Assembly: GCA_019058365.1 (NCBI GenBank)
Contig: JAHPZE010000001.1
Location: 128,001-192,000, forward strand
DNA: 64,000 bases
Source: Promethearchaeota archaeon
Lineage (GTDB): Archaea; Asgardarchaeota; Lokiarchaeia; Sigyniarchaeales; SOKP01
Reading direction: 5' to 3'
Shown here: positions 1-64,000 of the stretch, one piece after another
Numbering within the stretch: position 1 is the stretch's first letter
Layout: each line of letters starts with the position of its first letter
The notes under the pieces: model-generated
The model's database searches: none
What the model was told of the DNA's origin: nothing
What the model saw: the letters and a program-made list of their open reading frames with translations, nothing else
Program-made: the position numbers and the translations under genes

Positions 1-273
1 GAAAGGTAATATTCCAAAGTAATTAACACCCTCAGTAGTTTCTCCGTTTTGATATGTACTATCCCCCATAAGGAGAGAGATAGTTTTCATAGCAATTGAA
101 AGACCTGCACTTTCATCCATATCCTTAGGCCAGTAAATTTTAGGCGTAGGACCATTCTCATCAAAAAGACTTAATACAATTGCTTTTATTATATTAGCTT
201 TAAGATCAGACTTTTCTCCTTCAGTTGGTTTTTCTCTCTTTGATTTGGCTTCTGTTTTTGTCAAAAAATCCAC
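1..273 (-). CDS. Partial (runs off window edge) uDENN/longin-like domain protein; not in ORF track
   Basis: My translation from GTG at 273 is open for 91 codons: ...NIIKAIVLSLFDENGPTPKIYWP...SIAMKTISLLMGD...VNYFGILPF. It is clearly similar to the N-termini of 8197..9699 and 18443..19486. Confidence 0.75.
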   Translation of the reverse strand, partial: MDFLTKTEAKSKREKPTEGEKSDLKANIIKAIVLSLFDENGPTPKIYWPKDMDESAGLSIAMKTISLLMGDSTYQNGETTEGVNYFGILPF

Positions 274-424
274 GTTTCTTTATTCGGAAAATCTTATTAT
301 TTTTAAAATTAAAAATTACTTTTATTTTAAAATATTATAAAATCTTAATAATATTTCAATATAATCAAAAAAATCATTCTTATTAAATACTTTTTTTACG
401 AAAAATCTAATCTATTTAATGTGT

Positions 425-2194
425 TTAAGAATAAAACTTTATACATGATAGGTTTGAATTTTTACAGAATGTTTCAATTAATTCTCTAGGTGTGAGATTA
501 ATTTTTTTTAAATTTATTAATTCAACAGCACCATTATGAATAAATAGATGGAGATCTCCTTGAACTTTTAACATATTTAAAAAATCACCCTCAATATCAT
601 TTCTATAATGAATGGAGTTAGTATACATATTTTTTTCTGAAAACCCTTTAACTTTCAATGGAAAGTGTTTCAAATCTAGTTTAGTAAATCTATGAATTGC
701 TCTTCTAGAAGGATTTTCACTTAATATGTATTTTTTATTATCCCTATTGGATAATTCTGAACATATAATATTTATCTCATTTAGAATTTTCTTGCTAAGC
801 TTGATTGCGTCTGAATGCTCATGAAGTTCATAATTTGTTAAATATTTAATTGATTCATTCAATCCAACTACACTTATTGATAAACTTTGTTCCTCAAGCT
901 GAAACAAAGCTTCGCCGTTAATTGTGCTACTACAAATAGGTAAATGATTTGAATTCATCCTTTTTTTTATTATACTAAATTTCTTCAATAAAATACTCGA
1001 GCATAAATTTATTTTTGAAGTTAATAGTTCTAAAAATTCATCCTCATTCCTGCTAATATATGCATAACGAGGTAAGTTTAAGCTAATATTTTGAAGCATA
1101 CCATAATTAAATTGGCCAGTTTGTGATATTTTCTTAAGAAATCTATTTTTATATTCATCTAAACAGAAGTTCATAAAATAAGATGAGGTTATTGTTGCAG
1201 ATTCCTCCCAAAAACTCGGAATTATATCAACCATTTCCTCCAATAATTTATTATCCACTATCAATTGATGTGAAGGACTTAAAATAGAATTTTTACTATA
1301 TATTTCTTTTAAAATAAGGATAATGGATTTAAGTAATTTTTGAGTTCCTTCCCAATAATTTCCATAAATATTTTCAATTTTTCCTCCAGGAAGTATAGCG
1401 GGAACTTGAGCTAAAGCTTCAAAAATAGAGAATGATGAAGATATTGATAATTCAGAAACATTTCGTCCAATAATAAGCGGTAATTGATTAATATCATAGA
1501 ATAATTCTCTAAGATTTTCCATTATTGAAGCTTCTGGTAAATTATACGCATATGGTGCTAAAAAAGTAGTTATAAAATTCAAACCTTGATTACCATAAAA
1601 TTCAGTCTGTGTCATTATTAACCATTTCGATAGATGATTCAAAGCACCTCTAAGATCATTTGCTGGTTTTTGTTTAGTATTTGGTAAACCATTTTTTAAA
1701 ATAAATCGAAAATCCCAGAATTGACTAAATGGTCTTGAATCAAAGTAATTTAGTCCATTAATATGAATATCACCATATAAATGTGCTTTAGATTCTTCAC
1801 TATCTAATATTCTTAAATGCGTATATTCTTCAGCAATCTTATCAGCTGCCCAATGATGTATTTTTTCAGGATTCATCTGCTCATTTTGTCTATCACTTGG
1901 CCCTTTTTCTAGAATTTCTTCATAATCCATCAAGGGTATTCCAATTCGAGTATATAATTTACGTTCATTTTCAAAATGTTGTTCAGAAAGTATTGAACAG
2001 ACTATTTCTCTTATATGTGGGCCAGAAAGAAATTTAATTCCTGAGCTAATAATTCTTCGAACAACTAATTCAGTAATATGCTTTGCGTTTGTCTCACTCA
2101 TTTCAGTTTCTTTTAGAATACTCTCGAAAATCTTAGATGGATCAAATTCAGCAATATTTCCCTCAGTTCTAAAAACTTTTGGTAACAACTCCAT
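425..2194 (-). CDS. ATP-cone + class III (anaerobic) ribonucleotide reductase NrdD-like protein, apparently catalytically degenerate
   Basis: N-terminal ATP cone (VFRTEGNIAEFDPSKIFESI...IREIV); NrdD-like motifs AHLYGDIHI, NISLNLPR, SISVVGLNE, YTNSIH; no C-terminal Zn/glycyl-radical domain. Confidence 0.8.
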   Translation of the reverse strand: MELLPKVFRTEGNIAEFDPSKIFESILKETEMSETNAKHITELVVRRIISSGIKFLSGPHIREIVCSILSEQHFENERKLYTRIGIPLMDYEEILEKGPSDRQNEQMNPEKIHHWAADKIAEEYTHLRILDSEESKAHLYGDIHINGLNYFDSRPFSQFWDFRFILKNGLPNTKQKPANDLRGALNHLSKWLIMTQTEFYGNQGLNFITTFLAPYAYNLPEASIMENLRELFYDINQLPLIIGRNVSELSISSSFSIFEALAQVPAILPGGKIENIYGNYWEGTQKLLKSIILILKEIYSKNSILSPSHQLIVDNKLLEEMVDIIPSFWEESATITSSYFMNFCLDEYKNRFLKKISQTGQFNYGMLQNISLNLPRYAYISRNEDEFLELLTSKINLCSSILLKKFSIIKKRMNSNHLPICSSTINGEALFQLEEQSLSISVVGLNESIKYLTNYELHEHSDAIKLSKKILNEINIICSELSNRDNKKYILSENPSRRAIHRFTKLDLKHFPLKVKGFSEKNMYTNSIHYRNDIEGDFLNMLKVQGDLHLFIHNGAVELINLKKINLTPRELIETFCKNSNLSCIKFYS

Positions 2195-2438
2195 AACATA
2201 ATAAAATCTAAGAGATTATAAAAAAAAAATTATTAACTGATTAAATTCGAAAAAATTTCAAGTAACAATTAAGCATCAGTACAACAATAGTATTGTATAA
2301 GGTTATCTAATTATTGTCATCCTCTATTGTAAAGATTATTATTATACTTTAGAAATCTTAGATATCTATATCTTAGAGGATCTTCAGAATTCTCATACTC
2401 TCTCTATTTTATTTTAGATAAGTAATTTATTAAAAAGC

Positions 2439-3233
2439 ATGAATTCTTGGACTGAAGCATCATTGAGACAATTATACATGCAAATTTATCATTTCTTAAT
2501 AGAGACTGATTCAAATGTCATTGAGATTTGGTGTGAGCTTTCAGATATTCCTTTCCTACGACAATTAAATAAATCTGAGGTAAGAATTATTATTGGGAAT
2601 CTCAATTTTCTTTCTTTTAAGAAAGGTAATTATGTTCAATATATTATTATCAACAAAATTTTGTTTATTATAGAAGCGATTAATATACTCCAACTAGATA
2701 TTAGGAAAATAACTGAAATAATTAATTATGATGGCTTTGAAGCTTTAATAAAAGAAATACTTTCAAAAAACAATTATGTAACAACCAAGAATTTCAGGTT
2801 TTCAGATAAATCCTATTTTAAATCGGAAACTTCCCAAAAAAGATATGAAATTGATATAATTGGTATATTTTTCAATTATGTATTGCTTATTGATGCAAAG
2901 CAGTGGAAACATAAGGATTCATTTAGTTCTATTAATAAAGCAGCAGATTTACAATATCGTAGAGCTATTGCATTAAAAAAAAATCCTGAAATATTTTCAA
3001 TGCTTATTCAAAAATTATTAGGAAATAAATTGAATTTACGCAAGCGATTGCCATTTATATTAATTCCTATTATGGTCACCTTAGAAGAAAATAGCATAAA
3101 AATAAATAATAATCAAATTCCCCTAGTCTCAGTTTATGAATTGAATTCTTTTTTGTATGAATTACAAAATAACTTACATTATTTTAATATTATTAGTGTC
3201 AATAAAGTAAATATACAAAAAAGATTATTTTGA
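2439..3233 (+). CDS. PD-(D/E)xK restriction-endonuclease-like (Mrr-cat/NERD-like) protein
   Basis: FEALIKEIL helix followed by EIDII...LLIDAKQW catalytic-type motif. Confidence 0.65.
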   Translation: MNSWTEASLRQLYMQIYHFLIETDSNVIEIWCELSDIPFLRQLNKSEVRIIIGNLNFLSFKKGNYVQYIIINKILFIIEAINILQLDIRKITEIINYDGFEALIKEILSKNNYVTTKNFRFSDKSYFKSETSQKRYEIDIIGIFFNYVLLIDAKQWKHKDSFSSINKAADLQYRRAIALKKNPEIFSMLIQKLLGNKLNLRKRLPFILIPIMVTLEENSIKINNNQIPLVSVYELNSFLYELQNNLHYFNIISVNKVNIQKRLF

Positions 3234-3266
3234 AAACTATATTAACTTTAATTTAATAATTAAAAT

Positions 3267-4337
3267 TTATTTTATTAATCCTAAATAATCCTTTAATTGC
3301 TTTTTTACTATGCTAATTGCAAAAGCTATTATTCCACTTTTAACTTTTGGATGAGAAAACAATATTAAAAGCATATCTTTAACGCTAGGATTATTTCGAT
3401 CAATTGGAGCTAAATCCAATATACCTTCAGTTCCCCTAACTGAAATTGATTTTAATAAACCAGCATCTAATCCCTCTACTATATCAGTTCCTATCATTGA
3501 AAGATTCATACCAACTGTTGCAAAAAGAGAATCAGAAATTCTACTGGATATTGCCGATGCCAATATAGTCCCATCCGTTTTTATTATAGCTGATGCTTCT
3601 ATATTTAAATCCAATTTTAATAATTGTTTTAAAATTTCATTCATACTAGAAGGGGGTATTTTTTCCTCATGATCTTTTTTATCAAGATGTTTCTCCTTAG
3701 GAGTTCCTAATTTTTTTACTGAAATTTTTTTCGAAAGAAATCCTAATACCTCAGTCATATCTTTTTCTAATCGTTTTTGTTTTAAAACAGCTGTATCACT
3801 TTCAGTAGATTCTACAGGGATAGGAGATAATGGAACAGAGGTTTTCTTATCCTTTTTTTCCAAAACGGAATTTTTAAGCTCTAGAAAAGCATCTGAAATT
3901 GCATCTTCAGAACGAGTCGGTGGAGATGATGGAGATATAATCTCCCTGTGAGAATCTTGAATAAAACCTTTAAATGGTTGTGGAGTAATTTCTTGTAAAC
4001 CTTTTGATTCACTTTGTTCTAAGGTAGAACCATTTTCTCTTAAGGAACTACTTTCTAATTCGTTATTAGATGACGAAGGAATTTCTTGCAACTTCATTTG
4101 ATTCTCTAATATCTCAGGTTCTTTAGGAATTTCATGTAAATCTAATTTTTCTTTTTTCTTCTCAGTTTCAATTGGTGTTTTTACAGGTTTTTTTTTTTCT
4201 TTTTTCTTTCCTTTCTCAGTTTTTTGATCCGTGGGTCTAGGATGCTTTGTAGGAACGGGTAATAAAGCGCCACACATTCTACAAACGCGATTGATATTTT
4301 CATTATTGGTAGTACCACAATTCTGACATATAATCAA
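3267..4337 (-). CDS. Zinc-ribbon + disordered linker + roadblock/LC7 domain protein
   Basis: N-terminal CQNC...CRMC; P/S/E/K-rich linker; C-terminal EASAIIKTDGTILAS...GLLKSISVRGTEG...LLILFS...GII roadblock pattern. Confidence 0.8.
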   Translation of the reverse strand: MIICQNCGTTNNENINRVCRMCGALLPVPTKHPRPTDQKTEKGKKKEKKKPVKTPIETEKKKEKLDLHEIPKEPEILENQMKLQEIPSSSNNELESSSLRENGSTLEQSESKGLQEITPQPFKGFIQDSHREIISPSSPPTRSEDAISDAFLELKNSVLEKKDKKTSVPLSPIPVESTESDTAVLKQKRLEKDMTEVLGFLSKKISVKKLGTPKEKHLDKKDHEEKIPPSSMNEILKQLLKLDLNIEASAIIKTDGTILASAISSRISDSLFATVGMNLSMIGTDIVEGLDAGLLKSISVRGTEGILDLAPIDRNNPSVKDMLLILFSHPKVKSGIIAFAISIVKKQLKDYLGLIK

Positions 4338-4588
4338 TAAATTATTTCCACTTCCAGATAATTTTACCTAATTTCTTCTATCCTTGTTTTTAACTAATAA
4401 GGGTATTCTTTGGATCTATTAATGAAGTTAGATTTTTTGTTTTTAATAATATAAAATATAAATAAAAATCTAATTTTATTAATGTTAGTAATTTTAAATT
4501 TAGGGTAAAACCTTTTTTTGATGTTCAGATTTTAAATTAAGGAATTAAAAAATAACATAAAAGAATGTGATATGAAGAAATGATCTAA

Positions 4589-5569
4589 TTACCTATATAA
4601 TATTTCTTTAAGTAAATTTGCGAAAGACTCGAGATCTTCTTTATGGAAAACCGGATCTTCTTTTAGGAGTATTAAATAGTATGGATCTGAATCTTTCTTT
4701 AGTGTGATTTGCTTAAATATAAAATTTTTACCAAATCTTTGAACTATCATTCTACTTTCATATCTATCTTCTGCTACACCAGTATACTGGAAGCTATCAT
4801 TGAGTGTGAGAAAATATGGCGTTGAGGCGGTGAGTAGATGCTTGGTTTCATCATCTTTATAATATGATCCGATTATAAGAGAGTTATCATCAATTATCAC
4901 AACTCCTTCTGAGTCAACTTTTTTAGCAAATTCTAAAATAGTTTTTTCGATTAATTCTGATTTTGGATATAAGCTTAAAAGGATTTCAGACATAGCAGTA
5001 ATAATAGAGCCAAAATCATAAATAGAAGTTTCATAATAATATAATTCCTTATATTCAGTGGCTCTTAATTTATCTTTTAAATCAATTATTAAAGATTCCA
5101 TTTCATTTTGTGCACTTCTTCGTAATGCGGGATCATATTTATGAAGAAACACATATATTGGGGGTTTAATTTCTAATTTTTTAAACTGCTCTAATACATC
5201 TTTAAAATAACTTATAGCTTCAGGTATTCGAGGTTTATTTTGGATGTCAATTACATAAATAGCAATTTCAGTTCCTTCGAAATATTTACCAGGATTCTTC
5301 AAATAGGCAATTCTATAACTCAATTGGCCCCCTAGGTCCCATTCTGATATTTCTTTACCAAGAAAATCAAAAATTCTTTTCTGAGCACCTCGAGTTGGAG
5401 AAAGGATTGCAATTTTTGAAAATTCTCTTTGAAGGGCAAGAATTATTGAAGTTTTACCTGCCTCGTCTAATCCTGTAAATAATATCTTAGAAATTTCAGG
5501 TTTGGGGGGTTCTTCCTTTTTTAAGTATAAAATTGATTGTTTAAGATTCTTTTCCAAAGTGTATTTCAC
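4589..5569 (-). CDS. Rag/Arf-like small GTPase with C-terminal roadblock-like domain
   Basis: G1 GLDEAGKTS, switch I PTRG, G3 WDLGGQ, G4 HKYD, G5 ETSIYD; C-terminal GVVIIDDNSLIIGSY beta-hairpin domain. Confidence 0.85.
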   Translation of the reverse strand: MKYTLEKNLKQSILYLKKEEPPKPEISKILFTGLDEAGKTSIILALQREFSKIAILSPTRGAQKRIFDFLGKEISEWDLGGQLSYRIAYLKNPGKYFEGTEIAIYVIDIQNKPRIPEAISYFKDVLEQFKKLEIKPPIYVFLHKYDPALRRSAQNEMESLIIDLKDKLRATEYKELYYYETSIYDFGSIITAMSEILLSLYPKSELIEKTILEFAKKVDSEGVVIIDDNSLIIGSYYKDDETKHLLTASTPYFLTLNDSFQYTGVAEDRYESRMIVQRFGKNFIFKQITLKKDSDPYYLILLKEDPVFHKEDLESFANLLKEILYR

Positions 5570-5725
5570 CTTTGAACTTATAAAAGTATTATAAATATAA
5601 ATATATTCTTTTTGTAAAATATTATATTAATTCATACTATTTTAGATTTTGTATTGTTTAATGTTGTTTTAAAAATATTTTGATCTTTACAATTTCTATT
5701 ATAAATAAAAGAGCGAATAAAATGA

Positions 5726-6247
5726 TTACTTATTAAGTAATTCTTTTAACTTTTCTATTGCTTCGATAGGAGTTTTCACAGAATGTATTTTATCTAATCT
5801 TCTGTCATCTAATTTTTGATTTGCTATTTTTGAAGACCATCCTTTAACACTAGACAATGCTATAATTGGTTTTTGATAAATCCAAGCAAAACATATTTCA
5901 GATAATGTACCTGCTTTGCCACTAATAGCTAAACATGCATCTCCACAGAGAATAACTACAATATTTCTTGCCTGTGAAAATGGACATGGAATAACAATAT
6001 CGATGAATTCATTTGCCATAGATTTTTCTACATAAGGTATTATTCCAATAGTTAATCCATTTTCTTCTTTTACTCCTCTGCAAACAGCTTCCATTACACC
6101 AGAAAGCCCCCCACAGGCGACAATAAATTTGTTTTGAGCAAGTAAACGTCCTATTTCAAAAGTTATTTCCTCAGTTTTTTTATCAATATCACTAGCGCCA
6201 ATTACACTTATAATACCTTTAAATTCACTTTTAATATCAACAAACAT
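5726..6247 (-). CDS. LOG/SLOG-family nucleotide-binding protein (TIGR00725-like)
   Basis: ISVIGAS, ACGGLSGVMEAV, TIGIIP, ARN, GKAGTLSEI motifs. Confidence 0.85.
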   Translation of the reverse strand: MFVDIKSEFKGIISVIGASDIDKKTEEITFEIGRLLAQNKFIVACGGLSGVMEAVCRGVKEENGLTIGIIPYVEKSMANEFIDIVIPCPFSQARNIVVILCGDACLAISGKAGTLSEICFAWIYQKPIIALSSVKGWSSKIANQKLDDRRLDKIHSVKTPIEAIEKLKELLNK

Positions 6248-6394
6248 ATTATTTATACTCCATTTTCCTATTTTTAATAAATTTCAAATATTTTTAAAAA
6301 TTGAATTATGATTAAGCAAAAAAATAAAAATAAAATACTATTCTAGTCGATATTAATCCTATCTAATAAAACTAATTAAAAGTTGTAAATCCAA

Positions 6395-7123
6395 ATGAAT
6401 GAATTAAATAATAAAGAAGAAGCTGAGAATAATTCAGAAAACTCAGAAGAAATAGAAGAAAAAACTGAAAATACTACGAAATCAAAATTAAAAGATAAAT
6501 TAGGTGGTACCAAAGATAGCTTAGGTAAATTTGCCTCAAAACTAAAAGATAGAGTTGGAGAAAGTAAAGAAAAAGTCAAATTTAAGATGGAACAACGAAA
6601 AGAAAAGAAAGAACTTGAGAGGATAGAAAAAGAAGCTAGAGAGAAAGTAGAAAGAGAAATTAAAGAAAAAGAGGCTAAAGAAAAAGCAGAAAGAGAAGCT
6701 AAAGAGAGAGCAGCTAGAGAAAAAGCAGAAAAAGTAGCTAGAGAAAAAGCAGAAAGAGAAGCTAGAGAAAAAGCAGAAAGAGAGGCTAAAGAAAGAGCAG
6801 AAAGAGTAGTTAAAGAAAAAGAAGAAAGAGACGCTAAAGAGAGAGCAGAAAGAGAAGCTAAAGAAAAAGTAGAAAGAGAAGCTAAAGAAAAAGCAAAAAG
6901 AGAAGCTAAAGAAAGAGCAGAAAAAGAAGCTATAAAGAAAGCAGAAAGAGAAGCGAGAGAAAAAGAAGCAAAAGAAGTGGCGGAAAAATTGGCTAGATTT
7001 AAAGCAGAAAAAGAAGCTGAAAGAAAAGAGAAAAGATCAACAAAAATCATTTGTCAAACTTGTGGAGCAGTAAATGATGCAACTCGTAAATTTTGTAGCT
7101 CATGTCATTCAACGCTTATTTAA
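6395..7123 (+). CDS. Charged single-alpha-helix/coiled-coil protein with C-terminal zinc ribbon
   Basis: About 150 residues composed almost entirely of E/K/R/A, then CQTC...CSSC. Confidence 0.8.
   Translation: MNELNNKEEAENNSENSEEIEEKTENTTKSKLKDKLGGTKDSLGKFASKLKDRVGESKEKVKFKMEQRKEKKELERIEKEAREKVEREIKEKEAKEKAEREAKERAAREKAEKVAREKAEREAREKAEREAKERAERVVKEKEERDAKERAEREAKEKVEREAKEKAKREAKERAEKEAIKKAEREAREKEAKEVAEKLARFKAEKEAERKEKRSTKIICQTCGAVNDATRKFCSSCHSTLI
6600..7030 (+). repeat. Imperfect 24-nt coding tandem repeat (AEREAKEK unit)
   Basis: For example GCAGAAAGAGAAGCTAAAGAAAAA at 6845-6868 is followed directly by GTAGAAAGAGAAGCTAAAGAAAAA; many degenerate copies. Boundaries approximate. Confidence 0.85.
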
Positions 7124-7145
7124 AATTACCCAAAGATCTTTAAAA

Positions 7146-8102
7146 TCATATTACATCAATTGTTTCTTTACCATCATTTATCCTCAAAAGATTTTTTTCT
7201 TTAATAATTTTACCTATAATCTGAGCATCTAATCCACTTTCATTAAATATCTCTATTACCTTGCTACAATTATTCTCTGATGCTGTAAGAATATATGAGG
7301 TTGTTAAGTACATTTTAAGGTATGTTTCTATTTTATAATTTAGTTCAACTAATTTTGGAGGGATTATAATTTTATTAATATTGATATCCGCTCCTACCTT
7401 TGAATATTTGATCATTTGTAATAAAGTCCCAAATATCCCCCCATTCGAAACATCTTTGGAGGCATTGACTAAATGTTTTTCAGCAATGATATTCATAGCT
7501 TTTCTTTTTTTTAGGATAACCTCTGAAGAGTTAAACATCGTAGTATCATAATAGAGTTTGCTAGCTTTTCCTACTTTTCCATCAAAATCGACAGCTAAAA
7601 TTACATTATCAGTTACTTGAGCATTACCCGCTGATATATAATCTTCTTTCTTTATTTCTCCAATCATTGTAGAACTTAATTCATAACACTTGCTTTTGAT
7701 ATTTGTATGACCTCTTATGATAGGGACTTGAAATTTTTTTGAACCTTCACAAATTCCCTGTAATAATTCATTACAAATCATTGGGTCTATGACAGAAATA
7801 ACTATGCTAGCGGCTAATGGAATCCCTCCGCAAGCATAAATATCATCAACACTTACTAAAATAGAGCTAAATCCTGCTCCATATGGAAAATTCTCAATAA
7901 ATTCAGTCCTTATTCTATCCGTTGTAATTAAGATTAACTTCTGGTTATCTTTAACAGCTGCCGCATCTTCACCTATATCGGAAAATATCTTAGAACTTTT
8001 AAAAGAATTTTTATCTATATATTGTACAATGGGGTTAATTTCTTTCTTTTCTATGATATTTTGGTTATTTCTAATGCTTTCAGCGATTTTTTTAAGAAAC
8101 AT
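7146..8102 (-). CDS. AIR synthase (PurM/ThiL)-superfamily protein, sll0787/methanogenesis-marker-2-like
   Basis: GEDAAA, VSVDDIYACGGIP, RGHT, ASKDVSNGGIFGTL motifs. Confidence 0.75.
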   Translation of the reverse strand: MFLKKIAESIRNNQNIIEKKEINPIVQYIDKNSFKSSKIFSDIGEDAAAVKDNQKLILITTDRIRTEFIENFPYGAGFSSILVSVDDIYACGGIPLAASIVISVIDPMICNELLQGICEGSKKFQVPIIRGHTNIKSKCYELSSTMIGEIKKEDYISAGNAQVTDNVILAVDFDGKVGKASKLYYDTTMFNSSEVILKKRKAMNIIAEKHLVNASKDVSNGGIFGTLLQMIKYSKVGADININKIIIPPKLVELNYKIETYLKMYLTTSYILTASENNCSKVIEIFNESGLDAQIIGKIIKEKNLLRINDGKETIDVI

Positions 8103-8196
8103 TTATGATTTAAATATAAAGCTATTAATAATTAAATTTGCTTAAAATAATTTAAGAAGTTTTAAACTTAAAATAAAAAAATGATTATATAAAATA

Positions 8197-9699
8197 ATGG
8201 AAGAATTACTTAAATCTTCAATTATAAAGGGATTTGTTCTAAGTGTCTTTGGAGAACTTGGTCCAACTCCAATTTATTGCTTCCCTAATTATGTTACTGA
8301 AAAGGAGTTCAAGGAACTTTCCAAAGAATCAAAAGATCAAGGCCATCTTATTTTAACATATCGTGATATTACTCAAATTTCCATAAAAAATTTAAGCCTT
8401 TTTATTAGTGATAAGATTGTTATGGAAGAGAAGGATCTCACAAAAATTCAATATTTTGCTATTTTACCATATCCTGATTTTAACACAACTTCTCTTACCT
8501 ATTTTCATTTTATTAGGAGAGATTCTGAAGATCATTCAATCCCAACCGCATTTTCGATACTAGCAGAAGAAAAAAGCCGAAGCTTTTTATATAATAATAT
8601 AAATCGAATTAAACCAGTAGTTACTGAATTTTTCAAAATTTTTGATAAAAAGATGCTTGATTCTTACCCTCCACGTGAAAATGTTGAAAAATTTTTCCAA
8701 GATCTTTTGACAGAATTAATAGAAATTGTGAAAAACCCTTCAACTCCAATTACTACTCATAGGAAGATGAAGATTTTATTTGCAGGTTTGGATAATTCAG
8801 GCAAAACTAGTTTTTTACTTTCTGTAGATCGTAAATATAGTAAACTAATCGGTCTTAAACCCACAGCAGGAGCGAGTATAAAATCTATTGAAGCATTAGG
8901 GGCTACAATTTTTCTTTGGGATTTAGGAGGACAGAGAAAATTCCGAGAAAAATATATTAATAAAGCTGAAATCTATCTATATGAGGCTGATCTTTTATTT
9001 TACTTTATTGATATTAAAGATAGAGCTAGATTTGATGAAAGTATTGAATATCTTCAAAATCTTAAGAGTGTGATTGAAGAATTCAATCAAAATACACCAA
9101 TAGTATACATATTATCAAAAGGAGATGCTGATATCTTAAATACAGGAGAAATTAAAGAAAATATCGAATTTATAAAAACAAAGTTAAGAGAAAATGATCA
9201 AGATGACTCACTAGAAACATATACTACAAGTATCTTCCAAATCTTTACAATTCTACGAGCCTTTTCTTCAGGTATCTCAAAATTAAGTCCAAATAGAGAT
9301 CTGATTAATCATAATCTTAAAAAATTCTCTTTAATGACAGAATCATATTTAACGCTACTTTTAAGTGTTGACGGTTTAGTCCTTGCCAATTTCTATGATA
9401 AACAAACTATGGGTTTAACGAAAATTCCTAAATCAGAAGTAATGAATGTATTTGAAATCTCTGCACCTCAATTTACGGTTTTATTTAAAATATTTTCAAA
9501 ATTTAAAGCATTACAACAAAATGAAGCTTTATTTAGAGTTTCAAATACAGTAATTTTTATTAAAAGAATCCAAATTGAAGAAAACGATATGTTTCTCTTA
9601 TTTTTAGTAGATAATGAAAATAAAAAAGATAAAATTGATGAAGAATTGCCAGGATTCTTAAAATACACCCAAGATTTACTTTTACGATATATTGCTTAA
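8197..9699 (+). CDS. Three-domain protein: uDENN/longin-like + Rag/Arf-like GTPase + roadblock-like
   Basis: N-terminal VLSVFGELGPTP...YFAILPYP; G1 GLDNSGKTS, G3 WDLGGQ, G4 SKGD, G5 TTSIF; C-terminal LLLSVDGLVLANFY. Confidence 0.8.
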   Translation: MEELLKSSIIKGFVLSVFGELGPTPIYCFPNYVTEKEFKELSKESKDQGHLILTYRDITQISIKNLSLFISDKIVMEEKDLTKIQYFAILPYPDFNTTSLTYFHFIRRDSEDHSIPTAFSILAEEKSRSFLYNNINRIKPVVTEFFKIFDKKMLDSYPPRENVEKFFQDLLTELIEIVKNPSTPITTHRKMKILFAGLDNSGKTSFLLSVDRKYSKLIGLKPTAGASIKSIEALGATIFLWDLGGQRKFREKYINKAEIYLYEADLLFYFIDIKDRARFDESIEYLQNLKSVIEEFNQNTPIVYILSKGDADILNTGEIKENIEFIKTKLRENDQDDSLETYTTSIFQIFTILRAFSSGISKLSPNRDLINHNLKKFSLMTESYLTLLLSVDGLVLANFYDKQTMGLTKIPKSEVMNVFEISAPQFTVLFKIFSKFKALQQNEALFRVSNTVIFIKRIQIEENDMFLLFLVDNENKKDKIDEELPGFLKYTQDLLLRYIA

Positions 9700-10598
9700 A
9701 AAATTGCTTTTAAAGATGTTCTCTCACTTATATTTTTTCTTAAAATTCTTTTTCTGTAATAGGAATTAACTCCAGAAATCAAAGAAATTGCAGGGATAAT
9801 ACACTTTGCGAATTTTATTGGTCCAAACAAAATAAAATCACTGGGGGCAGAAGCACAATAGGCCATTATTGATGCTATAGCACCACATCTAGCATTTTCA
9901 CCATATTTTTTAGCAAAACTCCATCCATAAATTGCATTAGCGGGAGCAAATCCAGTAGGCAATCCTAATACTTTTTTCACTAGTCCAGTTGTTTCAAAAT
10001 TGATTGAAATTGAGGGTAAATCTAATACAGCTGTATCAACAATACAATTATCTATATTTGCTTTTTGAGCCTTAGGAATTAATGACTCTTTTAAGAATTT
10101 TAACTTCTGTTTTGGAAAAATATATTTATTTCCAAATGTAAGGAGCACAGCATTCTTAACTCCAATTTCCTTTAAGCGCTGTAAGTTTTCATCGGTTGTA
10201 TTTCCATCAATGCTGTTTAATATAGCTCTATTTAATAAGCCTATTTCTTTTAATCTTTCCATTGCGGGAATTCTTGAAAAATCATTCAATCCATCAACCA
10301 AAAAGGGATATTCTACATTATTTGCAATAAATTCACATTCCTTTACAAGTGCTTCTGGATATGCCCCTACAACATCAATTACTCCTTGTAATTGAGTATT
10401 TTCAATTAATTCTGTAAATTCATTTAATTCTTGTTCAATAAGATTTTTATCGATTTTGCCCGTTTTTTCATCCAATAACCCAGCATGCTTAGCATAAAAA
10501 ACAGTCCCAATCATAACAATAGGATTTTCCCCCGGTTGACCGCCTAATTTAATATTACCTATTTGGATTATTTTTTGCTCTGATTCAAACTCTAACAT
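9696..10598 (-). CDS. mtrH: Tetrahydromethanopterin S-methyltransferase subunit H-like methyltransferase
   Basis: IGNIKLGGQPGENPIVMIGTVFY N-terminus, LNSI, VDTAV, GLPTG, DFILFGPI. Confidence 0.85.
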   Translation of the reverse strand: MLEFESEQKIIQIGNIKLGGQPGENPIVMIGTVFYAKHAGLLDEKTGKIDKNLIEQELNEFTELIENTQLQGVIDVVGAYPEALVKECEFIANNVEYPFLVDGLNDFSRIPAMERLKEIGLLNRAILNSIDGNTTDENLQRLKEIGVKNAVLLTFGNKYIFPKQKLKFLKESLIPKAQKANIDNCIVDTAVLDLPSISINFETTGLVKKVLGLPTGFAPANAIYGWSFAKKYGENARCGAIASIMAYCASAPSDFILFGPIKFAKCIIPAISLISGVNSYYRKRILRKNISERTSLKAIF

Positions 10599-10656
10599 AA
10601 TTTAATCAAAAACTCCTAATTATTATATTTTTCTAGTGAAAAAAAATTATTATATT

Positions 10657-11547
10657 CTAAATATCTTTCTTAAAAGGTTTATCCAACATTAATAATTCAA
10701 TAAAATTTGAAACTTTTTCCGTAGGAATTGTTAAGTAATCTCCATCAATAACATAACCAAACCCTTCTGACCACGTAGAAATTTCATGCAAATAAGTTTT
10801 TTTATCCATTCTTAAAATTTTTCGCATTAATTTTAATTCAACTTTGTTCATTTTTTCCACCATTACTTTTACTTTTTTCTTTCTTTTTAGCTTTATAGGT
10901 TCACTCACAAGGGTTCCGATATAAATTATTGATAATATAAATTCTGGAATCCATTTATGCATCAGCAAGACAATAATTGCTGCAATAAACGAAGAAGCTG
11001 CACTTATTGATACATGAATATCATCCCAATTATACCCTATGTAATATAATTCAATTTGAATTAACATTCGGATAATATTTACAACATAAAAGATTACTGA
11101 TGAAACGATAAGAGCTTTTGTTTTCCGCCATATAATATCCTCTTTTGTGAGTGGGTCTTGACTATGGGGTGTGAAAACGATAATTCCGACAAAAATAACG
11201 ATAGCTTGCACCCCTGTACAAAATGTTTCGAAGTAAATTGATGGTCTCCCAGGAATATCGAAATACCAATGATATTTTCCATTTGGAGCATATACTGCTT
11301 TTACACCCATATTAAAAAACAGGTTTAAGAAATATACTGTTTGTTTTACAACAATTTCATGTAACCAATAATTAATTTCAAGATCAAAGAACAGATATAT
11401 AAGATAAGCGGATAGAGGTGCTCCAATAGCGAATATAATCAAAGATCTTATAGAGAAGATATATTTTCGTCCGTTATATTCAATGATAGGTTTTTTAATA
11501 TTACTTAGTTCCTTAAATGGTCGCATCTTTATTTTCCCCTTCTTCAT
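10657..11547 (-). CDS. Archaeosortase/exosortase-family transpeptidase with soluble C-terminal extension
   Basis: Multi-TM protein with Cys (FCTG), Arg (VNIIR) and His (DDIH) in exosortase order. Confidence 0.8.
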   Translation of the reverse strand: MKKGKIKMRPFKELSNIKKPIIEYNGRKYIFSIRSLIIFAIGAPLSAYLIYLFFDLEINYWLHEIVVKQTVYFLNLFFNMGVKAVYAPNGKYHWYFDIPGRPSIYFETFCTGVQAIVIFVGIIVFTPHSQDPLTKEDIIWRKTKALIVSSVIFYVVNIIRMLIQIELYYIGYNWDDIHVSISAASSFIAAIIVLLMHKWIPEFILSIIYIGTLVSEPIKLKRKKKVKVMVEKMNKVELKLMRKILRMDKKTYLHEISTWSEGFGYVIDGDYLTIPTEKVSNFIELLMLDKPFKKDI

Positions 11548-11782
11548 CTGTATGCTTCAGATAATAGTGAAACCTATCGAGTATTATATAATTAAGAATT
11601 ATTAGTAATGGAATCATAACAAAACCAAAATTAAAATAACTGGCAGATTCTAACAATGGAATTGATAAACCGATAATAAATGCAAATAATATGTTAATTG
11701 TTAGCAATAACCAGATATATATTTTTTTTAAGATCAATCGCGCCATGATAAATAGTTTTAATAAGTCAATATAAAAAATCAA
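11513..11782 (-). CDS. Small two-TM membrane protein overlapping the archaeosortase start (probable ATG at 11746)
   Basis: Two hydrophobic segments; co-oriented with, and overlapping by 35 nt, the sortase ORF. Confidence 0.55.
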   Translation of the reverse strand: MIFYIDLLKLFIMARLILKKIYIWLLLTINILFAFIIGLSIPLLESASYFNFGFVMIPLLIILNYIILDRFHYYLKHTDEEGENKDATI

Positions 11783-12058
11783 ATTAATCTTTATTAAAAA
11801 TCTTTATTAGAAAGGTTAAATCTTAATTCTTTTTAATTTTACTTATTATAAAATTTTATTAAATTGTTCTAATGGATTAATTTTTATGTTTTATTAACGA
11901 TTTTTAATAATTTTTTCTTAAAAAAGTTCTACATTAGCTGAAATAAATAAATTAACCATTTTCATTTAAATTAAGTTGAAAAAGTAGAGTTAAATAGAAT
12001 ACCTCCTTAATAATTAATTGGAGATATATTAGAACAAGAAATATTAAGGAGTCCATTA

Positions 12059-12658
12059 ATGGTTCTTGGTGTAAAGCCAGAAGATGAAATAAAAAGTCTG
12101 ACATATACTATTCAAAATATTGTGGTTAAAATATCATTAAATTTAAGCGAAGATCTTGTTTTGCGAAAAATTGATGCAAAATTAAATAATACTGAGTACA
12201 ATCCAGAACGTTTTCCAGGACTTTTTATAAGATTTAAACACCCAAAATGTGTAATTATTATTTTTAGAAATGGAAAGCTAATTCTAACCGGTTTAAAATT
12301 ATTTAGTCATATTAATTTAGTGATAAAGCAATTATTATTGAAATTTAATGAAAACTTTAAGATGTCTATAAAAAAAAGTTCAATTAATACAGAAATCGTG
12401 AACATTGTAGGAACTGCAGACTTTTATAAACAAATAAACTTAGACCTCGCAGTAACTATATTGGAAAACGCTATTTATGAACCGGAAGTTTTTCCTGGCT
12501 TAATATATAATTCTTTTAATCCCGTAAAGTCTGTTTTTCTGATATTTAGTACAGGTAAAATAGTTTTTACAGGCATTCGTGAGGAAATTATAATTGAACC
12601 GGCATTGATTAATCTTGGACGATTATTAGATAGAGAAAAATTATTTATAATTTCTTAA
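12059..12658 (+). CDS. tbp: TATA-box-binding protein (divergent)
   Basis: Two TBP repeats: YNPERFPGL...IFRNGKLILTG and YEPEVFPGL...IFSTGKIVFTG. Confidence 0.9.
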   Translation: MVLGVKPEDEIKSLTYTIQNIVVKISLNLSEDLVLRKIDAKLNNTEYNPERFPGLFIRFKHPKCVIIIFRNGKLILTGLKLFSHINLVIKQLLLKFNENFKMSIKKSSINTEIVNIVGTADFYKQINLDLAVTILENAIYEPEVFPGLIYNSFNPVKSVFLIFSTGKIVFTGIREEIIIEPALINLGRLLDREKLFIIS

Positions 12659-12773
12659 AAATTCATACCCATTTATATGAAATAAAAATAAAATTTTTTT
12701 TCTAAGTTATATTCTTTTTCTCATACCAATTTAATATATCAATATATCAAAATAAATAAATAGTGAAATTATA

Positions 12774-13493
12774 ATGTCAGAAGAAGAAAAAAATAGTCAA
12801 AATTCTGAAGGACAAGATAGTCAAGAAGAATCTGCTGAAAAAGAACGTACTGACGATAAAGCAAAAGCAAAATTTACTTTTAAATGCACTCGTTGTGATA
12901 ATTGTTGTTCTGCTAGAGGACCAATACCAATAACGCTATGGGATTTAGAAATGTGGGCTAGAAATGGTGTTGTTGCTAATTTTATGCCATATTTAAGTAT
13001 CTATCAAAAACCAGATGGAGGGATTGATTTAATATTAAAACCTTTAGCACCCCCACCTATGGAAGGAGAAGAGGAAAAAACCAATAAGGACCCATTTGGA
13101 AATGTACCTATAGAAGAATTACTTAACGTAAAATGTCCTTTATATAATAAAGATGAAAAAAAATGCTTAGTCTATGATAATCGTCCTTTAAGTTGTCGTA
13201 CATATCCTTTAGAATTTGATGGAAAAAACTTTATTGTTGTTGATGCTGATTGTCCAGGGATTGGTGAAGAAGGTATGACTAAAGAAGAATTAAAAGAGAT
13301 GCGAGAAACAGCGAAGACCATGCATTATGAATTAACAAGGATGAGGATTGCAATACCTATCTTAAATCAATTAATTTCACAAAAAATCATGATGGATTTG
13401 ATGCGGCAAAATATGGAGGCTATGAGTAAGATGTCTGATGAGGACAGGCAAAAACTTGATGAAATCTTTAAAAAAAGTAGTGAAGATCAATAA
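12774..13493 (+). CDS. YkgJ-family cysteine-cluster protein
   Basis: FKCTRCDNCC, CPLY...CLVYDNRPLSCRTYP. Confidence 0.85.
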   Translation: MSEEEKNSQNSEGQDSQEESAEKERTDDKAKAKFTFKCTRCDNCCSARGPIPITLWDLEMWARNGVVANFMPYLSIYQKPDGGIDLILKPLAPPPMEGEEEKTNKDPFGNVPIEELLNVKCPLYNKDEKKCLVYDNRPLSCRTYPLEFDGKNFIVVDADCPGIGEEGMTKEELKEMRETAKTMHYELTRMRIAIPILNQLISQKIMMDLMRQNMEAMSKMSDEDRQKLDEIFKKSSEDQ

Positions 13494-13546
13494 AATTACT
13501 ATTTTTTAATTATTTATTTTATTTAGTTCAATATTAAGGTTCAAAT

Positions 13547-14065
13547 ATGAAAGAATTAAATGTAAAACACTCACTAATAAGCTTAATTCATGGTGATATT
13601 ACCGAAATTGAAACAGATGCTATAGTAAATGCTGCTAACGTAAAACTAATTCTTGGCGGGGGAGTAGCAGGTGCTATCAAGCGAAAAGGAGGACCAGTAA
13701 TTCAAGAAGAATGTAATAGGATTGGCGGTACTTATGTAGGTGGAGCAGTTATCACAACCGGAGGCAAACTAAAGGCTAGGTATGTTATCCATGCTGTGGG
13801 ACCCAGAATGGGAGAAGGTAATGAAGATAATAAATTGAAAAATGCCACACTAAATAGTCTAAAATTGATGGATGAATATAAACTAAAAACAATTGTGTTT
13901 CCAGCAATATCGACGGGAATATTTGGATATCCTATAGAAAGATGTGCAAAAATTATGCTTTCAATGGCAAAAGAATATTTAGAGGGTAATACTCAAATTG
14001 ATAAAGTTATCTTTTGTTTGTATACATCTTCTGATTTTGAAGTTTTCGAAAAAGAGTTGAAATAA
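13547..14065 (+). CDS. Macro-domain protein (ADP-ribose binding/hydrolase, YmdB-like)
   Basis: GDIT, AIVNAAN, GGGVAGAI, VIHAVGP, FPAISTGIFGYP. Confidence 0.92.
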   Translation: MKELNVKHSLISLIHGDITEIETDAIVNAANVKLILGGGVAGAIKRKGGPVIQEECNRIGGTYVGGAVITTGGKLKARYVIHAVGPRMGEGNEDNKLKNATLNSLKLMDEYKLKTIVFPAISTGIFGYPIERCAKIMLSMAKEYLEGNTQIDKVIFCLYTSSDFEVFEKELK

Positions 14066-14177
14066 TTGGTTTTTGACGTTACTTTTTTTACTAACGTTTA
14101 ATTAATAATCAGAGGAATAATAATTATTATTTAGAGCAAATCTTATTACTAAGATAGATTAAGGGCTCCACTTAAAA

Positions 14178-17090
14178 ATGAGTGATTATAAATATATTAA
14201 ATTCTTCGAAGATCTAAGAGTTAATAATGTCCCTCTTGTAGGAGGAAAAAATGCATCACTTGGAGAATTACTGAGTTTTGGTGTCTCAGTTCCGCTTGGG
14301 TTCGCTGTCACTTCAAATGCTTTTGATTATGTTTTAGATACAAATTTTTATACTATTAAAGAGAAAGAAATATCACTCAGAGAATTGATTGCTAGAGATA
14401 TTAATAGAATTTCTGATGAATTAAAGTCAGAAGATATAAAAGCGGTTGAAAAAGTTGATAAAATTTGTGCAAATATCCGATATGTCATCGAACAATCAAA
14501 AATTCCAGATTCTTTAGCTGATGAAATCTTGGATGCATATGCTAAATTGATTGAGAAAATTGGTGAAGAATCTACATTTGCTGTCAGAAGTTCTGCTACA
14601 GCAGAAGATTTACCTGATGCTTCATTTGCGGGGCAACAAGATACCCACTTAAATATATCGGGTGAAAAAGAAATCTTAGAATATATATTAAAAGATATGG
14701 CATCAGTTTTTACCACAAGAGCAACAATGTATCGTGAACGAGCAGGATTCGATCATTTTGCCGTAAAGCTTTCAGTGGGAGTCCAAGAAATGGCAGGAGG
14801 TTTAGGTGGTGTTAAATCCTCTGGTGTAATGTTTACTGAAGACCCCGATTCGGGTAACCCTAATGTGGTTGTTATTAGGGGAACTTGGGGTTTAGGAGAG
14901 TTAATTGTACAAGGGGTTGAAAAAGGAGATGAGTTCATGGTATTCAAGCATGATCCTAGAACACTAAGGATTATTCGTCGTGAACTTGCTAAAAAAGAGA
15001 AAATGATGATTTTTACTAAAGGTACTGAAAATTTAGGAACTGAAGTTGTTCAAGTACCCGAAAAAAAGCAGATGCAATATTGTTTAACTGAAAATGAAGT
15101 CCTAATATTAGCAGATTATGCGCAAAAAATTAGAACACATTATGGTCGAAGGATGGATATAGAATTTGCAGTCGGAAACAATGAAAAAGTATATATAGTC
15201 CAAGCACGCCCAGAAACGGTTCATAGTATCAAAGGTGATGTCGAAGAAATCTTCTATCTTCTTGAAGATCCAGTTAAATTATCCCAAGAGGGATTATTAG
15301 TAGAAAATTCAGGTATCGCTATTGGACGAAGAATAGGCTATGGGAAAGTAAAAATTATTGAATCAATTAATGATGCATATTTATTAAGAGAAGGAGATAT
15401 TCTTATTACGGAAGAAACAAATCCTGATTGGACATCTTATATGCAGAATTTGGGAGGCGTTATTACTGAGCGAGGTGGACCCACTTGCCATGCTGCAATT
15501 GTATCTCGAGAGTTAAATATCTCATCAATTGTCGGAGCTGATGAAATTGTGCAGGTTATGAAAGAAAAACGGCGCGAAGGAATTGAATACATAACTATTG
15601 ATTGCAGTCAAGGGGAACCACGTATTTGGCTTAAAGATGTTGAATTTGACTCCGATGTAATTGAATTTGCTAAACTTCCACAAACTCAAACAAAAGTACT
15701 AGTGAATCTAGGAATCCCAAAAGGCGCATTAAGTCAAGGAAAGTATCCAGACGGCACAGGATTAGCCCGTCTCGAATTTATAATTAATGATGAAGCTCAA
15801 ATTCATCCAAACGCATTAATCGATTTTGAAGCTTTAGTAATGAGATATGATATATTATTAGATCAAAGAAAAAAGATTGAAAATATTAAAAAAAGCGATT
15901 TATATCATAAAGATCCTTTTAATCAAGAAATTTTTCAATTAAAACAAACTCTAGATAAAATAAGGACTTTAACAATCGGTTATGAGGATAAAGCAGAATT
16001 TTATGTTGATAAATTAGCTGAAGGAATAGCTACAATCGCCGCTGGAGTGTGGAAGATATTATCCGATGGGAGCCTTGGGGAATGTGTAGTTAGATTGTCA
16101 GATTTTAAAACTAATGAATATGCAAATTTAATAGGTGGTTGGATATATGAAGGTGAAGAGAATAATCCAATGATGGGTTTTAGAGGTGCTTCAAGGTATG
16201 TTTCTGATGATTTCCAACATGCCTTTATGTTAGAATTAAGAGCTATCAAAAAAGCTCGTGAATGGGGCTTAAAAAACATAATTCCAATGGTTCCATTTTG
16301 TCGATCACCGGAAGAAGGAAAAGAGATTATAGAAATAATGGAAAGTGAAGGTTTAATTCGAGGAGAAGATGATTTAAAAGTTTATGTTATGGCCGAAATT
16401 CCCTCAAATATTATTTGTGCTGATTTATTTTGTCAATATTTTGATGGATTTAGCATTGGAAGCAACGATTTGACCCAATTAACATATGGGGTTGATAGAG
16501 ATGGCTCTAAATTGATACCAATAGCTAAAGAATTTAAATATACTACCAATAGTGAAGCGATTAGGAGATCTTTAAGTCATTTAATCAAGACTGCTCATGA
16601 ATACGGTAAAAAAGTTGGAATTTGTGGGCAAGCTCCCAGTGATGACCCTGAATTCCTTCGATTTTTAGTCAGAGAAGGCATTGATTCTCTCTCTCTCAAT
16701 TTTGACACTTTTGCTAGAGGAAGGATAAATACTTGGAGAACAGAAATAATAGAGGTAAAACTTAGTGAGGAAAATAAAATAAAATCCTATAAATTTCTGC
16801 TTGAATGTGATAACATAATAGAAAAAATAAGAATTCCCCGCGGTAAACTACGGAATATGGTGAGGAAGCAAGGTAAAGAAGTAGATCAAAAACTTATGGC
16901 ATCTACTGAACAAATTAACCAAATATTTGACATAATCCAACAAATATCATATGATTTCGTAAAAGAAATAGATCTAGGGGAGAATAAGAAATTTAACGAT
17001 TATTTTAATAAATATCAAGACCAAATTATTGAATTAGGAGAAAAGATTCCAGGAATTAAGCGAGAAATCCGTGAATTTGGAATCTACTAA
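14178..17090 (+). CDS. ppsA: Phosphoenolpyruvate synthase (pyruvate, water dikinase)
   Basis: VGGKNASLGE, AVRSSATAEDLPDASFAGQQDT, phospho-His GGPTCHAAIVSRE, ENNPMMGFRG, FSIGSNDLTQ, GICGQ. Confidence 0.95.
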   Translation: MSDYKYIKFFEDLRVNNVPLVGGKNASLGELLSFGVSVPLGFAVTSNAFDYVLDTNFYTIKEKEISLRELIARDINRISDELKSEDIKAVEKVDKICANIRYVIEQSKIPDSLADEILDAYAKLIEKIGEESTFAVRSSATAEDLPDASFAGQQDTHLNISGEKEILEYILKDMASVFTTRATMYRERAGFDHFAVKLSVGVQEMAGGLGGVKSSGVMFTEDPDSGNPNVVVIRGTWGLGELIVQGVEKGDEFMVFKHDPRTLRIIRRELAKKEKMMIFTKGTENLGTEVVQVPEKKQMQYCLTENEVLILADYAQKIRTHYGRRMDIEFAVGNNEKVYIVQARPETVHSIKGDVEEIFYLLEDPVKLSQEGLLVENSGIAIGRRIGYGKVKIIESINDAYLLREGDILITEETNPDWTSYMQNLGGVITERGGPTCHAAIVSRELNISSIVGADEIVQVMKEKRREGIEYITIDCSQGEPRIWLKDVEFDSDVIEFAKLPQTQTKVLVNLGIPKGALSQGKYPDGTGLARLEFIINDEAQIHPNALIDFEALVMRYDILLDQRKKIENIKKSDLYHKDPFNQEIFQLKQTLDKIRTLTIGYEDKAEFYVDKLAEGIATIAAGVWKILSDGSLGECVVRLSDFKTNEYANLIGGWIYEGEENNPMMGFRGASRYVSDDFQHAFMLELRAIKKAREWGLKNIIPMVPFCRSPEEGKEIIEIMESEGLIRGEDDLKVYVMAEIPSNIICADLFCQYFDGFSIGSNDLTQLTYGVDRDGSKLIPIAKEFKYTTNSEAIRRSLSHLIKTAHEYGKKVGICGQAPSDDPEFLRFLVREGIDSLSLNFDTFARGRINTWRTEIIEVKLSEENKIKSYKFLLECDNIIEKIRIPRGKLRNMVRKQGKEVDQKLMASTEQINQIFDIIQQISYDFVKEIDLGENKKFNDYFNKYQDQIIELGEKIPGIKREIREFGIY

Positions 17091-17175
17091 AATTCTTTTA
17101 AAATCAAAAAAATTATATTTTAAAAAGTATTTTACTTTTTAAATTTCTATTCTATTAATCTGCCGTAGATTTTAT

Positions 17176-17466
17176 ATGGTGATTTTTTCAATGCCAAGAA
17201 CACTGACTGAAGAGGAAAAAAAGGGCTTTGAAAATGTTGAATATCTTTTAAATGGTATGATACAGGACAGGAGCGTTCCTCGAAATATAAAAAGAATCGC
17301 ACAAAGAGGTATTAATGAATTACATAGGGAAGATGAAACCCCAGGTGTTCTTTCCAGCAATGTAATGTATATGGTTGGTGATTTAAGTCAAGATCCCAAT
17401 ATCCCCTTCCACTCCCGCACTACAATTTACCGAATTATCTCTATCTTAGAAAAAATAAAAGATTAA
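17176..17466 (+). CDS. UPF0147-family protein
   Basis: DRSVPRNI...DPNIPFHSRT..Y.IIS.LE signature. Confidence 0.85.
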   Translation: MVIFSMPRTLTEEEKKGFENVEYLLNGMIQDRSVPRNIKRIAQRGINELHREDETPGVLSSNVMYMVGDLSQDPNIPFHSRTTIYRIISILEKIKD

Positions 17467-17608
17467 ATAATTTTGCTTAAAAAATATAGAATCTTTTTAG
17501 GAAAAAAAATATCAACCAATTATTTATTAAACTAAAATAACATATAATAATTTAAAATAAAATTCATTTTTTAATGAATTAAAGCATAGAAGATGGTGAA
17601 ATTTAAAA

Positions 17609-18319
17609 TTGCCATTAGATATAAATGGATGGATTGATGGAATTACTGCTTCAGGTGTAGTGATTTTTGGTATAATATTCGGTTTATTTTTTATCTATAG
17701 ATCAAAAAAAACAAAGGCTAAATTAGTTGCCTTTTTAGGGGCAGCTAACATGTTTGCGGGACTTATGTGGTTAGGTGTTTTTACAGATTTTCTATCAGTT
17801 CTTATTATTCAACAAAACATGGCTAACAATGGTACGGTTGCTATTCTCTCTTATATATGGTTTGCCCCTGCAATAATCACAGCAATGTATATCGGTGCAG
17901 AATTATTAACTCCCAAAATAAAGCGATATATCGTTGTAGTTATCTTAATAATTTCAATACTCTTTGAAATAATTGTTTTTTTATATCCTTTAGAGTCGTT
18001 TAATTTCGTTCCCTTACCACCAACACCACCCAGTATAAATTTAATTGATTATAATGTCAATTTAATGACGCTTGCGGGAATATTGATGGGTGTTATGTTG
18101 TTAACAGTTTTAATATTTTTAGGAATTGGCTTTTTATATAAAGCTTTTCAATCTTCAGGAGTCATACGTAAAAATTTCTTATACCTTTCAGTAGGGTCAA
18201 TATTCTTTTGTATATTTGGATTATTAGAAGGATTAACTGTTCCGGGAATTTTAGTGATTATAGTAAGAATTGGGTATCTATCTAGCTTCTGGCTCATGTA
18301 TTTAGGTTTAAAAGTATAA
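17609..18319 (+). CDS. Uncharacterised multi-pass (about 7 TM) membrane protein
   Basis: About seven hydrophobic segments, no soluble domain. Confidence 0.7.
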   Translation: MPLDINGWIDGITASGVVIFGIIFGLFFIYRSKKTKAKLVAFLGAANMFAGLMWLGVFTDFLSVLIIQQNMANNGTVAILSYIWFAPAIITAMYIGAELLTPKIKRYIVVVILIISILFEIIVFLYPLESFNFVPLPPTPPSINLIDYNVNLMTLAGILMGVMLLTVLIFLGIGFLYKAFQSSGVIRKNFLYLSVGSIFFCIFGLLEGLTVPGILVIIVRIGYLSSFWLMYLGLKV

Positions 18320-18442
18320 TCTAATTTCTTTTTTTTTATAGCAATTAGTATTTATATAAAAAGATTATATTATTAGTTAAAAGCGAAATATTTACACATT
18401 ATCAATACATTATTATCTCATTCAAAGGAATTTTAAATATTC

Positions 18443-19486
18443 ATGAAACGTCAAATAATTCAAGGAATAGTATACATAGAAATGAATGATGAATTGGGAC
18501 CTAATCCTGTCGCATGGCTTCCTAATACATTCACACAAATGGATTTAATTAATATAAGCATTAAAGTATTAACAATCCTATCGGGTGAAGACGGTCTTAT
18601 ACCTGAATCTTTAGTAATCCTCCCCTTTCCTTCAAGGAATTTAAAGGGAATTGTTAAATACATTAAATGGGCTGATTCATTAAGACGAGGAGGTATTGGT
18701 CAATCGGCTCTTGTATTGTTGTTTAAAGAAATAGATGATGTAATTTTTTATAAATATATTAATGATCTATCAATTCCTTTTAATAACCTCACACCAGAAA
18801 TAATAAATTTAGAAAATTCAAAAGCATCTAGAGAAGATTTCATAAGATTACTTGAACACCTTGAATTTAATATATCCGCTCTTTTAGAAGAATTAAAAAT
18901 TCAAGAAATGGCTCAACAAGAGAGTAAAGCATTCCCTGATCAACAACTTAAAGACCGAAATTTAATAGATTATCAATTTAAAATTATAATTTGTGGAGAT
19001 CCGCACGTTGGTAAAACTTCATTGATATTGAGATATACCAATGATGCATTTAGAAGAAATTACGTACCAACTTTAGGTGTTATGGTTTCAGATAAGATCT
19101 TTAAGATTGATGATTTTATCATCCAATTAACGTTATGGGACATCGGAGGTCAGCAAAAATTTCAAACAATGAGAAGACAATTTTATCGAGGTTCTGACGC
19201 TGTATTCTTGGTTTTTGATTTAACAAGAATTGACTCCTATAATAATATTCCTAAATGGTTTTCAGACGTAGCTGAACAGCTTAAAAATCGTTCTGAAGAA
19301 TTAATGGGATTTATTATTGGAAATAAAAAAGATTTAACTAACCAAATACAGGTAACTTCTGAAATGGCAAATCAAATTGCAGATCAATTAGGAATAGGAT
19401 TCATAGAAACATCAGCACTACAAGGAGAAAATGTAGATTATGCTTTCTCTACAATCGCTAACTTATTACTTAAATCCCGTTTATAA
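18443..19486 (+). CDS. uDENN/longin-like domain fused to Rab-like small GTPase
   Basis: N-terminal MNDELGPNP...VILPFP...DSLRRGG; C-terminal GDPHVGKTS, PTLG, WDIGGQ, FYRGSD, GNKKD, ETSAL. Confidence 0.88.
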   Translation: MKRQIIQGIVYIEMNDELGPNPVAWLPNTFTQMDLINISIKVLTILSGEDGLIPESLVILPFPSRNLKGIVKYIKWADSLRRGGIGQSALVLLFKEIDDVIFYKYINDLSIPFNNLTPEIINLENSKASREDFIRLLEHLEFNISALLEELKIQEMAQQESKAFPDQQLKDRNLIDYQFKIIICGDPHVGKTSLILRYTNDAFRRNYVPTLGVMVSDKIFKIDDFIIQLTLWDIGGQQKFQTMRRQFYRGSDAVFLVFDLTRIDSYNNIPKWFSDVAEQLKNRSEELMGFIIGNKKDLTNQIQVTSEMANQIADQLGIGFIETSALQGENVDYAFSTIANLLLKSRL

Positions 19487-19514
19487 TGGTATTCAATGAA
19501 ATAAATCGTTCATA

Positions 19515-19559
19515 GCTTTTTCTACAATTGCTATATTATTGTATAAATTGTGTTTATAA
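19515..19559 (+). repeat. Degenerate direct copy of the last 45 nt of the upstream Rab-fusion gene
   Basis: 35/45 nt identical to 19442-19486 by my count; reads AFSTIAILLYKLCL* versus AFSTIANLLLKSRL*. Confidence 0.75.
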
Positions 19560-19574
19560 TTATCTATAGGTATC

Positions 19575-19598
19575 TTCGTGAAAGAGGTGTTTCACGAA
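19575..19598. other. Perfect 9-bp inverted repeat (possible terminator, binding site or scar)
   Basis: TTCGTGAAA-gaggtg-TTTCACGAA. Confidence 0.5.
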
Positions 19599-19646
19599 CT
19601 TCGATACATTAAACTGTAAACCATTCAAATTCACAAATTTTTATAA

Positions 19647-19832
19647 AATCCTATTTTTATTTTAGGAAATAAGGAAGATTTAATTTCTGAAAGATATCTA
19701 GTATCTGAAGAAGCATTAAAAATTGTAAATGAACTTACCTTAGAGTATATCGAGACTTCTGCGTTAATTGAAAAAAACATAGAAGAAAGCTTTTGCAAAA
19801 TGGCGGAAAGTTTAATTAAATCCCATCAATAA
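19647..19832 (+). pseudogene. 3' remnant of a Rab-like GTPase gene
   Basis: Translates to NPIFILGNKEDL...LEYIETSALIEKNIEESFCKMAESLIKSHQ*. It has G4 and G5 only and is preceded by an in-frame TAA. Confidence 0.85.
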
Positions 19833-19843
19833 TCAATAATGAA

Positions 19844-20428
19844 GTGAGAAATTTGAATTTAGAAGAAATAATTTATAAGAGAAGAACAATCAGAAGATTC
19901 AAACAAGATCCCATCCCATTAGAACTTTTAAAAAAGGTAATTGATTATGCCCGTATAGCTCCAGTGGCACGTAATATTCAAGCTCTTGAATTTTTTATTG
20001 TTCATAATGCTGAAATTAGGGAAAAGTTATTTCCATTAGTAAATTGGGCAAGTTCTCTTCCTGAAGAACAAAGAACTCCTGAAAAAGGAAGAAAACCTAC
20101 TGCATATATTATAGTGCTTGTAAACACAAACATAAAAAATGCATATGTTGATTTTGATGTTGGAGCCGCTGTTGAAAATATATTACTTGGTGCCGTTAAC
20201 TTTGGGTTTGGATGCTGTTGGATGGGGTCTATCAATGCAAAAAAAATTAGAAAACTATTAGATATTCCAGATTACTATACAATTAAACAAGTAATTAGCT
20301 TAGGATATCCAGATGAAGATTCTGTAATTGAACCTTATATAGATTCTTTTAATTATTGGAAAGATAATGAAGGAAAAATGCACGTTCCTAAAAGAGCTTT
20401 AAACGATATTATTTTTAAGATTTATTGA
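19844..20428 (+). CDS. Nitroreductase-family protein
   Basis: RRTIRRF, APVARNIQ, DVGAAVENILLGA..GFGCCW, ISLGYP. Confidence 0.9.
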   Translation: MRNLNLEEIIYKRRTIRRFKQDPIPLELLKKVIDYARIAPVARNIQALEFFIVHNAEIREKLFPLVNWASSLPEEQRTPEKGRKPTAYIIVLVNTNIKNAYVDFDVGAAVENILLGAVNFGFGCCWMGSINAKKIRKLLDIPDYYTIKQVISLGYPDEDSVIEPYIDSFNYWKDNEGKMHVPKRALNDIIFKIY

Positions 20429-20495
20429 TAAAAGCATTAAATTTTAAAGACTTTATATGTGAGATTCAAAATTTTGCCTAATTTTTCAATTTTTT

Positions 20496-21041
20496 CTATG
20501 ATACAGATATTTCCTTGTATTTAGAATACAATTTTTGAATAATTGCTTGAAATGCTTCGTATACTCCTTGTCCTGTTTTTGCTGAAGTCTTATAATACCC
20601 GAAAAAGTCTTTTTTATTAACAAATTTTAGGATTTTCTCCTCATTGAAGGTTTTTTCATCTATTAAATCGACTTTATTTCCAAATAGTAAAATAGGGATA
20701 TCTCCACAGAATTTTTTTATTTCATTTTGCCAATTTGGAACATGTTTAAAACTTTCTCTACCAAAATCATTTTCTTCAAGAGAAAATACTATAATAGCAG
20801 CCAAGCTGGATTTATAAAAAGCAGGACGTAAGAAATGGAAAGTATCTTGACCTGCAATATCCCAGAAGAATAACTTACAGTTATCACCTTCAATCTCTTC
20901 AGTATATTTGGAAAATTGTGCTCCAATTGTTTGAATGTATTCGTCTTGAAAACCTCCTTGTGTAAATTTTCTAATTAGTGAGGTTTTACCTACCGCTCCA
21001 TCTCCAATAATAGTAATTTTGAACGTGAATTTTTCATTCAT
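20496..21041 (-). CDS. Rab-like small GTPase
   Basis: GDGAVGKTS, QTIG, WDIAGQ, GNKVD, KTSAK; no C-terminal prenylation Cys. Confidence 0.92.
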   Translation of the reverse strand: MNEKFTFKITIIGDGAVGKTSLIRKFTQGGFQDEYIQTIGAQFSKYTEEIEGDNCKLFFWDIAGQDTFHFLRPAFYKSSLAAIIVFSLEENDFGRESFKHVPNWQNEIKKFCGDIPILLFGNKVDLIDEKTFNEEKILKFVNKKDFFGYYKTSAKTGQGVYEAFQAIIQKLYSKYKEISVS

Positions 21042-21254
21042 TGAATCATTTCATCGATTTTTTGGTATTTTAACTAATTATAAATATCAGTTTATTTTAA
21101 TATAAAATTTTACTTTTTACTTCATTCTATAATACGAGAGAAATCTTTTATGAGAAAATTACGTAAAAACTTTATAAATTTTGACAATAATAATTATTTT
21201 ATAAAAAAGTTGAATTTTAGCAAAAATATATTGTATTTATTATTTTAAGAAGAG

Positions 21255-22058
21255 ATGATAATGGTATTAAAAACAGAATCTAGGATGGAAGTTTTATTTG
21301 GTCTTGCTGGTGCGTTATTTATGGCAGTTATGCTACCACTAACTGCTTCTCTTACTCCAGGATATTCACCACTAAAATATACCGTAAGTACATTAGGACT
21401 AATGAAGGCAAAATCGTTATTCAGTATTGCTTTTGTTGTGACTGGTTCCTTGCTAATTCCATTTTATATATATCTTGAAAGAGAATTAGTAAATATAAAT
21501 GAAAGTCTTAGAAGATTAGCGACAGGGATAGCAATTTTCTCTAATATGTGTATTGCATTAGTCGGAATAATTCCAGATGAAACATATATAGCAGCATTTG
21601 TAGCATTTCATAGTTTTGTTGCAACCACCAGCTTCACTGGATCGTCTTTTTATATAGTTCTTTACAGTTACTTAATGTATCAGGTACCTAAATCTACAAT
21701 GTATAAAGGTCCCGCTTTTAAAAAATATTTAGCTTACTATGGTTTCTTTATTGGGATTATGTTTATAATTCTTCTTATTGTGTTTAAACCTTTAATCGAA
21801 TGGATATTGACAATACTCATACTCATATGGATTATTATAACTGCCACTCAATGTATATCCTATAAATTCTTTAATCTTCCGGGATTATACTATAAAAAGG
21901 CTCAATACCCTGAGGCATTAGAATTATTTGAGGAAGCTGTTCAGATTTTAGATAACCTTGAGATAAAAGGTGACCCAATAAAAAAAACACTAAAGGAAAA
22001 TATTAATTTCCTTAGAAGTGAAATAGAAAAAGAAACTAAAAATTCTGATGAATCTTAG
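21255..22058 (+). CDS. DUF998/Frag1-like membrane protein with C-terminal TPR-like helices
   Basis: PGYSP...VSTLG, VGIIP...H motifs and about 6 TM segments; tail GLYYKKAQYPEALELFEEAVQI is TPR-like. Confidence 0.65.
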   Translation: MIMVLKTESRMEVLFGLAGALFMAVMLPLTASLTPGYSPLKYTVSTLGLMKAKSLFSIAFVVTGSLLIPFYIYLERELVNINESLRRLATGIAIFSNMCIALVGIIPDETYIAAFVAFHSFVATTSFTGSSFYIVLYSYLMYQVPKSTMYKGPAFKKYLAYYGFFIGIMFIILLIVFKPLIEWILTILILIWIIITATQCISYKFFNLPGLYYKKAQYPEALELFEEAVQILDNLEIKGDPIKKTLKENINFLRSEIEKETKNSDES

Positions 22059-22139
22059 AATATTTCAAGAAAAATCCAATTAACTCTTATTTTTTTCTTT
22101 CTATTAACTTATATCTATAAATTCCTTTCTTCAATACTT

Positions 22140-22373
22140 TTATAGGGGAACAACAATGTGGGTTTCTGTACGGTTTACACCCTCAATACTATGGATTTTT
22201 GCTAGAATTGTTTTTGCGATTGTTTCTACATCTTGCCCTTCCACTTTAACAATGATGTCTATACCTCCGGTAACTGGATAACTTTCTTTAACTTCTGGTA
22301 TTTTTTCTAAACCACGAACAACAGATTCTACAAACCCCGCTTGAACATTCATTAACACAAAACATAGAGTCAA
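22140..22373 (-). CDS. Stand-alone Lrp/AsnC ligand-binding (RAM) domain protein
   Basis: PEVKESYPVTGGIDIIVKV...IEGVNRTET. Confidence 0.85.
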   Translation of the reverse strand: MTLCFVLMNVQAGFVESVVRGLEKIPEVKESYPVTGGIDIIVKVEGQDVETIAKTILAKIHSIEGVNRTETHIVVPL

Positions 22374-22581
22374 TTTTTACTTCTCCTTTTTATTATTTTT
22401 TTTTAATTTAATATTATCTTTAATACTTAAAAATCTTCAATAATCTCTCAATTCTCAATATTATTTACTTTGACTTTAAGTACCTTTTTTACACTAATAG
22501 CCCATGTTCGATTAAGAAATAGAAAAATGCTACATTTCATTATAATTACCTGAAAAATTATCCCACATACAAATAATAAGA

Positions 22582-23454
22582 TCAATATCTAAGAAGAAAA
22601 TCTATTAGTTCTTGATTCTTTCGCAACAAACTATATTCTCCTTTCCTAAGCTTACTTTTCATAGTTTTAGTTATTTCTTTTATTTTAAAATCCATGTTAT
22701 TCACTACTTGCTTAATTTTTGGTAAAAGGTCAAAAAGTAACATTTGATTTATGATTCTTCCTTTATACTGTCTAACTGATAAATCACTTGCTAGAAAAAG
22801 GTATATAGGTGCAATTGCTTCGGGAGAGATTGGTTCAGGTGCTATTTGTCCTCGCTCAGCACTATCTTCATATAATTTAGTGTGAATTGCACCTGGAAGA
22901 ATCACATTTACTTGGATATTAAATGGATTTAATTCATTATGAAGACATTTTCCCATAGCAGAAACTCCTGCCTTTGTAGAAGAATATGCTACTTGATTTG
23001 GATTAAAAAACATATTTCCGTGAACAGAGGAGGTAATAATAATATTTCCTTTTTCTTGTTCAATCATTTTGGGAAGTATTAATTTTACCATCGCATAATA
23101 GGCAATAAGATTAAGATTGAACAATTTTACCACTCTCTCAAGAGATGTATCCAACATTGAGCAATAGTATGACATTCCTGCATTATTTACTAAAATATTA
23201 CAAATTTCAAAGTTCTTATAGTATTCCTCTGCAACTCTTTCAACTTCTTTAATATTTGTCAAGTCAGCAGGAATGGAAATCCCTTCCACACCATACTTTT
23301 TGATGTCCTCAACAACTGCAAGTAACTCATTTTCTTCTAAAGCTGTAATTGCGATGTTAGCACCATTTCTTGCATACTCAAGAGCGACTGCTTTTCCAAT
23401 TCCTCTTCCACCACCCGTAATTAATGCATATTTTCCATCTAAAAGATTTTTCAA
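22582..23454 (-). CDS. Classical SDR oxidoreductase
   Basis: TGGGRGIG, NNAG, YSSTK, VNVILPG. Confidence 0.9.
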   Translation of the reverse strand: MKNLLDGKYALITGGGRGIGKAVALEYARNGANIAITALEENELLAVVEDIKKYGVEGISIPADLTNIKEVERVAEEYYKNFEICNILVNNAGMSYYCSMLDTSLERVVKLFNLNLIAYYAMVKLILPKMIEQEKGNIIITSSVHGNMFFNPNQVAYSSTKAGVSAMGKCLHNELNPFNIQVNVILPGAIHTKLYEDSAERGQIAPEPISPEAIAPIYLFLASDLSVRQYKGRIINQMLLFDLLPKIKQVVNNMDFKIKEITKTMKSKLRKGEYSLLRKNQELIDFLLRY

Positions 23455-23478
23455 AATTATATCTCCAAAAATTTTTTT

Positions 23479-25251
23479 TTATATTTTCAACTGCCCATTA
23501 ATTAATTTCTGATATATATTATTATCCAAGGAAATATACATTTTGTCCTGTTGATTCCATAGATATACTTTATCAGTGATTAAGTCAATATGATATGCTT
23601 CTCGAAGTATATTAGTTTTCTTTATTTTATAGGGACCTGTAATTTCTAGTTCATCATCACAAATTCGAATAAAGACAGGAATAGAATAAACTGGAAAAAC
23701 ATCTGCAATAAATTGAGAAAAATTTTCAATCTCAAACTTCAAAGAGGGATTTAATTTAATTGCAGCCATTCCAGCTTTTCCTTCTGTATTTGGAATAGAA
23801 ACACCATAAACAGCGGACATATAAATTGATGGATAAGAATTTAGAATGGATTCTATTTCAAGAGTAGATACATTTTCACCTTTCCATCGGTAAGTATCAC
23901 CAAATCGATCTGCAAACGATACCCAAAGGTCATCATGAAGCATTAACATATCATTGGTATTAAAATAAGTATCATTTTTTAAAAAAACATCATGTAGAAA
24001 TTTGTCTTCTGTTTTTTCTTTATCTGTGTACCCCATGAAAAAGGTTCCCTTATCAATTTTAAGCAAAACCATTCCAATATCACCTGGTTTGCATTTGATA
24101 CAATAACCTCTCTCATTTCTGTAAAATTCACCTGTTTCAGGATTAACTTTCACTAAAATTAATCCAGATTGAGTTAGTCTCCCTATCATTCCGGGAATTT
24201 CCTCAACATTAATAAGAGATCGATGACCCTCAGTTAATCCATAAAATTCGTATATATGTCCAATCTGAAAACGAGATTGAAATCTCTCCCATATCTCCTT
24301 TCGGAGGCCTAATCCTAACATCTTTTTGAGTGTATGATTTTTTTCATATTCAGAGGGTGGTTGATTGAGAAGATATCGAGGGATTTCACCAACATAGATG
24401 CTACAAGTTGCTTGAAATTTATGGATATCTTTCCAGTATTCAAAGGCAGAAAAACGTTTTCTTATTGCTAGAGTAGCACCAGTTCGAAAAATGGCTGGCC
24501 AGGCAACTCCTATAGCTAAATTATGGTAAAGTGGGGTTGGGATATATACAATATCGTTTATATCCGTTTTTGCAAAAGCTATTCCTAAGAAGTTACCTTG
24601 AGTAAATAGTTTAAAATTTTCCATTACACAGGCTTTAGGGAGACCTGTTGTGCCTGAAGTGTAAATATACAATGCAGTTTGATGTAAAATTGAATTATAA
24701 GTAGTATTAGGATTAGTTCCGGATAAGTTTTTAGTGATAGTTTGTAAGTTAGTAAAATCATGAGGATTATTCTTATTGTTATTAATAACATAAATATTCT
24801 CATAGGGATAATGTAAATCCTCAACAATTTCAATAAAGTAAGGTAAACTATCACCATCAACAATTATCCACCTTGGTTCTGCCAATTTAAAAGAATGGAT
24901 TAATGCTTGTTTCCTAAGATTAAAATTAATTAATGCACTAATCCCTTGCAGTTTATTAATTCCAGTTGTATAAAAGAGGTATTCAGGTGAATTTTCAAGC
25001 ATTAAAGCAACAGTATCATTTGGTTCTAATCCTGAATTAAGAAAATGGTTTGCGATTATATTGCTTTCTTCATTAAATTCTTGCCAAGTCCAAGAAGAAT
25101 CTTCATATAGCAAAGCTTTTTTTTTTGGTATGTTTTTTGCCAACTCTTCAATAGATGTGGCTATACTCTGATTTGGATTAGTTAGAGCCTTTTGCATTTG
25201 TTCACCAAAACGAGTATAGAATTCAGCTTCTTTAGGAGTATAATTGGGCAT
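23479..25251 (-). CDS. Long-chain acyl-CoA synthetase (FATP/VLACS-like)
   Basis: YIYTSGTTGLPK, PLYH, YVGEIPRYL, EFYGLTEG, DRFGDTYRWKGENVST. Confidence 0.9.
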   Translation of the reverse strand: MPNYTPKEAEFYTRFGEQMQKALTNPNQSIATSIEELAKNIPKKKALLYEDSSWTWQEFNEESNIIANHFLNSGLEPNDTVALMLENSPEYLFYTTGINKLQGISALINFNLRKQALIHSFKLAEPRWIIVDGDSLPYFIEIVEDLHYPYENIYVINNNKNNPHDFTNLQTITKNLSGTNPNTTYNSILHQTALYIYTSGTTGLPKACVMENFKLFTQGNFLGIAFAKTDINDIVYIPTPLYHNLAIGVAWPAIFRTGATLAIRKRFSAFEYWKDIHKFQATCSIYVGEIPRYLLNQPPSEYEKNHTLKKMLGLGLRKEIWERFQSRFQIGHIYEFYGLTEGHRSLINVEEIPGMIGRLTQSGLILVKVNPETGEFYRNERGYCIKCKPGDIGMVLLKIDKGTFFMGYTDKEKTEDKFLHDVFLKNDTYFNTNDMLMLHDDLWVSFADRFGDTYRWKGENVSTLEIESILNSYPSIYMSAVYGVSIPNTEGKAGMAAIKLNPSLKFEIENFSQFIADVFPVYSIPVFIRICDDELEITGPYKIKKTNILREAYHIDLITDKVYLWNQQDKMYISLDNNIYQKLINGQLKI

Positions 25252-25450
25252 GATTAGAGTGATTCTAAAATTATTATAATTACGATAAGGTATTTAATTC
25301 CAAAATTATATTTATCTTTTATTTATTTTAATATAAAACTGAATTTTTTCTAAATCATGAGAATTAAATGAAAGAGATTATTATTACAATTAATATTAAC
25401 AACCGTAACAAATAATAAAATTGTTAATAATAAAATAAAGAGTTTAAAAA

Positions 25451-26365
25451 TTGAAACCAAATTTACTTACAGATGAAAAAGTAATTATAACAGCAGCCAT
25501 TACAGGGGGAATTCAAGGAAAATGGGCAAATCCAGCAATACCTATCACTCCTGAAGAGCAAGCTCAAGATGCATTGGAATGTTATGAAGCAGGTGCCTCA
25601 ATATTACATCTTCATGTCCGTGGTGAAGACGGACAAAATACACCAGATCTAAAATATTATAATAAAGCAGTTAAGCTCATACACGAAAAGTGTCCAATTA
25701 TAGTTCAAATTGGGAATGGAATAGGTGCACGCATAGCATATGGAACTAAAACTAGTAGCAAAGGGCGGAAATACGGTCAAACTATTGTTATGCCTACTCT
25801 TAAAGAACGGTTAAATCTTCTTAATATAAATCCACCACCAGATATGCATACCATTAACGCAGGGACGTTTGAGTTTCAGACTAAATATGGTAATCATACT
25901 TTTGATAATCCATTATCTTTTAATAAACGATATGTCGAAAGATGTAACAAAAAAGGTTTTGGGATTGAAATTGAAGTATATGATATAAGCCATATTACCA
26001 ATATTGAGACATTAGTATCGACATTCAAAGTTCTTAGACCTCCATTACATTTCAGTATTGTTTTAGGAATTGGTGGGGGCGCACCAGCAACAATTAGAAA
26101 TCTATTAAACATGGTAGATTTATTACCTGAAGGATCAACTTGGCAAGTGGTGACTGTGGGTAAATTAAATCTCCGAATAACTACTATCGCTCTTTGTATG
26201 GGAGGAAATGTAAGAACTGGGCTTGAAGACATTCTCTATTATCAGAAAAGTGAAATGGTTGAAAGTAATGCTCAATTAGTAAAAAGAATGGTTCGATTAG
26301 CCAAAGAACTTGGAAGAGAAACTGCTACTGTTGATGATGCTCACGCAAAATTGGGATTAAAATAA
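25451..26365 (+). CDS. Beta-keto acid cleavage enzyme (BKACE/Kce family)
   Basis: IITAAITG, PITPEE, AGASILHLHVR, GGNVRTGLED, SNAQLV. Confidence 0.9.
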   Translation: MKPNLLTDEKVIITAAITGGIQGKWANPAIPITPEEQAQDALECYEAGASILHLHVRGEDGQNTPDLKYYNKAVKLIHEKCPIIVQIGNGIGARIAYGTKTSSKGRKYGQTIVMPTLKERLNLLNINPPPDMHTINAGTFEFQTKYGNHTFDNPLSFNKRYVERCNKKGFGIEIEVYDISHITNIETLVSTFKVLRPPLHFSIVLGIGGGAPATIRNLLNMVDLLPEGSTWQVVTVGKLNLRITTIALCMGGNVRTGLEDILYYQKSEMVESNAQLVKRMVRLAKELGRETATVDDAHAKLGLK

Positions 26366-26495
26366 AAATAATAAATTCATATTTTATTAATTATACTCTA
26401 AAGAGCCTATATAAAGGTTTTATATCAATTTTCATGAAATAAAATCGTAATCTTAAACCCATTAAAAATAAATTAAAAAAAAAATTTTATTTTAA

Positions 26496-27911
26496 TTATT
26501 TTAAGCCCATTTCTTTTAATTTTTCGGTATTGGCTTTAATTTTTTCAGGAGTCAATTTATAATATCTCCAGAAAACAAGACAACCAAGAAATATGAATAT
26601 CATTGGAACTAAAGCTAAATGGACGTGAATACCCCAAATCGCTAAGGGTGTTTGAGTACCAGGAGCTGCACCTTCAACAAATCCAGTTAAAGAATGAACA
26701 ATTCCAAATGTTAAAGCCTGAGCAACTATACCTAAACGAGCAAAAAATTGTGAAAACCCAGCATATATGCCCTCTTCACGTTTACCAGTTATTACTACAG
26801 ATTCATCAATCACATCAGACATAACTGGAAATATCATGAACCAAAATCCTCCAAGACCTATTCCCCATAGAATCATTGTAATTATTATGCCAACATAGTT
26901 TTCAAGAAATAACAACGGAAATGCAAAGACACCTAGTAAAATGCCTGAAATCAGCATAATCTTCTTGTTATTATTAACCTTATGAGCTAATTTAGTCCAA
27001 ACTGGAGTTGATAGTACTGCTCCAATTAAAAATCCTGCAAAAATCAATGTTGACGCACTTGATGGCTTTTCTAATACATATTTGACAGTATAATAAAGCG
27101 AGTTTTGCATAGTATTAACCAGGGAGAAATACATTGTATAGAGAAACATCCATACTATGAATGATCGTTGTTTTATGGCAGTTTTAAAAGTTTTAAAGAA
27201 AGATTCTCTTTTCGGGGCTTGTTCAAAAGTAACGAGATAATCATTAACCAATTCTCGATCTTCTCTCAATCCAGGAATCGCTAAAAAGAGAAAAAACAAA
27301 GCGATTATAAATACTATAAAACCTTGAAAAGTAAACGACGGTAAATTTCCAAATGTAAATAGAACTGGAGGTATTATTGCTCCTAATGCTACCCCGACAA
27401 CTCCAATTGGGACATATACTCCGCTCGCTAACCTTCTTTCTTTGTCTGTTCGATATTTTTCAGGAAATAGAGCGATAAAATTAACAAAATATAATGAATG
27501 AAACGTATCGAATAAACAAGTCGAAAAGATAAGCCAAAAAAAGATAATCCATTGCCCCGATATTGGATCAAGACTTGGTGGAGTAAAAACAAGAAAATAA
27601 CTTATACCAAAGGGTATTCCTCCAAAAATCAACCAAGGAAATCGTCTTCCCCACTTCTTAGTAAATTTAAATGGACGATTTGTTAAATACCCAAGAATTG
27701 GATCATTGAACATATTATAGATTGCAAATATAATAATACCAGTAACAACCAACCATCCATTTAAGCCAACCTGATCTTCATAATAAAAAAAGACTGTAGT
27801 AGTAAATGCCATGCTTAAAAACTCTCTAGCTAAACTTCCAGAACCATAAGAAGCCATGTTTAATTTACTATGTTTTATTTCTGTTTCGATTTTTTCCATA
27901 TTTATTACCAA
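26496..27911 (-). CDS. MFS transporter, GPH (MelB-like) family
   Basis: About 12 TM; NDPILGYL, WGRRFPW, DVIDE...GKREEG. Confidence 0.9.
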   Translation of the reverse strand: MVINMEKIETEIKHSKLNMASYGSGSLAREFLSMAFTTTVFFYYEDQVGLNGWLVVTGIIIFAIYNMFNDPILGYLTNRPFKFTKKWGRRFPWLIFGGIPFGISYFLVFTPPSLDPISGQWIIFFWLIFSTCLFDTFHSLYFVNFIALFPEKYRTDKERRLASGVYVPIGVVGVALGAIIPPVLFTFGNLPSFTFQGFIVFIIALFFLFLAIPGLREDRELVNDYLVTFEQAPKRESFFKTFKTAIKQRSFIVWMFLYTMYFSLVNTMQNSLYYTVKYVLEKPSSASTLIFAGFLIGAVLSTPVWTKLAHKVNNNKKIMLISGILLGVFAFPLLFLENYVGIIITMILWGIGLGGFWFMIFPVMSDVIDESVVITGKREEGIYAGFSQFFARLGIVAQALTFGIVHSLTGFVEGAAPGTQTPLAIWGIHVHLALVPMIFIFLGCLVFWRYYKLTPEKIKANTEKLKEMGLK

Positions 27912-28295
27912 TATTGTTTTAAATAGAAATTTAAGTTACATTTCTTAATTATTAATTAAAGATATTTTAATAGTTTTCATTTTTTAAATGCAACTTTTTT
28001 TTATATGAATTTTCGAATTTGATATAAATCTTATAGATCAAGTAATTTCAGTAATCTTGACACAATATTATTATCCAGAAAATAATGATTGGGTTGTCCC
28101 AAATTGATTAGCTGAGAATAGAAAATCCGATGTATAAAGCACTAGAAAAAGCAGATGATGAAATCAGAGAAAAAAAAACATATCAAATCTTTTTAGAACA
28201 ACTTTATGCTTAATAATATTCATTTAATTTGAATGATATTCTATCCTAATAAAAACGATATATTTTAAATGTTAAAAGTATAGGTTTGATGTAAT

Positions 28296-28880
28296 ATGGC
28301 AGATTTAAATATTGAGGTAACTTATTTTGAAAAAGGTGGACCACAGAATACTGATAAAGCATTAGAAATCGCTAAAAAATACGCTAATCAGTTTGGTGTT
28401 AATGATATTATTATAGCTAGTACTACTGGCACAACTGCCGAAAAGTCATTAAATATATTTAATCCAGATGATTATAATCTGGTTGTTGTAACACATTCAT
28501 ACTATTTTATGGGAGCAGATAAAAGACAGGAATTCCCAGAGGAAAAAATTACAGCACTAAAAAGTAAAGGATTAAAATTCTTTATTGGAACACATGGCTT
28601 TGCTGGTCCAGAAAGGAGTATTCGAACTTCATTAAAGCAATGGGGTCCCGTTGAAATTATGGCTAAATATTTACGTACAGCTTTTAGTCAAGGAGTAAAG
28701 GTTTGTATGGAAATGGCCACAATGGTTGTTGATGCAGGATTAATTGAAGATTTTGAAAAAGATATTATTTGTATAGGTGGTACTGGACGTGGAGCAGATA
28801 CAGTATGTCTCATTAAGCCAATGCCTACAAGTTTGTTCCACCAATTGCGAGTGAAAGCAATTTTAGCGAAACCATTATAA
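28296..28880 (+). CDS. Pyruvate-kinase C-terminal-like domain protein (MTH1675-like)
   Basis: YFEKGGPQNT, IIIASTTG.TA, VVVTH, QGVKVC.E, GGTGRGADT. Confidence 0.8.
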   Translation: MADLNIEVTYFEKGGPQNTDKALEIAKKYANQFGVNDIIIASTTGTTAEKSLNIFNPDDYNLVVVTHSYYFMGADKRQEFPEEKITALKSKGLKFFIGTHGFAGPERSIRTSLKQWGPVEIMAKYLRTAFSQGVKVCMEMATMVVDAGLIEDFEKDIICIGGTGRGADTVCLIKPMPTSLFHQLRVKAILAKPL

Positions 28881-28911
28881 TTTAAAACAAGATAAAAAAA
28901 ATAAAGAAAAA

Positions 28912-30099
28912 TTAAATAATATCTAATTTTTTTCCTACTTTTTCAATAGCACTTAATGCCATGGTTAAATCTTCTTTAGTTAACAATGCGTTCATCTGAA
29001 CTCTAATTCTCGAAAGTTCTTTTGCAACCATAGGAAACACAATAGGAGTCCCATAAATATTTTCTTCCTCAAATAGTACTCGTGCCAATTCTTGGGCTTT
29101 TCCAGGATCACCAATTATCAATGGAATAATAGGGGTTTGTGAATTTCCTGTATTATATCCCATACTCTGAACTTCTTTTTTAAAATAATTAGTATGTTCC
29201 CAAACTCTTTTAACGTGTTCTGGTTCACTTTCAACAACTTCAATGGACGCTTTATTTGCAGCTACTACTCCTGGAGGATGTGCCGTGCTTAAAAGATACG
29301 TTCTACTTTTATTCGCACAAAATTCAATTAAATCTCTTGAACCCGCTACAGTTCCTCCAAAAACTCCAAATCCTTTACTCATAGAACCACCTTCAACATG
29401 AACTTTTCCTTGGAGGTTAAAATGAGCAACAATTCCTCGACCATTACCTAAAACTCCTTCTCCATGACAATCATCAACAAAAATCATAGCTCCAAAATCT
29501 TCAGCAACTTTTGTGATTTTATCCAGTGGTGCTATATCTCCATCCATACTAAAAACACCGTCAGTAATAATACAAATTCTTCTAGCATTTTCTTTTTCCG
29601 CTTCCTTCAATTGTCTTTCTAAATCTCCAACATCACGATGTTTATAGATAATTCGTTTAGCACCAGATAATCTAACACCATCAATAATAGATCCATGATT
29701 TAATTCATCTGAGACAACGATATCGAGTTTTCCAACTAACATAGGGATTAACCCTGAATTGACTGCAAATCCAGTTTGACAAAGAATTGAAGCTTCTACT
29801 TCTTTAAATTCAGCAAACTTTTCTTGAAATTGCTTTGTTAAATCAAAGGAGCCAGCAATAACTGGTACAGCACCAGCACCAGCACCATACTTTTTAGTGG
29901 CATCTATAGATGCTTGAATCACTTTTGGATGCGTAGCTAAACCAAGATAATTATTGGTATTGAGCATTAAAACTTCCTTTCCATCGACTATTGAATGTGG
30001 TTTGGAACCCCGTTCAAGGTATCTTATAATCCATTCAAGATTGTTATTTCTTAATTCGGTCATATCTTCCTTAAGAAAGGCAATAGGATCTCTTTTCAC
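28912..30099 (-). CDS. kbl: Glycine C-acetyltransferase (2-amino-3-ketobutyrate CoA ligase), AONS family
   Basis: NNYLGLA, SDELNHGSIIDG, TDGVFSMDG, VDDCHG, SMSKGFG; divergent from a threonine dehydrogenase. Confidence 0.85.
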   Translation of the reverse strand: MKRDPIAFLKEDMTELRNNNLEWIIRYLERGSKPHSIVDGKEVLMLNTNNYLGLATHPKVIQASIDATKKYGAGAGAVPVIAGSFDLTKQFQEKFAEFKEVEASILCQTGFAVNSGLIPMLVGKLDIVVSDELNHGSIIDGVRLSGAKRIIYKHRDVGDLERQLKEAEKENARRICIITDGVFSMDGDIAPLDKITKVAEDFGAMIFVDDCHGEGVLGNGRGIVAHFNLQGKVHVEGGSMSKGFGVFGGTVAGSRDLIEFCANKSRTYLLSTAHPPGVVAANKASIEVVESEPEHVKRVWEHTNYFKKEVQSMGYNTGNSQTPIIPLIIGDPGKAQELARVLFEEENIYGTPIVFPMVAKELSRIRVQMNALLTKEDLTMALSAIEKVGKKLDII

Positions 30100-30240
30100 A
30101 TAATCACCTTATAATTTTTGAAATAAGTGAGTAAAATAATATATAAGTGTATTATGAAAAGTATTTTAGTTTTTCTTATCTTATAAATGGGGGTTAAAGA
30201 TGGGATTGATATGAATAAACCTTTTTTTATGGAGTAAATT

Positions 30241-31227
30241 ATGAATTATACTAATAACTTAACATTACAAAATTTGATAATAATGAGAAGAATTCTTGTA
30301 ATAGGTGCAGCAGGTCAAATTGGAAGTGAATTAGTTCCCTTTCTGAGGAATAAATATGGAAATGATAATGTCATTGCTACTGGTAGAAAAACCCCACTTC
30401 TAGAGGGGATTAGAAAATCTGGTCCAGTAATTTATTTAGATGCTTTAGAAAGAAATACACTTTCAAAAGTTTTCTACGAATATGAAATAGATACAATATT
30501 TCATATGGCTTCAATACTTTCAGCCACAGGGGAGAAGATGCCTCAAACTGCGTGGGATATAAATATGAATGGATTAATAAATATTCTTGAAACAAGTAGA
30601 AAATATAATATCAAAACTATAATTTGGCCAAGTTCAATTGCTGCATTTGGACCAACTACTCCAAGAGATAACACACCAAATATTACAGTACTACAACCTA
30701 CAACTATGTATGGTATCACGAAAGTTGCAGGAGAACTCTTAGCAGAGTATTATCATAAAAAATATGGGTTAGACATTCGCTCAATGAGACTTCCTGGAAT
30801 AATTAGTAGTGAAACGCTTCCTGGTGGTGGTACTACAGATTATGCTGTTGAGATATTTTATGAAGCAATTAAGAATAAAAAATATACATGCTTTTTAAAA
30901 GAAGATACAGTATTACCTATGATGTACATGCCGGATTGCCTGAAATGTATGGTCAATCTTTTAGAAGCAGACAATTCAAGATTAAAGCGTAGAGTATATA
31001 ATATAACTGGCATGAGTTTCTCCGCTGGAGAAATTGCAACAGAAATTAAGAAGCATATACCTCAATTTGAAATAGATTATAAACCTGATTTTAGACAAGA
31101 AATTGCAGATTCATGGCCAAAATCGATTGATGATTCGCTTGCTCGTGAAGAATGGGGTTGGAATCCTAGTTATAATCTTAGTTCAATGACAAAAGATATG
31201 ATTGATAAACTAAGTAAAAGACTTTAA
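30241..31227 (+). CDS. tdh: L-threonine 3-dehydrogenase, extended-SDR type (likely start at MRRILV)
   Basis: GAAGQIG, SILSATGE, PSSIAAFG, YGITK, PGGGTTDYAV, LPMMYMPD, RQEIADSWP. Confidence 0.88.
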   Translation: MNYTNNLTLQNLIIMRRILVIGAAGQIGSELVPFLRNKYGNDNVIATGRKTPLLEGIRKSGPVIYLDALERNTLSKVFYEYEIDTIFHMASILSATGEKMPQTAWDINMNGLINILETSRKYNIKTIIWPSSIAAFGPTTPRDNTPNITVLQPTTMYGITKVAGELLAEYYHKKYGLDIRSMRLPGIISSETLPGGGTTDYAVEIFYEAIKNKKYTCFLKEDTVLPMMYMPDCLKCMVNLLEADNSRLKRRVYNITGMSFSAGEIATEIKKHIPQFEIDYKPDFRQEIADSWPKSIDDSLAREEWGWNPSYNLSSMTKDMIDKLSKRL

Positions 31228-31254
31228 GAGATAATCTTTTAAATTCATCTAAAA

Positions 31255-32346
31255 TTATTTTTTTCTTAATTGTTGCTTTTTATTCATTATTTGTGAAAAT
31301 AAATCTTCTTGCGTCGATGGAGGTCTCATCTCACCTTCTTTTTTTATAAGCTGAATTGCTTCTTCTGGACAAGATGGAACACATACTCCACATCCAATAC
31401 ATCTTTTTTGTATAATTTTTGCTATATTGTTAGTTAGTTTTATTGAATTTATTTGGCATCGATCAACGCACATTCCACACCCCACACATAAATCAGAATT
31501 TATTTCAGCATAGTAATTACTTGAAATAACTCTTGATGGACGTGGGAGTTTCTGTAATTTCGTAAGAATCGCACAGCAACAACCACAACAGCAACATATA
31601 AATTCTGGATTTACTGTATTTCCTGATTGGAAAACTAGTCCATCACTCTCAGCTTGCTGCATAATGCTTAAAACCTCATCTCTACTTATTTGACGTGCCC
31701 ATCCTTGATCTAGAAATAATTGACCTGTTATGCCAAAATAAAAACAAGTCTCCCTTAAAGATGTTTTTTCACATGGTTGTTCATAAAATTCCTTGCTTTG
31801 ACGGCAAACACAATTAGCTACAGTTAAGGGTTCCTCAGAATTTTGAATTATTTGTTTTACTTCATCAAAATTTGCTATATAATTTTCTGGTGTGATGCTT
31901 TGTTGTATCGGGATGGTTCGAAATTGAGAGATTTTTGTACCTAATAACTCTGCACCAAATGTACTCACTAAATATTCATCAAAATCTTCAAAAAATTCTT
32001 TAGTGAGCTTGTTAACTTGATATTCAAAAATACCTACAACTAATGGAAGATTAGCATATAATTTCTTACCATTTTCAATCTTATATTTTATTGTACCTTT
32101 TTTAATCATATTATTAAGCAAATTTTCTAATGATTCGGTTGAAATATGCTTACCCTCAAGACGATCATAAATATTCTCAAGAGGATCATACATCCAATTT
32201 AACTTTGTCGCAATTAAGGCTTCTTTTTCTGAAAAAAGGTGCTTTAATACTTTTAATTCAATACCCATAGTTGTTGCTGGAAACCCTACAGGAAATTGAT
32301 CTAGGTGTATTTGCAAATTACGATATATATCAGTATCATCAAGCAT
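31255..32346 (-). CDS. 4Fe-4S dicluster protein with N-terminal HTH-like and Cys-rich domains
   Basis: CVCR, ICCCCGCCC, CVGCGMCVDRC, CIGCGVCVPSCP. Confidence 0.85.
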   Translation of the reverse strand: MLDDTDIYRNLQIHLDQFPVGFPATTMGIELKVLKHLFSEKEALIATKLNWMYDPLENIYDRLEGKHISTESLENLLNNMIKKGTIKYKIENGKKLYANLPLVVGIFEYQVNKLTKEFFEDFDEYLVSTFGAELLGTKISQFRTIPIQQSITPENYIANFDEVKQIIQNSEEPLTVANCVCRQSKEFYEQPCEKTSLRETCFYFGITGQLFLDQGWARQISRDEVLSIMQQAESDGLVFQSGNTVNPEFICCCCGCCCAILTKLQKLPRPSRVISSNYYAEINSDLCVGCGMCVDRCQINSIKLTNNIAKIIQKRCIGCGVCVPSCPEEAIQLIKKEGEMRPPSTQEDLFSQIMNKKQQLRKK

Positions 32347-32427
32347 TTTTGTATATTATAAGAAAAGGTAATAAGTCTAATATAATGGTTAAATAATATT
32401 CATCATATGGTTTTTTAAATGTAATTA

Positions 32428-33216
32428 ATGAAGGTTGAAAAATTTATGAAAATTGTTTTTCATGAAAAATATTATAATTCTGAATATGCTTGGGATCCTG
32501 CAGCTTCTGCAGGACGATTAGAAGGAATTATGGATAAAATTTCCGAAAACAAAGAATTTGAAATAATTACTCCTAATCCAGCGGCAGAAGAAGATATTTT
32601 AAGAGCTCATACTCAAAGGCATCTCCAAAATATAAAGAAAGACAAGTTATTATTTGAATTAGCTTCCTTAGCTGCTGGAGGAGCAATTTTAGCTGCTGAA
32701 GAAGGGTATAAAGGTAATCCAACATTTGCCGTTATTAGACCTCCAGGTCATCACGCTTCAGCGGATTCTTGTTGGGGATTCTGTTATTTTAATAATATAA
32801 GCATAAGTTTATTAAGGCTTTATTCAGAAGGTAAGATAAAATCTGCTTTTATTTTAGATTTTGACTTGCATACGGGAGATGGTAACATAAATATATTAAC
32901 AAATAGAAATGATGATTTTAGAGTGAAAATTCTTAACCCTGATTCGAGTGGACGAGCTGGATATCTCAAAGAGGTTGAACAATACATTGAAAATTTAACC
33001 AATATTGATATATTCGTTGCGAGCGCAGGATTCGACCAAGGTATTGAAGATTGGGGTCACCTTTTATACCCAGAAGATTATTATGAATTGGGTAATTTGA
33101 TGAAAATCCATTCTAAAAAGCTATGTAAGGGAAGGCGATATGCTTTATTAGAAGGAGGTTACAATCATAATGTATTACCAAATAATCTTATATCCTTTTG
33201 CGAGGGATTTAAATAG
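32428..33216 (+). CDS. Histone deacetylase-family (AcuC/AphA-like) protein
   Basis: RPPGHHA, GFCYFNN, DFDLHTGDG, SAGFD, LEGGY. Confidence 0.92.
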   Translation: MKVEKFMKIVFHEKYYNSEYAWDPAASAGRLEGIMDKISENKEFEIITPNPAAEEDILRAHTQRHLQNIKKDKLLFELASLAAGGAILAAEEGYKGNPTFAVIRPPGHHASADSCWGFCYFNNISISLLRLYSEGKIKSAFILDFDLHTGDGNINILTNRNDDFRVKILNPDSSGRAGYLKEVEQYIENLTNIDIFVASAGFDQGIEDWGHLLYPEDYYELGNLMKIHSKKLCKGRRYALLEGGYNHNVLPNNLISFCEGFK

Positions 33217-33267
33217 ATTTAATTTAAAAATGATGAAAATTGATTAACTTTTTATCAATTTACGTGG

Positions 33268-36200
33268 TTAAGAATTTGATTGGTTATTTTTAAAATCGAC
33301 AGGAATTATTATCTTATTATCAATTAAAGAATGCAAACCCCCATAAATTAAATCTGTATTCTCCTCGCCAATTTCTTGAATTATTCTATCTATTGTGAAC
33401 TCTTTATTATATTTGGTTAAAGTTATTATTACATTAAGGACTCGAGACTCCATTGATTCTAATTCGCGACTTTTTTTCATAGATTCTATATAGACTTCTC
33501 CTTGATTTAACTTAAAAGGCTTATTATAAAATAAAAATAAGAACTTGTTCATTAAAATTTCAATATCATCTTCAAATTCGATAGCTTTTCCTTTATAATC
33601 TTCTATTTCTTCTGAAAACTTAGAGCATATTTCAACTGTTAATATATATAACTGATTTTTTAATTTCTCTGAAGATGCATCTTTAAGGATCAGAAGAGTT
33701 CTTAGACATTGATAATCACAAATAAGTAAATGGAAAAATTTAAAATTCAATTCAATAATATGTTCAGCATATTTTTCTATATGTTTTTTTTTCTCTTTTA
33801 ATGACTCAGCTATAATACTTTGTTCACCAAACAAAGTAATTGCCTGAATAAAACCAGAAATAAGAATATTTTCCTCAAAATTAAATTCAGAAACATTGTT
33901 TGTGAAAAATGGCATACCACTGTTTTTTTGAATAAGCATAATTCCTTGAATATTCTTAAGATCTTTAAACTCCTGAATCTTATCTAAAAATAGTCGTTCT
34001 TTTTCTCTTTTCCTCGGTAAGAATATATAACTTCTTGCAATTAAAGCGCTAAAAACCCCTATTACACTTAAAAGCACTATTGCTATTACCCAGATTAAAT
34101 AACTATTATCTGGAGTTTGTTTTTGTAATACTACTAAAAGAAAAGATGATTCTGTTGCTTTATAATATCCTCCCTCAACAGATATTATAAGCTTTACGTT
34201 ATAACTTCCCGAAGCGCTACTTGGAATATTCAATTGAATTTGGTAAGTCCCATTACCTAAATTTTCAAATTCACTTATATCATATTTCCAAGAGAATAAA
34301 ATGTTAGCAGTTGAAATTAAATTTCCAGAATTTTGTTCCGTTAAGTTTATTTTAATTAATTTTGTGCTTCCTGCATACACATCAAGAGAAGCTTCGAAAC
34401 CCATAGTGCCTACAGAAATCTCTACATAATCTACTCTTATTGTAAGTATCTCTGAAATAAAGACGTAGTTTTCTTTTTCAACTGAAACTGTTAAGTAATG
34501 AGTTCCAACAGATAGGGCTCCCGAGCTAAAAATAGTATAATATCGTTGTCCACTTTCATCTAAGACTCTTGAAATCGCTGATCCATTCAAATTCACAATA
34601 GCACCAGAAATAAAAAGATTTGATAAAGAATCTCTATATAGAATAGTAATATTTAAAGCCATATTCCATTGAATTACTATAGTTTTATCAGCAGTTCTAT
34701 CTACTTGATTCAAATAAATTTCCATATAAGTTGGATTTTCCTCTATAATTACATATATACTTTCGAATGCTGTTTGATATCCAGGATGGCTTAATTGAAA
34801 GAATATTGTATAGTAATCTAATGAAAGATTGCTAGTAGAAAAATATACTATAAAACCGTCAGCAACGGGAGAGATCACATAAGATGATGCCCATGTCACA
34901 TTTAAGGTAGCTCCTGTAATTATCTCCCCCATTCCCGCATCTGTATAATTGACTTTTAGATAGAAGCTTTCATTAAATAAAACATTAACTATAGTCTGAT
35001 TTAGATTTACTTCAGTAGCTATAGGTTGTACTTGTAACGAGATAAAACCAGAAGTACTTCCATAACTGGTTTTATTAACAAAAATAGTAATTGTAAAAAC
35101 CTCTATGATACCTTGAGAGGGTATATTATAAGTAGAAAAGTTTAGTTCAAAATTACCATTAGAACCTAAAACTGAATATGGATTTATCCAATTAGTAGTA
35201 ATGTTTGCATCACCAGGTAATAAAGTACCAGAAATCGCTCCAGTAACATTTATCTGGCAAATAGCATAATCATTTGCCATAGCACTAATAATAGTATGTG
35301 GGACCTCTAATGCGATTGGTTGATTTATTATTTTTAACTGAATAAGATTTCTAACAGACTGATTCTCATAGTAATTTTTTGAAGCATTGAATGAAAAGTA
35401 ATAATTTCCCGCTTCTCGTCCACTTGTATCAACATCAATAACATAAATTCCTGATCCAGTATAAATCATAGTTCCAAAAGTCCCAAAAGTAGAGTTATAA
35501 GTTATTGTCGCAAAATCAATGTATTTATTAAAATCTGAATCCATATACTTTACTCTTATTAAAAGTGGCTCTCCAGAAACTCTCTCTATATAAGAATTTA
35601 TAGCAGTTAGATTTGTATGATGCCACACATTAAACAAAAATTGAGAAAATCCTACTTTATCTCTACTTAAAATAGATTGATTATTTGTCCAAATTATACT
35701 TACTTGATATGTACCGACCGACATATTTTCTCCAACAGTAAAATTGCCAAAATCTACATTATTGGATAATGGTTCTTTTTGAAGTTTCTTGAAAATTGTG
35801 CCATTAGGATATTCAATTGTGCAATTTATTTGTGTATTTGTCAAAGAAATTGTATTGTTTAAAGTTGCATTAATATGAAATGTTTCCCCATATGTAATAT
35901 TAAATTGTTCATTAAAGAATGTTCCATTCCAAACAAACACACTCCCTTTAGTAATATAATTTTGCCCACTCGCCTGAAAGGTCCATAAACCAGAACTTAA
36001 TTGTCCCTGGGGGATTTTCATATTTGTTGATCCAAACTCAATTCCCGTACAGCTTCCTATTTTTTCCACATTATATCCATCTAAAATAGAAGTGATATTC
36101 CAGTCGTTGGGCTTATAGATCTCAGCCCAGTTATTAAAATAACTATAAGGAATTGAAAAAGAGCATTCTGTTTGCCAATTTATTTCATTATTAATTACAT

Positions 36201-37308
36201 AAGTGGAACCTATTTGTCCATCAATTGTAGAATTAAAAATTTTAACTGCTTCTGAAGTAATTGTTATATTATAAATTTCTAAATCTTCTGTATATGATGC
36301 ATTTTTTGATATAGTGAATTTAATATCACTTGTTTCAGTTCTACTTCTTTCTACATCTATAAAGGTTTTCCCCTTACCAAAAGTAATATTTTCGTAGGAA
36401 TATTCTTGATCAAATTCAATATCTTTTGTTATTATCAAATTTTGCTGGTTAGGTTTTGTCCAAAGACTAAATTTAATATCATCAAGATACAAAATTTGGT
36501 CTTTAATTGCAGTACTAGTTGCATCATCTACAAATACTCCTGCCTGTATTGTAATATTTTCAGGAATTAGTTGACCAACTTCTGACATATCATAAGTTAA
36601 ACTGATTTGGTGCCAATAGTCTAATCCTATAGATAAATTAGAAAAACTTACAGAAATATTTTTCTCAATACCACCAATATTAATAGAAATAAAAGCACTA
36701 ATGTTGGGAGACGGTGTTGCTGGATTGATTATATTATACATATAATTCATAGATAAAGTTGCTATTGTATTTGAAGATGGTATTTCTGGGATAGAAAAGT
36801 TTTCTTCGAAATAACCAAAATCTCCTTTAGAAAGAGGTTGTTGTTTAATGACTTTTATTGAAACATTTGCGGGTTGCCAAGGGTTTTTACTAATAATTGC
36901 AGGCTTAGAAGTAGTATATTCCCACGGGTTTTCACCAATATCAAAAGAGCCATTTATTACCCAGTCCTTTTTATGAGATACTCCATCATAATAGATTGTA
37001 ACATTTTTAGAAATCCAATCCTCCAATAATGTAAAGCTGACATTTTTAGGTAATGATAAAGGGAGAAAGGTGTTAGAAATAGTAGCATGTTGATATACCA
37101 ACAAAGGTTTCGCATTTGGACCATTCGAATTTATTTTAAGATTTTTAAAATCATTCAAATTATCATTAAATTGCTTTTTTTTATTGAAACGACTAAGAGA
37201 AATTGAAGAGTTAATTGGGTTTATACAGCTTAAAATTACTGAAATTGAAAATAGGAATATTAAAACCTTAGTTCTTTTCCTTTTTGAAATCCTGAGGTTG
37301 AACTCCAT
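33268..37308 (-). CDS. Large single-pass surface glycoprotein with Ig-like repeats and cytoplasmic longin-like + winged-helix-like tail
   Basis: N-terminal hydrophobic signal, about 1050 aa beta-rich region with many N-x-S/T sequons, TM YLIWVIAIVLLSVIGVFSALIA, then GIMLIQKNSGMPFF...LISGFIQAITLF. Confidence 0.8.
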   Translation of the reverse strand: MEFNLRISKRKRTKVLIFLFSISVILSCINPINSSISLSRFNKKKQFNDNLNDFKNLKINSNGPNAKPLLVYQHATISNTFLPLSLPKNVSFTLLEDWISKNVTIYYDGVSHKKDWVINGSFDIGENPWEYTTSKPAIISKNPWQPANVSIKVIKQQPLSKGDFGYFEENFSIPEIPSSNTIATLSMNYMYNIINPATPSPNISAFISINIGGIEKNISVSFSNLSIGLDYWHQISLTYDMSEVGQLIPENITIQAGVFVDDATSTAIKDQILYLDDIKFSLWTKPNQQNLIITKDIEFDQEYSYENITFGKGKTFIDVERSRTETSDIKFTISKNASYTEDLEIYNITITSEAVKIFNSTIDGQIGSTYVINNEINWQTECSFSIPYSYFNNWAEIYKPNDWNITSILDGYNVEKIGSCTGIEFGSTNMKIPQGQLSSGLWTFQASGQNYITKGSVFVWNGTFFNEQFNITYGETFHINATLNNTISLTNTQINCTIEYPNGTIFKKLQKEPLSNNVDFGNFTVGENMSVGTYQVSIIWTNNQSILSRDKVGFSQFLFNVWHHTNLTAINSYIERVSGEPLLIRVKYMDSDFNKYIDFATITYNSTFGTFGTMIYTGSGIYVIDVDTSGREAGNYYFSFNASKNYYENQSVRNLIQLKIINQPIALEVPHTIISAMANDYAICQINVTGAISGTLLPGDANITTNWINPYSVLGSNGNFELNFSTYNIPSQGIIEVFTITIFVNKTSYGSTSGFISLQVQPIATEVNLNQTIVNVLFNESFYLKVNYTDAGMGEIITGATLNVTWASSYVISPVADGFIVYFSTSNLSLDYYTIFFQLSHPGYQTAFESIYVIIEENPTYMEIYLNQVDRTADKTIVIQWNMALNITILYRDSLSNLFISGAIVNLNGSAISRVLDESGQRYYTIFSSGALSVGTHYLTVSVEKENYVFISEILTIRVDYVEISVGTMGFEASLDVYAGSTKLIKINLTEQNSGNLISTANILFSWKYDISEFENLGNGTYQIQLNIPSSASGSYNVKLIISVEGGYYKATESSFLLVVLQKQTPDNSYLIWVIAIVLLSVIGVFSALIARSYIFLPRKREKERLFLDKIQEFKDLKNIQGIMLIQKNSGMPFFTNNVSEFNFEENILISGFIQAITLFGEQSIIAESLKEKKKHIEKYAEHIIELNFKFFHLLICDYQCLRTLLILKDASSEKLKNQLYILTVEICSKFSEEIEDYKGKAIEFEDDIEILMNKFLFLFYNKPFKLNQGEVYIESMKKSRELESMESRVLNVIITLTKYNKEFTIDRIIQEIGEENTDLIYGGLHSLIDNKIIIPVDFKNNQSNS

Positions 37309-37604
37309 AGGTAAGAATTAATTTTTTTTTAGCTTTTTATGTTAAATATCTCGATTCTCTCTTTTAAATGAATCTTTCTAGTTTATTATGTATCTACTTG
37401 TAAATTGAATTATTAAAATATATAGATAATATTTTATTAGGATTTATAAATATGAATTCGAATATTTGTCTAAAATGTAGGAATTTTTATCTTAAAAATC
37501 AAATTAACGTTGAAATAAAAACATTTCTAAGTTTTATATAATTTTATTTGAAAAAAAGGAATTAAAAAGAATTAGATTTAAAGGAAATATACTGTATCAA
37601 AATT

Positions 37605-38735
37605 TTAGGATTTATTATCTTTAAAATATTGTAATATTTTCTTTATACATCCAAATGAACTTTTTATTTTAGTAATATCGCAATTATAGGTAATATTATA
37701 AAGAACAATATGTTTCAAGCCAGATTTCGCATAATCTTCTATTTTAGATATAATCTCATCTGGTGTGCCATGTAAAAAACTTTCATCGCACAAATTTGCT
37801 GGGATCTTACCAAAAGCTTCAAGCATAGTTTCTCGGTCGTAGTTTGTAGGGATATAGTCAAGAAGGCCGTAAAAATCTTTGCCGAATGGATGTGAAATAC
37901 CAAATTTTTCAAAATATTCATTTGATTGAATTAAACTATAGTTTTTTACATAAGCGGATTCTAATAGTTTATCACATTCACTATGATCTTCATCAATAAT
38001 TAAATTGCACCATAAGCCGGGTGTAATATCTTCTGGATTGCGTCCTGCTTTTTTTGCTGAATTCTGAATAATATCAAGCTTTTCTTTATATGTTTTAGGA
38101 TTAAAGTTGGATGGTATCCAACCATCTCCTAGTCTCCCCGCCAATTCACACATTTTAGGGCCATGTGCCGCGATCCATATAGGAGGATATTTTTTTTCTT
38201 CATAGGGTTTTATAGAAAGAACAGCATTTTTTAATTTCCAAAATTTCCCATTAAAACTGACTTTTCCTTCATTTTCCCAGAGGAGTTTTATTATTTTTAT
38301 TGCTTCTTCCAATCTGCTAACCGGTTTCTCCCATTTTATACCATAAGGAATGATATTTTCCCCTTCACCGGTACCAATGCCAAGAATTGATCGCCCTTTT
38401 GATATATGATCCAACGTTAAAAAGGTTTGGGCTAGCACAGCTGGATGTCTCCTAAAAGTCTCTGTAACACTCGTACCCAATTTAATATTTTTAGTATTCC
38501 ACGCTGCCACTGACATTACAGAATAAACATCGTAAAAATCGTGTGGACTATTCTGAATTGTTGACATTTCAATAAGGTCTGGAGTCCAAATTGATTCTGG
38601 AATCCAACCCATTAAATGATCTGCAAACCATACTGAATCGTAACCACTATTCTCGATTCTCTTTATGGTTTCAATACCTCTATCAAAAGGCGGGATAAAT
38701 GTACCCTCTGTCCCGAATTTTATATCTATATCCAT
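37605..38735 (-). CDS. LLM-class (F420/flavin-dependent) oxidoreductase
   Basis: GYDSVWFADH, GTSVT...RHPAVLAQ...TLDHISKGR.ILGIGTG, PPIWIAAHGP, GDGW. Confidence 0.9.
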   Translation of the reverse strand: MDIDIKFGTEGTFIPPFDRGIETIKRIENSGYDSVWFADHLMGWIPESIWTPDLIEMSTIQNSPHDFYDVYSVMSVAAWNTKNIKLGTSVTETFRRHPAVLAQTFLTLDHISKGRSILGIGTGEGENIIPYGIKWEKPVSRLEEAIKIIKLLWENEGKVSFNGKFWKLKNAVLSIKPYEEKKYPPIWIAAHGPKMCELAGRLGDGWIPSNFNPKTYKEKLDIIQNSAKKAGRNPEDITPGLWCNLIIDEDHSECDKLLESAYVKNYSLIQSNEYFEKFGISHPFGKDFYGLLDYIPTNYDRETMLEAFGKIPANLCDESFLHGTPDEIISKIEDYAKSGLKHIVLYNITYNCDITKIKSSFGCIKKILQYFKDNKS

Positions 38736-38882
38736 TTTATCACTTCTATATATTTTCTTATTATGATAAAGAAATTCTAAAAATTTTATAAATCTCTTGA
38801 ATTTTTACATTTATCAAAAGAATTGAATGAAAATATAAATTTAGATTAAGTTTTTTTAAAATATTAATAATAATAGAGGAGT

Positions 38883-39938
38883 TTGATTAGAATCATGAAG
38901 TTTAGTTTTCATATCCCTGTACCAACGCCTCGTCTTGAATATATGTTCGAAGGAACAAAAAAGGCTGAAGAGTGTGGTTTTTTTGGTGTTTTTTATGCTG
39001 ATCATACAGTAATGTTACCTCCCGGTCCAGGAACATGCTATGATGCATATTGTTTTTTAACATCTTTAGCCATGATAACAAAAAAAATTAAATTATGTAC
39101 TGGTGTTTCTGATTGTCATCGCTTTCATCCAGCACTAATGGCACATAAAGTAGCTACAGTAGATCAAATATCTAATGGGAGAGTTATGATAGGGCTTGGA
39201 GCAGGAGAGGCAATGAATATTGACATGTATGGTTTAGATAGAAACAAATCTGTTTCAAAGTTACGAGAATATATTATCTTATTGAGGGAATTTTGGACCA
39301 AGAAAAAAGTCAATAGAAACAGTGAATTCTGGGGAGAAATAAAAAAAGCTTATATTCAAATAAAACCAATTCAGAAAAGTCCACCCATTTATATTGCTGG
39401 CAATGGACCAAAAACACGTCAAATAACTGGAGAATTAGCAGATGGATGGTATCCACTATATCAACCACCATGGCTCTATAAGGAGAAACAAAAAGAGGTT
39501 TTTGATGCAGCAAAAGCAGCTGGTAGAGATCCTACTAAGATTGATTATGTTTATGATTGTTTTGTAGCTATTGATAACGATGATCCGGAGAATGCTATAA
39601 AAAGATGTGAATTCTTTAAATCTTCGTATTTATTAAATTCCTTTATTACAAACGAGGCATATCCTAACTTAGATTTACCAGAAGATATTAATGTTCATGA
39701 TTTTGAAATGAACAGTATAAATTCAATGGATTATTTAGAGAATTTAGATAGACTCCCCGAAACAATTTTGCAAGATACGAATTGTTTAGGTACAGTTGAT
39801 GATGTTATTTCAAGCATAGAAAAATATAAACACGCAGGAGCTACACATATGAGTTTAATGAATCGAGGGCCTGATACGAATAAAGTTTATGAAATATTTC
39901 GAGATAAAATAATACCATACTTTAAAGAATTAGATTAA
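38883..39938 (+). CDS. LLM-class (F420/flavin-dependent) oxidoreductase
   Basis: ADH, HPALMAHKVATVDQISNGR...GLGAG, PPIYIAG.GP, ADGW. Confidence 0.9.
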   Translation: MIRIMKFSFHIPVPTPRLEYMFEGTKKAEECGFFGVFYADHTVMLPPGPGTCYDAYCFLTSLAMITKKIKLCTGVSDCHRFHPALMAHKVATVDQISNGRVMIGLGAGEAMNIDMYGLDRNKSVSKLREYIILLREFWTKKKVNRNSEFWGEIKKAYIQIKPIQKSPPIYIAGNGPKTRQITGELADGWYPLYQPPWLYKEKQKEVFDAAKAAGRDPTKIDYVYDCFVAIDNDDPENAIKRCEFFKSSYLLNSFITNEAYPNLDLPEDINVHDFEMNSINSMDYLENLDRLPETILQDTNCLGTVDDVISSIEKYKHAGATHMSLMNRGPDTNKVYEIFRDKIIPYFKELD

Positions 39939-40480
39939 ACCATTTTTTTCTTTCTCCATTCTTCTGCTAAGATCCCCATTAGTATCGCATCATGGTAACT
40001 GCCATTAATCCAAATAGATTGTCGTTTTCTTCCTTCTTCGATGAATCCAACCTTTTTATAACTCTTTAAAGCACTAATATTGAAATCATAAGTATATAAT
40101 TCAATTCTATTTAAATTTACAGTATCAAATCCATATTCAAGTAATAGTTCCATTGCTTCAGTCCCAAATCCTTTATTTTGAAACTCTTTTTCTCCAATTA
40201 CGATTCCAACTTCCCCAACTCTATTTTTACAGTCAATTTTATGGATTCCACAATTTCCAATTAGCTTTTCTGAACCTTCTTCATTAGGAATGACAATTGA
40301 AAAATGAATACTATCTTCTCGGTTTTTTAGATTTTCCATCCATTCTTCTTCAGCCATTCTAGTCATTGGACGATACGCTATAAGATATTGAGTAATCTCA
40401 GGATCATTAAACCATCTTAGAAATGAATCTACATATTCTCTTTTAATCGGACCTAATTTTACTCTTTCTCCTTTTAACAT
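39935..40480 (-). CDS. GNAT N-acetyltransferase (RimJ/RimL/SpeG-like)
   Basis: EVGIVIGEKEFQNKGFGTEA, N..A...YKKVGF.EEG. Confidence 0.9.
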   Translation of the reverse strand: MLKGERVKLGPIKREYVDSFLRWFNDPEITQYLIAYRPMTRMAEEEWMENLKNREDSIHFSIVIPNEEGSEKLIGNCGIHKIDCKNRVGEVGIVIGEKEFQNKGFGTEAMELLLEYGFDTVNLNRIELYTYDFNISALKSYKKVGFIEEGRKRQSIWINGSYHDAILMGILAEEWRKKKMV

Positions 40481-40559
40481 GGAATAAAATAATCCAGTTT
40501 ATATTAAAAAATTATCCATTTTCATCAATTTTAAAAATAAAGAAAAGAAAAAGATGATT

Positions 40560-43505
40560 TTAAAATGTAATATTTTTTTTACGTGCAACAAATTTCACGA
40601 TCTCAAATGATACAATACAGATTAAAGAGATTAAGAAGCACACCAACCAATCTAATCCTGTTAAAAACATGAACATAAAATTAAGTCCTGCAGAAGCTAA
40701 GAAAACTTGTACTCCAGGAATATATATCAGAGCAATGAAAACAAAGAATAAAAGCCCAATTAGAACAAACATAAATTTATTTCGATCTTCAATAAGACTC
40801 TTTATCAACGATTTATTTGGCCTTCTAATCTGATATACAAGAATAGATTCACAGAAAAATAGAGTGCACATCATCATTGTTAATGTCTTTCCAATTCTTC
40901 TAATATAAATTAATTGTTCTAATGGATCTACTATTTCAGATGGTATTAACCCATTAATTTGAGATGGTATTAAATCTTTATTAAAATAAAGATAACCTTG
41001 AGGATAATTTTCAGGAAAAACAGGGTATATACCACTAAAAGTTATGAAATAGACTATTATCATACTTAAAGCAAGTAAAATGCCAAATATTAATAAAAGA
41101 ATTAAAATATTTTTTGAAAGGATTTCTTCTGAATCCCGTGGCTTTTCTTTCATTACATCTTTTGAAGTAGTATCAAATGTAAGAATTAGTCCTGGAAACA
41201 TGTGTAAAGTTATTGAGAGAAAAATCCATTGATAATAGAAAGCGTCATCTAAGAAGTAAGGTAAATCCAATATAATAGCTAATATAAATTGAACAATACC
41301 TTCAAAAACATTAATACAAATATAAAAGAATACCACAACACGGACTCTTGCAAATATTCCCCTCCCATGATGAATCCCTGTCACGATTGAGTTGAAGGAA
41401 TCATCTGAAATCACCATATCAGAAGCCTCCTTAGCTACATCAGTTCCTGCAATTCCCATAGCTATCCCTGCGTCTGCTAGGTTTAATGCTAAAGCATCAT
41501 TTACACCATCGCCCGTCATAGCAACAACTTTTTTTTGTTCTTGATATTTTTCAACGATATCTTCTTTATGTTCTGGAGACACTCGAGCAAATACTTTAAT
41601 TTTAGAAAATTCCTCATAAGATTCGATATTTTTAATATCTTTCCCTTCTACAACTATATCGCTATCGTCGGTTACAATAGCGATTTGTGAAGCAATAGCC
41701 CTCGCAGTAGCAGGAGAATCTCCTGTGATCATTACCACATTAACACCTGCTTCATGACATTGTTCTACAGACTCTCTTACACCATCTCTTGGAGGATCTA
41801 AAATTGTAACAAACCCAATAAATGTTAAGTCTGATTCACTTATTTCTCTGCCTTCAACTCCTTCTGGGGGTATCTCATTCATTTCTTTATAACATAAACT
41901 TAAAATTCTATAACCTTGATTTGCATATAAATTTACAATCTCCATAAGTTTCTTCTTTATCTCATCAGAAAATTCGATTTCACTATTATTATAAATTACT
42001 TTTGAACATAAAGGCATTAAAATTTCACTTGCACCCTTTGTGAAAGAAATGTAAATTTGATTTCTTTTGAAGAGTTTTGTCATTCTTTTTAAAGAAGAAT
42101 CAAATGGATATTCTGTAATAAATTCATAATCTTCAAGAATGTAATCACCCATACCCTTCTGGAATAAGACCATTAGTGCTCCCTCAGTAGGAGAGCCAAT
42201 AACATTCCAATTATAAATGGTTTTTCCAGCAATTTCAATTTCATTTTTTACCAATGCTGAATTATTATTTAAAAAGCCAGATGTTAAAAGTAATTTAAGA
42301 TAGGGGTATTCATTGATGTGCTTAACATAAACATGATTCTTAGGGTCATCCATTAACAAAATATCCCCATCGGGGGTGTAACCACTACCCGTTACTCTAA
42401 ATATTGATCCATTTGTCCAAACATATTGAATTGACATCTGGTTTTTAGTTAATGTACCTGTTTTATCAGAACAAACTACACTTACACGTCCTAAACTGTC
42501 AACAGAAGCAAGATTACGTATAATTACACCTTGATGCCCCATTGCTAATACACCAGTTATTAAAACTATCATTGTTAACAATGGTAAATTAATAGGCATT
42601 AAATCGAGAGCAGAATTAAGACTTTTAACAATTTCTAATCGTCGTAGTCCACTTGCGAGCCAAATAATCATTAATGTAATAAACCAAAATATAAAAACTC
42701 CTAATCCCAACCATTTGCCAAAATTATTCATTTTCTGTCGTATTGGAATCTCGCTCGTACCAGCTTCTTCTAATCCATGAGAAATCTTACCAATTTCTGT
42801 ATCTCCACCAGTTTTTACAACTATTGATTTACCATTCCCTGTACTGATATAAGTCCCATAGAAGACCATATTAATCCGTTCTCCTATTGAAATGTCTTTT
42901 TTAATTAAAGACTGACCTCTTTCTGATTTTCGTACGGGTTCTGATTCTCCCGTTAATGAAGCTTCATTTACCAATAAATTGTAAGATTCTATAATTCTAG
43001 AATCTGCAGGAATTTTATCTCCTTGACTTAGCTCTAATACATCACCGATTACTATTTCTTTAGTCGGAATTTCTTTTTTTTGACCATCTCTTATTATGGT
43101 TGACGTCGGTGCTGTTAACTCACGTAAAGCCTTAAGTTTTTTAGTTGCTCTATATTGTTGAATAATAGCGACTAAACAATTTAAAAAAACAATTCCTAAT
43201 GTCAATGCAATAAAAGTTAAATTTCCCTCTCCAATGAAAAACCACGCTAAAAATAAAATTAAAGCCCCAATTAAATATATTACAATTAACCAATTAAACA
43301 ATGGCGCAAGATATATTTTAATAAATCCTTTTGATACTTTGGGAATTTCATTTAAACCGTATTTTTCCAATCGGTTTGTAGCTTCTTTTTCAGATAAACC
43401 ATTCTTAGGATCAGTTTGAAATTTTTTATAGATTTCGTCCAATTCAAGATTATAAAAATTTTCTTCTGTAGATTCCATTGGTGATTCTTCCACAGTTTTT
43501 AACAT
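40560..43505 (-). CDS. P2A-like P-type ATPase with non-canonical transport site
   Basis: LTGES, CSDKTGTLT, KGA, DPPR, MITGD, FARVSP, TGDGVND; M4 reads MPINLP. Confidence 0.92.
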   Translation of the reverse strand: MLKTVEESPMESTEENFYNLELDEIYKKFQTDPKNGLSEKEATNRLEKYGLNEIPKVSKGFIKIYLAPLFNWLIVIYLIGALILFLAWFFIGEGNLTFIALTLGIVFLNCLVAIIQQYRATKKLKALRELTAPTSTIIRDGQKKEIPTKEIVIGDVLELSQGDKIPADSRIIESYNLLVNEASLTGESEPVRKSERGQSLIKKDISIGERINMVFYGTYISTGNGKSIVVKTGGDTEIGKISHGLEEAGTSEIPIRQKMNNFGKWLGLGVFIFWFITLMIIWLASGLRRLEIVKSLNSALDLMPINLPLLTMIVLITGVLAMGHQGVIIRNLASVDSLGRVSVVCSDKTGTLTKNQMSIQYVWTNGSIFRVTGSGYTPDGDILLMDDPKNHVYVKHINEYPYLKLLLTSGFLNNNSALVKNEIEIAGKTIYNWNVIGSPTEGALMVLFQKGMGDYILEDYEFITEYPFDSSLKRMTKLFKRNQIYISFTKGASEILMPLCSKVIYNNSEIEFSDEIKKKLMEIVNLYANQGYRILSLCYKEMNEIPPEGVEGREISESDLTFIGFVTILDPPRDGVRESVEQCHEAGVNVVMITGDSPATARAIASQIAIVTDDSDIVVEGKDIKNIESYEEFSKIKVFARVSPEHKEDIVEKYQEQKKVVAMTGDGVNDALALNLADAGIAMGIAGTDVAKEASDMVISDDSFNSIVTGIHHGRGIFARVRVVVFFYICINVFEGIVQFILAIILDLPYFLDDAFYYQWIFLSITLHMFPGLILTFDTTSKDVMKEKPRDSEEILSKNILILLLIFGILLALSMIIVYFITFSGIYPVFPENYPQGYLYFNKDLIPSQINGLIPSEIVDPLEQLIYIRRIGKTLTMMMCTLFFCESILVYQIRRPNKSLIKSLIEDRNKFMFVLIGLLFFVFIALIYIPGVQVFLASAGLNFMFMFLTGLDWLVCFLISLICIVSFEIVKFVARKKNITF

Positions 43506-43623
43506 ATAATTGAATTCAAATTTCTATTCAATATAATAAATAACCTATGATATTCATAACTTTTAATTTATTGCTTTTTTACTAGAATGCATTCAATAGT
43601 AATTTTTCAACATAAAAACAAAA

Positions 43624-46494
43624 TTAAAAATGAATCTTTTTTTCTCGAGCAAAATATTTAAACACTTCAATACCAAATATCCCCGGTAAAGCAAATAAAG
43701 TACAGAGTATCCAATCTGTCCCGCTTAGGAACATGAAATTTATCTGCAACCCTAACCCGAAAACATCATTTATATAGTAATTAACAAGGTATGAAAAACA
43801 AATAAAAAGAATATGCAAACCTAAGGTAAACATACACATAACTAGTAATGAGAGGCTAAATTCTTCTTTTATACTTCTTTTAAGAGATTTATTTGGTCTT
43901 CTAAATGCCCATATGAAATTAGTTTCGAGAATAAATATTGTGGTAATAAACATAGTTCTTGCTTTTTGAGCTATCAATTCAGAAGAAGAAGCGGCAGAAT
44001 TAAAATAACTAATATATGGATTTAAATTCCAATCATTTAAAGGAATAACTTGCCATAATGTTAATTGTAAAATCAAAACTAATCCTAATCCCATGAGAAA
44101 AGCTTGTAGTAATAACATTATCCAGATATTCTTATTTAATATTTGTTCTTCATCTCTAGGAGGTTCTAACATTATATCTTTTGGATGTGTATCTATCACC
44201 AATGCTAATGAAGGAAGAGAGTGTGCAATACCAAAAATATAAATATGTTGCCATTCTGAACTGAAGAGATCAAATGTGGGTATAAATTCATAAGTAAAAA
44301 AGATGATGGCTTCCATTATATTCAAACAAATAAAGAAATATATTATAGTCCTAATTTTTGAAAATAAGCCACGGCCAATCCTAACGCCTTTTTCTATGGA
44401 TGTAAAATTATCGTCTGAGATAACCATATCGGCAATTTCTTTTGCAACATCTGTTCCCGTGATACCCATAGCTATACCCGCATTAGCGAGTTTTAAAGCC
44501 AGTGAATCATTTATTCCATCTCCTGTCATAGCAACTACGTGATCATCTTCCTGATAACGTTTAACAATGATTTCCTTATCGGATGGTTCAACACGAGCAA
44601 AGACAGAAATATTTTCAAAATCTAGCTTTGTAGAACTTCTCAACTGAGAACCTTCGATAACTAAAGCTCCTTCTTTGTGAATTCCCATTTGTGTAGCGAT
44701 TGTTTTGGCTGTTGCGGGGTGATCACCAGTAATCATTGCAACTTTTATACCCCCATTTTGGCATTGTTCAATAGACTCTTTAACTCCTTTTCTTGGAGGG
44801 TCCATAATTGAAACAAATCCTATGAAAATTAGTTCTTTTTCTACATCTTCTCTTTTAGGTTTGTTAACATTAGTAAGCATTTTATAAGATAAAGCAAGCG
44901 TTCTATATCCTTCATTTGCACGATCTGTTATTTTATTCAATATTTCTTTTTTAAAGTTAGAATCTAAAGGTTTTAAATTTCCATTTATATCAATACTAGA
45001 AGAAATCTCAATAATTCTTTCAGGAGCTCCTTTAGTAAAGACAAATATATCATATTTATTATTATCAGATTTACAAATTGAGCTCATTCGTTTTAATTCA
45101 GAAGTAAAAGAAAATTCGGTAATGAATTCATATTTCTTTTTAATATCGTAGGGGATATATCCTGCCTTTTCAACTAATACTAATAAAGCTGCTTCAGTTG
45201 GAGAACCTAGGGCTCGCCTTACCGCCATTTCTCTTTTTTCCTTTAATCTAATTTTCACATCTTCATATGCTAATTGAGCATTATTATTTAAGACCATTGA
45301 ATCTATAAATTTAATAAACGTAGGATTATCTTTCAAACTTATAGGAATACTATTTTTAAATATTTCTCCTTCAGAATCATAACCAGACCCTGTAACGTCA
45401 TATTCTTCCTCGTTAATCCAAAATTTTTCAACAGTCATCTCATTTTTTGTAATAGTGCCTGTTTTATCTGAACAGATTACAGAAACCCTACCAAGTGACT
45501 CTATGGAAGAGAGATTTTTAATTATTACCCCACTTTGAGCCATATTGAGTACACCTGTAATTAAAACCAATGTTGACAAAATGGGAAGATTAATAGGTAA
45601 GACATTGATAGCTCTTAGTATAGAACTGACAAGAGCGCCACTTATTTCTGATTGAATGAAATTTCCTTCAATTAACAATAAAGAAAATTTATAAATGATT
45701 AAAATGATTAAATTTATTACCACGATCGTCCCTAAAATATACCCTAATCTATTTAATTTTCTTGTTAGTGGGATATCTTCAATACTCCCCATTTCATTAA
45801 GGGTTTCAGATATCTTTCCAATCTCAGTATTAATACCTGTTCCTGTAATCAATGCTTTTGCTCTCCCAGTATAAACATATGTTCCCATAAATACCATATT
45901 AATTTGCTTTTGTATTGAAACATCATTCTCTTCGATAATATTATTGGTTTTTTCTACTGGTTCACTTTCACCAGTTAAAGGAGCTTCATCAATGGTAAGA
46001 TTTACATAATTTATGATTCTCCCATCTGCGGGGATTTTATCTCCTTGTTCCAAAACCACAACATCTCCGGGTAATAATTCTCTATTTAGTACTTCGAATT
46101 GATTCCCGTCTCTAATTACTGTGGCTTTTAATGCAGAAATTTTCCGTAGGGATTCTAAAGCCTTCTGTGCTCTATATTGTTGAATTACTACTGTGGCAGA
46201 GTTTAAAATTACAACGGTAAATGTTATAACTGTGTCTTTTGCAGAACCCAAAATTACAATCACTACGCCTGTTATAATAAGAATCATAATCAAAAAGTTG
46301 AAAATTGGAGCAAGATAAATCTTCCAAATTGATTTTTTTATTTTTGGTAATTCATTAAATCCAAATTTTAGATATCTATCATTTAATTCTGATGATTTCA
46401 ATCCATGATCTATATCAGTATTGAAAATGCTGATTAGATCTTCAATGGATTGACTGTAATATTTGATTTCATTAGGTTTTTCTGATGATGACAT
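43624..46494 (-). CDS. P2A-like P-type ATPase with non-canonical transport site (tandem paralogue)
   Basis: LTGES, CSDKTGTIT, KGAPE, DPPR, MITGD, TGDGIND; M4 reads LPINLP. Confidence 0.92.
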   Translation of the reverse strand: MSSSEKPNEIKYYSQSIEDLISIFNTDIDHGLKSSELNDRYLKFGFNELPKIKKSIWKIYLAPIFNFLIMILIITGVVIVILGSAKDTVITFTVVILNSATVVIQQYRAQKALESLRKISALKATVIRDGNQFEVLNRELLPGDVVVLEQGDKIPADGRIINYVNLTIDEAPLTGESEPVEKTNNIIEENDVSIQKQINMVFMGTYVYTGRAKALITGTGINTEIGKISETLNEMGSIEDIPLTRKLNRLGYILGTIVVINLIILIIYKFSLLLIEGNFIQSEISGALVSSILRAINVLPINLPILSTLVLITGVLNMAQSGVIIKNLSSIESLGRVSVICSDKTGTITKNEMTVEKFWINEEEYDVTGSGYDSEGEIFKNSIPISLKDNPTFIKFIDSMVLNNNAQLAYEDVKIRLKEKREMAVRRALGSPTEAALLVLVEKAGYIPYDIKKKYEFITEFSFTSELKRMSSICKSDNNKYDIFVFTKGAPERIIEISSSIDINGNLKPLDSNFKKEILNKITDRANEGYRTLALSYKMLTNVNKPKREDVEKELIFIGFVSIMDPPRKGVKESIEQCQNGGIKVAMITGDHPATAKTIATQMGIHKEGALVIEGSQLRSSTKLDFENISVFARVEPSDKEIIVKRYQEDDHVVAMTGDGINDSLALKLANAGIAMGITGTDVAKEIADMVISDDNFTSIEKGVRIGRGLFSKIRTIIYFFICLNIMEAIIFFTYEFIPTFDLFSSEWQHIYIFGIAHSLPSLALVIDTHPKDIMLEPPRDEEQILNKNIWIMLLLQAFLMGLGLVLILQLTLWQVIPLNDWNLNPYISYFNSAASSSELIAQKARTMFITTIFILETNFIWAFRRPNKSLKRSIKEEFSLSLLVMCMFTLGLHILFICFSYLVNYYINDVFGLGLQINFMFLSGTDWILCTLFALPGIFGIEVFKYFAREKKIHF

Positions 46495-46586
46495 CTTAAT
46501 TATTTAAACTGTAAGTTTAATTTAAATATTATTTAATAAGGTTTTGAAGTATATTAATGATTTAGACTTAGGATACTCCTAAAAAA

Positions 46587-47552
46587 TCATAATTTAAGAT
46601 TTTGCGGATTTCCTAATAATTCTTTTAAAAAATGATACTTCTTTCTAATAGTAGTACTTGAAAATTTGCTCGTGCGTTCTATAAGGCTTTGAGTAAATAT
46701 TTTTCGATTGTCAAGTGTTTGTCCTATATAATAAATCAATCCCGCTGTAAATGCTTTATAATTTAGGTTCTGAATTTGGCTATATGAGATTATTTTTAAA
46801 ACTTTATCAGCTAATAATAGCATTTCAATTTTAATTTTTTCATATTCAACCTTATCTGTAAAAAACTCTTGAATTCCTTGGTATGAGATATTGTTCAAAT
46901 CTTTTTGAAAAACAATTTTTATTTTATTTTTAATCTCATATTCTATTTCTAAAGCACTTTTTTTCTCTTTAAATATCTTTTCAGTTCTTTTAACTTTTAG
47001 CATAGCGTTATTGATCATCTTTTTATTGATTTTATGCCCTAATTCTCTGGAAGCTTTAATGAATTCTTCGATTCGTATATTTGTGGTATCTTTTATTTTT
47101 AACCATACAATTGCGAGAAAAATAATAACCATATTTTGATAATTATGGCGATGGTATTTGTTATAGTTCAAATACCTGTCCTTAATTTCTTGGTATTTTA
47201 CATTATCAATGTTTAATCCTATCCCATGGCTTTTTAATAATTCAATTGTCTTTTTTTGTTCAGTAAAATCAGATTCATAGTCTCGGAACCATTTTTCAAG
47301 TGTTTTAATTCGATCGTATTTCTCTTTTATTACGGGATCTTGAAGAGCCTTCGAATTACTTATATTGATTTTTCTTTCATAGTCTCTCTGCGAATCTGTA
47401 TAAAGGTCGCTAGTTGATGCTGTGGATTCAAAAGCTAAATTATCTTCCATAATTAATCCACAATCTTGACAGACTATGAATCCACTGTCTTGTTTGATAT
47501 TTTTATGCGGACACGTAAAAATTTCCGATTTGGAGTTTTTCTTATTATTCAA
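46587..47552 (-). CDS. Divergent TFIIB/TFB-like protein
   Basis: N-terminal CPH...VCQDCG Zn ribbon; cyclin-fold C-terminus KAFTAGLIYY...FTQ..I......STTIRKKY. Confidence 0.7.
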   Translation of the reverse strand: MNNKKNSKSEIFTCPHKNIKQDSGFIVCQDCGLIMEDNLAFESTASTSDLYTDSQRDYERKINISNSKALQDPVIKEKYDRIKTLEKWFRDYESDFTEQKKTIELLKSHGIGLNIDNVKYQEIKDRYLNYNKYHRHNYQNMVIIFLAIVWLKIKDTTNIRIEEFIKASRELGHKINKKMINNAMLKVKRTEKIFKEKKSALEIEYEIKNKIKIVFQKDLNNISYQGIQEFFTDKVEYEKIKIEMLLLADKVLKIISYSQIQNLNYKAFTAGLIYYIGQTLDNRKIFTQSLIERTSKFSSTTIRKKYHFLKELLGNPQNLKL

Positions 47553-47704
47553 TCAAAAATCAATTTAAAATATTTAATTACTATTAAATAGAATTTGTGT
47601 TAAAAACAATAATATTAAAAATTTTTATTAATTTCAAAAACAATAATAAGTATAATTGCATAAAAAATTTTCTTGGTTTTTTAAAAAAATTAAGGTGAAT
47701 TAAA

Positions 47705-48262
47705 ATGGAATATAAAAAAGTTCTAAAATTTCTTCAAATCATCGGTTCTATATTTATCATTCTTTCATTAATCGAGATTGCTTATATCATTTTATTCAAT
47801 TTTACCCCATTTATTCTTGATGGAAATTCACTTTTATTATCGGAATTTTTATACTCATCAACAATTTTCCCATTTTCAGGGACTATATTATATCTATTTC
47901 TATTAATCGCTATGTTTTGTTATTTAATCATAGGAATTTTCTTGTTTAGAATATCTTTAAAAAATAACATCGAAAGCATTCCATTAGCAAAGTTCATAGT
48001 CGTTATTGGTATGGTAATTTTATTAGGAGCTTTTATTAAAATGAACTATTTAGTATTATTAGGTAAAACTGCTATTACAACACCCTTTACTACTATCCAT
48101 TTTCAAACTGCTCTTTATGATATGGATATTACTTCAATTGCACCAGCAATCTTTTGGGTTTTCTTTATGACTGTAAATACTTACTATTTACTTATTGGAT
48201 TAACTATTACTGCTGTTGGAATAAAATATACTCTGCAACAAGAACAAGCGAAAAAATCTTAA
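47705..48262 (+). CDS. Uncharacterised four-TM membrane protein
   Basis: Four long hydrophobic segments. Confidence 0.7.
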   Translation: MEYKKVLKFLQIIGSIFIILSLIEIAYIILFNFTPFILDGNSLLLSEFLYSSTIFPFSGTILYLFLLIAMFCYLIIGIFLFRISLKNNIESIPLAKFIVVIGMVILLGAFIKMNYLVLLGKTAITTPFTTIHFQTALYDMDITSIAPAIFWVFFMTVNTYYLLIGLTITAVGIKYTLQQEQAKKS

Positions 48263-48381
48263 ATTTTTATTAAAAATGATAAAAAAGAAGTTAAGAATAT
48301 TTATTTTTAATCTCTATTAAACGAGATAATAACAAAAAATAAATTGAATTTGATTTAATTTTGCAAAGTTATAAAAGTGTC

Positions 48382-49308
48382 TTATGTCAACTTACTTTTA
48401 ATCTGTTTGGCTCGACTTCGCAAAGTTACCTCTGTAATCTTCGCAATCTCAGCCACACGGGACTGAGTTTTGCGAATACATCCGTTTTTCGCAGCAATGT
48501 AAATACATGCTGCAGCTAATCCTTTTGGGTCTTTTCCCGTTCTTTTAAGACCATTTTTTGAAGCATCTTTCAACATATTAATTGCATTTTTTTGTATTTT
48601 TATTGGTAGATCTAGTTCATTACCAAATCGAAATACCAAACTCTCAGCAGTTATGGGCTGATACCTTAAATTAAGCTCAGGTAATACCTCACGGATAATC
48701 ATAGCTAAACTTCTATGAACTGTACGCCTTGGTGTTAATGATGCTTCGCATATCTCATCTAATAATCGTGGAAAATCATGAACACGTATAGCAGCATATA
48801 AGGAACCTGAAATAAACCCATTAATTGATCTACCCATAGTTAATTTCTTTTTTGCCACAATACTATATATTTTCCACGCTGTTTCAGCAATGTATTCTGG
48901 TATATTTAATTTAGAAGTCAACATTTTTAATTTCGGTTTTGCTTCCCAAAAATTCCTCTCAATACTAGAGATTAAAGAATTTTGAATTTTTGAGAGTCGA
49001 GAGAAGAGAGCTTGCTCCTTGGCACCAATAGATTTACCTTTACTGTCAGTTTTCGTATTTGGTAACATAGTACGTGGTCCAAAATCTCTCCATCGAGGTT
49101 CTGTTCTACGACGATTTTGAATCTCTTCAATTGTATAAGCTCTCCTTTCATTTCCAACAAATGTTCGTTCAAAAATAATGCCACAATTTAAGCAAACTTT
49201 ATTCCCATCTCGAGATTCAATAATAGGATTTTCACAACATATTGATTGGGGTAATTGATCTTCATCGATTTTATTATTAAAAATTCGGTCACGATACTGC
49301 TCATTCAT
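48382..49308 (-). CDS. tfb: Transcription initiation factor IIB
   Basis: VCLNCG, ERRAY, GRSI....GSLYAAIR, PRLLDEI, GKDPKGLAAACIY, TQ..VA....ITEVTLR. Confidence 0.93.
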   Translation of the reverse strand: MNEQYRDRIFNNKIDEDQLPQSICCENPIIESRDGNKVCLNCGIIFERTFVGNERRAYTIEEIQNRRRTEPRWRDFGPRTMLPNTKTDSKGKSIGAKEQALFSRLSKIQNSLISSIERNFWEAKPKLKMLTSKLNIPEYIAETAWKIYSIVAKKKLTMGRSINGFISGSLYAAIRVHDFPRLLDEICEASLTPRRTVHRSLAMIIREVLPELNLRYQPITAESLVFRFGNELDLPIKIQKNAINMLKDASKNGLKRTGKDPKGLAAACIYIAAKNGCIRKTQSRVAEIAKITEVTLRSRAKQIKSKLT

Positions 49309-49543
49309 GATGATTCACAATAAAATAAATTGTTAAAAAAGCGCTAATTACTTCATATCACGGCTATTAAATTATTAATAGTAGGTGATATGCTTATTGA
49401 TCAAAGTTACATATTTAAACATTTTGAAAAAAAGTTGTTGAAGACAATTTTTTCTGAATTTTTTTTTACCAAATTAAAAAAGGATGGGTAAATTTTCCCA
49501 ATTTTTAAAAAACTAAGTGAACACATTTAACTAAATATTGAAT

Positions 49544-49819
49544 TTATTGTCTTCTAACATATTTTATAAGTTTTAAAAGTAAGATTGTTCCAATTATAGC
49601 CATTGTGAATAAAATCAATGTACTGTATGGTGTAAATGAGCAATGTGCGTAGTATCCTAGATAACATGGTTTACTCGCATTATCCGGAATTAGAGTCATA
49701 ATCCCTGAAACTATTCCACCTATTATTAATGCTCCTACGAAAATTGTATATAATAAAATTAGGATTGATTTTATTATCTTTCTCGATATGTTTTTTACTG
49801 AGTTTTTATTTATTTCCAT
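49544..49819 (-). CDS. Small two-TM protein with CYLGYYAHC loop
   Basis: Two TM helices flanking ASKPCYLGYYAHCSFTPYST; GAGGTG-type RBS upstream. Confidence 0.7.
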   Translation of the reverse strand: MEINKNSVKNISRKIIKSILILLYTIFVGALIIGGIVSGIMTLIPDNASKPCYLGYYAHCSFTPYSTLILFTMAIIGTILLLKLIKYVRRQ

Positions 49820-50101
49820 TAATTTTCACCTCATATAGTTTTGAGTTAAGATAATAGACTCCATTCTCCTCATATATTTCCATGTAAACTGAAACCTGTA
49901 TAAAACAATCATAATAAATTATGGAAAGTATTGGATTTTCAATTAAAATATAAAAAAATTATGGATTTAATAATTCATTTATCAACCAAATAGTTGAAAA
50001 TTTAACTATATTTGATACTGAAATAGGTTGACTCATTAGCTCTTATCTGAACTTAGAATTATATCTAGAAGGATTCTATACATAAATTAAAAAACAATGA
50101 G

Positions 50102-50299
50102 GTGATAATAATTAATTTTAATTACCCATGCCCTAAAACAGGATGTTCAAATCATGGAAATTGCGAGGAATGTGAAAAATATCATTCTACTTTAAATAGT
50201 TTGCCCTTTTGCAAACGTGAACATGGCTTTTTCACAAAAGTCTTTTATCGTAAAAATTATCAAATGTTTCAAACGTTAAAAAAGGAGGGAAAAGTATGA
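50102..50299 (+). CDS. Small Cys/His-rich putative metal-binding protein
   Basis: PCPKTGCSNHGNCEECEKYH....LPFC; 4-nt overlap with next gene. Confidence 0.6.
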   Translation: MIIINFNYPCPKTGCSNHGNCEECEKYHSTLNSLPFCKREHGFFTKVFYRKNYQMFQTLKKEGKV

Positions 50300-51138
50300 A
50301 AAAAGCTATTATACTCTATGATTCTGTATATGGAAATACTAAAAAAGTTGCAATGTCATTGAGCCGTGGATTAGAAGCAGGAGGACTTTATGTAGATAGT
50401 AGTTCTATTCAAAATTTTGATATAGTAAAATTAGAAAACTATGATATTATTGGAATTGGTGGTCCAACACATTTTCACGGAGCTTCGAAACAAATGAAAT
50501 TATTCTTAAACAGGATTAGACATGTCAAAATAGGGAATAAATATGGGTTTGCTTTTGAGACAAAAACAGATTTTAGATTAGCAGGATCTGCTGCCAAACG
50601 GATTATGAGATATTTAAAAAAGATGAAGTTAAAAATTATCCATTCCATCATAACTGGAATAGTTTTCGATAAAGAAGGTCCCTTACAAGAATCTACTTCA
50701 GATATGATGGAGCAAGTTGGATTAAATATCTCAGACAAAATAAATAATAGCAATACTCAAAAAGACATTAATCAAAAGATTAAAAATCTTAAAAATTCAA
50801 ATATTAATTTGTATTTAAATCGATTAAAATGGGTCCTTTTAGGAGGAGGTCCAATTTTTTTCTTTGTTCGAGCATTCTACCTTGCAAGTACAGGTGGGGA
50901 TTGTTTTGGTACAATAAATCCGATTTTCTCTTGGTTTCTTCTCTCATCAGAAATTAGTTTATCAGGAATGGTGGGGGTTGCAGGGATATCAGGTTTAATA
51001 CTATGGAAAAGAAAGGCAAATCAGATGGAGACGTTAAAAAAATTAAATTTACGAAAGATTGTCTTGTTTGGGGGTAGTACTACATATATGGTACATTTTA
51101 TAAGGGTTGTTATTTGGATAATGCTATGTGTAATATAA
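50296..51138 (+). CDS. Flavodoxin-domain protein with C-terminal three-TM region
   Basis: YDSVYGNTKKVA, IGIGGPTH, AFET...GSAA; hydrophobic C-terminal about 100 aa. Confidence 0.8.
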   Translation: MKKAIILYDSVYGNTKKVAMSLSRGLEAGGLYVDSSSIQNFDIVKLENYDIIGIGGPTHFHGASKQMKLFLNRIRHVKIGNKYGFAFETKTDFRLAGSAAKRIMRYLKKMKLKIIHSIITGIVFDKEGPLQESTSDMMEQVGLNISDKINNSNTQKDINQKIKNLKNSNINLYLNRLKWVLLGGGPIFFFVRAFYLASTGGDCFGTINPIFSWFLLSSEISLSGMVGVAGISGLILWKRKANQMETLKKLNLRKIVLFGGSTTYMVHFIRVVIWIMLCVI

Positions 51139-51171
51139 GCTGGTAACTTTAAAATTAAATTAATATTTTTT

Positions 51172-52083
51172 TTATTTATATAAAATTTTTTCTTTCCAAG
51201 TATCGAAATAATATACTTTATACATAATATCAAAAATGAGTGAATCAATATTTTCTTTTTTTATATTCTCAACTAGTTCAGTAAGTTCTTTCATAGTATC
51301 CGCCCAAACCCAGCATAAAATTACATTGGGGAGATTACTAAAGGTCCAGCAATAAAAGAGGTTTGGATGATATTTTTCATTTAACAATTGAGCAGCTTCG
51401 TTTTTATCAACCGAAGGTTTTACAATTATCTGGAAGGTGGCAAAAATATCATTTGAAGCTTCGGGATTGAAATCAATAGATAGTTCAATTATACCTTCCT
51501 TAATCATTCTGGTTAAACGTCGACGAATAGTATTTGAGGTGCTATTAACTTCATCTGCAACTTCTGATATAGGTTTTCTTGAATCGTTATGGAGTGATCG
51601 AATAATCTCTAAATCAAGTTTATCATAATTCATTGCTCTTGATTTTGGAACTATGTATGGGATTGGTGCGATATATTGTACTCCTGAAAGTAATCCTATT
51701 TTTGGAGATTGAATTTTAGCAGCTTTGGAGATAAAGGAAGAATACTCATCTAATTGATGAATATTTTCTAACATTGCTCCTATATACATATAATTTCTAC
51801 TTGACAATGCAATCTGCCAAGTATTATCATTGTTTTTTAATTCAGTTATTGCTTTATCCATATCTTGAGTTTCACTTTGTCCAAAAATGAAAGTATAAAT
51901 AGCATTTATAGCATATGGTTTCAATCTTGCTGCGAATCTTTCTATAATTCTTAGATCTACGAGTGTTTGTACTCTTTTATATACCGCATTAATAGACACC
52001 CCTAGATAGTCTGAAATTTCTCTATATGTTAATCTTGAATTATTCATTAAAAGAAGAATAATTTTGAGATCGAGCTCATCCAT
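51172..52083 (-). CDS. Tandem Lrp/AsnC-type winged-HTH transcriptional regulator
   Basis: Two repeats: MDELDLKII..L..NSR.TYREI and DKLDLEII..L..DSRKPISEVA. Confidence 0.88.
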   Translation of the reverse strand: MDELDLKIILLLMNNSRLTYREISDYLGVSINAVYKRVQTLVDLRIIERFAARLKPYAINAIYTFIFGQSETQDMDKAITELKNNDNTWQIALSSRNYMYIGAMLENIHQLDEYSSFISKAAKIQSPKIGLLSGVQYIAPIPYIVPKSRAMNYDKLDLEIIRSLHNDSRKPISEVADEVNSTSNTIRRRLTRMIKEGIIELSIDFNPEASNDIFATFQIIVKPSVDKNEAAQLLNEKYHPNLFYCWTFSNLPNVILCWVWADTMKELTELVENIKKENIDSLIFDIMYKVYYFDTWKEKILYK

Positions 52084-52177
52084 ATGCTATATATATTTAG
52101 AAGAAATTTAATTTTTTTAGATATTTCTATTCCGTAAACATTTTAAACCTTAAGAATTTGATATTTTTTATAAAATA

Positions 52178-52420
52178 TTATTTTTTATAAGTTCCGAATT
52201 GAGGAAAGTTCTTTAATTGCTTGGAAGTGAACACTGGGTCATCTTTACAGACAGTAATGTTGATATTACCGCCAATAGAACATGACCCACATAATCACAC
52301 TCCACATTTCATTTTTCGTTCTAAACTTGCTTGAAGTTCAATTCTTCTTGAATTAGCTATTTCTAGAACTCGTTTCATCATCATTTCGGGACCACAGGTA
52401 ATAATAAGGTCACAATGGAA
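52178..52420 (-). pseudogene. 3' remnant of dihydroorotate dehydrogenase electron-transfer subunit (PyrK-like)
   Basis: Translates to ...TCGPEMMMK...QASLERKMKCGV*LCGSC...VCKDDPVF...*, with an internal TGA at 52297-52295 in place of a conserved Gly; 5' part absent. Confidence 0.85.
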
Positions 52421-52497
52421 TTGAAGCTACTGTGAAAGATGGATTATTTCTTTGCACAGGTTGTGAAAATTGTTATTATTGGTGCCCATTTCATTAA
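52414..52497 (+). pseudogene. 3' remnant of a 4Fe-4S ferredoxin-type gene
   Basis: Reads NGIEATVKDGLFLCTGCENCYYWCPFH* (CxxCxxCxxxCP), followed by I*VK; no convincing start. Confidence 0.65.
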
Positions 52498-52661
52498 ATT
52501 TAGGTGAAATTATTAAGGCTTTAAAAAAGGAAGCTACAAAAAAGGATTGTCTCCTCCTCCTTTAAAGGAATATCAGGATAAAATCTTAAAGGAAAAAAAT
52601 CCTTTTAAATAATTCAAAATAAGAGAAAAAATAAAATATTTTCAGTTATTATAGTTAAACT

Positions 52662-54392
52662 ATGAAAATCGTAAGAATAAACGTAGAGAAGGAAGATATT
52701 CGATTTGACGAAATAGCTTCAGATTCAAAATATTTCCTGCGTGGTGCTAGAGGACTAAGTTCTCAAATTATTCATGATGAAGTCCCTCCATTATGTAATC
52801 CTTTAGGAAAACAAAATAAATTAGTTATTGCCAATGGTCTTCTTGGTGGTAGTCCATTTCCTTGTTCTGCCCGTACATCAATAGGAGCAAAAAGTCCCTT
52901 GACTAATGGGATAAAAGAGGCTAATGTGGGTGGTAGACCTGCTATGATGCTAGCCAGGCATGGTATAAGAGCATTAGTTTTAGAAGATATATCACCAATA
53001 TTAAAACTTATTCTAATTGATCAAGATGATATCAAGATTTTACCAGCAGAACGATATAAAGGTTTAGGTAATTATAATCTTCATTCGAAATTAAAACAAA
53101 AATATGGAGAAAATATCGGTATTTACTCGATTGGTCCTGCGGGTGAATATATAATGAACTCAGCAACTGTAGGGGCAAATGATTTAGAAGGTTATCCAAG
53201 TAGACATGCGGCCAGAGGCGGATTAGGAGCTATAATGGGTTCTAAAGGAATTAAAGCAATAGTGATAATTCCTTCAAAAAAATCTAAAGCAATTATGCAT
53301 GATATTAAAAAATTTAGAGAAGTATCGAGACCTTTTGCGAAAAAATTGGCCCAAACTAGAGAGAAATTCTCGATATTCGGTACAGCTATGATGATGGCGG
53401 CTATGAGCGGATATGGAGGTATCCCAACAAAAAATTTTCATATGGGTTCTTATGATAAAATTGATAATATTTCAGGAGAAAAACTTCATGAGCTTGTTAC
53501 TGCGAGAGGTGGTAAAAAAAGATTAGCTTGCTCTCCAACCTGTGTAATAAAATGTTCAAATTTGGTGGTTGATGAATCGGGGAATCATATTACATCAAGT
53601 CTAGAATATGAAACAATGGCTTTAAATGGCAGTAACTTGATGATTGATGATTTAGATAGTTTAGCTAAAATTGATCATCTTTGTGATGATTTAGGGCTCG
53701 ATACAATTGAGTTTGGTGGAACAGTAGGAGTTGCGATGGATTGTGGAAAGGTAGAATGGGGTGATGCTAATAAAGTGTTTGAAATTCTAGATCATGAAAT
53801 AAGAGATAACACAGAAGATGGGCAATTATATGGTAATGGAGTCAAAAAGATAGGAGAGAGATTTAATGCGAAACGAGTTCCCCACGTAAAAGGGCAAGGA
53901 ATTTCGGCTTATGATAGCAGAGTCTTTAAAGCAATGGGAGTAACTTATGCAACTTCACCTATGGGGGCAGACCATACTTCAGGCGCTGCAATTGCTGGAA
54001 GAGTGCCAAGTCAGCATAAAGACTATGGAGAATTGACGAAAAATGAAAATAAACTTGATTTATCTTTCGAATTACAGATTTATACAGCAATAATGGATTC
54101 AATGGGATGTTGCTATTTTATAGGTCCAAGCTATGAAAACATGGAAATATTAGCAAATGCGATTAATGCTATGTATGATTTAACTCTAACAAGAGAGGAT
54201 ATAATTAATATTGGGATTGATATCATAAGAATGGAACTTCAATTTAATGAGAAAGCAGGAATTACTCAAGAAATGAATGATGTTCCAGAATTTTTCAGAA
54301 ATGAACCTTCAGAACCTTTAGGTTTAAAATATACTTTTGAAAAAGTGGAATTAAAAAATTTTTGGAAAAAATTAGATGAGCATAAATTTTAG
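52662..54392 (+). CDS. Aldehyde:ferredoxin oxidoreductase family (W/Mo-pterin)
   Basis: KSPLTNGIKEANVGG, SIGPAGE, ARGGLGAIMGSKGIKA, EYET, CDDLGLDTI, YATSPMGADH. Confidence 0.92.
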   Translation: MKIVRINVEKEDIRFDEIASDSKYFLRGARGLSSQIIHDEVPPLCNPLGKQNKLVIANGLLGGSPFPCSARTSIGAKSPLTNGIKEANVGGRPAMMLARHGIRALVLEDISPILKLILIDQDDIKILPAERYKGLGNYNLHSKLKQKYGENIGIYSIGPAGEYIMNSATVGANDLEGYPSRHAARGGLGAIMGSKGIKAIVIIPSKKSKAIMHDIKKFREVSRPFAKKLAQTREKFSIFGTAMMMAAMSGYGGIPTKNFHMGSYDKIDNISGEKLHELVTARGGKKRLACSPTCVIKCSNLVVDESGNHITSSLEYETMALNGSNLMIDDLDSLAKIDHLCDDLGLDTIEFGGTVGVAMDCGKVEWGDANKVFEILDHEIRDNTEDGQLYGNGVKKIGERFNAKRVPHVKGQGISAYDSRVFKAMGVTYATSPMGADHTSGAAIAGRVPSQHKDYGELTKNENKLDLSFELQIYTAIMDSMGCCYFIGPSYENMEILANAINAMYDLTLTREDIINIGIDIIRMELQFNEKAGITQEMNDVPEFFRNEPSEPLGLKYTFEKVELKNFWKKLDEHKF

Positions 54393-54447
54393 TTTCTTTT
54401 CTTAAACATTATAAAAAAAATAAATTGAAAAAAAAAATTATTTTTTT

Positions 54448-54654
54448 TTATAGGGCTCTTGAAACCGTATTTAATGCATATCCAACTGAAAAAATTAATA
54501 TCCAAGGTATAAAATCAGTGAAAAGATCCTCGAAGAGTATGGATCTAACTGGTAAGAAGATTATTTCATAAGCAATTATAAAACCACCACATATCATAAA
54601 CATTAGTCCTAAAAATTTTATTGCGCTTTTTACTAATTGTTGGTCAATTTCCAA
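54448..54654 (-). CDS. Small two-TM membrane protein
   Basis: Two hydrophobic segments; GGAGGTG RBS upstream of the TTG start. Confidence 0.6.
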   Translation of the reverse strand: MEIDQQLVKSAIKFLGLMFMICGGFIIAYEIIFLPVRSILFEDLFTDFIPWILIFSVGYALNTVSRAL

Positions 54655-54930
54655 AATTTCAACACCTCCTTAAATGAGAAAATTGCTAAAGATAATACTA
54701 GATTTAAACTTTATAAAAAAAATGTAGTCCATTTTTTATAGAGTATTTAATATTATTTTTATCATATTTTGGGAGGCTATCTATAGCAATTATGTTTCTT
54801 AAAATTTATAGAATCTGAAAATATGTAGTTTTTCAATTTAGATAAAATTGGGATAATTGAATAAAATTATTCAATAAAAAAGAAATTATAATATATAATA
54901 GATATTTATCAAAATACAATTATTGGTTAG

Positions 54931-55806
54931 GTGTATTTATTGAGAATTGGGGCACACATGAGTGTTTCTGGCGGTAAACATATGGCTTTTGAAATGGGTA
55001 AAGAATTAGGATGCGAAGCAATTCAAGTTTTTGTTAGAAATGTGCGCGGTTGGACGTCTGGACCTCTTAAAAAAAAGGAAATTGATGATTTTTTAGAGAA
55101 AAAAGAGGAATTTAAAAATGAAATTTGGCCAATAATTTCTCATAATAGTTACTTGGTAAATTTAGCAAGTTTAAACAAGGAAAAATTAGAAAAATCATAT
55201 AATGCTATGATTGATGAGCTTACCAAGGTTGATCAATTATCAATAGATTATGAAAATATGCATCCCGGAGTTATTCCTATAGAGGATAAAGATAAAATTA
55301 GTAAAAAAGAAGCATTAATTCAAATTGCTGATCATTTAAATAAATTAATAGATGCAACAAAATCTTCGAAAGTCATTATATTACTTGAAACTACAGCAGG
55401 CCAAGGTAAAGGATTAGGCAATAAGTTTCACCATTTTAAAGAATTAATCAATAAAATGCAAGATAAAAATAGAATAGGTATCTGTTTTGACACAGCTCAT
55501 TCCTTTGCTGCGGGATATGATTTTACCACTAAAAAGAAATATGATGAAATGTGGAATGAATTCGATGATGTCATTGGTTTAAAGTATCTCTTTGCATTCC
55601 ATTTAAATGATACAGATAAGGAATGTGGTTCGAGAGTGGATAGACATACTCATATTGGTCAAGGTAAAATAGGGAAAGAACCTTTTAGGTTTTTTATTAA
55701 TGATGAAAGATTTAAAGATATGCCAGGAATATTAGAAACCCCAAAAAGTGATAATTTAAAAGAAGATGTAATGAATTTAAAAACTCTTAAATCTTTAAGA
55801 AAATAA
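54931..55806 (+). CDS. nfo: Endonuclease IV (AP endonuclease)
   Basis: IGAHMS, HNSYLVNL, HPG, LLETTAGQG, CFDTAH, HLND, DRH.HIG.G.IG, ILETP. Confidence 0.95.
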   Translation: MYLLRIGAHMSVSGGKHMAFEMGKELGCEAIQVFVRNVRGWTSGPLKKKEIDDFLEKKEEFKNEIWPIISHNSYLVNLASLNKEKLEKSYNAMIDELTKVDQLSIDYENMHPGVIPIEDKDKISKKEALIQIADHLNKLIDATKSSKVIILLETTAGQGKGLGNKFHHFKELINKMQDKNRIGICFDTAHSFAAGYDFTTKKKYDEMWNEFDDVIGLKYLFAFHLNDTDKECGSRVDRHTHIGQGKIGKEPFRFFINDERFKDMPGILETPKSDNLKEDVMNLKTLKSLRK

Positions 55807-55810
55807 GATA

Positions 55811-56206
55811 TTACTCCACTTCGAACCATACAGGATCTTTACTTGTCACCAAACCTCCATAGTTTATTGTTAATTCTTCGCCTTTCTGAATACTTCTTAT
55901 AGTTTTAAATTTAATTGTGTCATTTCTATAATTATACTCATATTTAACATTTGGACTATAAGAGTGATTTATAAATTGACAGATAGTCATAGCGAGGGCC
56001 ATTTTATTTTCTAATTTATATTTTGGATTTTTCCATTCAAAACAATAATTCGAGAGAAGAGTTTTATCAATTTGTTTATATTCGTTATTCGGAATTAAAA
56101 CCACATGTGCAACATCAATTATGCTACCTTTCAGAATATCTTTTTCGGCAAAAACTCCTTTTCCTTTTTTTGATGATATAAATTTTACTTTTAGAAGATC
56201 ATTCAT
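55811..56206 (-). CDS. SET-domain protein-lysine methyltransferase
   Basis: KGKGVFA, FINHSYSPN, GEELTINY. Confidence 0.9.
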   Translation of the reverse strand: MNDLLKVKFISSKKGKGVFAEKDILKGSIIDVAHVVLIPNNEYKQIDKTLLSNYCFEWKNPKYKLENKMALAMTICQFINHSYSPNVKYEYNYRNDTIKFKTIRSIQKGEELTINYGGLVTSKDPVWFEVE

Positions 56207-56306
56207 TACTCTCTCAATTTAAAATAAAATACAACTTCAATATTAAATAATGTGAAATGTGATATAGAAAGAAATTTCTTAAAAAATTCTTTAAGAAAGA
56301 ATTATA

Positions 56307-56711
56307 TTACTCAACTTCAAACCACATAGGACTTTTATCATCAACAAATGCATTATAATTTACTAAAATTTCTTCTCCTTTCGAAATATCTTTTATGGCA
56401 GAAAATTCAATTGCTTTACTTTCATAATCGTACAGATATTTTACATTTGGTTCAAATGAATGATTAATGAATTGGCTTACACTAAGAGTTATAGCGTTTC
56501 TAAATGCAGGCATATACTCCGGATCTTCCCAAATATAGCAATAATTATACAAAATTGTTTTATAAATTTTTTTATAATCTTTATTAGGAATAGGAACTAC
56601 GTAGGCAATGTCAATAATTGTCCCATTTTTAATCGGTTTTTTAGCAAAAGCCCCTCTACCTTTTTTTTCAGAAATATGTTTTACTTCAATATATTCATGC
56701 ATAAATATCAC
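56307..56711 (-). CDS. SET-domain protein-lysine methyltransferase (tandem paralogue)
   Basis: KGRGAFA, FINHSFEPN, GEEILVNY; same WFEVE C-terminus as its neighbour. Confidence 0.9.
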   Translation of the reverse strand: MIFMHEYIEVKHISEKKGRGAFAKKPIKNGTIIDIAYVVPIPNKDYKKIYKTILYNYCYIWEDPEYMPAFRNAITLSVSQFINHSFEPNVKYLYDYESKAIEFSAIKDISKGEEILVNYNAFVDDKSPMWFEVE

Positions 56712-56769
56712 TCAATAATTACCAATTATAATATTTATATGAATTAAAAGCTAGTAAAATTCAATACAT

Positions 56770-57198
56770 ATGATAGATAGAAATTATGTTCAAGTATTTA
56801 TATTTACAAGAAATCCATTATTTAAAGTCTTAATATTAAAAAGAACAGTAGAACGAGGAGGATTTTGGCAACCTTTATCTGGAGGCATTGAGAAAGGGGA
56901 AGATTATAATGATACGATAAAACGAGAAGTTTATGAAGAAACGGGAATAAAAGAGATAAAAAGAATAATTGATCTAAATTACAATTTTACTTACAAAACT
57001 AATAAGAATAAGAAATTAAAAAAAAAAATGAAAGACTTCTGTTTTGCTGTTGAAATTGACAAAGAAAAAGACATACAGTTAAGCTATGAACATGAAGAAT
57101 TTTTATGGTGTTCACAAAATGAAGTAAAGAATATATTAAAATGGAAATATAATCTCATTGCTTTTACTAAATTATTAAAAATACTGAATATTAAATAG
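56770..57198 (+). CDS. NUDIX hydrolase (NudB-like)
   Basis: FWQPLSGGIEKGE......REVYEETG, LSYEHEEFLW. Confidence 0.88.
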   Translation: MIDRNYVQVFIFTRNPLFKVLILKRTVERGGFWQPLSGGIEKGEDYNDTIKREVYEETGIKEIKRIIDLNYNFTYKTNKNKKLKKKMKDFCFAVEIDKEKDIQLSYEHEEFLWCSQNEVKNILKWKYNLIAFTKLLKILNIK

Positions 57199-57202
57199 TA
57201 GT

Positions 57203-57790
57203 TTATTCTACTGATGCATGCCTTTTGTCAATATCTTCTTCTGTGATATTTAATTTTACCATCAATATACTTCCTATTGAATCTAAAACTGCTAAAGCTG
57301 AAATATCAAATAAACTAGTGTAAGGTGCAAGAGTTTTATGAGTTAAAGCGACATCCTTACTTTTTCCTTTTATTTCAATTACATAATCAGATAGTCTACC
57401 TATTGTACTTTTAGGATTATTACTGAGAGAGACAATTTTTCCTCCAATTTCTTTTGCTTTTTTTGAAATTGCGACTGTGGAAGTAGTCTCTCCACTTCCA
57501 CTTACTATAATCAATAGATCTTTACTTGTATATTGATAAGTAACAGCATCCGATATAAAACATGATTTTATACCTAAATGCATTAATCTTTGAGCAAAAC
57601 ATCTTCCAATAAATCCTGATCGTCCAGCACCATAGATAAAAATTCTGTTCTTATTATTATAAATTTGTAAAATTGAATCAATTGTATTTAAAACATTGCG
57701 ACTTTTAATGGTTTCAGCATTAATTTTTATTTGACTTGCTAATTCTAGCATTGTATTATAAAATCTTTCTTGATTATTTTCAGAAGTCAT
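57203..57790 (-). CDS. hxlB: 6-phospho-3-hexuloisomerase (SIS domain)
   Basis: YGAGRSG, FAQRLMHLG, VSGSGET, C-terminal RHASVE. Confidence 0.85.
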   Translation of the reverse strand: MTSENNQERFYNTMLELASQIKINAETIKSRNVLNTIDSILQIYNNKNRIFIYGAGRSGFIGRCFAQRLMHLGIKSCFISDAVTYQYTSKDLLIIVSGSGETTSTVAISKKAKEIGGKIVSLSNNPKSTIGRLSDYVIEIKGKSKDVALTHKTLAPYTSLFDISALAVLDSIGSILMVKLNITEEDIDKRHASVE

Positions 57791-57805
57791 AGTTTTGATT
57801 TTTTT

Positions 57806-59056
57806 TTATTCTTCTTTATATTTTTCTGGATTCACACATTTCCGCCATTGCATAACAGTTTCTAACGGACCTAATCCAATTAGGAGATCTCCCTCTTCGA
57901 AAACAAAATCAGATTTAAAACTATAAATCCATTTATCTTCTCTTTTTAAAGCTATAATATGAAAACCTCGCTTATAGCGTTTATCTTGTAATTCATTATA
58001 TGTTTTGCCTTTAAAGTATGAATCTTCAGATAATGTTTCTCTAACTACGATCTCCCCAGTTTCTCTGATAGCTTGCTGTAAAATTCCATGTGGCTCAAAA
58101 CCTTTAAGAATATTTTCTGCAATATGCGCAGCAGCATCAGATATTAATTCACAACTAAACACAATTCTCATTATTCCTGTAAGATCTCGTGGTGATTCGA
58201 TTAATTTTGCTAAATCAAGAAGATCTTTTTCAAGAGCTAGATTTAAACCGTCCATTAATTCCTCCATTTCTAATACATCTTCCGAAACTTCCTCATTACT
58301 GAAGAATAGCGCTGCCAGTGCCAACTCTATCATAGTTTCTGAAATATCAGTTATTAGAATATAATTTCTTTGGATTTCTTCAACTTTTTCACAAATATCT
58401 GGATTACCAAGATCAAGGATTTGTTCTTTCTCCTCTTCTTCAATTTCAAAAGAAAAAGGTTCTTGATCATAACATAGTTTTTTTAATTCTATAATTGGTT
58501 GAATTTCTCCCTTAACAATTAAAACATCATCTATTAATATTATATCATCTCTCTCAAAAAGCCATTTTCCTTCTCTACGAATAGCAATTAAATCGACTCC
58601 ATATTTAGATCTGAAGTGTATTTCTTTCCTCGGTTGTCCGATAAATTCACACCTTTTATTAACATTTATTTTGACTATAGGTTCGGGTACATAACTAATA
58701 TCTCTAAATAATTGAGTAAAATATGAGATATCATTATTGATATATACTACTCTGGCAATATCAGATAAAGCATCAGATATTTTATCGATAGAATATCCCA
58801 TAACAACGATGGGTTCTAAACTTTTAGCTTCATCCAAACCTCCTGGTGATGCTTGAATAATTTGGAGATTAAGTAAGAATGTAAGTTCATGAATTCTTTG
58901 TTCCATTTTATAAGTTTCATCTGCTAATTCTTTATCTCCAAATTTAATCGCACTATAAGCCAAATCTATCATTAAATCGATATTTTGTTTCATTTCTCTA
59001 ATAATCTCTTTTAGAGAGAGTGGTTTGTACTTAAATTTTTTACTAGGTTTAGTCAT
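57806..59056 (-). CDS. Duplicated PhoU + TrkA-C (RCK_C) domain protein
   Basis: Two units, each with M(I)DLAYSA/MIELALAA helices and IAIRR/IIALKR...GD.L.. RCK_C motifs. Confidence 0.85.
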   Translation of the reverse strand: MTKPSKKFKYKPLSLKEIIREMKQNIDLMIDLAYSAIKFGDKELADETYKMEQRIHELTFLLNLQIIQASPGGLDEAKSLEPIVVMGYSIDKISDALSDIARVVYINNDISYFTQLFRDISYVPEPIVKINVNKRCEFIGQPRKEIHFRSKYGVDLIAIRREGKWLFERDDIILIDDVLIVKGEIQPIIELKKLCYDQEPFSFEIEEEEKEQILDLGNPDICEKVEEIQRNYILITDISETMIELALAALFFSNEEVSEDVLEMEELMDGLNLALEKDLLDLAKLIESPRDLTGIMRIVFSCELISDAAAHIAENILKGFEPHGILQQAIRETGEIVVRETLSEDSYFKGKTYNELQDKRYKRGFHIIALKREDKWIYSFKSDFVFEEGDLLIGLGPLETVMQWRKCVNPEKYKEE

Positions 59057-59093
59057 ATTGTTTTATTCACTCATTTTTCATATAAATTTGTTT

Positions 59094-59645
59094 TTATATA
59101 AATATTATTATAAATACGATTAAGAATAGGGGCGTCAGAAAATCAGCTAGAGATGTAACAAATGGAATTAAAAAATTATTGGGGTCTCTCCCTCGCTTAA
59201 ATAGAAAAATAGCACCAAGAAATAATGCTATAAACATAATAGAAAAAAGCAATAAAACTGTAATTGACATAATAAAAATCATTAATAATGGGTTTACAAT
59301 TCTTATTCCTGAGATAATTCCTACTAAATAGCCTAAAAATAATAGAGAAACTAAGCTCAACAATGTAGTTATGAGTAATCCATAAAAATCTTCTTTTAAT
59401 CGATCTGATATCTGAATTTTAGGCGATAATGTTCCAATATAGAGATGTGTTGTTAATCTTGATACAAGAACCGTGGACATGTCGCCAATTAATGAATTTA
59501 ATGCAGGGATTATTAGAAGCAATATAGGAATAGCAGATAAGATCTCTTTGTTTGAAGATAAAACCGAACCTGAAATCATTCCCATAAGTGAAGATAAAAT
59601 TACAATAATTATTGATTCTTTTAAGATTTTCATATAATATTTCAT
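59094..59645 (-). CDS. MgtE/SLC41-type transporter membrane domain (half 2)
   Basis: IPAL..LIG, SRLTTHLYIG, GRDPNNFLIPFVTSLAD. Confidence 0.85.
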   Translation of the reverse strand: MKYYMKILKESIIIVILSSLMGMISGSVLSSNKEILSAIPILLLIIPALNSLIGDMSTVLVSRLTTHLYIGTLSPKIQISDRLKEDFYGLLITTLLSLVSLLFLGYLVGIISGIRIVNPLLMIFIMSITVLLLFSIMFIALFLGAIFLFKRGRDPNNFLIPFVTSLADFLTPLFLIVFIIIFI

Positions 59646-60200
59646 TTAAGGCACCCCCAGAATTATTATAGTTAAAAGAAAGCAAAAAACTGTAGAAAAA
59701 TCGTCAACGGCTGTCATCACAGGATTTACTACATTATTTGGAGTTAATCCTTTTTTGAAAGCTAAATAATTTAACCCTGTGGAACAAGGAATGGAAATAG
59801 AAAGTGCTAAAATGATTGAAATAATTGGAATAAGAATGAAATACCCCATTGGAAGAATAGTTAATTTGAAAAAGGCTAAATTTAAGATCATTGAGAAAAT
59901 GCCTATAAAAAATGCAGTGATAATTGAGAGGGTATATGTAGCAAGAGCATTTTCGAGCCATGATCTCCTAGATAATGTTCCAATAACTAAATCTCGAGAA
60001 GTTCTAGCTATAAAAGGACCACTTAAATTACCTCTTAGAGATAAAAGCGCAGGAATCATTAATATTAAGACTAAAAAACTATCAAAATGTATAATAAAAA
60101 GGGATAAAATAATTCCAGCTAGGAGATCGCCAATGATCGAAACAATTTCTGATGGGAAGGTTTCTTTGATAATTTTACTTTTAGAATCTTGAGACTCCAT
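59646..60200 (-). CDS. MgtE/SLC41-type transporter membrane domain (half 1)
   Basis: IPALLSLRGN, GLTPNNVVNPVMTAVDD. Confidence 0.85.
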   Translation of the reverse strand: MESQDSKSKIIKETFPSEIVSIIGDLLAGIILSLFIIHFDSFLVLILMIPALLSLRGNLSGPFIARTSRDLVIGTLSRRSWLENALATYTLSIITAFFIGIFSMILNLAFFKLTILPMGYFILIPIISIILALSISIPCSTGLNYLAFKKGLTPNNVVNPVMTAVDDFSTVFCFLLTIIILGVP

Positions 60201-60563
60201 ATGCCTTCCTCATCAGATTCGTTTGAGTTTAATTTATCTTTTTCGAACATTTTTTATACTAGTTTATGGTGAATTTCATTAAAAATTTATTAATAGTTTT
60301 CTTCTTATATTTTAATTAGAATCCATTATATTTAAAAATTTAGATACACCTAATTTATACAAATTAAAATTGAAAATCTGATTCTTTATTTCTGAATAGA
60401 ATTATCTTATAAAATATAACATAAATTTATTAAAAATCAATTGATATTTCTTTAATTATTTTAAATTTGACAAATAATTTTCTTATGTTAACTTACTTTT
60501 TTACTTTTAATAATTAATATTTTCAAAACCTAAACATTCATAGGAATCTAAAAAAATTTTATT

Positions 60564-62285
60564 TTGGAAAAACAATTCATTATATTTGTTTCTGTAAATT
60601 TAGAGTCTTTTACAAATTTAAAGAGTAAATATTTATTGAATCTGTGGAAAACAATAGCAAAAAATGAAATTCGCATCAAGACAAGTCGATTTAGAAAATA
60701 TAGACGATTATTCTTTATTTTAATTTTTTCAATCTCATTATACTGGGGACTTTTTATTGGTCCGTTTTTCATGGATGCAATTATTCCTGAAGTTGTTAAA
60801 GAGTATTCTTATCAATTTGAAGCCCTTATTATTCAATTAATTGAATTTACCTTTATTTCGTTATTTTTGATAGCAATGATGTATCCACTCTTTGTTTTGT
60901 TTAGAAAATCTGAAGTTCTCGAAAAAGAGATTATTTTAGCGACTCCAGTTAAACCCGCTGATATTATCTTTGGAGAATTTTTAGGCCATATACCCTTCTA
61001 TTTTTTATTTGTTTTGATAATTGGTCCTTTTGGATTAACATTAATACTACAAATTAATCCAAGTATGAATATAATTCATTACCTAATTTACTACACATGT
61101 ATTTTTACACTCTATATGTTTGGGTCATTAATTGGAACATTTTTATCTAATTGGATTGAAAAGGTTTTAGGACGTAAAAAATGGAAGGATTATAGTAATT
61201 TTTTTTTACTTTTAATATCAATCTTAGTAATTACAGTCTATTATTCATTTCAATTCATGTTTAATTTCATTAAGATTCATCCAGAATTAAAAGGGATTTT
61301 TTTATTTTACCCCTCTTTTTGGTTTTCAAATATTATTTTATATTTTGTTAGTTTTCCATTGATAGAATCATATGTTCTTAACATTTGGGTTAATGTTCTA
61401 TTAGCAATTCTTATTCCTATTTCAATTTCCTATATTTTTTATAAAAAAGCTAGTTATTTTTATGATTTGAAGATTGTAGCTGAAAAAGAATCTAAAACAT
61501 ACTCTAAAGAAAATGTTTTTCACACTTTTATTAAAAAAATTACTCTCAGAGATTTTAAAGGTTTAATAATCATTCAATTCAAAACATTTTTAAGAAAGAA
61601 AGAAAATATAATGAAATTGATTTATATGATTGGAACTATAAGTGTCCTAGGGGTGCTAATTTATATTTCCTTTGAAGCTAAAGTTTTTTCAATAATAATA
61701 GAACCATTAAATATACCAATAATATTGGAAACACGATTTGACAAAAATGCGATAATATTTATACTGTCTTGGATGGGCGGTTTGATTTTTGGAATATTTA
61801 TGGGTATGTATGATTTTATTGACTCAAAAGAATTATTATATACATATAAGAAATCTCCAAAAGGAACAAAAGCACTTATTTATTCATTTATCTATGAATC
61901 ATTATATATTCTAATTTTTTATGATATTTTCTTAACAATTTTTTTCTCTTTTATATTCCAAATAGACTTTTTAATCTCGTTGTTATTTTTCCTAACATAT
62001 ATAATAAATAGTGAAATAATATTTCTTCAATCAATTGGAATTCAATGTTTTAGACCGCTGTTCGGGGAACGTCGTAAAAACTTGTTTGTTAATAATTATT
62101 TAATTTTATTTATTCAGATAATTTCTTTTTTATTATCGCTCTTTATTTTCATTTATTCTCTAGCAATAATAATAAGTCCTTATTTAGTGCTCATATTGAC
62201 TATATTTACTTATCTTGGAGTTTCAGGATCAATTGCAATTTCTACGTTATATTTTGGTATAAGAAAACTAGATTTAATAGAATGA
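60564..62285 (+). CDS. Polytopic membrane protein, putative ABC-type permease (start uncertain)
   Basis: More than 12 TM segments in two halves; EIILATPVKP.DII.G motif typical of ABC-2-like permeases. Confidence 0.6.
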   Translation: MEKQFIIFVSVNLESFTNLKSKYLLNLWKTIAKNEIRIKTSRFRKYRRLFFILIFSISLYWGLFIGPFFMDAIIPEVVKEYSYQFEALIIQLIEFTFISLFLIAMMYPLFVLFRKSEVLEKEIILATPVKPADIIFGEFLGHIPFYFLFVLIIGPFGLTLILQINPSMNIIHYLIYYTCIFTLYMFGSLIGTFLSNWIEKVLGRKKWKDYSNFFLLLISILVITVYYSFQFMFNFIKIHPELKGIFLFYPSFWFSNIILYFVSFPLIESYVLNIWVNVLLAILIPISISYIFYKKASYFYDLKIVAEKESKTYSKENVFHTFIKKITLRDFKGLIIIQFKTFLRKKENIMKLIYMIGTISVLGVLIYISFEAKVFSIIIEPLNIPIILETRFDKNAIIFILSWMGGLIFGIFMGMYDFIDSKELLYTYKKSPKGTKALIYSFIYESLYILIFYDIFLTIFFSFIFQIDFLISLLFFLTYIINSEIIFLQSIGIQCFRPLFGERRKNLFVNNYLILFIQIISFLLSLFIFIYSLAIIISPYLVLILTIFTYLGVSGSIAISTLYFGIRKLDLIE

Positions 62286-62297
62286 AATTTTCTAAAA

Positions 62298-62564
62298 TTA
62301 TTTCTTATAGCGCTTTATTTTTTTTATAACTCTAATAATTGTATCAAAAATTATAGGAATAGATAAAATAAAGAATCCAATTGGATTAAATATAATATAT
62401 TGAATAACTATAGTAAGGATTTCTATAGTATTAAAAGAAAATAAATGGAAAATAAAAAACATAAAAAGTGCTGATCCAAATATTATTAAAAAGAAATTTG
62501 ATTTTACGCTTGATATAAAAAGGATTATAATAAATAATAAAATAATAGATTCTGCAAATTTCAT
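62298..62564 (-). CDS. Small hydrophobic membrane protein
   Basis: 88-aa hydrophobic ORF with basic tail; could be spurious in AT-rich DNA. Confidence 0.45.
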   Translation of the reverse strand: MKFAESIILLFIIILFISSVKSNFFLIIFGSALFMFFIFHLFSFNTIEILTIVIQYIIFNPIGFFILSIPIIFDTIIRVIKKIKRYKK

Positions 62565-62632
62565 ATCATAACTATTAATAATTAATATCTATTAAATTTT
62601 AAAATAAAAAAAAAATTATAATTAGTATAACA

Positions 62633-64000
62633 TTACTTATCTCGTTTTCGAATATAATAGATTATACCTATTACGGTTAATGGAAACACTACTAAAAGAG
62701 TTGCAATTTCATATCCCGGAATCTCTCCTCCTGCAGTTACCAGATTAATGCTTACTGCTACGACACCATCACTAGACAAACTAGCTTGATTAAGAAGTCC
62801 AATAGTATTCCAATTTGCCGATACTTCAATGGCTTCTGGATGTCCAGTTGTAGCAATTGTGGCTTCAGTCGTGATAGTTTCCCAATTGTAATTATTAGCA
62901 ACGATTAAACCTTGAGTAAATACAACTTGATCTAATAACGCTATTTTCTGATCTGAATATGTTGATGGATCTACAATATAACCATTAGTTGTGAAATTAA
63001 GAAGAGTCTGCATTATTATTGTCGTAGTTGAATTTGAGTCTGATAAGGAAAGAGAGCCTGATCCCGAGAATAAATCATCTAATGAAGTCCAGGTTTCCAT
63101 ATCGACACTAATAAAGAGTGTCATATCTATAGGGGTTGCTCTTTGGCCTCCTAAGGTTGATTCTATTTCTGGATTGATTTGATCTATAGCAATTTTTACC
63201 CCAATGGTTGAAGGAAACCCTCCCATTGTCTCTACCGTTGACATCAACGACTCCCACTCTGGTAAAACCATTGTTGTCCATAGAGTTTTAGCTTGTTCTA
63301 ATTCGTAATTGAGTAATTCTTGTATAGTCATAGTCATCCAATCAGTGGGAAACATACCTGTAGGCATAGATTGATTCATATAATAAAGCCCCATATCAAT
63401 TCCCCACTCAAGTATTTCTAATGCTGTTGCTCCCTCCAAAGATGGATCAATTGAAGTAAGACTATAATTCAAATAATCTGCTAAAGTATCTATATAATTT
63501 GAAATTGGCAGAGAGTCCCATCCAGAAGGAGATGTACTGTTAATCATATACCATAATCCGTCTAACATATAACTAAGATTAGCATTCCATATTTCAGATG
63601 GAATCATAAGGGGAAGGAATTCACCAATTGTATATGTATCAGCTCCAGGAGGTAACATCATATAAGCCGTTGATAATAGTTGATCCATCATTAAGTAAGT
63701 CAAAAAGCTTTCTGTCGCTGAAGGAAAAGATTCTATTAGAAGAGTCTCAAAGAATTCCTGCAAAGTCATATCATACCATCCACTAGGTAAAATACCCATT
63801 AATAATGTATCATTTAATTCACTTAGGGCAAGATTTAGCATAAAGGGAATGGGTTGATCTTCCCAACCAACAGGAAGTGTCTCATTAAGCCCATTAATCA
63901 TTGCATCGACGAAAGTAGAATAATTTAAAGATTGCCAATTATCAGGGATTTCTCCAGAAAGAAATGTTGAATTAAAGTTCGTTATAAAATGGTCAAGAGT
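62633..64000 (-). CDS. Partial (5' end beyond window) surface protein with PxxW repeats and IPGY-TM-basic C-terminal sorting signal
   Basis: Frame stays open from 63901 to 64000 (TLDHFITNFNSTFLSGEIPDNWQ...); C-terminus GGEIPGYEIATLLVVFPLTVIGIIYYIRKRDK. Confidence 0.8.
   Translation of the reverse strand, partial: TLDHFITNFNSTFLSGEIPDNWQSLNYSTFVDAMINGLNETLPVGWEDQPIPFMLNLALSELNDTLLMGILPSGWYDMTLQEFFETLLIESFPSATESFLTYLMMDQLLSTAYMMLPPGADTYTIGEFLPLMIPSEIWNANLSYMLDGLWYMINSTSPSGWDSLPISNYIDTLADYLNYSLTSIDPSLEGATALEILEWGIDMGLYYMNQSMPTGMFPTDWMTMTIQELLNYELEQAKTLWTTMVLPEWESLMSTVETMGGFPSTIGVKIAIDQINPEIESTLGGQRATPIDMTLFISVDMETWTSLDDLFSGSGSLSLSDSNSTTTIIMQTLLNFTTNGYIVDPSTYSDQKIALLDQVVFTQGLIVANNYNWETITTEATIATTGHPEAIEVSANWNTIGLLNQASLSSDGVVAVSINLVTAGGEIPGYEIATLLVVFPLTVIGIIYYIRKRDK

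Follow-up and report, generated by a model that had tools for sequence, protein, structure and literature searches.

Can a small GTPase of an archaeon carry its own GAP in the same polypeptide? The question is raised by the gene for P0001, which lies in the 64,000-nucleotide stretch of DNA analysed here (the window; G+C content 29%). Its product is a switch protein found in Loki-type Asgard archaea and made of two domains, a longin domain and a complete Rab-like G domain, which are joined by a tether of ~12–17 residues plus the long α3 helix of the longin (Table 1). A preliminary description, made from the sequence alone, had read an arginine in a longin loop, R82, as a catalytic finger of the folliculin (FLCN)/SMCR8 type and had proposed that this GAP mechanism existed before eukaryotes. 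The longin-Rab fusion is a candidate 'self-timing' switch for which GAP function is plausible.

Table 1. Features of the P0001 locus and of related longin genes in the same genome; positions are those of the window unless another contig is named.
Feature	Position	Strand	Basis or remark
Longin-Rab-like fusion gene (P0001)	18443..19486	+	Uninterrupted ORF, 347 aa, stop codon included
Longin domain, residues 1-162	18443..18928	+	AlphaFold2 model
G19-P20 turn at start of β2 ('GP motif' of GAP-type longins)	18497..18502	+	Sequence, AF2 model; conserved 59/73
β4-β5 loop D78-S-L-R-R82-G-G	18674..18694	+	Contains the candidate arginine finger, R82 (nt 18686-18688)
Linker, residues 160-176	18920..18970	+	Residues 160-171 pLDDT <50 in full-length AF2 model
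Rab-like G domain, residues 177-347	18971..19483	+	Pfam Ras and G motifs
Multi-pass membrane protein, 236 aa	17609..18319	+	Directly upstream, co-oriented; no Pfam family
Diverged 11-residue copy of the gene's own C-terminus	19515-19547		Within interval 19487-19843 before nitroreductase gene
Remnant of tandem longin-Rab paralogue (copy B), 58 codons	19656..19829	+	G4-G5 and C-terminus; tblastn E 4e-23, 50-67% identity to same-genus copy B
Stand-alone Rab/Ras-like GTPase, 181 aa	20496..21041	-	Ras E 4.6e-42
Longin-Rag-like paralogue, 500 aa	8197-9699	+	GP turn GELGPTP kept; β4-β5 loop FIRRDSEDHS without R-G
Longin-Rag-like paralogue, 490 aa	1-201, continues left (L002:529-2001)	-	GP motif; loop P-D-A-K-A-R-G
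Large protein L003, open frame 1142 aa	contig C20:14976-18335		Arf-like GTPase (E 5e-34), longin, PAS domains, GAF domain

Homologues of P0001 number 240 in 90%-identity clusters. They are mostly ~347 aa long, are annotated as Rab family GTPases and come from Promethearchaeota/Lokiarchaeia; one of them (P0072, LCGC14_0709660) is a protein from the original Lokiarchaeum metagenome. An exhaustive N-domain search yielded 131 representatives (clusters at 50% identity), mostly fused proteins of ~345 aa. Moreover, of 201 genomes sampled from the phylum, 71 contain a match to the longin profile, as do 40/40 of the window's own family; a genome with matches usually has 2–5 of them.

The C-terminal half of P0001 is a complete Rab-like G domain that retains the G3 glutamine, as the preliminary description had it. 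Residues 180–342 match Pfam Ras (PF00071) with an E value of 1.6e-45, and the closest solved relatives are Rab1B, Rab1A, Rab8A and Ypt1 (E 1e-36 to 1e-32). The motifs G1 (185–192, GDPHVGKT), G3 (233–237, DIGGQ237), G4 (294–297, NKKD) and G5 (322–326, ETSAL) are intact, as is the switch-I threonine T210, and across the family K180, G185, G190, K191, D233, G236, D259 and D297 are invariant. In the linker F164-P165 is conserved, with F164 present in 53/73 representatives. Asgard Rab-like proteins usually lack the C-terminal prenylation Cys; such a motif is likewise absent from P0001, which ends in LLLKSRL. An intrinsic switch-I arginine of the MglA or Gα type is also absent: the sequence reads Y207-V-P209-T210, with R204 and R205 5–6 residues upstream. 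Since Pro209 precedes Thr210, the G domain has no MglA-type built-in arginine. P0001 nevertheless resembles MglA/MglB and Gα in concept: the GTPase would bring its own catalytic arginine or recruit one, and the regulator is of the roadblock/longin type. However, the arginine of MglA and Gα sits in switch I of the G domain, whereas the candidate finger of P0001 is found in a separate, fused domain.

Two further features of the G domain may be recorded here. Residues 203–205 of switch I (19049–19054) are a conserved F-R-R (consensus AFRRxYxPT), as against Y-T-E in Rab1; this is not the position of the intrinsic arginine in MglA or Gα. In the P-loop (18995–19018, residues 185–192), G-D-P187-H-V-G-K-T, a proline occupies the Ras Gly12 position, and proline is the majority state of the family (consensus GDPxVGKT). 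An association of P187 with the longin R-G, the strongest among the G-domain columns (Fisher p 0.0034), was rejected, as it fails correction for multiple tests and is not upheld in phylogeny-controlled pairs either (0.9 same way, 0.3 opposite).

The N-terminal half adopts a longin fold in the AlphaFold2 model of residues 1–172, which was built on a 101-sequence alignment and has a mean pLDDT of 88.7 and a pTM of 0.83. The modelled elements (β1 6–15, β2 19–26, α1 32–47, β3 58–62, β4 67–77, β5 85–95, α2 96–125 and α3 130–162) follow the longin topology β1-β2-α1-β3-β4-β5-α2-α3. The top Foldseek match in the PDB is the Lokiarchaeota longin dimer 8yqg (E 5e-7), followed by GATOR1 NPRL2 chains (~1e-4). 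VIA re-alignment gave 13.4 for Lst4, 12.6 for NPRL2, 12.5 for FLCN and 11.6–11.7 for C9orf72/SMCR8, and 9.5 or less for VAMP7, Mon1-Ccz1, TRAPP, adaptor σ and roadblock folds. Thus, the longins of GAP complexes lead the ranking and the N-domain of P0001 groups with them, by a margin of ~2–3 Z units; its best eukaryotic structural matches are NPRL2, FLCN and SMCR8. The P0001 longin itself matches no Pfam or NCBIfam family, either within the full protein or as the N-domain alone. Two homologues, P0152 (27.1 bits) and P0189 (24.5 bits), exceed the gathering score of 23.3 bits of Pfam Folliculin (PF11704) with a match that covers the β4-loop-β5-α2 region; P0236, P0176, P0243 and the L002 paralogue score under this cut-off. 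In one related Atlas cluster, NPR2 is annotated on 19% of members. Taken together, these data support the assignment of the N-domain to the FLCN/NPRL2/SMCR8 class of longins, the catalytic core in the longin GAP complexes of eukaryotes. Unlike those proteins, P0001 puts a candidate GAP and a candidate substrate into one polypeptide, and it has neither a C-terminal DENN domain nor the NPRL2-specific C-domain, residues 177–347 being the G domain.

We note that several crystal structures of longin, roadblock and Rag-like proteins from Lokiarchaeota, all of recent release, are in the fold-search list (8yqg, 8yl2, 8zla, 9m28 and 9jue). Our literature search found no paper describing them; judging by these releases, experimental study of the Lokiarchaeota longin/roadblock/Rag system seems to be ongoing already.

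Both sequence markers of GAP-type longins are found in P0001. The NDELGP pointed out in the preliminary description reads N15-D-E-L-G19-P20, and the DSLRRGG that it placed between two β strands lies at exactly the nucleotide positions given there, in the modelled β4-β5 loop, where D78 to G84 have pLDDT >90. Conservation was counted in 73 diverged full-length representatives of 50%-identity clusters. P27 is kept in 67 of these, R82 in 61, G83 in 60, G19 and P20 in 59 each and D78 in 53, so that the conservation of DxxxRG among Asgard homologues, named earlier as a check, is borne out. By comparison R81 occurs in 19/73, and S79 and L80 are variable. Conservation of R82, G83, D78 and G19-P20 is far above chance and persists in homologues down to ~25% identity. 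As R82, G83 and D78 are kept and S79, L80 and R81 are not, the conserved core is D-x-x-x-R-G and R82 is the candidate finger.

The R-G is not universal. About 1/6 of the homologues have lost it and still possess an intact G domain with the catalytic Gln, which argues that the finger is dispensable for some members. Of 66 fused sequences, both R-G and G-P are present in 48 and both are absent from 11, while 7 have one of the two (Fisher p 3.7e-7). On the tree there are at least 8 changes of R-G, and at least 5 branches show joint loss of the two motifs. A phylogeny-controlled test of this co-loss yielded only 4 supported pairs (sign-test p 0.5), too few for significance. In these sequences, then, the GP and R-G motifs tend to be kept or lost together.

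How closely does the loop correspond to the fingers of eukaryotic GAPs? According to a 2026 preprint, DENN/longin GAPs have their catalytic arginine in the longin subdomain, between β4 and β5. Like P0001, NPRL2, FLCN and SMCR8 have the longin fold, a GP turn where β1 meets β2, and an Arg that is conserved in the loop from β4 to β5. The sequences of NPRL2 and folliculin were fetched via short fragment queries, both fragments matching at 100% identity, and the NPRL2 and FLCN side of the alignments consists of vertebrate sequences only. The finger R78 of NPRL2 could be seen in the fetched sequence, together with G20-P21; the finger of FLCN is R164, and that of SMCR8, R147, is backed by papers. 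In a profile alignment by hhalign (E 0.0015, residues 4–125), NPRL2 R78-N79 falls onto R81-R82 in the same hairpin loop, such that R78 itself aligns on R81, one residue off R82. Moreover, G20-P21-x6-P28 of NPRL2 and G19-P20-x6-P27 of P0001 have equal spacing. The hhalign alignment to folliculin residues 100–260, which is not significant (E 0.15), sets D78, R82 and G83 onto the D, R and G of KDSLARGF, the D-x-x-x-R-G being common to both proteins. The preliminary description had called the D-S-L-x-R-G match to folliculin exact. The identity does hold against the fetched KDSLARGF; however, S79 and L80 are unconserved and the S-L is coincidental. With the whole folliculin N-terminus, hhalign aligned only an irrelevant helix (E 0.076), and a global alignment was likewise unsuccessful. 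Overall, the evidence supports placing R82 in the β4-β5 loop, the site of the finger in GAP-type longins. The Lokiarchaeota Roadblock-Longin protein 8yqg keeps the GP motif, but there KEPEK replaces the R-R-G-G of P0001 and thus no finger arginine is present. The longin of 8yqg is joined to a roadblock domain, whereas that of P0001 is joined to a GTPase.

The longin profile was also searched against the window's own genome (4.74 Mb, 54 contigs) and matched four places. One of them (L004) was set aside as a chance match; by eye it is a chelatase/vWA-like protein. All three real matches carry both the loop arginine and an attached G domain, which is Rab-like, Rag-like or Arf-like. The paralogue at the left edge of the window combines a GTPase of Rag/Arf-like type (Gtr1_RagA E 4e-25) with a possibly roadblock-like C-terminal part, and its longin gives a sub-threshold Pfam Folliculin match of 18.5 bits over the finger loop. 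The loop of the L003 longin reads N-E-S-I-R-G-G. Because the G domain differs in family from one arginine-bearing longin to the next, the set argues, indirectly, for coupling of the longin to the attached domain.

Two side observations concern these relatives. In L003 a finger-bearing longin is built into a prokaryote-style sensor protein, comparable to the NPRL2-like longins of Liu et al. The finger-less longin-Rag-like relative in the window lies ~9 kb from finger-bearing genes.

The gene order in the same genus is membrane protein, copy A, copy B and nitroreductase, copies A and B being tandem longin-Rab paralogues. Copy B is intact in same-genus genomes; here it has lost the longin domain and the larger part of the G domain. 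The relative G177 likewise shows no intact copy B in the interval from copy A to the nitroreductase gene. The idea that copy B is a systematically arginine-less partner, in the manner of FNIP, NPRL3 or C9orf72, was discarded, since, with the loops read by eye, 13/15 B copies keep R-G and 2 have K-G; in copy A, R-G is kept in 13/13. A homologue of the upstream membrane protein also precedes copy A in L005, L006, L008, L011 and L017, and this protein could be a putative anchor or sensor for a GTPase that lacks prenylation. GTPases like the stand-alone Rab/Ras-like protein of the window neighbour the gene in L016, L017 and L020, and its product is a possible candidate substrate in trans.

We propose, with a probability of about 0.5, that P0001 is a self-switch in which R82 as finger and Gln237 act on a dimeric longin platform. 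The proposal builds on what is directly observed: fold, class, motif positions, motif conservation and intact G motifs. Longin domains would pair into a dimeric platform, as in the Lokiarchaeota longin dimer, FLCN-FNIP, NPRL2-NPRL3 and SMCR8-C9orf72. The tethered G domain, either its own or that of a partner, would dock on this platform, and R82 would reach the γ-phosphate and complete the active site with Gln237. Unless the finger were held away, the GTP-bound state of P0001 would in this way be cut short by the protein itself. Dimerisation, docking, catalysis and the choice of cis or trans are the inferred parts of the proposal. The FLCN/SMCR8/NPRL2 class works as a dimer of two longins, whereas the tandem paralogue of P0001 has been lost in this genome. 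The full-length AF2 model (pTM 0.62) has a disordered linker and no confident interdomain contact, and therefore offers no computational evidence that the G domain docks on the longin. It also counts against a self-switch that a permanently fused GAP and substrate would need a regulatory step. Further points against it are the missing Pfam and NCBIfam match of the P0001 longin, the non-significant folliculin alignment, the arginine-free loop of 8yqg, the homologues that have lost R-G and the low power of the controlled co-loss test. We hold more tentatively, as a possibility, that P0001 is a self-contained GTPase timer, its GAP-type longin giving the finger to the G domain of the same chain or across a homodimer, and that this would be the ancestral fused state, later split into FLCN-FNIP, GATOR1 and C9orf72-SMCR8 and their substrates.

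Other explanations must be weighed against this. The longin might serve as a platform for dimerisation or as a scaffold, or present a GEF-like or effector-binding surface, with D-x-x-x-R-G having a structural or ligand-binding, non-catalytic role; D78 and R82 could make a loop-stabilising pair. There are precedents in the C-terminal roadblock domains of Rag GTPases and in the TRAPP, Mon1-Ccz1 and DENN GEFs, and longin/roadblock platforms are mostly GEFs or scaffolds (PMC10933270, PMC13408092). Moreover, 8yqg, the nearest solved relative, forms a dimer but does not have the arginine, and ~14/66 fused homologues lack R-G yet have an intact G domain. On the other hand, both GAP-class markers, GP and the β4-β5 arginine, are present, highly conserved and inclined to joint loss, the structural ranking puts GAP-class longins above GEF-class and SNARE longins, and homologues pass the Pfam Folliculin threshold. 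We consider this explanation rather unlikely. It is more doubtful still that the longin is a GAP-type module acting in trans on other GTPases, with its own G domain serving localisation or regulation. The suggested substrates are the Rab-like protein encoded at 20496–21041 and the Rag-like proteins at 4589–5569, 8197–9699 and the window's left edge. Such action would agree with the eukaryotic longin GAPs, which always work on separate polypeptides, with the recurrence of a stand-alone Rab-like GTPase as neighbour and the presence of several GTPases within 20 kb, and with the lack of cis docking in the full-length model. Against it, every arginine-bearing longin detected in this genome is fused to a G domain, each of a different family, which argues for coupling, and the GTPase genes of MK-D1 are not generally in operons with regulators (Tran et al., PMC10933270).

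Mere coincidence of motifs, with an N-domain unrelated to GTPase regulation, is highly improbable and already disfavoured. It is true that part of the folliculin match is due to chance, as S79 and L80 are unconserved, and that there is no direct Pfam match of the P0001 longin. However, R82, G83, D78 and GP are conserved to ~25% identity, and the evidence of fold and family and the obligate fusion to G domains all speak against coincidence.

Both halves of the favoured self-switch idea have already been published, namely finger-bearing Asgard longins and longin-GTPase fusions. Asgard longins of the Folliculin/SMCR8 type, with an arginine finger and a GP motif that by definition sits at the start of β2 or in the turn preceding it, have been put forward as an ancestral GAP (Traffic 2025, PMC12290439), and NPRL2-like and FLCN-like Asgard longins have been described in fusion with signalling domains (Liu et al., bioRxiv 10.1101/2020.10.19.343400). 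These longins have the phylum, the fold class, the two motifs and the ancestral-GAP idea in common with P0001. Longin-GTPase fusions were reported in Lokiarchaeum (Klinger et al. 2016, as cited in PMC4917890) and longin/roadblock-GTPase fusions in MK-D1 (Tran et al. 2024, PMC10933270); like P0001, they combine a longin and a small GTPase in one Lokiarchaeia ORF. These descriptions, that of Klinger et al. as relayed in the citing paper, stress Arf/Rag-like G domains and make no mention of a catalytic arginine, whereas the G domain of P0001 is Rab-like and its longin has GAP-class motifs. The preliminary description had thus overstated the novelty of a pre-eukaryotic GAP. In the literature compared, we did not find Rab-fused longins assigned to this finger-bearing class, or the joint keeping or loss of finger and GP motif.

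What is added here is a fused form that is conserved, abundant and directly assayable, together with a finger and GP motif that tend to be kept or lost together. If R82 works as a finger, P0001 would be the simplest system in which to prove by experiment that FLCN, GATOR1 and C9orf72-SMCR8 use a longin-GAP mechanism older than eukaryotes. Moreover, if true, this would explain how GTPases are switched off in Asgard archaea, where small GTPases are many and recognisable GAPs few.

Follow-up and report, generated by a model that had tools for sequence, protein, structure and literature searches.

Tandem P-type ATPases of a Lokiarchaeia genome belong to an apparently undescribed, mostly Asgard clade with a rebuilt P2-type transport site

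The window analyzed here, a 64-kb stretch of DNA that forms part of a 4.74-Mb Lokiarchaeia genome (relatives of which are labelled Promethearchaeota or Lokiarchaeota), encodes two P-type ATPases, paralogues A and B, that lie head-to-tail with 118 bp between them and are 45% identical (Table 1). An earlier reading of this DNA from its sequence alone (hereafter, the sequence-only reading) had reported intact catalytic motifs in both, and TGES, DKTGT, TGD, and GDGxND are indeed present in A and B, as is KGA; the catalytic residues are invariant across 55 diverse members of the clade to which the pair belongs. Both genes are under purifying selection (dN/dS of 0.10 to 0.12 for A and for B, each compared with four relatives), and the tandem pair is kept in more than 40 of 52 related loci. 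Elsewhere, the same genome encodes two ordinary calcium pumps with the PEG motif in M4 (PEG pumps), one P3A pump (PVALP), and two P1B pumps, and since it has PEG pumps of its own, the A/B pair does not replace its calcium pumps. A promoter scan with a sigma-70 model, which is ill-suited to archaea, gave results at chance level.

Table 1. Features of the tandem ATPase locus, numbered from the first nucleotide of the window
Feature	Position	Strand	Remark
Paralogue A (P0002), M6-His clade P-type ATPase	43624..46494	-	956 aa ORF
Paralogue B (P0001), M6-His clade P-type ATPase	40560..43505	-	981 aa ORF
118-bp spacer between A and B	43506..43623	.	Holds co-oriented DedA/VTT gene (PF09335) in at least 14 related genomes
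A: DKTGT phosphorylation site	45454..45468	-	Motif position
B: DKTGT phosphorylation site	42453..42467	-	Motif position
A: TGES phosphatase motif, as in P2 (P4 has DGET)	45964..45975	-	Motif position
B: TGES phosphatase motif	42942..42953	-	Motif position
A: M4 PINLP, P300, I301 = SERCA E309, N302 = G310	45583..45597	-	Alignment
B: M4 PINLP, P304, I305	42582..42596	-	Motif position
A: M5 NxxE, N725 = N768, E728 = E771	44311..44322	-	Glu in 100% of clade
B: M5 NxxE	41301..41312	-	Motif position
A: M6 motif, H758 at SERCA D800 position	44212..44226	-	Alignment
B: M6 motif, H768	41193..41207	-	Motif position
A: M8 Glu857, SERCA E908 position	43918..43932	-	Glu in 93% of clade
B: M8 Glu	40842..40856	-	Motif position

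Gap-free alignment to LMCA1 and SPCA1 bears out the substitutions that the sequence-only reading had described, with Ile at the E309 position of M4 (301 in A, 305 in B) and His at the D800 position of M6, and the M5 NxxE and M8 Glu that it regarded as kept are present in both paralogues. Across 82 clade proteins and 159 ordinary P2 (PEG) pumps, two sets sorted by the site residues themselves (the clade is also recovered with the sorting columns removed), the E309 position is Ile in 82% of the clade versus Glu in 100% of PEG pumps, and the D800 position is His in 98% versus Asp in 95%. Chance does not account for these differences. Within the clade, the G310 position is Asn in 91% of the 82 proteins, the N796 position is Phe or Tyr in 61% and never Asn (measured against P2A, the N796 and D800 equivalents are F/S and H), and the T799 position is variable. 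The site I positions are kept (N768 in 87%, E771 in 100%, and E908 in 93%), and N768 (to S, D, or C) and E908 (to I) are replaced in whole subclades; E771 and the M6 His are the most conserved pair of the site. Other conserved residues are N98, at the position of AHA2 N106 (97%), R715 (98%), and E943 (100%), along with a Pro in M1 (95%) and a Gln in place of the M2 Glu (93%). Acids at the cytosolic entry number 0.16 per clade protein versus 2.89 per PEG pump. Site II is universal in calcium pumps and site I is often the one replaced (10.1101/2020.06.23.166462); judged by its residues, the clade is the mirror image of single-site calcium pumps, in that it has lost site II and the acidic cytosolic entry and kept the site I acids.

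With inside and outside assigned from SERCA topology, 74% of clade proteins and 14% of PEG pumps have a basic residue in the outer halves of M4/M6, and 92% of the clade has K844 where M8 begins. These outer residues differ by paralogue (R294, N297, and H750 in A; N, D, and W in B), and other clade groups have K297 or R750, the latter in Asgard family groups f13, f15, and f16; the position of the P4 head-group Asn is N in 91% of A, D in 94% of B, and K in 100% of two other groups. When M4 was likened to the P4 motif NxxPISL, the comparison was right as to the Ile, but the Asn that precedes the M4 Pro by three residues is found only in A (Asp in B) and in 15% of the family. The Ile, moreover, is not the P4 hallmark that had been claimed: P3A proton pumps likewise have Ile or Val in place of the Glu (PMC4937031), as seen in AHA2 (PIAMP) and in the P3A pump of this genome. 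ATP8A1 holds lipid phosphate through the amides of the PISL Ile and Ser together with one Asn in M4 and one in M6 (10.1101/666321); the clade has I followed by N, S, or T where these amides bind phosphate, and both Asn are missing as a rule.

In profile searches, A and B score 279 to 285 bits with the P-type superfamily model TIGR01494 (cut-off of 62), and their best matches among the class models are the P2A models TIGR01116 and TIGR01522, at 411 to 474 bits against cut-offs of 703 and 798. Scores are likewise below the cut-offs of the P3A model TIGR01647 (337 to 346 against 615 bits), the P5 model TIGR01657 (245 to 253 against 618), and the P4 model TIGR01652 (110 to 112 against 431, the same range as ordinary P2 pumps). 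Five clade members score 93 to 113 bits or less with the P4 model and 232 to 274 with the P5 model, compared with 102 to 129 and 236 to 282, respectively, for five ordinary Asgard PEG pumps. The AF2 model of A (pLDDT of 82.5) has 10 transmembrane (TM) helices; its first structure matches, Foldseek included, are SERCA, LMCA1, SPCA, PfATP4, and AHA2, and its Z scores are 28 to 33 for P2/P3, 24 to 26 for P4, and 21 to 25 for P5. True P4-ATPases were not detected with TIGR01652 at an E value of 1e-45 in 151 Asgard genomes, a search without a positive control. In keeping with the earlier remark that no CDC50-like gene is evident, CDC50 was found in 0 of 201 Asgard genomes, in a search without a working positive control; this subunit belongs to P4A and P4C, and P4B pumps operate without it.

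Paralogues A and B belong to one apparently undescribed clade of P-type ATPases, P2-derived and mostly from Asgard archaea, which has support of 98 to 100 in every tree, including those built without the site columns and from the cytoplasmic domains alone. Because both lie in this clade, their altered site is a shared inherited change and not two independent events, and the trees rule out independent convergence in A and B, one ancestor having passed on the altered site. The sequence-only reading had taken the same substitutions in two paralogues to argue for selection; the dN/dS values do indicate purifying selection, but paralogues with a common ancestor are not independent evidence of it. 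That reading's proposal of an undescribed subfamily fared better, given the separate clade, and a full-text literature search (mostly excluding subscription papers) found no description of it.

A search of 400 Asgard genomes resolved P-type pumps into two score classes, and the signature that the sequence-only reading had proposed to trace across prokaryotes (M4 P-I-N/S/T with M6 His) is present in 17 Asgard families, among sequences drawn from both score classes; 12 other families, each sampled by one or two possibly incomplete genomes, yielded only ordinary P2-type pumps with Glu after the M4 Pro. Named members carry Loki-, Hel-, Heimdall-, and Odin- labels, and the cultured Promethearchaeum syntrophicum has three copies, one of which is QEE15990 (A0A5B9DB63). 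When 1.84 billion representatives were searched with a profile, about 40 clusters (50% identity) with the M6 His ranked first, ahead of ordinary PEG pumps. In a basal branch, the Glu position is taken by Phe, Trp, or Val (P-F/W-N/S-F-P); since an arm of this branch lies in Thermoplasmatota, the clade is not strictly Asgard in range. Searches of the ESM Atlas returned generic P2 clusters and no clade members, and in plasmid records, none of the 40 matches listed exceeded 37% identity, all being below 60%.

With regard to P4, the careful maximum-likelihood tree under a mixture model places P4, on a stem 3.8 changes per site long, as sister to the clade, with support (88/84) short of the star threshold. 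The trees hold six to ten P4 rows (P4A-type, from metagenome contigs, with no P4B row identified) and neither P5 nor eukaryotic P2/P3 rows, since P4 and P5 motif scans of viral contigs yielded chance hits or nothing. In the FastTree, cytoplasmic-only, membrane-only, site-free, and long-row-free quick trees, P4 is unplaced. By constrained search, trees uniting P4 with the clade are 5 to 7 log units better in two sets (AU P values of 0.66 and 0.62), and the AU test also retains a P4 that branches outside all P2-like pumps (P = 0.36). P4 is the sole class that scores no worse on the clade profile than on the PEG profile (139 versus 129 bits), whereas for all other classes, the clade-profile score is 0.69 to 0.90 of the PEG score. 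Of the diagnostic columns, P4 shares 10 or 11 with the clade and 19 to 21 with PEG pumps, and P3A shares 8 or 9 and 47 or 48, respectively. Phylogeny, which the sequence-only reading had proposed as a check, thus separates the clade from ordinary P2 pumps and from P3A and sets P4 beside it in the best maximum-likelihood trees, never significantly. The P4-clade signal is real but weak, and long-branch attraction could produce a signal of this kind; a sister relationship between the two is, in our estimation, rather doubtful.

Within this Lokiarchaeia family, the pair is flanked by a TFIIB-like gene and a GNAT acetyltransferase gene, an arrangement suggestive of plain synteny. Some relatives have a co-oriented DedA/VTT gene (PF09335) between A and B, less than 100 bp from A. 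An orthologue occurs in 30 of 135 genomes of family f1 and is missing from the other 105, the genome studied here included; 19 of the 30 adjoin a clade pump in the same orientation, in two gene orders, and 11 are not adjacent, counts that come from related genomes and are not independent. The 19 include all 17 in two genera, and in a third genus, the gene lies upstream of the pumps. In other lineages, a DedA/VTT gene was found near the pumps once among 20 loci, at 4 kb. Because DedA proteins act as flippases or scramblases of lipids (PMC10127716), the adjacency fits a lipid role, but VMP1 binds SERCA and regulates it (PMC7137732), so that a regulatory role fits too, and the adjacency may reflect only one or two events. 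Across Asgards, no conserved accessory subunit was found, the co-oriented neighbors in other lineages being unrelated housekeeping genes, and the conserved neighbors include no metal-handling genes.

The reading that we favor, to which we assign a probability of roughly 0.4, combines a built-in cation with the inward flipping of a phosphate-bearing lipid. In this scheme, H758 would pair with E728, aided by E857 and N725, and fill site I as a built-in cation, which would parallel Arg795 of LMCA1 and the His of P1B-4 pumps; because the His-Glu pair is conserved and N768 and E908 vary, an internal salt bridge fits better than a tight metal site. With site I so satisfied and the cytosolic funnel neutral, the enzyme could phosphorylate itself without any cytosolic ion and would take its cargo from outside, as P4 does. 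The route would be a groove between M1, M2, M4, and M6, stripped of its acids and with I301 as its gate. Cargo, attracted by the basic outer halves of M4, M6, and M8, would bind from outside in the E2P state at the unwound M4 through the backbone amides of I301 and N302; once bound, it would trigger dephosphorylation and be released inward. A basic, paralogue-tuned outer cavity, amide donors in M4, and the DedA neighbor together suggest a phosphate-bearing lipid head group as the likeliest cargo, with the paralogues possibly tuned to different head groups. Such an enzyme would act like a subunit-free P4B flippase, yet it is not a P4. Every transport step is inferred.

Several observations were counted against the lipid reading: the lipid ligands of P4 are missing, two buried acids are kept, and the P4 model score is not raised; the fold is nearer to P2/P3, the M4 Ile occurs in P3A as well, and the DedA/VTT neighbor is patchy; and the regulation of SERCA by VMP1 allows this neighbor to mean something other than a lipid cargo.

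Two other readings of the same residues are unlikely, and to the same degree. The first, a convergent proton pump, would treat H758/E728 as the P3A pair D684/R655 with its charges swapped, beside a P3A-like M4, and would let protons in by a C-terminal route involving R715 and E857. His titrates near neutral pH, AHA2 R655 aligns beside E728, the P3A sequences PIAMP and PVALP are nearer in pattern to PINLP than is PISL, and conservation of N98, R715, E857 (93%), and E943 would suit such a route, as would the release of protons by SERCA through E908/R762 (PMC8037123). However, the clade is unrelated to P3A in any tree, true P3A pumps co-occur in 8 of 61 of the same genomes, E857 is Ile in family f16, and two or three paralogues with differing outer residues would be needless for protons. 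The second is a pump for a soft metal (Mn, Fe, Zn, Co, or Ni) with a rebuilt site I of Asn, Glu, His, and Glu. Sets of His and Glu bind transition metals, and N725, E728, H758, and E857 are all at site I positions; uptake would also be conceivable, as in the P2-like CtpE, which reversed direction after a change in M6 (PMC10654040). Set against this metal pump are the loss of the acidic cytosolic funnel, the basic outer side, the replacement of ligands (N768 to S/D/C and E908 to I) in whole subclades, and conserved neighbors without metal-handling genes.

That the pair imports a soluble organic anion or amine in the manner of P5B, with the same built-in counter-ion, is distinctly improbable: this reading shares the site pattern and would draw on the aromatic residue at N796, the Trp or Phe at E309 in the basal branch, and the Asp and Trp on the outer side of paralogue B, but the P5 scores are not raised, PPxLP is absent, and so is a metabolic operon context. 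That these are ordinary or lower-affinity Ca2+ exporters, as the database labels have it, is very improbable. Calcium pumps are the best profile, PDB, and fold matches and the site I acids are kept, but E309, N796, and D800 are all replaced despite the universality of site II, and ordinary PEG pumps co-occur. These replacements and the scores below the P2A cut-offs uphold the earlier view that ordinary Ca2+ pumps are unlikely here; by its residues, the clade would not export Ca2+ and probably carries another cargo. The loss of canonical ion ligands could also mark non-transporting scaffolds or decaying duplicates, an extremely improbable reading given the dN/dS values, the invariant catalytic residues, and the spread over 17 families, which together rule out pseudogene decay.

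P4- and P5-ATPases have been called unique to eukaryotes, with the origin of P4 listed as an open question, and the same review recognizes P6 as the only added family and expects more prokaryotic ones, with Asgards unmentioned (Palmgren 2023, PMC10654040); a survey of Asgard transporters lists just a putative Ca2+ ATPase in all Asgards (PMC7997004). The clade provides a concrete prokaryotic candidate for the origin of P4 in the lineage closest to eukaryotes, and with three copies in the cultured P. syntrophicum, that question becomes testable. On the boldest reading, which we consider quite unlikely, the clade would be an archaeal family of lipid flippases and, among prokaryotes, the sister group of the eukaryotic P4-ATPases; ion-independent cycling and the Ile gate would then have arisen on a P2 scaffold in Asgard archaea, before eukaryogenesis, in some lineages alongside a scramblase of the VMP1/TMEM41 family. 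Even if kinship with P4 proves false, a transport site with site I retained, site II lost, and His at D800 is a design absent from the literature searched. Since databases label clade members as Ca2+ or cation ATPases, part of the cited count of Asgard calcium pumps may be wrong. We consider the clade an apparently undescribed subfamily of P-type ATPases, its transport site of a new design, that is not P4 and may work like P4.

Compared with known systems, the clade is closest in build to the P2A Ca2+-ATPases (SERCA, SPCA/PMR1, and Listeria LMCA1), with which it has in common the fold, 10 TM helices, TGES, its best HMM, PDB, and Foldseek matches, and the N768, E771, and E908 positions of site I; it differs in the lost site II (no Glu at E309, neither Asn nor Asp at M6 N796/D800) and acidic entry, in scores below the curated cut-offs, and in its separate branch. 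P1B-4 pumps offer a precedent for His as an internal counter-ion (PMC10654040) and have a different membrane domain. Like P5A and P5B, the clade has a non-Glu M4 and, on our reading, a non-ion cargo, but it lacks PPxLP and the extra N-terminal helices, and its P5 score is not raised. P6 CtpE, the precedent for reversal after an M6 change, retains PEGL, with Ile replacing the M6 Asp, a combination that the clade does not have. The P3A H+-ATPases (AHA2 and Pma1) resemble it in the M4 P-I/V-x-x-P, in an M5/M6 acid-base pair at similar depth, and in the M2 Asn, but they pair an M6 Asp with an M5 Arg where the clade has His and Glu, and they are unrelated to it in trees.

The P4 flippases (ATP8A1, Drs2, and the subunit-free P4B Neo1) are eukaryotic enzymes with 17 to 19% identity to this prokaryotic clade in structural alignment. 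As the sequence-only reading had observed, the clade has TGES in place of DGET and no M5 Lys; I, V, A, or L precedes the M5 Asn where P4 has Lys or Arg, and the M6 Asn of P4 is found in 0%. The full M4 motif N-x-x-P-I-S-L is also wanting, with the Asn in 15%, the Ser in 3%, and a second Pro, common to P2 and P3A and not to P4, in 86%; the clade further keeps E771 and E908, both of which P4 has lost. Shared with P4, on the other hand, are the Ile at E309 followed by a small polar residue, a polar and paralogue-specific outer cavity, the weak sister signal in trees, and about five residues that are candidates for shared derived states (N248, I301, Y365, G570, and I692).

In 19 related genomes, a DedA/VTT (VMP1/TMEM41-family) gene adjoins the pair of pumps or separates them; the window's own genome lacks it. 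At 7 loci, the pumps are separated by a gene of the C_GCAxxG_C_C redox family and not by the VTT gene. Immediately 5' of the pumps, 48 loci carry the gene for a divergent TFIIB-like protein, whose copy in the window has no TFIIB repeat match, and the hydrophobic protein encoded near it has no match in Pfam. In family f31, the product with a UFM1 E3 ligase domain match is encoded 62 bp after the pump, and at locus L364 an ORF of similar size likewise follows the pump. The 1346-aa protein encoded elsewhere in the window has a hydrophobic N-terminal segment followed by an extended beta-rich stretch; a single membrane helix comes late in the chain, and the tail is cytoplasmic. Its sole domain match is a weak one to MG2.

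Features in the window and in the genomes searched
Feature	Location	Strand	Remarks
1346-aa protein	window 33268-37308	-	
Divergent TFIIB-like protein	window 46587-47552	-	weak zinc ribbon
185-aa hydrophobic protein	window 47705-48262	+	syntenic, 43 loci of family
Canonical TFB	window 48382-49308		near divergent TFIIB-like gene
DedA/VTT	L019:8937-9776		P0278; further loci L322-L341
C_GCAxxG_C_C redox family	L008:8912-9448		example, between two pumps
640-aa protein	L363:5203-7122		f31; UFM1 E3 ligase domain match
Basal-branch member	L302:8001-10955		P0167; others P0298-P0320
P3A proton-pump homologue	L306:2849-5311		G000 (window's genome), contig 47

Asgard genomes also encode other P-type ATPases. 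A separate altered P2 group (L150, L166, L167, L169, L172) retains PEG, has Ser/Thr for the M5 Asn in most members, and carries an additional Asp-Lys following the M6 Asp-Gly. Na/K-pump-like (P2C-like) ATPases (L142, L170, L171) have PEGLQ and two Asp in M6. The P3A homologue of the window's genome is near plant AHA2, and such homologues are present in 8 of the 61 Asgard genomes.

Within the M6-His clade, the basal branch, whose named members are Thermoplasmatota, has PWSFP in M4 and the M6 His and has lost the M2 Asn. Clade members of family f16 (L095, L094, L126) have Ile at the M8 Glu (E908) position and an extra His in M8. The nearest clade counterpart of the P4 PISL is the M4 PISIP or PITIP of Heimdallarchaeaceae-like f13 members (L086, L088, L123), which lie deep within the clade, so this P4-like motif is probably a later change.
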